A stretch of 64,000 nucleotides of DNA from an uncultured Clostridium sp. (GCA_948470025.1 CAOKNG010000003.1:74-64073); one strand, 5' to 3'. Positions 1-64,000 are shown, counted from the first letter of the stretch. Notes: generated by a model from the letters alone, not told the origin. Numbers and translations: made by a program.

Positions 1-1
1 A

Positions 2-421
2 CAAGCAATTTATCCAACAAAAAACGGATTGGTAGTTTTACCACCTAAAACCAATACTAGCAATAGAAAAATCAGCTTGCCACCAACGCTTGTTTCAATT
101 TTAAAGGATTACAAAAATAAATGCAGAAATGATAATAACTATGTATGTACCTTAGAAGATGGAAGTCTAATAAGTCCTAGCAGTTTAAACCATAAATTCA
201 AACAGATATTACAAGATAACAATTTACCAAGCATAAGATTTCATGATTTAAGACATTCGCATGCGTCTTTATTATTAAGTCAAGGGGTACAAGCAAAAGT
301 TATTTCGGAAAGATTAGGACATAGTAATATCAACATTACAATGGATTTATATTCACATATTTATGAGGCAACCAATATTGAAGTAGCAAATAACTTTGAC
401 GTATTCTTAAAAACAAGTTAG
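2..421 (+). CDS. tyrosine recombinase / phage-type integrase, C-terminal catalytic part (5' end outside window)
   Basis: ORF 29..421 stays open to the window edge in the same frame. Catalytic-domain motifs HDLRHSHASLLL, ERLGH and DLYSHIY (Tyr nucleophile region). Confidence 0.8.
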   Translation, partial: QAIYPTKNGLVVLPPKTNTSNRKISLPPTLVSILKDYKNKCRNDNNYVCTLEDGSLISPSSLNHKFKQILQDNNLPSIRFHDLRHSHASLLLSQGVQAKVISERLGHSNINITMDLYSHIYEATNIEVANNFDVFLKTS

Positions 422-494
422 CAAATGGTTAGCAGATTAGAAAAAATGTACAAAAAAATGAGAGAGTGGAAATCGTGAAATCTCTACTCTCCCA

Positions 495-582
495 TGGTGC
501 AGATGGCCGGAATCGAACCGGCACGGTTTATTCAACCGCAGGATTTTAAGTCCTGTGCGTCTACCAGTTCCGCCACATCTGC
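495..582 (-). tRNA. tRNA-Leu(UAA), class II with long variable arm, encoded CCA
   Basis: Reverse complement folds as a cloverleaf. Acceptor stem GCAGATG/CATCTGC, anticodon stem CAGGA/TCCTG with loop CTTAAAA (anticodon TAA), T-arm GCCGGTTCGATTCCGGC, 3' ACCA. Confidence 0.85.
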
Positions 583-770
583 ATCTAAAAACTAATGAAC
601 TGGTTTTATTTAGAACAAAAATAATTATAATATGTAAGATAGAGTATTGTCAATACTTTTTTTGTATTTTGTGAAAATTTGTGAAAAACTTTACGAAAAA
701 TAAAACTTGTGATAAGATTAATATAGAAGAAGAATAAGTTATTGCCATTAAAAAGGAGAAAAGAAGTAGG

Positions 771-1220
771 ATGGTTAATGTAGTAATTGGGGTAATTGTA
801 AAAGAAGAAAAAGTATTATTGGTAAAACGAGAAAGAGGGGATTTCATAGGACTTTTTGCTCTTCCTGGGGGAAAGGTGGAAGAGAGTGAACATATAGATG
901 AGGCAATTTGTAGAGAAGTAAAAGAAGAATTAGGACTCAAGTTAACATTTGCAAAATTATTAGGAACAGCAACAGAAGTTATGCATGATAAAGAAGAAAC
1001 AACGATGTTGTATTGTTGTGAAATGAAAATGAATATTAAACAAAATATAACAAATCCAGAATTTCAGTATAAATGGTTTTCGAAGGAAGAATTAATCCAT
1101 TCAAAAGAAATAGTCGAAAGCGATAAAGTGATGGTTCAAAAATTTTTTTATGAAAGAAAAGAAAATTATTTAAAATTAGATTGTGACAAAAATGAGGAAG
1201 GACAGTATTATTGGAGATAG
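771..1220 (+). CDS. NUDIX hydrolase (MutT-like)
   Basis: Nudix box GGKVEESEHIDEAICREVKEELGL. Confidence 0.85.
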   Translation: MVNVVIGVIVKEEKVLLVKRERGDFIGLFALPGGKVEESEHIDEAICREVKEELGLKLTFAKLLGTATEVMHDKEETTMLYCCEMKMNIKQNITNPEFQYKWFSKEELIHSKEIVESDKVMVQKFFYERKENYLKLDCDKNEEGQYYWR

Positions 1221-1232
1221 ATATTGAATAGA

Positions 1233-1267
1233 AATAATCGATACTTTTTCTTTATCGATTATTTTTT
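1233..1267 (+). terminator. rho-independent terminator
   Basis: Hairpin AATAATCGAT / ATCGATTATT followed by a T-run, just after the NUDIX stop codon. Confidence 0.6.
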
Positions 1268-1654
1268 GTGCTTCTTTTACAGATTTAACAATCTATTTTC
1301 ACAAAAAAGACATATTGGAACGATAAAATAACAAGCAGGAAAGGAGGAATAGAACAACAAAAAGTAAGATGAAAAAAGAGTGAAAATAGGATAATAGAGA
1401 TAAAAGATGTTAGGAGGAAACTAATATAAACAAATAAAAATGGTGAAATACCCGCAAAAAAAGAAAATAGAAGCCCGTCAAAAGTCAAATTTTGGCGGGT
1501 TTTGTCGATGAAAAAATCTTTACAAATGATGAAAAATGAGGTAAAATGATATTGTTAATTCATAAAAATTAAGTTCGAACTAATTTAAAGGAATTTTTTC
1601 TAAAAGATTAAAATCTAAATTTGAATTTCCAAAAAGAAAATGAAGTAGGAGTGA

Positions 1655-2210
1655 GTGATTAAAATGAAAGAACATACAAGATTGTGTGTCAGTTTGCTGA
1701 CTTTATTTGTCACGCTTGTTATTTTTGTTCAAACCAATGTATTAACGATTATGATATTTACCCTAAAAGGGGAAACAAAACAAGTGATACAAGTAGCAAA
1801 AGAAACCGAAGAGGAAGTAGTTCAAGAAAAAATGAAATGGCAATTAAACATTCCCAAAATTAGTGTATCTGGAACCATTGTAGAAGGAACCGATGAGGAA
1901 ACAATTAATAAACAGATAGGACATTTTACCAATACCCCATGCGTAGAAGGAAATATAGGACTGGTTGCAGGGTGTGATGGTTATGAAGAAAATTATTTTG
2001 CAAAACTAGAAAACTTAGAACTGGGAGATGTTATTTTATATCAATATGGAGAGGAAAAAAAGCAATATCAAGTAACACGGAAATAAAATAATTGAACAAA
2101 CCGATTGGTCTGATTTAAGTACCTCCAAAGAAAATAAATTAACACTCATTACTGGTGTGATAAATGAGCCAGAAAAAAGAAGATGTGTACAAGCACAAGA
2201 AATTATATAG
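1655..2210 (+). CDS. sortase-like protein lacking the catalytic His and Cys; needs +1 shift at in-frame CGG 2078
   Basis: ORF 1655..2086 continues in the +1 frame (GNKIIEQTDWSDL...TLITGV...RRCVQAQEII, stop at 2208-2210). It aligns to the sortase at 54375, but AGH becomes AGC and TLITC becomes TLITG. Confidence 0.6.
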
Positions 2211-2223
2211 GAGGAAAGAAAGA

Positions 2224-3715
2224 ATGAAAAAAATAATAAGATTAGGAGCAATCATTTTTTGCATAGTAATTGTTATATTCAATACAAATGTACAAGCATA
2301 TACAGTCGATACAGAGGCAAGAGCAAGTATTGTCTTTGACCAAAAACTACCATACCATTATGAAGCAGAAGAAAAGGGGAATTATAAAATATTAAGTTAT
2401 AAAAATGGAACAATATTGTATTTCTTAGAAAGAAATCAAACAAGTGTAATGACTCGTTTTACCAATGTAGAAAAACAAAAAGATGATGTATTAGAAAGAA
2501 TTTTAGAAAATGGATATCCGACGAAAACACAACAAGAATTAGGTGTTGTAACCCAAAATGAAGCACATTTTGCAACCCAAGAGGCAATCTATGCCTATCT
2601 AGAGCATAAGGACATGAATCGATATATTGCCGAAAATGAGGAGGGACAAAGAATTATTAATTGTGCAGCAAATATTTTAGAAAAAGCAAAAAAAGAAGAG
2701 GTAATAATAAAAGAGATTGATGAAGATTGGAAACCAGATGAAACAGATGGAAATAAAAGATATAAACAATATAGTATTACATTATCGCCTAAAATTAATG
2801 AGGTAAAGATTATAGTAGAAAATGGGGAAAATGTAATAATAACCAATGACCAAAATCAACCTATTACAACCGCAAGAAATGGTGACATTATTAAAATGAT
2901 TGTTCCAAAGGGAATGAATCAACAATTTCAGGTAAAACTATTATATGAAAAACAAGGAAATGGGATTTATAAAATTTACAATACGGCAAATACAAACCTT
3001 CAATACCTGTTATCTGTGGATGAAAATGTAACAAAAGAAAAAGAAATGGATATCAATTTTCAAAATTTAGCATCTGTTACGATTTGTAATCATACTTATG
3101 AAGGAAAAGGACCAATTGAAGGAAGCAAATTTTCGATTCTAAATTATTCCAATGTTCCAATAAAAGAAGATTTAGTAACAGATGAGAATGGAAGAATACA
3201 TACTTTTTTAGAACAAGGGAAATATTATTTAAAACAAACAACGGTAAAAGAAGGGTATTCATTAGCAGAAGAATTAATTGGTTTTGAAATTAAGAAATTA
3301 GAAGATGTAACCTTAACAGTATCAAATGCAAAACAGACCACAGAAGAAATCAAAAGTGAAACAACACGGAATCAATATTGTACAAGAAAACAAAAAAATA
3401 ATAGAAACGGATGTAGATAATATAACCAATATTCATCAAACGAATATTGATAAAGAAGTTACCAAACAAACGAATGAGACGAATTTAGAAGAAAAAAATG
3501 AATTTATTAATACGATTTATGAAAAAAACATAAACTATGCTACTCGTAATAATATATATGAAAATAAAATTTGGAAAGAAACCATAACCAATTCAATACT
3601 TCCAGGAAGAAACCAAACAACATACTTATCAAAAGAAGAATACCAAGCTTATATAAACCGTATGAAAACGGCAAAAATAGATGTGCCAATTTTACCAATA
3701 GCACTAAAAGATTAA
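2224..3715 (+). CDS. secreted surface/adhesin-like protein (TQXA thioester-type domain plus Cna-B/SpaA-like fold); +1 shift at CGG 3367
   Basis: RBS GGAGGAAAG precedes ATG 2224. Signal peptide MKKIIRLGAIIFCIVIVIFNTNVQAYT, TQEAIYAY motif, and GKYYLKQTTVKEGYSL typical of Cna-B folds. ORFs 2164..3420 and 3326..3715 join at ACA-C-GGA. Confidence 0.6.
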
Positions 3716-3830
3716 TATATTACGAAATACCTTCATCGCCCCTTCAAAAATCCTAAAAAAGAATTGACAGACAAAAGAGGTAAAGTATATAATAATCACA
3801 GGCAAACACAGAAGGAAAGGAAAAAAGAAT

Positions 3831-5151
3831 ATGTCACAAGTAGTGGTCTTAATTATTTTGATTTTAATCAATGGATTTTTTGCAGCAAGCGAAATTGCCT
3901 TTATTTCACTAAATGATGTAAAGATTTCAAAACAAGCAAAAGAAGGAAACAAAAAGGCAAAGCAAATTTTAAAAATGCTAGAAAATCCAAGCAGGTTTTT
4001 AGCAACCATTCAAATTGGAATTACTCTTGCAGGTTTTTTATCAAGTGCCTTTGCATCAGATGCTTTTGCTAGTCGCCTAGCACCTATTTTAAACCAGTGG
4101 ATGCCAAGCATTAGTATTGGAGTATGGCAAAGTATATCCATTATTGTGATTACGATTATTTTATCCTTCTTTACCTTAGTATTCGGAGAATTAGTGCCAA
4201 AACGTTTAGCAATGAAACATTATGAAAAAGTTGCTTATGCTACGATTGGTGTTATTCGTACAATTTACGTTGTTACAGTACCATTTGTAAAATTATTAAC
4301 AGCCTCTACCAATCTCATTTCAAAAATATTTGGAGTATCCGAAAAAGACGAAGAAATTGTAACAGAAGAACAAATTAAAATGATGGTAGATGAAGGAGAA
4401 GAAAAAGGCTCTATTGATGAAGAAGAAAAAAATCTAATTAATAATGTATTTGAATTTGATGATATTACGGTATCAGAAATTATGACACATAGAACCGACA
4501 TTTATGCTATCGATATGAACCGTGATGTAAACGAGTTAATTGAAGAATTAGATGAATACAAGTATAGTAGAGTCCCTGTTTATGATGAAACCATTGATGA
4601 AATAAAAGGAATTTTATATTTAAAAGATTTACTAAAATATGTAAAAGGAAAAAGAAATGTAAAAATAAAAACAATGATGCGTCCAGCGTATTTTGTTGCA
4701 CAATCTAAGCCGATTAACGAAGTATTTCGCGAGTTACAAAAAAAGAATAGTCAAATTGCTATTGTATTAGATGAATATGGAGGAACCGCAGGGCTTATAA
4801 CAATGGAGGATATCTTAGAAGAATTAGTAGGAGATATTTTTGATGAATATGATGATATTGAACAAGAATATGAAAAGATAGATGAAAACACCTATTATAT
4901 TAGTGGCAATGTTACGATTAATGATGTAAAGAAAATTTTAAATGTACCAATACCAGATGGGGATTATGAAACGTTATCTCGGATATTTACAAGATATTTT
5001 AGGAAGAATACCAGAAGATGAAGAAAAACCAGTCATTGAAACAAAGGATGTTACTTATAAAATAGAAGAATATGAAGATAAAAGAATTTTGAAAGTAAAA
5101 GCTTGTAAAAACAATAATATAGAAAATGCCAAGGAGGAAAAAGAGGAGTAA
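3831..5151 (+). CDS. CNNM/HlyC/CorC-family membrane protein (DUF21 + CBS pair + CorC_HlyC); +1 shift at CGG 4980
   Basis: ORFs 3831..5021 and 4942..5151 join at TCT-C-GGA, giving ...DYETLSGYLQDILGRIPEDEEKP. Domain order is typical of TlyC/CorC proteins. Confidence 0.85.
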
Positions 5152-5206
5152 CGAAAAAGTAATAATTTTCATAAAGTTTTGTGCCTCGAAGAAAGGAAAG
5201 GAGCAA

Positions 5207-6739
5207 ATGATGGAGCAAAAAAAAGTAGTAATTAGTGTGTTTATCGTGTTTATAATAGTAGCCATTTTTCTAGGGTTCTATTTTTACCACGATTACCAAA
5301 ATAAGCAATATGAAGTAGAAAAAGTAACAAGTTTTCAGTATTATGCAATTTATGAAAATGGAAAAATGGGAGTTATCGATTTAAAAGGCAATGTTTTAAT
5401 AGAGCCTAAGTACGATAATATAAAAATACCAAATCCAGAGAAAGCCATTTTTATTTGTCAAGATGGAGATAAGATAGTTGTACAAAACGACAAAAAAGAA
5501 ACCTTATTTCAAGAATATGAAGAAGTAACACCAATTGATATTAAAGGAATTGCAACGAATATTCCTTATGAAAAAAGAGTGTTACGATATAAGCAAGATG
5601 GAAAATATGGATTAATTAATTATGAGGGAAAAATTGTAACAAAAGCAATTTACGAGGAAATAGAAGGGTTAGAGAATAAAGAAAGTGAATTGTTAGTAAA
5701 AAAAGATGGAAAATATGGCGTCATTAACCAAAAAGGAGTAAGCCTTTTAAAGATAGAGTATGATAGCATTGTTGGGGATGGTTATTACGACGAACAACAA
5801 GGGTATGCGTTATCTGGATATATTGTATCATTAAAAACACAAGAAGGATATCGCTATGGTTATATAAGTGCAAAACGTGAGAAAATACTAGAAGTAAATT
5901 ATAATTCCATATCTCGTGTAACAGGAGTGGAGTCAGATAAAGAGGTTTATTTAATTGCAACAAAAAATGGACAAACTGGAGTTGTAAAAAATGGAAAAGT
6001 AATGATTCATTATACGTATCAAACATTGGAATACGATGATTACAACAATCTCTTTATGATTGAAAGAAACGCAAAATATGGTGTAATCGATATGACTGGA
6101 AAAGAAATTTTGCCAGTTGAATATGATGAGATTGAATCAAAAGGTATTTATTTGCAAGCCATGAAAGAAGAAACGGCTACGTATTTTGATATCGAAGGAA
6201 ACCGACTTGAAAATAATGAATATGAATCGGTTTTTAAAACAGACAATGAAAACTATTTAATTACGATTGATGTAGAAGGACAATATGGAGTAATAAATGC
6301 AAAAAAAGAAGTAATCATACAAAATACGTATCAATATTTAGAATATTTATATGATGATTATTTTATTGCTTCTAACGAAAGCTATTTAGGAGTGATTAAT
6401 ACATTAGGAAAAACAAAAGTAGAGTTTCAGTATGATGTATTACAAAAAATAGAGGATACAAAAGTATTAGAAGCAAAGAAATTACAAGACAATACAACAG
6501 ATTTATATTCGAGCAAACTAGAAAAAATTTGTACAAAAGAAAATGCTTCTGTATACGCATATGAAAATGATATTGAAATTTCTTCAAAAGGAGAAGTCGA
6601 GTATTTTGATGTAGAAGGAAATTCATTAAAAGAAAACCAAACTCAAAATCATCAACATCCAGAAACCATAGGAGAATACCATAGAGTCTATTATGGCTAC
6701 GGCGAAAGTTATTACACAAAAGAAACAGAAGAAGAATAA
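5207..6739 (+). CDS. WG-repeat (KWG) protein with N-terminal TM anchor
   Basis: RBS GGAAAGGAG before ATGATG at 5207. Many repeats of GKYGVIN..G..I.P.YD.I. Confidence 0.75.
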   Translation: MMEQKKVVISVFIVFIIVAIFLGFYFYHDYQNKQYEVEKVTSFQYYAIYENGKMGVIDLKGNVLIEPKYDNIKIPNPEKAIFICQDGDKIVVQNDKKETLFQEYEEVTPIDIKGIATNIPYEKRVLRYKQDGKYGLINYEGKIVTKAIYEEIEGLENKESELLVKKDGKYGVINQKGVSLLKIEYDSIVGDGYYDEQQGYALSGYIVSLKTQEGYRYGYISAKREKILEVNYNSISRVTGVESDKEVYLIATKNGQTGVVKNGKVMIHYTYQTLEYDDYNNLFMIERNAKYGVIDMTGKEILPVEYDEIESKGIYLQAMKEETATYFDIEGNRLENNEYESVFKTDNENYLITIDVEGQYGVINAKKEVIIQNTYQYLEYLYDDYFIASNESYLGVINTLGKTKVEFQYDVLQKIEDTKVLEAKKLQDNTTDLYSSKLEKICTKENASVYAYENDIEISSKGEVEYFDVEGNSLKENQTQNHQHPETIGEYHRVYYGYGESYYTKETEEE

Positions 6740-6754
6740 AAATGTGAAAATATG

Positions 6755-6790
6755 CCAGTAGGGGTTGCATATCATGCAACCCTTTGTAAA
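6755..6790 (+). repeat. REP-like hairpin element, family 1 (GTAGGGG + palindromic core)
   Basis: CCAGTAGGGG-TTGCAT-ATC-ATGCAA-CCC. Near-identical copy at 48609..48637. Confidence 0.7.
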
Positions 6791-6807
6791 AAGGAGAGAA
6801 ACAGAAC

Positions 6808-8055
6808 ATGTACCAAGAATTTGGAATCAAACAAAACATATTAGACCTAGCAAATGAGGTAGAAAAGGAAATCAAACCTATTTTTGAGAACATCAATCAA
6901 ATCTGCGAACAAAACAGTCTAAAAGTACTACAAGCCTTTCGAAAAAACAACATATCAGATATGCATTTTAACAGTACAACAGGTTATGGCTATGGAGATG
7001 TTGGAAGAGAAGCTATAGAAGCAATTTTTGCCGAAGTACTAGGTGCTGAAGATAGCCTAGTACGTGGGCAATTCATTTCTGGAACCCATGCACTAACTGT
7101 GGCTTTATTTGCTTTTTTAAGACCAGGAGATACCATGCTTAGTATTTCTGGAAAACCATATGATACCTTAGATTCAGTAATTGGGTTAGAAGAAAATGCA
7201 AGTTCTTTAAAATCCTTTGGTATTCACTACGAGCAAATTGATTTAAAAAATGATGAGTTTGATGAAGAGAAAATTATAACAAGAGTAAAACAAGGAGGCA
7301 TCAAACTAATTGAAATACAACGTTCTAGAGGATATAGCCTAAGAAGCAGTATCACATTAGAAAAATTAGAAGCGATTATCCAAAAAATCAAACAAATTAA
7401 TTCAGATATTATTATCATGATAGACAATTGCTACTGTGAATTTGTAGGAACCAAAGAACCTTTGCAAGTAGGAGCAGACGTCATTGTTGGTTCTCTAATC
7501 AAAAACCTAGGAGGTGGAATTGCTCCAAATGGAGCCTATATTGCCGGTAGAAAAGACTTGGTAGAACTAGCAGCCCAACGTCTAACCTCACCAGGACTAG
7601 GAAAAGAAGTAGGTCCAACCTTAGGAATCAACAAATCTATTTTACAAGGACTATTCTTTGCTCCAAGTGTTGTAGCAAGTAGCTTAAAAACAGCCGTATT
7701 CGCAAGCCGAATGCTAGAAAAATTAGGCTATCATCCATCCCCAAAATACAATGAACCAAGAGCCGATATTGTACAAACCATTGCATTTGGCAACAAAGAA
7801 GACCTAATAAAATACTGCCAAGGAATTCAAATGGGTTCCCCAGTAGATTCAAATTCCATTCCAGAACCATGGGATATGCCAGGCTATACCGACCAAGTTA
7901 TTATGGCAGCAGGAGCCTTCACACAAGGTTCTTCCATTGAACTATCTTGCGATGCCCCCATTCGCCCACCATATGTAGCCTTCATGCAAGGAGGGCTAAC
8001 ATACGAATACGGCAAATTAGGAGTACTAAAAGCAATTAGTAATATGGGAGAATAA
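6808..8055 (+). CDS. PLP-dependent enzyme, YnbB / aluminium-resistance (Met gamma-lyase-like) family
   Basis: Full-length ORF. N-terminal LQAFRKNNISDMHFNSTTGYGYGDVGRE and overall layout are typical of this family. Confidence 0.75.
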   Translation: MYQEFGIKQNILDLANEVEKEIKPIFENINQICEQNSLKVLQAFRKNNISDMHFNSTTGYGYGDVGREAIEAIFAEVLGAEDSLVRGQFISGTHALTVALFAFLRPGDTMLSISGKPYDTLDSVIGLEENASSLKSFGIHYEQIDLKNDEFDEEKIITRVKQGGIKLIEIQRSRGYSLRSSITLEKLEAIIQKIKQINSDIIIMIDNCYCEFVGTKEPLQVGADVIVGSLIKNLGGGIAPNGAYIAGRKDLVELAAQRLTSPGLGKEVGPTLGINKSILQGLFFAPSVVASSLKTAVFASRMLEKLGYHPSPKYNEPRADIVQTIAFGNKEDLIKYCQGIQMGSPVDSNSIPEPWDMPGYTDQVIMAAGAFTQGSSIELSCDAPIRPPYVAFMQGGLTYEYGKLGVLKAISNMGE

Positions 8056-8056
8056 T

Positions 8057-9317
8057 ATGAAAGTAGTTGTCATTGGAGGAGGACCAGCACGGAATGCTAT
8101 GTGCAATTTGTGCTAGTAAAGAAGGAAACAATGTTGTTATTTTAGAAAAAATGGAAAAGTGTGGTAAGAAGTTGTTAATTACAGGAAAAGGAAGATGTAA
8201 TATTACAAGTAGCTTACCTATAGAAGAATTTATTGCAAATGTTCCGGGAAATGGAAGATTTTTATATAGTGCATTTTCGAATTTTACAAATGAGGATATT
8301 GTAAACTTATTAAAAAAACATGGTGTGAAAGTAAAAAAGGAGAGAGGAAACCGTATCTTTCCAGAATCAGACCATTCTTTGGACGTGTTAAATGCACTTA
8401 TGGAAGAATTAGAAGAACGTAAAGTAATTGTCAAAACACATACCAAAGTTACAGATATTTTAGTAGAAAATGGAAAAGTAGTAGCAGTAGAATATCAAGA
8501 AAATAACGAGAAAGTTAGTACAATCAAAGCAGATAAAGTAATTTTAGCAACTGGTGGAAAAAGTTATTCCAAAACTGGTTCTACTGGAGATGGTTATGAA
8601 ATAGCAAGGAAACTAGGACATCATATTACGAAAATTCAACCTTCATTGGTATCACTTCTTTGTAAAGAACAAAAATTATGTGCAAGCTTAGAAGGACTTA
8701 GTTTAAGAAATGTCAAAATAAATATCAAAAACCAAGAAAACAAAAAAGTCATTTACGAAGATTTTGGAGAAATGGTATTTACGAAAAAAGGCGTTTCTGG
8801 ACCAATCATTTTAAGTGGTTCTGCTCATTTATTACGCACAAAAAATTTAGAAAACTTATTAAAGACGAATAAAATTATTTTGCAAATTGATTTAAAACCA
8901 GCACTATTAGAAGAGGTGCTAGATAAAAGAATTCAAAAAGATTTTCATGAAAATAAAAATAAGCAATTTAAAAATAGCCTAGACGAATTATTGCCAAAAA
9001 AGATGATAGAACCAATTATTTCTTTATCGAATATTCCAAGCCAGAAAAGAGTAAACGAAATTACCAAACTAGAAAGGCAAAATTTAGTCCAATTATTAAA
9101 AAAATTTACATTAACCATAACCGATTTTGGAAACATCGAAGAAGCAATCATTACCAAAGGAGGCATTGATATAAAAGAAATTAGTTCCTCCACCATGGAA
9201 TCCAAAATTATAAAAGGACTATATTTCGCAGGAGAAATCATCGATGTTGATGCCTACACAGGCGGATTTAATTTGCAAATTGCCTATTCAACAGGGTACA
9301 CGGCGGGTAAAAATTGA
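8057..9317 (+). CDS. HI0933/BaiN-like NAD(P)/FAD-binding flavoprotein; +1 shift at CGG 8090
   Basis: ATG 8057 gives MKVVVIGGGPA-[C]-GMLCAICASKEG, which restores the GxGxxG fold and joins ORF 8067..9317. Confidence 0.85.
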
Positions 9318-9318
9318 G

Positions 9319-9370
9319 TAAGAACCCCCAGTCAGCTAACGCTGACAGCCCCCTTGAATAAAGGGGCCTC
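9319..9370 (-). repeat. double-hairpin repeat, family 3 (…GGGGTTCTTA end), inverted copy
   Basis: The reverse complement GAGGCCCCTTTATTCAAGGGGGCTGTCAGCGTTAGCTGACTGGGGGTTCTTAC matches 57579..57629, with a compensatory change in hairpin 2. Confidence 0.7.
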
Positions 9371-9430
9371 TTTTTCTACAAATGACAACGCTGTGCCTTA
9401 TCCAAAGAAATACGAAAAAAGGAGAAATAC

Positions 9431-10049
9431 ATGTTTTATACAATTGAAAATCAGATAACCACTGAATTAATCGAAAAAAAATCAAAATTTATAGCAGACC
9501 TTATTCCTGTGCAAAACCAAGAAGAGGCGGAAGAAAAAATAAAAGAAATCAAAAAGAAATACTATGATGCAAAGCATCATTGTTTTTCTTATATTACATT
9601 TGATAAAGAAGGAAAAAAGGTAGAAAGATGTAGTGATGATGGAGAACCATCACGGAACAGCAGGTGCACCAATGTTAGAAATTTTAAGAGGAAAATCCCT
9701 ATGTCAAGTACTAATTGTGGTAACGAGATATTTTGGTGGTATTCTATTAGGGACAGGAGGGCTTGTAAGAGCTTATGCAGGAGCAACTAAAAAAGCACTA
9801 GAAGAAGCAAAATTTGTAGAAAAGCAGATAGGCAAAGAAGTACAAATTAGTTTTACATACAGTGAAGCGGAAAATTTCAAATATTATTGTAGAAAAAACC
9901 AAATAAACGTGATAAAAGAAGAATATTCCGATGATGTTAATTTTTTGGTAGAATTAACCAATGAAAAGTTAAAAAAAATGCAAAATGAAATCGACAATAG
10001 AAAATTAAAAGCGACAAGAATCGACAAAATAACAGAAAAATATATATAA
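9431..10049 (+). CDS. yigZ: YigZ / IMPACT-family protein; +1 shift at CGG 9653
   Basis: ORFs 9431..9790 and 9633..10049 join at TCA-C-GGA, giving the family signature SDDGEPSGTAGAPML. Confidence 0.85.
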
Positions 10050-10184
10050 AACAACATTACAGTACCAAAGGATTTAAAAGAAATTTGAAAAAATTTCCAG
10101 AAACATATTGCATTTCATTTTAATAAATAATATAATTCAAATTGTAAATTTTTTACAATTTTTAAAATATTAGGAGGAATTAAA

Positions 10185-11006
10185 GTGAAAGAAAAAATTA
10201 CCGTATTAATAGCAGATGATAATAGTGAATTTGCTAACAATTTGGCAGGATATGTTGAACGAGAAGAAGAGATGGAAGTAATTGGAATGGCACGTGATGG
10301 AAACGAAGCCTATGACATGATTTGTGGAACACAACCAGACATTGTACTATTAGATGTTATTATGCCACATTTAGATGGAATTGGTGTACTAGAAAAAATC
10401 AAAAACACAGATTTAAGAAAACCACCTCTTTGCATTATGTTATCAGCAGTAGGACAAGATAAAATTACACAAAGAGCAATTGATTTAGGAGCAGAATACT
10501 ATGTGGTAAAACCATTTGATATTAAACTTTTATTAAAAAGAATTAAAGACCTAAAAAATTATCAACCAGCACAATTTAAAAATGTAACCATGTTATCAAG
10601 AGAAATAAAAGTACCATATATTGACATACCAGAAGAATCCAAAAAGAGCGAAGAAAACCTAGAAGCATTAGTAACCAATGTTATTCACGAAGTAGGAGTT
10701 CCAGCCCACATAAAAGGATACCAATACCTAAGAGAAGCCATCATATTAGTTGTAAACGATATTGATGTCATTAACCAAATCACCAAGCAACTGTATCCAG
10801 AAATAGCGGAAAAATTCCACACTACCCCATCAAGAGTAGAAAGAGCAATCCGCCATGCCATCGAAGTAGCATGGGGAAGAGGCCAACAAGAAGCAGTAGA
10901 AAGCATCTTCGGCTACACCGTATCAGCAGCCAAAGGAAAGCCAACGAATAGTGAGTTTATTGCAATGATAGCAGATAAACTAAGATTAGAATTAAAGAGC
11001 GCATAA
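10185..11006 (+). CDS. spo0A: sporulation master regulator Spo0A
   Basis: REC domain (LIADD...[11 protein letters not shown]) plus the Spo0A C-terminal DNA-binding domain ([19 protein letters not shown]). GTG start after AGGAGG. Confidence 0.92.
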
Positions 11007-11014
11007 GAAATTAT

Positions 11015-11052
11015 AAAAGACCTTTTTGAACAATATTCAAAAAAGGTCTTTT
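11015..11052 (+). terminator. rho-independent terminator of spo0A
   Basis: AAAAGACCTTTTT...AAAAAGGTCTTTT hairpin followed by a T-run. Confidence 0.7.
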
Positions 11053-11326
11053 TGTGACAAAATTCGACTATTGGAGAGAAATATTTTTATAAGATTACAA
11101 AAAACTTGTTCTTTTCATATAGACTTATAGTAAAGAATGATATATACTAAAAAAGCCTTCCCAAATATGGAAAGGAGGTGCATAGGATAACTAGTTACGA
11201 CTTTATCAATAGCTAACTATAATATAACATATACTATAAAATGTGTCAAACAAAATTTTTAAGAAAAAATTAATAGTATTTCTATTCTGCAAGTGATATA
11301 ATGCATGCTATATGAGGAGAGAAAAG

Positions 11327-23132: not shown

Positions 23133-24623
23133 ATGAAAAAAAGACGATATATTGTGATAGGTATATTTCTTGTGACCATGATGATGACAACTATGGTACA
23201 AGCCATAACCGATATCAATCTAAAAATCACTTTACCACAAGATTATATACAGCAAAATCTACAAGAGGAAAATATGAAACAATATTATACCCAAAATCAT
23301 ATTTACTTGCATGCTGTAAATGAAAACAAGGATGAATCGGTAATAGTGGTGCAATTAGAAAATGATTTTACAAAACGAATTGCCAATTTAGCGGAATTAA
23401 ATGAACTAAATTTTAATACGATACTAGAACAGTATAATAAGGAAAAAGAGCAAGCAAATCAAGTAAAACGAAAACAAGAAACCTATCAAAAAGGGGAATT
23501 GTTGTTTATTGATACAATTTTTGAGCAAACCTCAGAAGAAAGAAGCGTGCAAGTTGAAGAATATTATACAATTATTGAGGGAAAAGCAGTTGTAATTTCA
23601 ACAAACTTTTTAAATAAGCAAGTAGATACCAGTAAAGTAAGGCAAATAATCGACAGTGTGGAGATTTCAAAAGAAGAAGAGCAAGGAGTAAATAATCTCT
23701 ATATATGGGGAATGCTTGCATTTGGTGTGGTTCTTTTGGTGGTGTATGTTAGAAAACAAACAAAAATAAAAGTTGAAATAGAAGAACGTGAGAAAAAAAC
23801 AATCATACAAAAGATAACCAAGCAGTTAGAAAGACTATCATATGACCAATTAAAAGGAGTGCTTGTATTATTTATGATTACTCTTGGGGTGAATAGTATT
23901 AACTTATTGTATATAAGCATTCAAATGTTAATACAATACAAGTGGTTACATGGTTATACGTTGGCATATAAAATCTATGTGGGATTTGCTTTGTTACAAA
24001 ATCTAGTACAATTTATCGGGCTTCTTTTTATTGCATATTGCCTTACCAAAAGAAAACCAGAAACAATTAGAAGAATACAAAAAACATTTTTAGGAATGCT
24101 AATTGGAATTACCATCTTAACCATATGTCGATTCATTTTACAAGTAACTCTAAAAATGAGTGAAGACATTATATCCTATAGCATTTCAGAAATGAAAATA
24201 TTAGCAAAAAGTATGCTGTATATTCTTGTATGGTATTTGTATTTTAAGAATTCGATGCGTGTATCAGTATATTACAAAGAAAAAAGCATAGAACAAATTA
24301 TTACGAAACCCAAAAAAGGATACCAAACGAATGCAATAAACAAAAGAATCATGGAAATAAAAATAATCGATTACTTTACCAACAAAAAAGCATTTGATTA
24401 TGCAAATGGTATTTATATGAACCACTTGCCAAAAGAATATGCAGGAAGTATAGCATTATCAGACTTAACCTCAAAGAAAATGCTAAAACTAAAAAGAGCG
24501 AAATACTACTTAAACCAAAAGAATTTAGAAAATCCAAAAGGTGAAACAAGAAAAATGGCAAAAACAGTAGCACTTATGGTTGTCGTGTATATATTAATGA
24601 TACTTTTAATTGGGACATTGTAA
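23133..24623 (+). CDS. hypothetical multi-pass membrane protein with secreted N-terminal domain
   Basis: Signal/TM segment at the N-terminus and several hydrophobic segments in the C-terminal half. No motif recognised. Confidence 0.4.
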   Translation: MKKRRYIVIGIFLVTMMMTTMVQAITDINLKITLPQDYIQQNLQEENMKQYYTQNHIYLHAVNENKDESVIVVQLENDFTKRIANLAELNELNFNTILEQYNKEKEQANQVKRKQETYQKGELLFIDTIFEQTSEERSVQVEEYYTIIEGKAVVISTNFLNKQVDTSKVRQIIDSVEISKEEEQGVNNLYIWGMLAFGVVLLVVYVRKQTKIKVEIEEREKKTIIQKITKQLERLSYDQLKGVLVLFMITLGVNSINLLYISIQMLIQYKWLHGYTLAYKIYVGFALLQNLVQFIGLLFIAYCLTKRKPETIRRIQKTFLGMLIGITILTICRFILQVTLKMSEDIISYSISEMKILAKSMLYILVWYLYFKNSMRVSVYYKEKSIEQIITKPKKGYQTNAINKRIMEIKIIDYFTNKKAFDYANGIYMNHLPKEYAGSIALSDLTSKKMLKLKRAKYYLNQKNLENPKGETRKMAKTVALMVVVYILMILLIGTL

Positions 24624-24678
24624 CTAAAATACAAACACTCTTAGGGAATCATTCATAAAATAACCTGAGGTGTTTTTT

Positions 24679-25161
24679 ATGAGAACAGTACAATACGATA
24701 GGGAAAGTGTAAAAGAATATGCAAAAAAGTGGGCGTATTTAAGAAACCCACAGTATTACAATTATGATAAATTAGGGGGAGATTGCACCAATTTTGTATC
24801 ACAATGCCTGTTAGCAGGTGCCCACCAGATGAATTATGAAATAGATGGTTGGTATTACAAAAATGCCAACCAAAAATCACCCAGTTGGACAGGAGTAGAA
24901 TTCCTATTTCAATTCTTAATAAAAAATAAATCAGTAGGACCTTTTGGAAAAATAGCTAAAATAGAAGAGTTACAAATCGGCGACATTGTACAACTTTCCT
25001 TTGGAGAAGACCACTATGGACATAGTTTATTAGTGGTAGAAAAAGACCAAAACGAAATTTATGTTGCAACTCATACCTTGGATTCATATGGAAGAAAATT
25101 ATCGAGTTATCAATACGAAAAAAATCGAATGCTTCATATAGAAGGAGTACGAAAATGGTAA
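24679..25161 (+). CDS. putative amidase-domain protein
   Basis: AKKWAYLRNPQYYNYDKLGGDCTNFVSQCLLAG is typical of the putative amidase domain family. RBS GAGG precedes ATG 24679. Confidence 0.65.
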   Translation: MRTVQYDRESVKEYAKKWAYLRNPQYYNYDKLGGDCTNFVSQCLLAGAHQMNYEIDGWYYKNANQKSPSWTGVEFLFQFLIKNKSVGPFGKIAKIEELQIGDIVQLSFGEDHYGHSLLVVEKDQNEIYVATHTLDSYGRKLSSYQYEKNRMLHIEGVRKW

Positions 25162-25239
25162 AAATGATAAAAATTGCTTGTAAAATAGAAAAAAACGAGG
25201 TAAAATAGAAAAGCAAATACCTAAAAAAAGGAGTAGAGC

Positions 25240-25822
25240 ATGTATTTAGTGGTAGGGCTTGGAAATCCGGAGGAAGAGTACAAGGGAACAAGGCATAATA
25301 TGGGGTTTGATGTGGTAAATGAAATTGCCAGACAATATGCCATTTCGTTAGAAAGAAAAAAGTTTGATGCGATTTATGAAGACTCGGTAATCGAAGGGCA
25401 AAAGGTGATATTGATAAAACCACAAACCTATATGAATTTAAGTGGAGTTTCAGTCAAACAGTTTGTCAATTTTTATAAGATTCCAATGGAACAAGTTATT
25501 GTGATTTATGATGATATGGATATTGAGAAAGGAAATGTAAAAATACGAAAAAAGGGTGGAGCAGGAAGCCATAATGGAATGAAATCGGTGATTTCTGAAA
25601 TTCGGTAGCGAAAGTTTTCCGCGAATTCGTATTGGAATAGGAACTCCTAAACATCCACAAGATAGAATAAATTATGTGTTAGCCAAGCTTCCACAAGAAG
25701 AGTATACCATATTAGAACAAGGAATCAAAAAAGCAAGTATGGCAGTTGTGGACATATTAAAAAACGGAATTGACCATGCGATGAATCAATATAATGAAAC
25801 AATAGGAAAGGAAACTAGATGA
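25240..25822 (+). CDS. pth: peptidyl-tRNA hydrolase; +1 shift at CGG 25603
   Basis: MYLVVGLGNPEEEYKGTRHNMGF...GSHNGMKSVISEI-[C]-GSESFPRIRIGIGTP.... Without the shift the ORF stops at 25608 and loses the C-terminal third. Confidence 0.88.
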
Positions 25823-27006
25823 AAGAAATAATAATCAATATTGATACCAAAGAAAACAAGACCATTATGTTAGTCGAAAATGGAAATTTGTTAGAGCAAT
25901 ATGAAGAAAATAGTAATATGAAACGATTAGAAGGTAACATTTATCTTGGAAAAATCCAAAATGTGTTACAAGGAATGCAAGCTGCCTTTGTAGATATTGG
26001 CGAAAAAAAGAATACCTTTATCCATATTAAAGATATTTTACCAAAAGTAGATACCAAAACAGGGGACCCAGAAGAGGCGGTTAAAAATAACAATATTAAA
26101 GATATTGTAAAAGTAGGAATGCCAATTTTAGTACAAGTGAAACGCGACAGCAACAACAAAAAAGGAGCAAGAGTTTCGACCCATATCAATTTAGCAGGAA
26201 GATTTTGTGTGATTATGCCAGGAGTAAAATTTATCACAATTTCACAAAAAATTGAAAAAGAAAAAGAAAGAGCACGTTTAATTGAAATCATTGAAAAAAA
26301 TCTTCCAGAAGGAGTAGGCATTATTGTTCGAACCTCAGCAGAAGGAAAAAAAGAAGAAGACATTATAAGAGATATGAAACAAACCCTTGGAAAGTGGGAA
26401 AATATTCAAAAAGAAGCAAAAAAAGAAACGAAATTGCCAAAGCTTGTGTATGAAAATTCGAACATGGTAAAAAGAATTTTAGTGGATTTAATTGACCAAG
26501 ATATTACAAGAATGATTGTAAATAATGAGAGTGAGAAAAAAGAAATTGAACAAATGTTAAAAGAAAATGAGCAACAAATTGAAATCGTATTAAAAAAACA
26601 AGATAGTATTTTAGATATGTACGACTTGCATACACAATTAGAAAAAATAGAAAACCGAAAAATATGGTTAAAATGTGGTGGTTTTATTACCATTGATAAA
26701 ACAGAAGCATTAACCGCAATTGATGTAAATTCTGGAAAATACATAGGAACCAAAAACCTAGAACAAACCGTATATACAGTAAATAAAGAAGCGAGTATCG
26801 AAATTGCAAAACAATTAAGACTTCGAGATATTGGCGGAATTATTATTATCGATTATATCGATATGAAAGAAAAAGAGCATAAGGAAAAAATTATACAAGT
26901 ATTACAAGACAATTTAAAACAAGACCGTTCCAAAACACAAATTGTTGGATTTACCGAATTAAACTTATTAGAAATGACAAGAAAACATATGTGTAGTAAC
27001 GATTAA
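25819..27006 (+). CDS. rng: ribonuclease E/G family (Rng/CafA-like)
   Basis: S1 domain (GNIYLGKIQNVLQGMQAAFVDIG) followed by the RNase E/G catalytic region (TAIDVNSGKY). Confidence 0.85.
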   Translation: MKEIIINIDTKENKTIMLVENGNLLEQYEENSNMKRLEGNIYLGKIQNVLQGMQAAFVDIGEKKNTFIHIKDILPKVDTKTGDPEEAVKNNNIKDIVKVGMPILVQVKRDSNNKKGARVSTHINLAGRFCVIMPGVKFITISQKIEKEKERARLIEIIEKNLPEGVGIIVRTSAEGKKEEDIIRDMKQTLGKWENIQKEAKKETKLPKLVYENSNMVKRILVDLIDQDITRMIVNNESEKKEIEQMLKENEQQIEIVLKKQDSILDMYDLHTQLEKIENRKIWLKCGGFITIDKTEALTAIDVNSGKYIGTKNLEQTVYTVNKEASIEIAKQLRLRDIGGIIIIDYIDMKEKEHKEKIIQVLQDNLKQDRSKTQIVGFTELNLLEMTRKHMCSND

Positions 27007-27030
27007 CAAAGGAAAAAGGAGGGAAAACAG

Positions 27031-27291
27031 ATGGACTTTACAATGATATTACCAATTTTAATTGGTGTAGGTATTTTATTTGTAGTACTAAAACTATTAG
27101 CATTACCAATGAAATTAATCATTAAATTAGTAATCAATGGAGTTGTTGGTGGAGTGCTTATTTTTGTCATCAATCTAATTGGTGCCAATTTTGCATTTGC
27201 CATTAACCTAAACTGGATAACAGCATTGATTGTCGGAATACTAGGTGTTCCAGGTGTTGTAATTGTAGCAATTATGCAATTTGTAATATAA
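27031..27291 (+). CDS. bofA: pro-sigmaK processing inhibitor BofA-like membrane protein
   Basis: 86-aa two-TM protein whose glycine-rich hydrophobic sequence resembles BofA. Confidence 0.65.
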   Translation: MDFTMILPILIGVGILFVVLKLLALPMKLIIKLVINGVVGGVLIFVINLIGANFAFAINLNWITALIVGILGVPGVVIVAIMQFVI

Positions 27292-27293
27292 GA

Positions 27294-27325
27294 TGTAGGG
27301 GTCGATGCCCACATCGACCTCTACA
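27294..27325. repeat. REP-like palindrome, family 1 (probably also a bidirectional terminator)
   Basis: TGTAGGGGTCGATG-CCCA-CATCGACCTCTACA between convergent genes. Core identical to 48774..48800. Confidence 0.75.
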
Positions 27326-27326
27326 A

Positions 27327-29062
27327 TTATTTTCCTAATATCTTCTTTATTTCCTCATTTCGTTTTATTTTCTGGGTAGTGGTTTTAATCATTGGTTCAT
27401 CGGTTACAATAATTTCTCGAATATGCTTATAAGCAGGCATTGTCTTATTAATTAGCTTTATATCTTCCCAAATGATATTCTTATAATCAGCATCTGTCTT
27501 ATCTGGGTAAGTTTGTTTCATGTATTCAGAATGATATACAATTTTAGCATTAATTTCTAAATCGCCACTAGCAGTTGGTCTACCAAATACCATGTTTTCA
27601 GCTACATAAGGAAGGCGAGCAATTAAAATTTCGATTTCTTCTGGATAAATATTTTTTCCATTTTTTAATACAATCACATTCTTCTTTCTTCCTGTAATAA
27701 ATAAATAGCCATCTTTATCATAATACCCCAAGTCACCAGTATGAAACCAACCATTTATTAATACTTCATCGGTTGCTTCTTTATTATCATAATAGCCAAG
27801 CATAATATTTGGACCTTTTACCACAATTTCACCAATGCCATGTTCGTTTGGATTGTCAATTTTAATTTCCACATTTGGAAGTGCAAAGGCAACTGAGCCA
27901 GGTTTTTGATACTTATCATTTTCAGCAGAGACAATCGGAGAGGCCTCTGTTAAACCATATCCATTTAGTAACTCAATTCCAACACCCTTAAGACCTTTTA
28001 TAGTAGAAGTATCCATAGGAGCAGCACCATAAATGACAAGGCGAAGATGTCCACCAAGTTCATCGATAATCGATTTAAACCATTTTCTTCGAACATCAAT
28101 ACCACATTTTAGTAATACATTCGAAATAGCAGTTAAAATCGCAAACGGAATTTGCAAATGCTTTTCCTTAACACCGTTTTTAATTTTTTTATACATAGCC
28201 TCTAAAATAAGAGGAACACAAACAAAACCAGTAATTTTATATTCTTTTAAGTTGGATGCCACATAACGAAGGCCATCACAAAAAGCAATAGTAATACCAG
28301 AGTATAGTCCGTATAGAAAAGTAGTTGTTGACTCATAAGTATGGTGTAATGGTAGGAAGGATAAAAAAGTATCTTCAGAAGTTACCTTTGCAATACAACC
28401 AGTGGAATAAATATTAGCACAAATATTGGCTTGTGATAGCATAACAATTTTTGCAAGAGAAGTCGTACCAGAAGTAAATAGCATAACAGTCATAGCATTG
28501 TTATCAATCGTTACTTCTTCATAACGACAATCCCCATTTGCTTGTAAATCCTTTCCTTTTTGCAATAAACAAGCAAGAGAAAGAATATTACCTTCGTCTT
28601 CTTCTAAATCCATACAAATATAGTGTTTTAATAGGCAATTTGGATTGTTTTGTAAGTTTTTGAATACGTCCATATATTTTTTATCAAAAATAACCGCTTC
28701 TACTTCACTACGAATAATAGAGCTTTCAATTTCATTATCTGGAAGAGCCTTATCAAGAGGAACCACAATCATACCGAGAAGTTGTAATACTTAAATAACT
28801 AACACACCATTCATAACGGTTCGGAGCAATAATAGCAACACGTTTCCCGAGTTAAGCCTAAATCAATTAACCCAGTCCCAAGATTACCGAATATCTTCCT
28901 TCAAATCTGTGTAGGTATGGCGAATGTAAGTTGTATCTTTCGGATGTTTCTTATAAATAAAAGCAGTCTTATCCGGATAAAGTTTCCAAGAACGATCAAT
29001 CAATTCCTTAAAATTAGAAACCGCCTCAATTTCATACAACTTCCTTCTCGATAATTCTTGCA
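27327..29062 (-). CDS. long-chain fatty-acid--CoA ligase (AMP-binding); three +1 shifts at CGG (+ strand CCG 28887, 28847, 28774)
   Basis: ATG at 29062 gives MQELSRRKLYEIEAV...EDI-[C]-GNLGTGLIDLGLT-[C]-GKRVAIIAPNRYEWCVSYLSITTS-[C]-GMIVVPLD, joining ORF 27327..28772. AMP-binding motif TSGTTSLAK. Confidence 0.85.
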
Positions 29063-29261
29063 TAACATACCTCCGTAAAATAAATTTATCTTTATTCTAT
29101 ACTTATTCTAAGAAAAAAACAAGGGCTAAGGCACATAAAATGAGAATTATTACTGTAATGCAAAGTTTGCATGTAGAATTTTGTTATGGAATAGAAAATA
29201 AGCAATAGAGGTATTGACGAATCTTGTAAAAAGATGTATGATAATATAAATTAATACAAAA

Positions 29262-29357
29262 TAGAGTAGAAAATAAATCGTTAAGACCTAGTAGACGGGA
29301 AGTTGTTACTAGGGCAAGAAAAGTGATTTTCGCGTATTTGTTTTCGCATTCCGCTAT
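29262..29357 (+). ncRNA. THF (tetrahydrofolate) riboswitch
   Basis: AUAGAGUAG...UCGUUAAG...GACGGGAAG...GCAAG...UUUUCGCG...GCAUUCCGCUAU matches the conserved blocks of the folT-motif riboswitch as I recall them. It sits upstream of folT, after a TTGACG promoter at about 29214. Confidence 0.8.
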
Positions 29358-29440
29358 TGGGTTTGTTTTTGGAAGTAAACGAATAAGAATAGTTTCCTTC
29401 TTTCAATATGCGGAAAATGTATTGGAAGGAGGAATTTTTT

Positions 29441-29971
29441 ATGTCAAAATTAAAAAAAGTAATTTTATCTGGGATTTTATTAGCATTACTCATTGTCTTA
29501 AATCGATTTGTATCGATTAAAACACCACTTTTGGTGATTAGTTTTTCATTTGTACCACTTATAATGGCAGCTATTTGGTTAGGGCCAAAATACAGTACAT
29601 TAATTGCAGCATTAGGAGATTTTATTGGTGCGATTTTGTTCCCATTTGGAACGTATTTTCCAGGATTTACGGTAAGTGCAGGATTAGCAGGACTTATTTA
29701 TGGTTTGTTTTTACATCAAAAACAAGGAGAAGAAAGAACAACGAAACAATGGATTATAAGACTAATCATTAGTAATTTGCTAGTATTGGGACTTGTAGAA
29801 ATTTTTGTGGTTTCGATTTGGTTAAATATGATGTATGGAAAAGCATATTTGGTTGTGGTTTCTACAAGAGTATTAGCACAAGTGATTATGTTCCCAATAC
29901 GTCTTGTTACTATTTTCTTCTTAGAAAAAATAACAAGACCTATAGTAAATCGTTATTTATATGAAGAATAA
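29441..29971 (+). CDS. folT: ECF transporter S component, folate family
   Basis: RBS GGAAGGAGG precedes ATG 29441. Six-TM S-component-like sequence, in THF riboswitch and folC context. Confidence 0.8.
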   Translation: MSKLKKVILSGILLALLIVLNRFVSIKTPLLVISFSFVPLIMAAIWLGPKYSTLIAALGDFIGAILFPFGTYFPGFTVSAGLAGLIYGLFLHQKQGEERTTKQWIIRLIISNLLVLGLVEIFVVSIWLNMMYGKAYLVVVSTRVLAQVIMFPIRLVTIFFLEKITRPIVNRYLYEE

Positions 29972-30040
29972 AAGCGGAAGAATAGAATACAAGAAAGGAT
30001 GTATTTTAAGGTATGACAGAAGGGAAGGAATGGGAAAATC

Positions 30041-31321
30041 ATGAAGACAAAGGAGTATTTTGCTAGTTTTTATAAAGGAACGAAAGGGCCAACACTAGAA
30101 GCAATTGAGTATTTTATGAAAAAGCTTAACCATCCAGAACAACAATTAAAGGTGGTTCATGTAGCAGGAACAAATGGAAAAGGTAGTATTTGTGAAATGC
30201 TGTCTACAGTATTAGAACAAGCAGGCTATCGAGTGGGCTTATTCATGTCGCCTCATGTGGTAAGGTTTTGTGAAAGAATTCGTGTCAACCATGAGGAAAT
30301 ACGTGAAGAAGAGCTAGAGGAATTAACCAACCAAATGAAGCCATTTGTGGAAGAATATAATTGCACACATGAAGTAAAAGTAACGTTATTCGAAATCGAA
30401 ACTGCAATTGTATTTTGCTATTTTGTACAAAAAAAATGCGATATTGCGGTAATAGAAACTGGTTTAGGTGGACTTGTGGATTGTACCAATGTGGTACATC
30501 CAATGGTATCTATGATTACCTCTATTGGTTATGACCATATGGATATTTTGGGAAATACCTTAGAAGAAATTGCCCTTCAAAAAGCAGGGATTATTAAGGA
30601 AAATTCAGAGACCATATTTATCAGCCAAGAGCCTAGTGTAAATGCAATCATAGAAGAAAACTGTAAGAAAAAAAATAATTTTCTACATGAAATAGGAAAA
30701 GAGGATTTTGGTAATTTATCTTATCAAAATGGATACCAAATATTTGATTACAAAGACCAAAAACAGGTTAAAATAAATTTAAAAGGAATGAAGCAAATTG
30801 GAAATGCAGGTATGGTATTAGAAGCCATCAAGATACTACAACATAAAGGATATACTATTCCAAAAGAAGCAGTAGAAAAAGGTTTAACAAACGTAATTCA
30901 TAAGGCTAGATTTGAGCAGATTTATGAAAATCCAACCATAATATTCGATGGTGGACACAATGAAGCAGCAATTCGTAATTTAAAAGAAACCATCCAACAA
31001 TACTATGAAAATGAAGAAAAAGTATATATTGTATCGATACTACAAACAAAAGACTACAAAACAGTCATCAAAGAATTAATGGAAGATACAAAATCCATCT
31101 TTATTTTCACAGATGGAACCAAAGAACAAGATGAAGTAAAATGCTATGTAAAAAAAGAAGAGTTACGAAAAGAAGCATTAAAATATAGAAACCAAAATGT
31201 ATATATAGATTCACTACAAAATGCTCTTACAAAATGTAAAAAAGACCACAAAGATAAAACTATTTTTGTAATAGGCAGTTTCTATACATACAAAGAAGTA
31301 ATCGAAAATTTGAAAAAATAA
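30041..31321 (+). CDS. folC: folylpolyglutamate synthase / dihydrofolate synthase
   Basis: HVAGTNGKGS P-loop, Mur-ligase fold, DGGHNEAA motif. Confidence 0.88.
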   Translation: MKTKEYFASFYKGTKGPTLEAIEYFMKKLNHPEQQLKVVHVAGTNGKGSICEMLSTVLEQAGYRVGLFMSPHVVRFCERIRVNHEEIREEELEELTNQMKPFVEEYNCTHEVKVTLFEIETAIVFCYFVQKKCDIAVIETGLGGLVDCTNVVHPMVSMITSIGYDHMDILGNTLEEIALQKAGIIKENSETIFISQEPSVNAIIEENCKKKNNFLHEIGKEDFGNLSYQNGYQIFDYKDQKQVKINLKGMKQIGNAGMVLEAIKILQHKGYTIPKEAVEKGLTNVIHKARFEQIYENPTIIFDGGHNEAAIRNLKETIQQYYENEEKVYIVSILQTKDYKTVIKELMEDTKSIFIFTDGTKEQDEVKCYVKKEELRKEALKYRNQNVYIDSLQNALTKCKKDHKDKTIFVIGSFYTYKEVIENLKK

Positions 31322-31347
31322 GGAGAGAACGTTCAAAAAACGAATTC

Positions 31348-31460
31348 TTGCAGGGGCGACTAGTAGTCGCCCGCCCCTCACAGAGACGATGCTAAAAAGA
31401 ATCTAATTTTAGGGTATGCCTTCGATGAGCGGGCGTCTACTAGACGCCCTTACAGGGTTC
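31348..31460. repeat. REPIN-like doublet, family 1 (two inverted REP hairpins)
   Basis: Left arm TGCAGGGG-CGACTA-G-TAGTCG-CCCGC. Right arm (reverse complement) TGTAAGGG-CGTCTA-G-TAGACG-CCCGC. About 50-nt spacer. Confidence 0.7.
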
Positions 31461-31477
31461 TTGAACGAAATAGGCGT

Positions 31478-32303
31478 ATGATTGAATTAAAAAATGTAGG
31501 CTATGGTTATAATAAAAAAAAGAAAATCGTTAATGAAATAAATAAAAATATCCAGCCAGGACAATTTATCTGTATCATCGGAAAAAATGGCTCTCGGAAA
31601 ATCAACCCTTGCCAAACTAATTGCAGGAATTACCAAACCAACGGATGGGCAAGTTTTAGTAGAAGAAAAAGACACGAAAAAAAAGGAGCACTTTTTCGAG
31701 ATTCGTAAACAAGTAGGAATTGTATTTCAAAATCCGGAAAATCAAATTATTTTTAATTCTGTAGAAGATGAAATACGATTTCCTTTAGAAAATCTAAAGC
31801 TAGAGGGTATCGAGGAACGAATAACAGAAGCATTAAAAAAAGTGGGGCTAGAAGGAAAAGCAAAAAAGGAAGCTTATACTCTTTCGTTAGGGCAAAAACA
31901 AAGATTAACCATTGCTACCGTTCTTGCTATGAATACGCCTTATATTGTACTAGATGAACCCACTGCTATGTTAGACCCAAAAGGAAAAGACGAAATTTAC
32001 AAAATCGTAAAAAACCTAAAACAAGAAGGATATACGATTATTTACATTACAAACATAATAGACGAAATTCTGTTATCAGACGAAATTTGGCTAATCGAAG
32101 AAGGAAATATCAAAACTACTTTTGCAAAAAGAGAAATTTTGGAACATATAGAAGAAATGGAACAAAGTGATATTAAAATACCAGAAATTCTTACAATGCT
32201 ACAAGAATTAAAAAAACAAAATATCCCCATTGAATTAAAAGAATGGACTATGCAAGAACTCACCCAAAAATTAGTTAAAATATACCAAAATAAAGATAAG
32301 TAA
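31478..32303 (+). CDS. ecfA: ECF transporter ATPase component EcfA; +1 shift at CGG 31595 inside Walker A
   Basis: ORFs 31478..31708 and 31587..32303 join at TCT-C-GGA, giving IIGKNGS-G-KSTLAKLIAG. LSLGQKQR signature and VLDEPTAMLD Walker B. Confidence 0.9.
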
Positions 32304-32382
32304 AAACACAAGAAAATAGATAGGCAATATTATTTGCATAAAAACTTCGAAGCACTTACAAGAAAGCACCTTTAACAAAGAG

Positions 32383-32408
32383 TGTCACGGAGTGGCTGGG
32401 GGTTCTTA
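32383..32408 (+). repeat. partial family 3 repeat
   Basis: GTGTCACGGAGTGGCTGGGGGTTCTTA shares the hairpin-2 and GGGGTTCTTA end with 57601..57629. Confidence 0.5.
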
Positions 32409-32437
32409 AAAATTAAAATAGGAGATAAAATAAAACA

Positions 32438-33016
32438 ATGAAAACAACCATAAAACTAATTGCTTTTTTTGTGTATACAGTAGGACTATTTTTTGTACAA
32501 GATTTTTATGTATTAGCACTTTTTGCAATATTACAAATTCTATTCATGCCAATATGCCATATTTCCATAAAAGAAGCTACAAAAACACTTATACACCTAA
32601 TGCCATTTATTCTATTTACCGTATTAATTGATGTATTTGTCATGGAATTTGTAGAAGCCATACAAATTGGAATTCGATTAATTCTCGTCTGCCATATGAC
32701 TTATCTTTTTAGTAAAACCACTACTACCATGCAAATTGCAAAAGCAGTTAAAAATCTGCTATATCCATTAAAATGGTTTGGAATTAATATAGACAATATT
32801 GGTATTATGGTAAGCCTTGCTATTACCTTTATTCCAATTATCAAACAAGAAATAGAATTCATACGCTATAGCTTAATTGCAAAAGGCTTTGATATGCGTG
32901 TTAAAAATCAAATAAAACACATAAATTATATCATGGCACCACTTTTTTATTCCTTATTACGAAAAGTAAAAGAATTAGAAGAGGCACTAAAAGCGAAGGG
33001 ATATGTGGAGGAATAG
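32438..33016 (+). CDS. ecfT: ECF transporter transmembrane component EcfT (short form)
   Basis: Polytopic membrane protein directly downstream of ecfA. The conserved region ...IRYSLIAKGFD... is typical of EcfT. Confidence 0.7.
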   Translation: MKTTIKLIAFFVYTVGLFFVQDFYVLALFAILQILFMPICHISIKEATKTLIHLMPFILFTVLIDVFVMEFVEAIQIGIRLILVCHMTYLFSKTTTTMQIAKAVKNLLYPLKWFGINIDNIGIMVSLAITFIPIIKQEIEFIRYSLIAKGFDMRVKNQIKHINYIMAPLFYSLLRKVKELEEALKAKGYVEE

Positions 33017-33096
33017 AAGAATTTTGCTTGAGTAGAATCAAGATTTATGATATATTGAGTAGGACAATTAATATACAAATTTATAGGAGGATATTT

Positions 33097-34023
33097 ATGC
33101 AAGAGACATTTTATTTTACATCCTCAACAGGGGAAAAACTGTATGCCCAAAAGTGGCAAAATGAGGAGATAACGACATACCGAGGAGTGATACAATTAGT
33201 ACATGGTATGGAGGAACATATTGGTCGTTATGAAGATTTTGCAAAACTTCTTATATCACAGGGGTATATTGTTGTAGGGCATGACCATTTGGGGCATGGA
33301 AATAGTGCTAAAAATCCAGAGGATTTGGGGTATTTTGCAAAAGAGGATGGATGGAATCGATTGGTAGAAGATGTTCATATTTTGCAAAATAAAGTAGCAA
33401 AAGAGTATCCAGAGTTGCCATATGTTATTTTTGGGCATAGTATGGGCTCTTTGGTAACAAGAACTTATTTAACGAAGTATCAAGATAACCTAACAGGAGT
33501 GATTCTTTCTGGAACAAGCGGGCAAAAATCGGGGCTATTAGTAGGTCAAGTTTTAACAAAGTTGATTATGTTATTAAAAGGAGAACGATATCGTAGTGAG
33601 CTACTTGAATATTTAGTAACTGGTTCCTTTAATAAAAAATTCAAACCCAATCGCACCAAATCCGATTGGATTACAAGAGATGAAAAGGAAATTGATAAAT
33701 GCCAAAAAGATCCAAAATGTGGGTTTAATTTTACTACCAATGGCTACCTAAACTTACTAAAAGGAAGCTATTATTTATCAAAACAAAAAAATATTAATAA
33801 AACTGTCAATGTTCCTATTTTATTAATATCTGGCGACAAAGACCCAGTAGGAGGTATGTCAAAAGGTGTTATTCGTGTAATGAACATGCTACAAAAAGCA
33901 GGAGTAAAACAAGTAGACATACGACTATTCAAGGATGCAAGACATGAATTATTAAACGAAATTAACCGAGATGAAGTGTATTATGTGGTGTTAAATTGGT
34001 TGAATAGGGTGTTAGGGGAATAA
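33097..34023 (+). CDS. alpha/beta hydrolase (lysophospholipase / monoacylglycerol lipase-like)
   Basis: RBS AGGAGG precedes ATG 33097. HGMEEHIGRY and nucleophile elbow GHSMGS, C-terminal ARHELLNE. Confidence 0.8.
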   Translation: MQETFYFTSSTGEKLYAQKWQNEEITTYRGVIQLVHGMEEHIGRYEDFAKLLISQGYIVVGHDHLGHGNSAKNPEDLGYFAKEDGWNRLVEDVHILQNKVAKEYPELPYVIFGHSMGSLVTRTYLTKYQDNLTGVILSGTSGQKSGLLVGQVLTKLIMLLKGERYRSELLEYLVTGSFNKKFKPNRTKSDWITRDEKEIDKCQKDPKCGFNFTTNGYLNLLKGSYYLSKQKNINKTVNVPILLISGDKDPVGGMSKGVIRVMNMLQKAGVKQVDIRLFKDARHELLNEINRDEVYYVVLNWLNRVLGE

Positions 34024-34234
34024 GAAAAAGGATAAAAAGTTACTATATCCTTGAAATTCATGAAAAATTTATGAATAATAAAATATGGCTTGCGTAAAAT
34101 AAAAGTATATGCTATAATAATTATAGTTAGCAAGTTCAAATGATGTCAAAAATTGAATTTGTCTGAGATATGTTCGTCGCATATCTCTTTTTTTATTAAT
34201 AAAGAAAAAGCGGGTCGTCGTCCCGCCCAAAAGA

Positions 34235-34324
34235 TTACTCTTTTTCAGTGTTTTGGTTTTCGTTGCTATTATTACTAAGTAATAATAAAACAATTAATCG
34301 CCAAATAAGTTCATATGATGTCAT
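34235..34324 (-). CDS. candidate 29-aa small protein (MTSYELIWRLIVLLLLSNNSNENQNTEKE)
   Basis: Strong RBS AAAGGAGGA sits 7 nt before the ATG. Followed by terminator GCGGG-ACGACGA-CCCGC-TTTTT (34207..34228 on the + strand). Not in the ORF track because it is under 60 aa. Confidence 0.4.
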   Translation of the reverse strand: MTSYELIWRLIVLLLLSNNSNENQNTEKE

Positions 34325-45599: not shown

Positions 45600-45699
45600 A
45601 TGATTGTGTTAGTGGCTCTGCCACTTACAAATCATTATATGCGTTAGTTAAATGGTTGTGTTATCGCCTTTGGCGATTACAAATCATTATATGCGTTAG
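45598..45699 (+). repeat. two tandem copies of hairpin repeat family 2
   Basis: AAATGATTGTGTTA-GTGGC-TCT-GCCAC-TTACAAATCATTATATGCGTTAG, then TTAAATGGTTGTGTTA-TCGCC-TTTG-GCGA-TTACAAATCATTATATGCGTTAG. The inner stem covaries. Confidence 0.75.
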
Positions 45700-45719
45700 A
45701 ATAGAGAAAGAGGTGGAAC

Positions 45720-47729
45720 ATGGAAGATTTAGTAGAAAGTATTTTAGATTATGTAAGAAACGACTATACCGATTATGCCATTATGATTAATGGTGAATGG
45801 GGAAGTGGAAAAACCTATTTTTGGAACCATAAAATTAAAAACAAAATAGAATCCATGCAATTAAATGGAAAAAAATATACCACAATCTATATGTCTTTAT
45901 ATGGAATTTCAAACCTAGAAGAAATCAGTAAAAAAATATTCATTGAAACCACACAATTAATGGATAAAAACCTAAAACGATATATGGATGCCAACGAACA
46001 AACCACCATTCCAGAATATGCAAAAACTGGTTTAGATATGGCAAACTTTTTTGGTGTTACCCAAAATGGAGACCATATCGATTATGGAGAATTCTTTTCC
46101 ACCGATGATAAAGTATTATGCTTTGATGACCTAGAAAGAGCAAATGTAGACGTTATCGACATTCTAGGTTATATTAACAACTTTGTTGAACACGACCACA
46201 TAAAAACCATAATCATATGTAATGAAAAAGAACTATCCACCAAATTAAAAAGCAGTAATCTAGAAATGAAAACCTTTATTGCAACTTATCTATTAGACAA
46301 AGAAGGAGATTTAGACAAAGTAAGCGACAAACCAATGGTAGAAAAAATTCAAGACAAAATTGAATATGTATTTGATAAAGCAAACGATTATGAAAGAATC
46401 AAAGAAAAACTAATTGGTGAAACCTTTGAATATGCACCAGAATTTACGTATATCATCAATGGACTATTAATGCGATATGAAAACAATGAAGAACTCATTC
46501 GTTTTTTACGAGAAAATACAGGGCTTATTATTTCTACCTTCAATAAAAGTGGAACGAGAAACTTAAGAATTTTAAAACATGCGCTAAACGACTTTAAAAA
46601 GATATTTGATATGGTAAACAAATATTATCCAAACACCAATAACTTAGTACTACAAACCATGCTTATTTTTACCATAGCAGTATCCTTCGAAATAAAAGCA
46701 GGAAAAATTACCAAAGATAAATTTGTCAATATCAAAGATAACGAAGAATACAAATCCATTTTAGTATCTTCAAGAGTATTATTAACCGATAACCGTCAAT
46801 TCTATATTAAAGAATTTGATAACAACTATTACTACAACTTTAAATCGGAATATCGTTTCATTAAATTTATTGAAATTTATGTACGTACCAGAATTTTTGA
46901 TATGAAAGTATTTAAAGACAATATGGAGGTTATCATTAATACAGTGGATACTGATAAATTACCAGGGTATAAACGATTACTAACCGAAGAATATTGGAAA
47001 ATCAGTGATGACCAATTTGACCATGTAATCGATGAAGTATTAGAAGATGTAAAAGAGGGAAAAATACGATTAATCGATGTAATGAAATTATTTGCATATT
47101 TTAGCTATTTCATAAAAAAAGGGCTTATTCATTATGACATGAGAACCGTAAAAAGCATCTTCTTTAATGGAATGAATGTAGCCTCTCTAAATTCAGAATA
47201 CTGTGAAAATGTAGAAGAAGAATTAGCAGGAATAACCATTGGAGAAGTGAATGCAGATATAGAAGAAGTACTAAAATACTTTAATCAATTAAATGTTCAA
47301 TTAAAAGATAAAATGTATATCGAAAAAGCAGAAGAAATCTTCAAATGTATTCCAATGCGAATGGATTTATTCTATGAGAGATTTGACGAAGAATGTATGA
47401 ACATACCAATTTTTAAATACTATGATGTATTCCAAATGTTCCAAAGAATCTCGTGTGCAAGTAATGAAGACATTATGACGATTAAAGAAAAACTAGTAAA
47501 CCGTGTAAAACTATACCAAGCAGAAATTGAACCAGAAATGAAAAACATCAAACAACTAAAACAATTAATCGATGATTACACCAAAAATAAAGATGCAACC
47601 ATCAAAATTGTTATGCTAAGAGAATTCTCAAAAGACCTAGAATATATCCTAGACCAATACAAAGTCCCAATTCTTGGGGGAAAAAGAGATGACATACAAG
47701 TAGGTGTTCCTAAAGTACAACTAACATAA
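45720..47729 (+). CDS. KAP-family P-loop NTPase
   Basis: INGEWGSGKTYFW Walker A close to the N-terminus, CFDDLER Walker B-like motif, long helical C-terminal region. 669 aa. Confidence 0.75.
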   Translation: MEDLVESILDYVRNDYTDYAIMINGEWGSGKTYFWNHKIKNKIESMQLNGKKYTTIYMSLYGISNLEEISKKIFIETTQLMDKNLKRYMDANEQTTIPEYAKTGLDMANFFGVTQNGDHIDYGEFFSTDDKVLCFDDLERANVDVIDILGYINNFVEHDHIKTIIICNEKELSTKLKSSNLEMKTFIATYLLDKEGDLDKVSDKPMVEKIQDKIEYVFDKANDYERIKEKLIGETFEYAPEFTYIINGLLMRYENNEELIRFLRENTGLIISTFNKSGTRNLRILKHALNDFKKIFDMVNKYYPNTNNLVLQTMLIFTIAVSFEIKAGKITKDKFVNIKDNEEYKSILVSSRVLLTDNRQFYIKEFDNNYYYNFKSEYRFIKFIEIYVRTRIFDMKVFKDNMEVIINTVDTDKLPGYKRLLTEEYWKISDDQFDHVIDEVLEDVKEGKIRLIDVMKLFAYFSYFIKKGLIHYDMRTVKSIFFNGMNVASLNSEYCENVEEELAGITIGEVNADIEEVLKYFNQLNVQLKDKMYIEKAEEIFKCIPMRMDLFYERFDEECMNIPIFKYYDVFQMFQRISCASNEDIMTIKEKLVNRVKLYQAEIEPEMKNIKQLKQLIDDYTKNKDATIKIVMLREFSKDLEYILDQYKVPILGGKRDDIQVGVPKVQLT

Positions 47730-47815
47730 ATTTAGAAAAATTGTCAAAATTACGTATAAAAATTTTTCCAAATCAAATACTAAGATAAATTAAAAAACAA
47801 AAAGGAGGGAAAATT

Positions 47816-48370
47816 TTGAAAGCAACAGGTGTCGTAAGACGTATTGACGATTTAGGAAGAATTGTTATTCCAAAGGAAATAAGAAAAACATTGAGAATTA
47901 AAGAGGGGGACCCTCTAGAGATATTTACCGATAAAGAAGGCGAAGTTATTTTAAAAAAATATTCACCAATTGGAGAATTATCGGAATTTGCAACAGGTTA
48001 TGCAGAAACTCTAGCAAAAACCACAGGACATATTGCATGCATTACCGACAAAGATACGGTTATTGCTGTTTCGGGCGGTTCTAAAAAAGAGTTCTTAGAA
48101 CAAGATTTAAGCCAAGAGCTAGAGCAATTATTAGAAGACAAGGAAGTCTACACCAGTAAAGAAAACAACGAGGTAGCACTTCCAATAACCAAAAACGACA
48201 ATGCTGGGAGAAAATACAATTCTCAAGTAGTATACCCAATCATTTCGCAAGGAGATGTGATAGGAAGTGTAATTCTTTTATCAAAAGACAATAACACAAA
48301 AATGGGAGATACCGAATTAAAAGTAGTTCAATCCGCAGCAGGATTTTTGAGTAGTCAAATGGATATATAA
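47816..48370 (+). CDS. spoVT: stage V sporulation protein T (AbrB-type N-terminus + GAF-like domain)
   Basis: KATGVVRRIDDLGRIVIPKEIRKTLRIKEGDPLEIF SpoVT/AbrB swapped-hairpin motif. TTG start after GGAGGG. Confidence 0.85.
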   Translation: MKATGVVRRIDDLGRIVIPKEIRKTLRIKEGDPLEIFTDKEGEVILKKYSPIGELSEFATGYAETLAKTTGHIACITDKDTVIAVSGGSKKEFLEQDLSQELEQLLEDKEVYTSKENNEVALPITKNDNAGRKYNSQVVYPIISQGDVIGSVILLSKDNNTKMGDTELKVVQSAAGFLSSQMDI

Positions 48371-48371
48371 A

Positions 48372-48400
48372 TGTAGAGGCGGGCCTTGTGTCCGCCTTTA
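48372..48400 (+). repeat. REP-like hairpin, family 1 variant (acts as spoVT terminator)
   Basis: TGTAGAGG-CGGGC-CTTGT-GTCCG-CCTTT. Confidence 0.6.
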
Positions 48401-48608
48401 TAAATTAATTTTATAAGAACCAAGAAAAGAAGAAACACCCCTTGACAATATTTATAATTAAAGGTAAGATAAAGACATAAATAAATATGTACATTGACAA
48501 TTGAACAAGAAAAAGTATTTACAATGCTATTGTTATTTAAATAGAAATAAAGGAAAATGTGCATATTTATGGAAAAAATGTAAACAATAAGAAAAAAGGA
48601 AAAATGTG

Positions 48609-48692
48609 CCTGTAGGGGTTGCATATCATGCAACCCAGAATATGCGAAATATTGTACAAAAAGGACCTGCATAATATACAGACCCCTACAGG
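48609..48692 (+). repeat. REPIN-like element, family 1
   Basis: CCTGTAGGGG-TTGCAT-ATC-ATGCAA-CCC ... CCCCTACAGG. Outer 10-nt inverted repeat. The left half duplicates 6755..6783. Confidence 0.7.
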
Positions 48693-48723
48693 CAAAAAAG
48701 AAACATAGGAGGCAAAAGAGAAA

Positions 48724-49923
48724 ATGAGAAAAGAAAGAAAATTAATAAAAACCGAAAAACCATGTAAACCACATGTAGGGGTCGATGCCCACATCGACCC
48801 GAAAGGAATCACATTAATAGCCCTCGTGATAACCATCATCGTGCTACTAATCCTAGCAACAATTACCATAAACCTAACAGTAGGACAAAGAGGAATCTTA
48901 ACAAGAGCACAGGAAGCAGGAAGAAATTATGAGGAGGCAGCAAAACAAGAAGATGAAGACTTAGCAAAATTTTTAGGAGAAGCAGATAATATCATAGCAG
49001 GAAATACAGGAAGTAGTAGTGGAGGAGCAACAGGAGGAAATGATTCTTCTACAGACAACAACTATACAATGGTAGATGGAGTACCAGTACCAAAAGGATT
49101 TGAACATACAGAAGGAACAAAGGAAACAGGATTTGTCATAAAAGATAATAGTGGAATCGAGACAGACGGAAATGAATTTGTGTGGGTGCCATGTAGTGAG
49201 GACGGAGCTAATGGAAGTATAAAATATGACCGATATGCATTTTCAAGAGATGGATGGGAATTTACACAGACAAAAGTTGGTGAAGAAATAAAGATGAATG
49301 CATATGGAACAGAATATAGTTTTACAGAAACAATATCAAGTATAGAAATAGAACTAAATAGTATTAAAAAATATGGTGGATTTTATATAGGAAGATATGA
49401 AGTAGGAATTGTAGGATATGATGAAGGAGTAAAAACAAGCAATAGCAATAAAGAAACAAATTGGACAGGATATAGTAATGGAAAAGCAGTCGTACAAAAA
49501 GATAAACAAGTATGGAATTATATCACAAGAGATATGGCAAAAACAGTAGCAGAAGGGATGTACACAAACAATAAGGCAGTAACTAGTCGATTATGTAGTA
49601 GTTATGCATGGGATACGGCGTTACAATTTATGGAGACAAAAAATGTAGAATATGCAACGAATAGTGAAGGAGATAATTATTCGGGAAATTTAAGACATAC
49701 AGGAATAGGAAGTACACCGAGAAATAATATATACGATATGGGAGGCAATGTATCAGAATGGACGACAGAGGTTTTTAGTGACGGAGACGGTCCTTGCACG
49801 GGGCGTGGCGGCAATTACGCGAGTGACGCAAGTACCTTTCCAGCAGGTGTTCGTGGCAGTCTTGAAGAGGCGAGCGCGTACGCCTTCATAGGGTTTCGTT
49901 CCACTTTATACGTAGGACTGTAA
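48724..49923 (+). CDS. prepilin-like N-terminus fused to an FGE-sulfatase / C-type-lectin-fold domain protein
   Basis: KGITLIALVITIIVLLILATI pilin-type hydrophobic N-terminus. C-terminal MGGNVSEWT...RGGNY...IGFR motifs of the FGE/DUF323 fold. Confidence 0.7.
   Translation: MRKERKLIKTEKPCKPHVGVDAHIDPKGITLIALVITIIVLLILATITINLTVGQRGILTRAQEAGRNYEEAAKQEDEDLAKFLGEADNIIAGNTGSSSGGATGGNDSSTDNNYTMVDGVPVPKGFEHTEGTKETGFVIKDNSGIETDGNEFVWVPCSEDGANGSIKYDRYAFSRDGWEFTQTKVGEEIKMNAYGTEYSFTETISSIEIELNSIKKYGGFYIGRYEVGIVGYDEGVKTSNSNKETNWTGYSNGKAVVQKDKQVWNYITRDMAKTVAEGMYTNNKAVTSRLCSSYAWDTALQFMETKNVEYATNSEGDNYSGNLRHTGIGSTPRNNIYDMGGNVSEWTTEVFSDGDGPCTGRGGNYASDASTFPAGVRGSLEEASAYAFIGFRSTLYVGL
48774..48800 (+). repeat. 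family 1 REP copy lying in frame inside the leader-coding part of CDS 48724
   Basis: TGTAGGGGTCGATGCCCACATCGACCC, identical core to 27294..27320. It translates as HVGVDAHIDP. Confidence 0.75.
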
Positions 49924-49972
49924 GCTGAAGAAACTACAACTACACCAAAAGAAGTGCAATAAAAATGATATA

Positions 49973-50006
49973 GAGTAGAATGAAGAAGTCATTTTACTCT
50001 ATTTTT
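49973..50006 (+). terminator. rho-independent terminator
   Basis: AGAGTAGAATGA-AGAAG-TCATTTTACTCT followed by ATTTTT. Confidence 0.7.
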
Positions 50007-50128
50007 AAAAACAAAAGAAAACAAGAGAAAACGTAAGAAAAAATATTGAAAAATAATTTTTACCGAAGTTTTGAACTAACAAAAACAAAATCAATTGAAA
50101 AAGGTTCTAAATTGACGAATAAGTCATT

Positions 50129-50156
50129 TTGAAAAATGGAAAAATTATGCTATAAT
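50129..50156 (+). promoter_or_regulatory. sigmaA-type promoter for the large ncRNA / oapA-like unit
   Basis: TTGAAA, 16-nt spacer, then extended -10 TGCTATAAT. Confidence 0.6.
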
Positions 50157-50162
50157 ACCAAT

Positions 50163-50770
50163 TGATGGTGCATTATTCTAGTAATATTGTCTATTACGAG
50201 GGTGGGGCTAAAAATCCACTAAAGGGCATATCGATGAAGTTTCTTGTAGGTGCGCGGTAACGCCCAGTTCTGTGTGCTTGCAGGGAGTAAAGATGATAGG
50301 GAAATATGTAATGGCATACATAGCATTTCCCCTGTTATCGCGGAGGCTTAAAAATAGTTTCGGCTGTTTTTAAGTAAAACCTATATAAAGTGCCAAGACA
50401 CAATATATAGAGTAGCCTGTCTTGAGTGGTAAATTTGGGATTAATCGAAACGGTTTTTTTACTACAATAGCTAAGTAATAAAAAAATTATGATTATGAAA
50501 TTATTATTGCAAAAAAGACTAGTAATAGAGCCAATATTTCAAGGAAAACTTCTAGAGTGTTTGTACTACATTTAAGTACATAAGAACTTAGGGATTAAGG
50601 TGTAGATTTTAGTGGCTGTCTGGTAATCTTTTTTTGATAAAGAGATTATTTTCTTGAAACGGAAACGGCTAAACAGTAATGTTTAGTAGAAAATAGAGAA
50701 ATTCGGCTAGACCTATACTACAAAGTTTACTTAAGTTCTTACCATCTAAATCAATTTTATGAAAAAACAA
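50163..50770 (+). ncRNA. large (~600 nt) structured non-coding RNA candidate, best guess OLE RNA
   Basis: An 860-bp stretch has no ORF of 60 aa or more on either strand. It is locally GC-richer and has many local hairpins (GGGAAAT..ATTTCCC, CTTAAAAA..TTTTTAAG, CAAGACA..TGTCTTG). A long-range helix pairs TAAGAACTTA (about 50581) with TAAGTTCTTA (about 50740). It has its own promoter and is directly followed by a 4-TM protein gene and a terminator. Confidence 0.5.
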
Positions 50771-50784
50771 GGAGAGAAAAAGAC

Positions 50785-51342
50785 TTGAAAGAAAACAAAG
50801 AAAAGAAGAGTAACGACAATATAAAATGGTTTATCGAAGTATTTATCATTACCTTTATATTATCGCTATTTTTTTCATACATATCAACAACCGCCATTAA
50901 TGATATTCCAATGATACCAGCAATTTTCATCTTGCTTGGGGTTATTTTAGTAGGTATTTTATTTGATATTGTAGGAGTAGCGGTAACTGTAGCAGGAGAA
51001 GAAGAATTCCATGCAAGAGCAAGTAAAAAAATTCCAGGAGCCAAAACAGCAGTAAAACTGATTCGAAATTCTTCCATTGTGGCCAATATTTGTGCAGACG
51101 TTATTGGCGATATTTGTGGGGTATTAAGTGGAGCCATTAGCGCGATTATTGCCATGAAAATAACTGAGAGTTATCAAATATCTTTTCCAATTCAATTTTT
51201 GATTAGTGCACTAGTTGCATCATTAACAGTTGGAGGAAAAGCGTTAGGAAAAGGATTGGCAAAGAAGAAAAGTGGTACGATTGTATGGATTGTATCGAGA
51301 CTCATGAAGGTAGTTTGCCATGAAAAAAAGGAAAAACAGTAA
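50785..51342 (+). CDS. small 4-TM membrane protein, OapA-like (OLE-associated protein A) candidate
   Basis: 185 aa, four predicted TM helices, D-x3-D (ADVIGDICG) in TM3. Lies immediately 3' of the ncRNA candidate. TTG start after AAGGAGAG. Confidence 0.5.
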   Translation: MKENKEKKSNDNIKWFIEVFIITFILSLFFSYISTTAINDIPMIPAIFILLGVILVGILFDIVGVAVTVAGEEEFHARASKKIPGAKTAVKLIRNSSIVANICADVIGDICGVLSGAISAIIAMKITESYQISFPIQFLISALVASLTVGGKALGKGLAKKKSGTIVWIVSRLMKVVCHEKKEKQ

Positions 51343-51420
51343 GAGAGAAATAAAACAATGTATTTGCAAAAAGCATGAAATGTAATATAAACTGGCTCTA
51401 ACTCAAAAGAGAGTAAAATA

Positions 51421-51457
51421 ACCTTGTACATTACACAATTAGTATGTACAGGGTTTT
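51421..51457 (+). terminator. rho-independent terminator
   Basis: CCTTGTACAT...ATGTACAGGG followed by TTTT. Confidence 0.7.
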
Positions 51458-51556
51458 GATTTTGAATCCTTTTTTAGTTATCTAAATTTCTAATAGTAGT
51501 ATGTTCAAATATTACAATATGTGATAGAATTAGTAAAAATCAAATAGAAGGAGAAA

Positions 51557-52000
51557 ATGATGAAAATAGAAATAAGTAACAAAAATGAAAATTATCAATA
51601 TATTAGTAGAGAATTACATAGATATAACAATGAAAATGGAAATACACCATATTTTAAAAATAGAAACGATGAACCAAAAGAAAAAGAAGTTTTTGGTTGC
51701 TATGCATTTGAAAATGGAAAAATTATAGGTGGAATGGTAGTATATGAAGTTTTACAGTGGTTACAGATACAAAAAACATTTATTAGCAAAGAATGTAGAG
51801 GAAAAAATGTTGGAACGGATATTTTTAAGAAATTAGAAGAATATGCAAAACAAAAAGAATTAGTTGGAATTCGAGTAGAAACGCTTGATTTTCAAGCAAA
51901 AGGTTTTTATGAAAAGATGGGTTGTGAATTATTGTATGAATTAAAAGACTGCCCAAGAGGAAACATAGAGTATGGGTTTGTAAAGTATATAGAAAGTTAG
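51557..52000 (+). CDS. GNAT-family N-acetyltransferase
   Basis: The size and the segment ISKECRGKNVGTDIFKKLEEYAKQ resemble the acetyl-CoA binding motif (Q/RxxGxG/A). Confidence 0.6.
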   Translation: MMKIEISNKNENYQYISRELHRYNNENGNTPYFKNRNDEPKEKEVFGCYAFENGKIIGGMVVYEVLQWLQIQKTFISKECRGKNVGTDIFKKLEEYAKQKELVGIRVETLDFQAKGFYEKMGCELLYELKDCPRGNIEYGFVKYIES

Positions 52001-52011
52001 GGATAGATAAA

Positions 52012-52824
52012 ATGGATAAAAGACCAATTGGAATATTTGATTCAGGTGTTGGAGGTATGACGGTATTGAGACAAATCAAAAAACACCTTCCAAATGAAGA
52101 CTTGATTTATTTAGGAGATACAAAAAATTTTCCATATGGAGATAAATCAAAAGAAACAATTATTAAATTATCAACAAAATGTATAGAATTTTTAATTAGT
52201 CAAGACGTAAAAATGGTTATTATTGCATGTGGAACAGCAACAAGCCAAGCTATAGAAAAAGTAAAGAAAATATATCGATTGCCAATTGAAGGAATAATTA
52301 ATCCAACAGTACAAGATATAAAAAGAAATGCGATAAAAGAAAACCTCTATATTGGAGTAATTGCAACAGAAGGAACAATTAGAAGTAATAAATGGCAAGA
52401 AGAATTGCAAAAAGAAATGAAAGGGGTAGAAGTAATTAATAAAGCATGTCCATTGCTTGCTCCAATGGCGGAACAAGGATGGATTAATAATAAAGTGGCA
52501 AGAGAAGCCATTAAAGAATATATGAAACCATTTCAAAATCAAAAAATTGATAAATTGATATTAGGTTGTACACATTATCCTTTGTTTTGTGATTTAATAA
52601 GAGAAGAATTGGGAAAAAATGTGGAAATTATAAATACAGGAGAAAAAATAGCAAAATATTTGAAAGAATACTTAGGTAATACAGAAATGGAGAACAGCAA
52701 ACAACATGTAGGAAAAAGCAAATATTATTTAACCGATATAGAATGTAATTTTGTAGAGGTAGCAAATAGATTATTAAAATACGAAACTTTAGAAAAGAAA
52801 ATACAGAAGATAAATATTGAATAG
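52012..52824 (+). CDS. murI: glutamate racemase
   Basis: IGIFDSGVGGMTVL, IACGTAT and LGCTHYP motifs. Confidence 0.9.
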   Translation: MDKRPIGIFDSGVGGMTVLRQIKKHLPNEDLIYLGDTKNFPYGDKSKETIIKLSTKCIEFLISQDVKMVIIACGTATSQAIEKVKKIYRLPIEGIINPTVQDIKRNAIKENLYIGVIATEGTIRSNKWQEELQKEMKGVEVINKACPLLAPMAEQGWINNKVAREAIKEYMKPFQNQKIDKLILGCTHYPLFCDLIREELGKNVEIINTGEKIAKYLKEYLGNTEMENSKQHVGKSKYYLTDIECNFVEVANRLLKYETLEKKIQKINIE

Positions 52825-52886
52825 GACAGGAATAAAACAAATATCCCCTAATATAAATTAGTATAACGAATTTAAAAGGGGAGATT

Positions 52887-53498
52887 ATGATGAAAAAAAT
52901 ACTATCATTTATAATGATACTAGCCATTATTTTTTCTACAGTAAGTCCAGTATTAGCAGCAGATGAATATAGTTTTGATTTGCAATATACAGGAAACCTT
53001 GTAAAAAACGTAGAAAAAGATGCAGTAGTAATATTAACAGGAGTAGCAGGAACCTTGCATACAAGTGTTCAAATTAAAGTAGAAATTACAGGACCTGCTA
53101 CTCCTAAATTACTTGCAACCGATACAGCAGGAGGAGAACATGACATAGCACAGATGGGATATTGGGGACCAACCTCTGGTTTTGCAGTACAAGGTGATTT
53201 TGTTAATAAAACACCAATTAAAGCTACTTTTGTAGAAGAGGGAAATTATACTATTACACTAAGTTTAATTGACCTTGCTAATGCTAATGCAGTAATTGCA
53301 ACAAAAACCTTTGATTTGCAAGTATATGAAGACAGCTTGCCAGAAAATAATGTGATAGATAATACCATAGTAGAAAATATGGTAGAAGAATTACCAAAAA
53401 CAGGAACAAGTATATGGGAATACGTAACTTATTTAGCAGTGTTAACGATTGTATTATGGGGTGTAGGAGTGTATTTCAACAAAAAAAGTGTTGCATAA
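52887..53498 (+). CDS. LPXTG cell-wall-anchored surface protein
   Basis: Signal peptide, then C-terminal LPKTG + hydrophobic segment + KKSVA tail. Confidence 0.85.
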   Translation: MMKKILSFIMILAIIFSTVSPVLAADEYSFDLQYTGNLVKNVEKDAVVILTGVAGTLHTSVQIKVEITGPATPKLLATDTAGGEHDIAQMGYWGPTSGFAVQGDFVNKTPIKATFVEEGNYTITLSLIDLANANAVIATKTFDLQVYEDSLPENNVIDNTIVENMVEELPKTGTSIWEYVTYLAVLTIVLWGVGVYFNKKSVA

Positions 53499-53567
53499 AA
53501 TAAACATGGACAAAACAGTAAAAGAAAAATATAATGGAAACATACCAAAGATGAAAGGGGAAAAGAA

Positions 53568-54308
53568 ATGGAAGAAGAAAATGTAAAAAAAGTACAGAAA
53601 GTAGAAACGAAACATAAAAAAGGAAAGAATACAAAAAAGACAGCACATATTGGATTAGAAATAATAGGGGTTAGTCTAATTATTTTAGTAGCAATTTTTA
53701 TAGGAAATACCATAAGAAAATTCTATATTTTTAACACATATATGGCAGTTACCAATGAATATAGTACAAAAGATAATTACAAAAAGGTACTGATACAATA
53801 TGAGGAAGATGAACTAAATTTTGCAGTAATGGGATGTAAAAAGGATAATAAAATTCTTGTAAAAATGTATTCTGAAGATAATACAAAAACGATTGCCTAT
53901 TATGATGAAAAAACACAAGAATCAATCCTAAAGTTTGATATAGGAAACGATAAAGTGGCTATTGTAAAACAGGATGATAAGCCATCAGTATTTGTATCAT
54001 CAATGGGATATATAGAAAATTTTACAGAAGTGTCAGCATGGCAAAATTTCTTATTGGCTTTACAGTCTAATGTGATAAGCGAAAATTATAAAGGAAAAGA
54101 ATGTTATAAAATAACCACTTATGGCGAAGTTGAGCAATGGGTTGATAAAGAAACTGGTTTAATTATAAGACAATCAAGTGGGTATTATCAATCGAAAGAT
54201 GGAACTATGACACGTCTTTATCATGAGTACACTTATCAATTTGGAACCGTTACCGATGAAGATGTGGCAAAACCAGATTTAACGGGTTATAAAATACAAA
54301 AACAATAA
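53568..54308 (+). CDS. hypothetical membrane-anchored protein
   Basis: Lys-rich N-terminus, a single TM segment and an extracellular domain. Located between the LPXTG substrate and the sortase. Confidence 0.4.
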   Translation: MEEENVKKVQKVETKHKKGKNTKKTAHIGLEIIGVSLIILVAIFIGNTIRKFYIFNTYMAVTNEYSTKDNYKKVLIQYEEDELNFAVMGCKKDNKILVKMYSEDNTKTIAYYDEKTQESILKFDIGNDKVAIVKQDDKPSVFVSSMGYIENFTEVSAWQNFLLALQSNVISENYKGKECYKITTYGEVEQWVDKETGLIIRQSSGYYQSKDGTMTRLYHEYTYQFGTVTDEDVAKPDLTGYKIQKQ

Positions 54309-54374
54309 AGAAAAACACATTAACTTAAGCACATAAATAAACAGGTACATTCATAAAATGAATGGAGGTTATTT

Positions 54375-64000: not shown

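Follow-up and report, generated by a model that had tools for sequence, protein, structure and literature searches.

The OLE ribonucleoprotein (RNP) complex of Halalkalibacterium halodurans comprises a large structured RNA and the proteins OapA, OapB (YbzG), and OapC (YbxF). In this organism, OLE is among the most abundant RNAs, OapA binds the RNA cooperatively as a dimer, and both membrane localization and stress phenotypes have been described for the complex (PMC12265935). Cryo-EM data in the literature suggest an OLE RNA dimer with its P3 region spanning the bilayer. The primary docking site for OapB consists of the GNRA loop and bulge of the P13 hairpin, and the counterpart of the P14.1 hairpin serves as a weak secondary site for the same protein (PMC7936274). 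A k-turn bound by OapC/YbxF has also been described for the H. halodurans RNA (PMC9723947).

Not all OLE RNAs conform to this arrangement. Fernando and Breaker (mSphere, 2024; PMC11332333) divided OLE RNAs by covariance model score into full-length (at least 390), variant 1 (310–390), and variant 2 (235–310) classes. Variant 1 RNAs have shorter P7–P9 regions and often lack the site for OapB at the P13 tip (PMC11332333). They occur most often in the order TANB77, a group of uncultured Clostridia from the gut whose genomes are reduced and for the most part encode neither OapB nor OapC (PMC11332333).

We examined a 64,000-nucleotide stretch of genomic DNA from an uncultured Clostridium sp. (the window), in which a preliminary description had proposed an OLE RNA and OapA unit. 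Our analysis indicates that the locus is almost certainly a genuine and expressed OLE RNA with its oapA gene, present in a reduced form that has been published previously, in an uncultured gut Clostridia bacterium. Given that the RNA family, its pairing with oapA, and the reduced form from gut Clostridia are all published, the proposal was a correct call and not the recognition of a new kind of element. The elements of the transcription unit are as follows.

49970..50002, plus strand: terminator-like hairpin after the upstream gene, 14 bp followed by a U run
50129..50156, plus strand: sigma-A type promoter, with −35 element TTGAAA (50129-50134), 16-nt spacer, and extended −10 element TGcTATAAT (50148-50156)
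50163..50746, plus strand: OLE RNA, about 584 nt
50770..50776, plus strand: ribosome-binding site AGGAGAG, with 8 nt between it and the TTG start codon of oapA
50785..51342, plus strand: oapA, 185 aa, TTG start, four transmembrane (TM) helices, with the DxxxD motif at residues 105-109 (nucleotides 51097-51111) in TM3
51420..51463, plus strand: terminator-like hairpin (AACCUUGUACAU / AUGUACAGGGUU; 12-bp stem, 51420-51455) with a U-rich tail

With the H. halodurans system, this locus shares membership of the RNA in Rfam family RF01071, an oapA gene immediately 3′ of the RNA, an encoded protein with four TM helices and a DxxxD motif, the strands of the k-turn, the GNRA loop of P14.1, and an abundant, discrete RNA product. 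The two differ in that the H. halodurans pair belongs to a long polycistronic operon shared with isoprenoid and DNA-repair genes, whereas the pair in the window is served by a conserved promoter and a terminator of its own. Moreover, the window RNA has a short P7 and is missing the P13 docking site for OapB, and it comes from an uncultured anaerobe of the gut whose DNA is 31% GC.

The RNA belongs to the OLE family. An Rfam 15 cmscan search of the entire window matched OLE (RF01071) at positions 50149..50761 of the plus strand with a score of 350.6 bits, relative to a gathering score of 50, and with an E value of 2e-99. The match covers model positions 1-616 of 616, and its first 14 nucleotides overlap the −10 box of the promoter. 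A relaxed scan of positions 49900-51500, which admitted E values up to 10, recovered no match to ROOL, GOLLD, raiA, or any other plausible family. The preliminary description had suggested comparison with the OLE model and had named the lack of a significant match as the outcome that would speak against its proposal; because the OLE model matches along its full length and no rival family matches, the proposal withstands this comparison. Its accompanying remark that the region could equally be a different large noncoding RNA class is not borne out by the relaxed scan. The reading wherein the region represents such a class (ROOL, GOLLD, or raiA) or a decaying relic has nothing in its favor beyond that cautionary remark, and is contradicted on the first point by OLE being the only Rfam match and on the second by compensatory changes, a conserved promoter, and accumulation of the RNA in vivo, as detailed below. 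We therefore regard it as having essentially no chance of being correct.

The other general characteristics noted for the region are also present, although some had been described imprecisely. The longest stretch of the window that is free of ORFs of at least 60 aa on either strand spans positions 49924..50756 (833 nt), with the next longest being 649 and 508 nt. The preliminary description was correct that this stretch is the longest, but its endpoint of 50784 overlooks an ORF on the opposite strand with its start at 50757. The reported enrichment in GC is real but modest: the OLE span is 34% GC (39% in its 5′ half), compared with 24% for the upstream spacer, 29.7% for other ORF-free stretches, and 31.4% for the window as a whole. 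The claim that the sequence is full of hairpins is well founded, as the minimum free energy (MFE) of positions 50163-50746 folded alone is −161.6 kcal/mol versus −127.2 ± 6.1 for shuffled sequences (z = −5.6). The principal substructures of the RNA, each on the plus strand, are as follows.

50164-50169 and 50741-50746, plus strand: probable closing helix P1 (GAUGGU / ACCAUC)
50230..50295, plus strand: P5 hairpin with its flanks AUCGAUGAAG (50230-50239) and GUAAAGAU (about 50286-50295), from comparison with the Rfam consensus
50346..50373, plus strand: P7 hairpin, shortened, 17 nt below the Rfam consensus hairpin (model positions 198-243)
50580..50740, plus strand: 3′ domain, closed by a long-range helix (50580-50590 / 50730-50740)
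50625..50647, plus strand: P13-equivalent hairpin with a perfect A/U-rich stem and a UUGAU loop
50668..50687, plus strand: P14.1 hairpin with a GUAA (GNRA) tetraloop at 50676-50679, from the Rfam alignment

To evaluate conservation of the structure, we used an alignment of the window OLE RNA with 25 relatives from its clade (26 sequences). The consensus fold of this alignment reproduces the OLE architecture and adds long-range helices that are unpaired in the Rfam structure line, with compensatory changes at 42 of its 149 pairs. An explicit structure count with the same 26 sequences yields 161 pairs in 25 helices, wherein the structure was derived from the alignment that it is scored against. 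The observed values are given here beside those for shuffled alignments and for controls in which the structure was slid. Pairing is maintained in 98.4% of cells, compared with 92.7% for shuffles (0 of 500 reach the observed value) and 37–47% for slid controls. Both sides have changed in 45 of the 161 pairs, compared with 30.4 ± 1.9 for shuffles (0 of 500) and 6–11 for slid controls, and the covariation score is 0.245, compared with 0.136 ± 0.004 (0 of 500) and 0.043–0.068, respectively. Thus, the structure of this RNA is conserved.

Individual helices exhibit the same behavior. The long-range helix noted previously, which is formed by the strands TAAGAACTTA at 50581 and TAAGTTCTTA at 50732, is the outer helix in the 3′ domain of OLE. 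All 11 of its pairs are 100% paired in the clade alignment (helix 18), and four carry compensatory changes. The existence of the helix was therefore correctly recognized, with its partner strand misplaced at about 50740. The P14.1 hairpin (helix 24) likewise includes four pairs with compensatory changes. The strands AUCGAUGAAG and GUAAAGAU that flank P5 can, as judged from their sequences, form a k-turn equivalent to the OapC/YbxF binding site of the H. halodurans RNA, and the AUC/GAU C-helix of this motif is kept in the window RNA, with a U-A pair replacing U-G.

The RNA is preceded by a conserved promoter. The sigma-A type site, whose TTGAAA element and 16-nt spacer had been noted previously, matches the consensus at 11 of 12 positions, carries TG at 50148-50149 and TATAAT at 50151-50156, and is the best site in positions 49800-51700. 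From its position, transcription would start at approximately 50162-50165. In all 25 relatives, a −35 element (TTGAnA or TTTACA) and TGnTATAAT are kept with constant spacing relative to the conserved sequence GGTGCATTATTCTAGT, whereas the DNA upstream of the −35 element is unrelated. This phylogenetic footprint, wherein promoter boxes are kept at fixed spacing beside unrelated upstream DNA, indicates that the promoter is dedicated to the OLE RNA. The hairpin at 49970..50002 is predicted to be considerably more stable than expected by chance (−15.5 kcal/mol, z = −5.4, with 0 of 200 shuffles being as stable), and it ends the upstream gene, shielding the OLE promoter from read-through.

At the other end of the unit, the hairpin at 51420-51455 has a predicted stability of −17.1 kcal/mol (z = −3.4). 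A hairpin with a U-rich tail is indeed present where a strong terminator had been placed (51421..51457), although a strict consensus terminator scan did not flag it and the word "strong" is an overstatement. A hairpin with a T-rich tail no more than about 20 nt from the oapA stop codon is found in approximately half of 19 relatives, most clearly in L005-L007, L009-L012, and L015. No promoter-like site was found on the plus strand between OLE and oapA. Together, the conserved promoter, the lack of an internal promoter, and the hairpin at the end define a unit with the order promoter, OLE, oapA, and terminator.

This arrangement raises the possibility that the region serves chiefly as a long structured 5′ leader, a cis-regulator of the oapA mRNA, and is not a trans-acting stable RNA. 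Both the lack of a promoter between the two elements and the lack of a canonical terminator behind OLE, which makes their cotranscription probable, are compatible with a leader. We considered contigs assembled from public sequencing runs that contain this sequence, which derive from mouse or rat gut samples, mostly mouse. Runs X15 and X24 are declared metatranscriptomes, X5 and X6 are guessed to be RNA, the kind of X9 and X10 is not recorded, and X1 is guessed to be DNA. Contigs from X15, X24, X5, X6, X9, and X10 cover only positions from about 50199 to 50742, and in none of these six runs does a contig map to oapA or to the gene upstream. In X5, the region is represented by one 544-nt contig with 100% identity and a depth of 45, and X10 has one contig over 50209..50742. 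The gut metagenome X1, in which the whole 2.2-kb stretch is covered at low depth, provides the corresponding pattern for a run guessed to be DNA.

The restriction of RNA contigs to the OLE span, to the exclusion of oapA, indicates that OLE accumulates in vivo as a discrete RNA, and at a level far above that of the oapA message. These data are contigs and not raw reads, such that the ends are approximate, and their depth reflects expression poorly. The common 3′ end at 50742 falls inside the ACCAUC of the P1 3′ strand. We considered the common start at 50199 as a candidate processing site and rejected it. This position lies at the border of a block of 31 nt (50198-50228) that is invariant in 26 of 26 clade members and is the length of one assembler word, and it is probably an assembly-graph junction made by co-resident relatives. 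The contigs also bear on the integrity of the locus, since an independent RNA contig that matches 50199-50742 at 100% makes an assembly chimera unlikely.

The leader interpretation is difficult to reconcile with RNA contigs from several independent studies that comprise OLE alone and that end at 50742, short of the ribosome-binding site of oapA. It is equally at odds with roughly 600 nt of conserved, covarying structure found across Bacillota in an RNA that is a known RNP component (PMC12265935). We consider a predominantly leader function to be very improbable, and favor a stable OLE RNA that is produced from a transcript shared with oapA.

The OLE RNA in the window differs from canonical representatives in its score and in two of its hairpins. 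With the Rfam model, 17 canonical OLE RNAs of named species score 457–557 bits, the clade of the window RNA scores 283–363, and the window RNA itself scores 350.6. The segment that includes P7, measured from GGAG to AACC, is 32 nt in the window, compared with a clade median of 30 and a canonical median of 49. Other regions are not shortened, with P8 being 29 nt in the window versus 29 in canonical RNAs and P9–P11 being 101 versus approximately 97; a sister subclade is missing about 37 nt of P9–P11. We rely only on the values for P7 and P13, because helix lengths were measured between anchors and are noisy in canonical OLE RNAs, where several anchors failed.

The more diagnostic change is in P13. 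In 16 of 16 canonical RNAs, exactly 42 nt separate the AGUGG anchor from the AANGGAAAC anchor, and this segment forms a bulged stem with a GNRA loop. In the clade, this segment ranges from 37 to 101 nt, and the GNRA loop and the bulge are missing in all 26 members. Specifically, the P13 hairpin of the window RNA has neither a GNRA tetraloop nor a single-nucleotide bulge, and therefore the primary docking site for OapB is absent. Among the 28 proteins of the window that were compared with Pfam, which represent 64 kb of the genome, none is L7Ae- or KOW-like.

These characteristics fit the published variant 1 class on its most diagnostic feature, P13, with the qualification that the score cutoffs were set with the authors' covariance model and the value of 350.6 is from the Rfam model. 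Likenesses to variant 1 include the short P7, the loss of OapB-site nucleotides at the tip of P13, and hosts known only as metagenome-assembled genomes (MAGs) from guts, and the Rfam score would fall in the intermediate band. The window copy differs from variant 1 in that its P8 and P9–P11 regions are not shortened.

Alternatively, the locus could encode an OLE RNP of the canonical, full-length kind, with OapB, OapC, and all of the helices still in use, wherein the low score is due only to very low GC content. The total length of 613 nt, which is close to the canonical median of 608, the normal lengths of P8 and P9–P11, and retention of the GNRA loop of P14.1 together with the k-turn strands would be expected for such an RNA. 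However, low-GC Clostridium species carry OLE RNAs (L064, L109, L111, and L141) that score 515–557 bits, and the window RNA falls 100–200 bits below these. The bulged GNRA form of P13 is present in all 16 canonical RNAs, including those from low-GC Clostridium, is missing from all 26 clade members, and is replaced in the clade by an arm that is free to vary in length. A canonical complex in this organism is thus unlikely, and we retain the reduced form as the preferred interpretation.

The protein encoded downstream is OapA, as judged by position, homology, motif, and fold. The preliminary description had noted a 185-aa protein with four TM helices and a D-x3-D motif, and the ORF does encode four long hydrophobic helices and the sequence D-V-I-G-D at residues 105-109. 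Its start codon is 39 nt past the P1 3′ strand. A direct family scan of the protein was empty, as neither Pfam nor NCBIfam holds an OapA family, and for this reason we assessed membership by synteny, motif, and fold. A homology search with the window protein yielded 3,972 relatives, almost all of them unnamed. When 27 loci with close relatives were inspected, 25 had an Rfam OLE match immediately 5′ of the oapA homolog; of the remaining two, one has no upstream sequence and the other encodes a 37%-identical homolog from Christensenellaceae. All 27 loci are from MAGs of Clostridia from animal guts, which, together with the gut origin of the sequencing runs, points to a host of this kind for the window. 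OLE hosts belong to Bacillota and are typically anaerobic or extremophilic. The exact window protein has no record in the gene-position index.

The reciprocal approach, starting from the RNA, gave the same association. A genome scan with a fixed-spacing OLE pattern produced no matches, and a shorter, invariant OLE 19-mer (AAAGGGCACATCGATGAAG) succeeded, identifying 120 loci in Bacillaceae, Paenibacillaceae, Alicyclobacillaceae, Clostridiaceae, and others, with H. halodurans absent among them. In approximately 103 of the roughly 108 loci with sufficient room, tblastn with the window protein located a homolog on the same strand, 480–912 nt past the OLE motif, with 30–63% identity and E values from 1e-24 to 1e-57. 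A search for OapA homologs had been suggested as a check of the proposed unit, and these results place such homologs behind OLE in Bacillota from Bacillaceae to Clostridiaceae. When 94 proteins encoded downstream of OLE were aligned, residues D105, G108, and D109 of the DxxxD motif were invariant in all 94. The same is true of D61, G64, S115, G116, T148, K152, and K156, and all of these residues are present in the window protein.

Structural comparisons relate this protein to the CNNM family. Pfam CNNM (PF01595) is a weak match (E = 0.021) over residues 50-177. An AlphaFold2 model (pLDDT 81.8, pTM 0.70) has long helices at residues 9-38, 43-69, 96-130, and 136-161, and the top three matches of this model in a Foldseek search of the PDB are the archaeal CNNM protein MtCorB (7M1T and 7M1U), with a probability of 1.00. 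Fernando and Breaker likewise reported this CNNM relative for the OapA protein of H. halodurans (PMC11332333). Marginal PDB sequence matches (E of about 0.01) to LolE over hydrophobic segments were judged to be spurious. Although the CNNM/CorB/MpfA Mg2+ transporters (PF01595; 7M1T and 7M1U) thus provide the best fold match and a weak Pfam match, OapA has four TM helices where CNNM proteins have three, carries a DxxxD motif that CNNM domains lack, is without CBS or CorC domains, and is tied to an RNA partner. With the RNA matching OLE along its full length and the adjacent gene encoding OapA, the proposed OLE/OapA unit is upheld, and nothing that we found contradicts membership of the locus in this system.

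A separate observation concerns oapA genes outside of the window. In five sister species (L020-L024), the gene carries the same one-nucleotide insertion at an N-CGG-A site in the interval between TM3 and TM4. In the +1 frame, the 50 codons past the insertion exhibit 121 synonymous versus 54 nonsynonymous codon differences, mainly at third positions, whereas the same DNA read in the 0 frame yields 2 synonymous and 96 nonsynonymous differences. The predominance of synonymous changes in the +1 frame indicates that the portion after the insertion is under selection as protein. A TAA codon closes the +1 frame just before the CGG site. CGG accounts for only 6 of 11,316 codons in the long ORFs of these loci, with about five of the six being the insertion site itself. 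Contigs from two independent runs repeat the insertion sequence over a 3.2-kb stretch with no indel. From its sequence, this arrangement resembles programmed +1 frameshifting at a hungry, nearly unused CGG codon, wherein production of full-length OapA would depend on the frameshift. We found no mention of a frameshifted oapA in the literature searched, and the observation may be new. If programmed, the frameshift would couple the amount of the membrane anchor to translation conditions and would offer a new regulatory handle on the complex.

The genes that surround the pair differ from those of the H. halodurans operon. The preliminary description was accurate in noting that the isoprenoid/xseAB neighborhood is missing, and the conserved upstream neighbor in the clade is instead spoVT. 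The gene order in the closest relatives is comFC-like, KAP-family NTPase, spoVT, OLE, and oapA. The window has an additional 399-aa gene (48724-49923) between spoVT and OLE, which encodes a pilin-like N terminus and an FGE-sulfatase domain. The genes downstream in the window (a GNAT acetyltransferase gene and murI) are common to none of the relatives. Links between ole and genes for sporulation and the cell wall have been noted earlier in the literature.

These findings support the following model. The promoter at 50129-50156 drives one transcript from about position 50163 that includes the OLE RNA of about 584 nt and then oapA, and that ends near 51455. The OLE portion accumulates with a 3′ end near 50742-50746, probably because an RNA with so much structure withstands processing and 3′ trimming, whereas the oapA mRNA portion is much rarer. 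By analogy with H. halodurans, OapA, as a CNNM-like protein with four TM helices and an essential DxxxD motif, would bind OLE as a dimer and hold the RNA at or across the membrane. The resulting RNP may help the cell to withstand exposure to short-chain alcohols, low temperature, Mg2+ excess, and poor carbon sources, as in H. halodurans, the one distant aerobic alkaliphile from which a function for the complex in the window is extrapolated.

A broader and more tentative proposal, which we consider possible but would not yet favor, is that the OLE RNP of this gut lineage is a pared-down, self-transcribed, and OapB-independent module in which P13, released from binding a protein, has become a hypervariable, A/U-rich arm of 37–101 nt, and whose OapA is made in L020-L024 via a programmed +1 frameshift. 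The portion of this proposal that concerns an OapB-independent, reduced module is a restatement of a published suggestion.

OLE is among the largest conserved bacterial RNAs for which a biochemical function is still unsolved. The locus in the window provides a clean example from the mouse gut, with a mapped promoter, flanking terminators, and direct evidence for expression. Natural variants that are without the OapB site and that tolerate change in P7 and P13 reveal which parts of the RNA are dispensable, and can thereby inform the design of minimal OLE constructs.

The oapA gene, which directly follows OLE and encodes a four-transmembrane (TM) protein, carries a one-nucleotide insertion in five sister species (L020-L024), where the change falls at the sequence N-CGG-A between TM3 and TM4 and is common to all five. 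The genes concerned lie in related loci outside the window.

Related loci carrying oapA with the insertion
L020:986-1520
L021:4001-4526
L022:2514-3048
L023:4001-4526
L024:4001-4532

The insertion-bearing sequence was reproduced in two independent runs. Over the 50 codons located 3′ of the insertion, the +1 frame of the L020-L024 genes exhibits 121 synonymous versus 54 nonsynonymous changes, whereas the 0 frame of the same stretch exhibits 2 synonymous versus 96 nonsynonymous changes. By this pattern of substitution, the +1 frame is under purifying selection throughout these 50 codons. The same frame is closed by a TAA located just 5′ of the CGG site, and the CGG codon is nearly absent from codon usage in the L020-L024 genomes. 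The oapA genes of these species are candidates for programmed +1 ribosomal frameshifting, and no report of an oapA frameshift was found in the literature open to search.

An OapA homolog with 37% identity also is encoded at L026:4001-4513, in a Christensenellaceae metagenome-assembled genome, wherein no match to OLE RNA at the gathering score was found across the 8.5-kb locus (4 kb per side). This homolog may represent an OapA-like gene that is uncoupled from ole, or the locus may carry a divergent OLE RNA that was missed by the model.

Upstream of OLE in the window, a KAP-family P-loop NTPase of 669 aa (45720-47729, +) is flanked by a comFC-like gene and spoVT. Conservation along the locus is uneven, as the NTPase in the relatives L003 and L004 is 99% identical to that of the window and oapA only 91%. 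A 399-aa gene (48724-49923, +) resides between spoVT and OLE in the window genome only, and its product joins a pilin-like hydrophobic N-terminus to a C-terminal FGE-sulfatase (SUMF1-like) domain. The distance from spoVT to OLE is about 200 to 400 nt in the relatives L003-L008 and L014. Judged from this gene order, the 399-aa gene looks like a lineage-specific insertion.

Several window genes are broken into ORFs in different frames (42711-44931, 55710-57570, and 57670-59422). The proteins found in pieces include a RecD2/YrrC helicase (three to four pieces), a NuoF/HydB-like protein (207 + 393 aa), and a [FeFe]-hydrogenase-like protein (111 + 432 aa), which suggests either assembly indel errors or gene decay. 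For the OLE span, an RNA contig of independent origin confirms the sequence with 100% identity.

Other elements of the window
15437-15745 and 15729-16088, +, MNT-like nucleotidyltransferase and HepT-like RNase pair
29260-29358, +, tetrahydrofolate (THF) riboswitch (67.1 bits versus a gathering score of 36)
61077-61424, +, second nucleotidyltransferase ORF, overlapped by ORF 61414-61806

The pair at 15437-16088 has the predicted arrangement of a type VII toxin-antitoxin system, and ORFs 29408-29971 and 30041-31321 are located just downstream of the riboswitch.

Two arms of OLE RNA, P7 and P13, differ greatly within the clade, as seen in an alignment (A1) of the window RNA with 25 relatives.

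Variable OLE arms
A1 columns 203-298 and 555-634 (L010, L012, L013; L017-L025)

P7 carries an insertion of ~65 nt in L010, L012, and L013, and in the sister subclade the P13 arm is enlarged to 65 to 101 nt and forms branched hairpins rich in A/U. The P7 and P13 positions of OLE RNA are tolerant of large changes.
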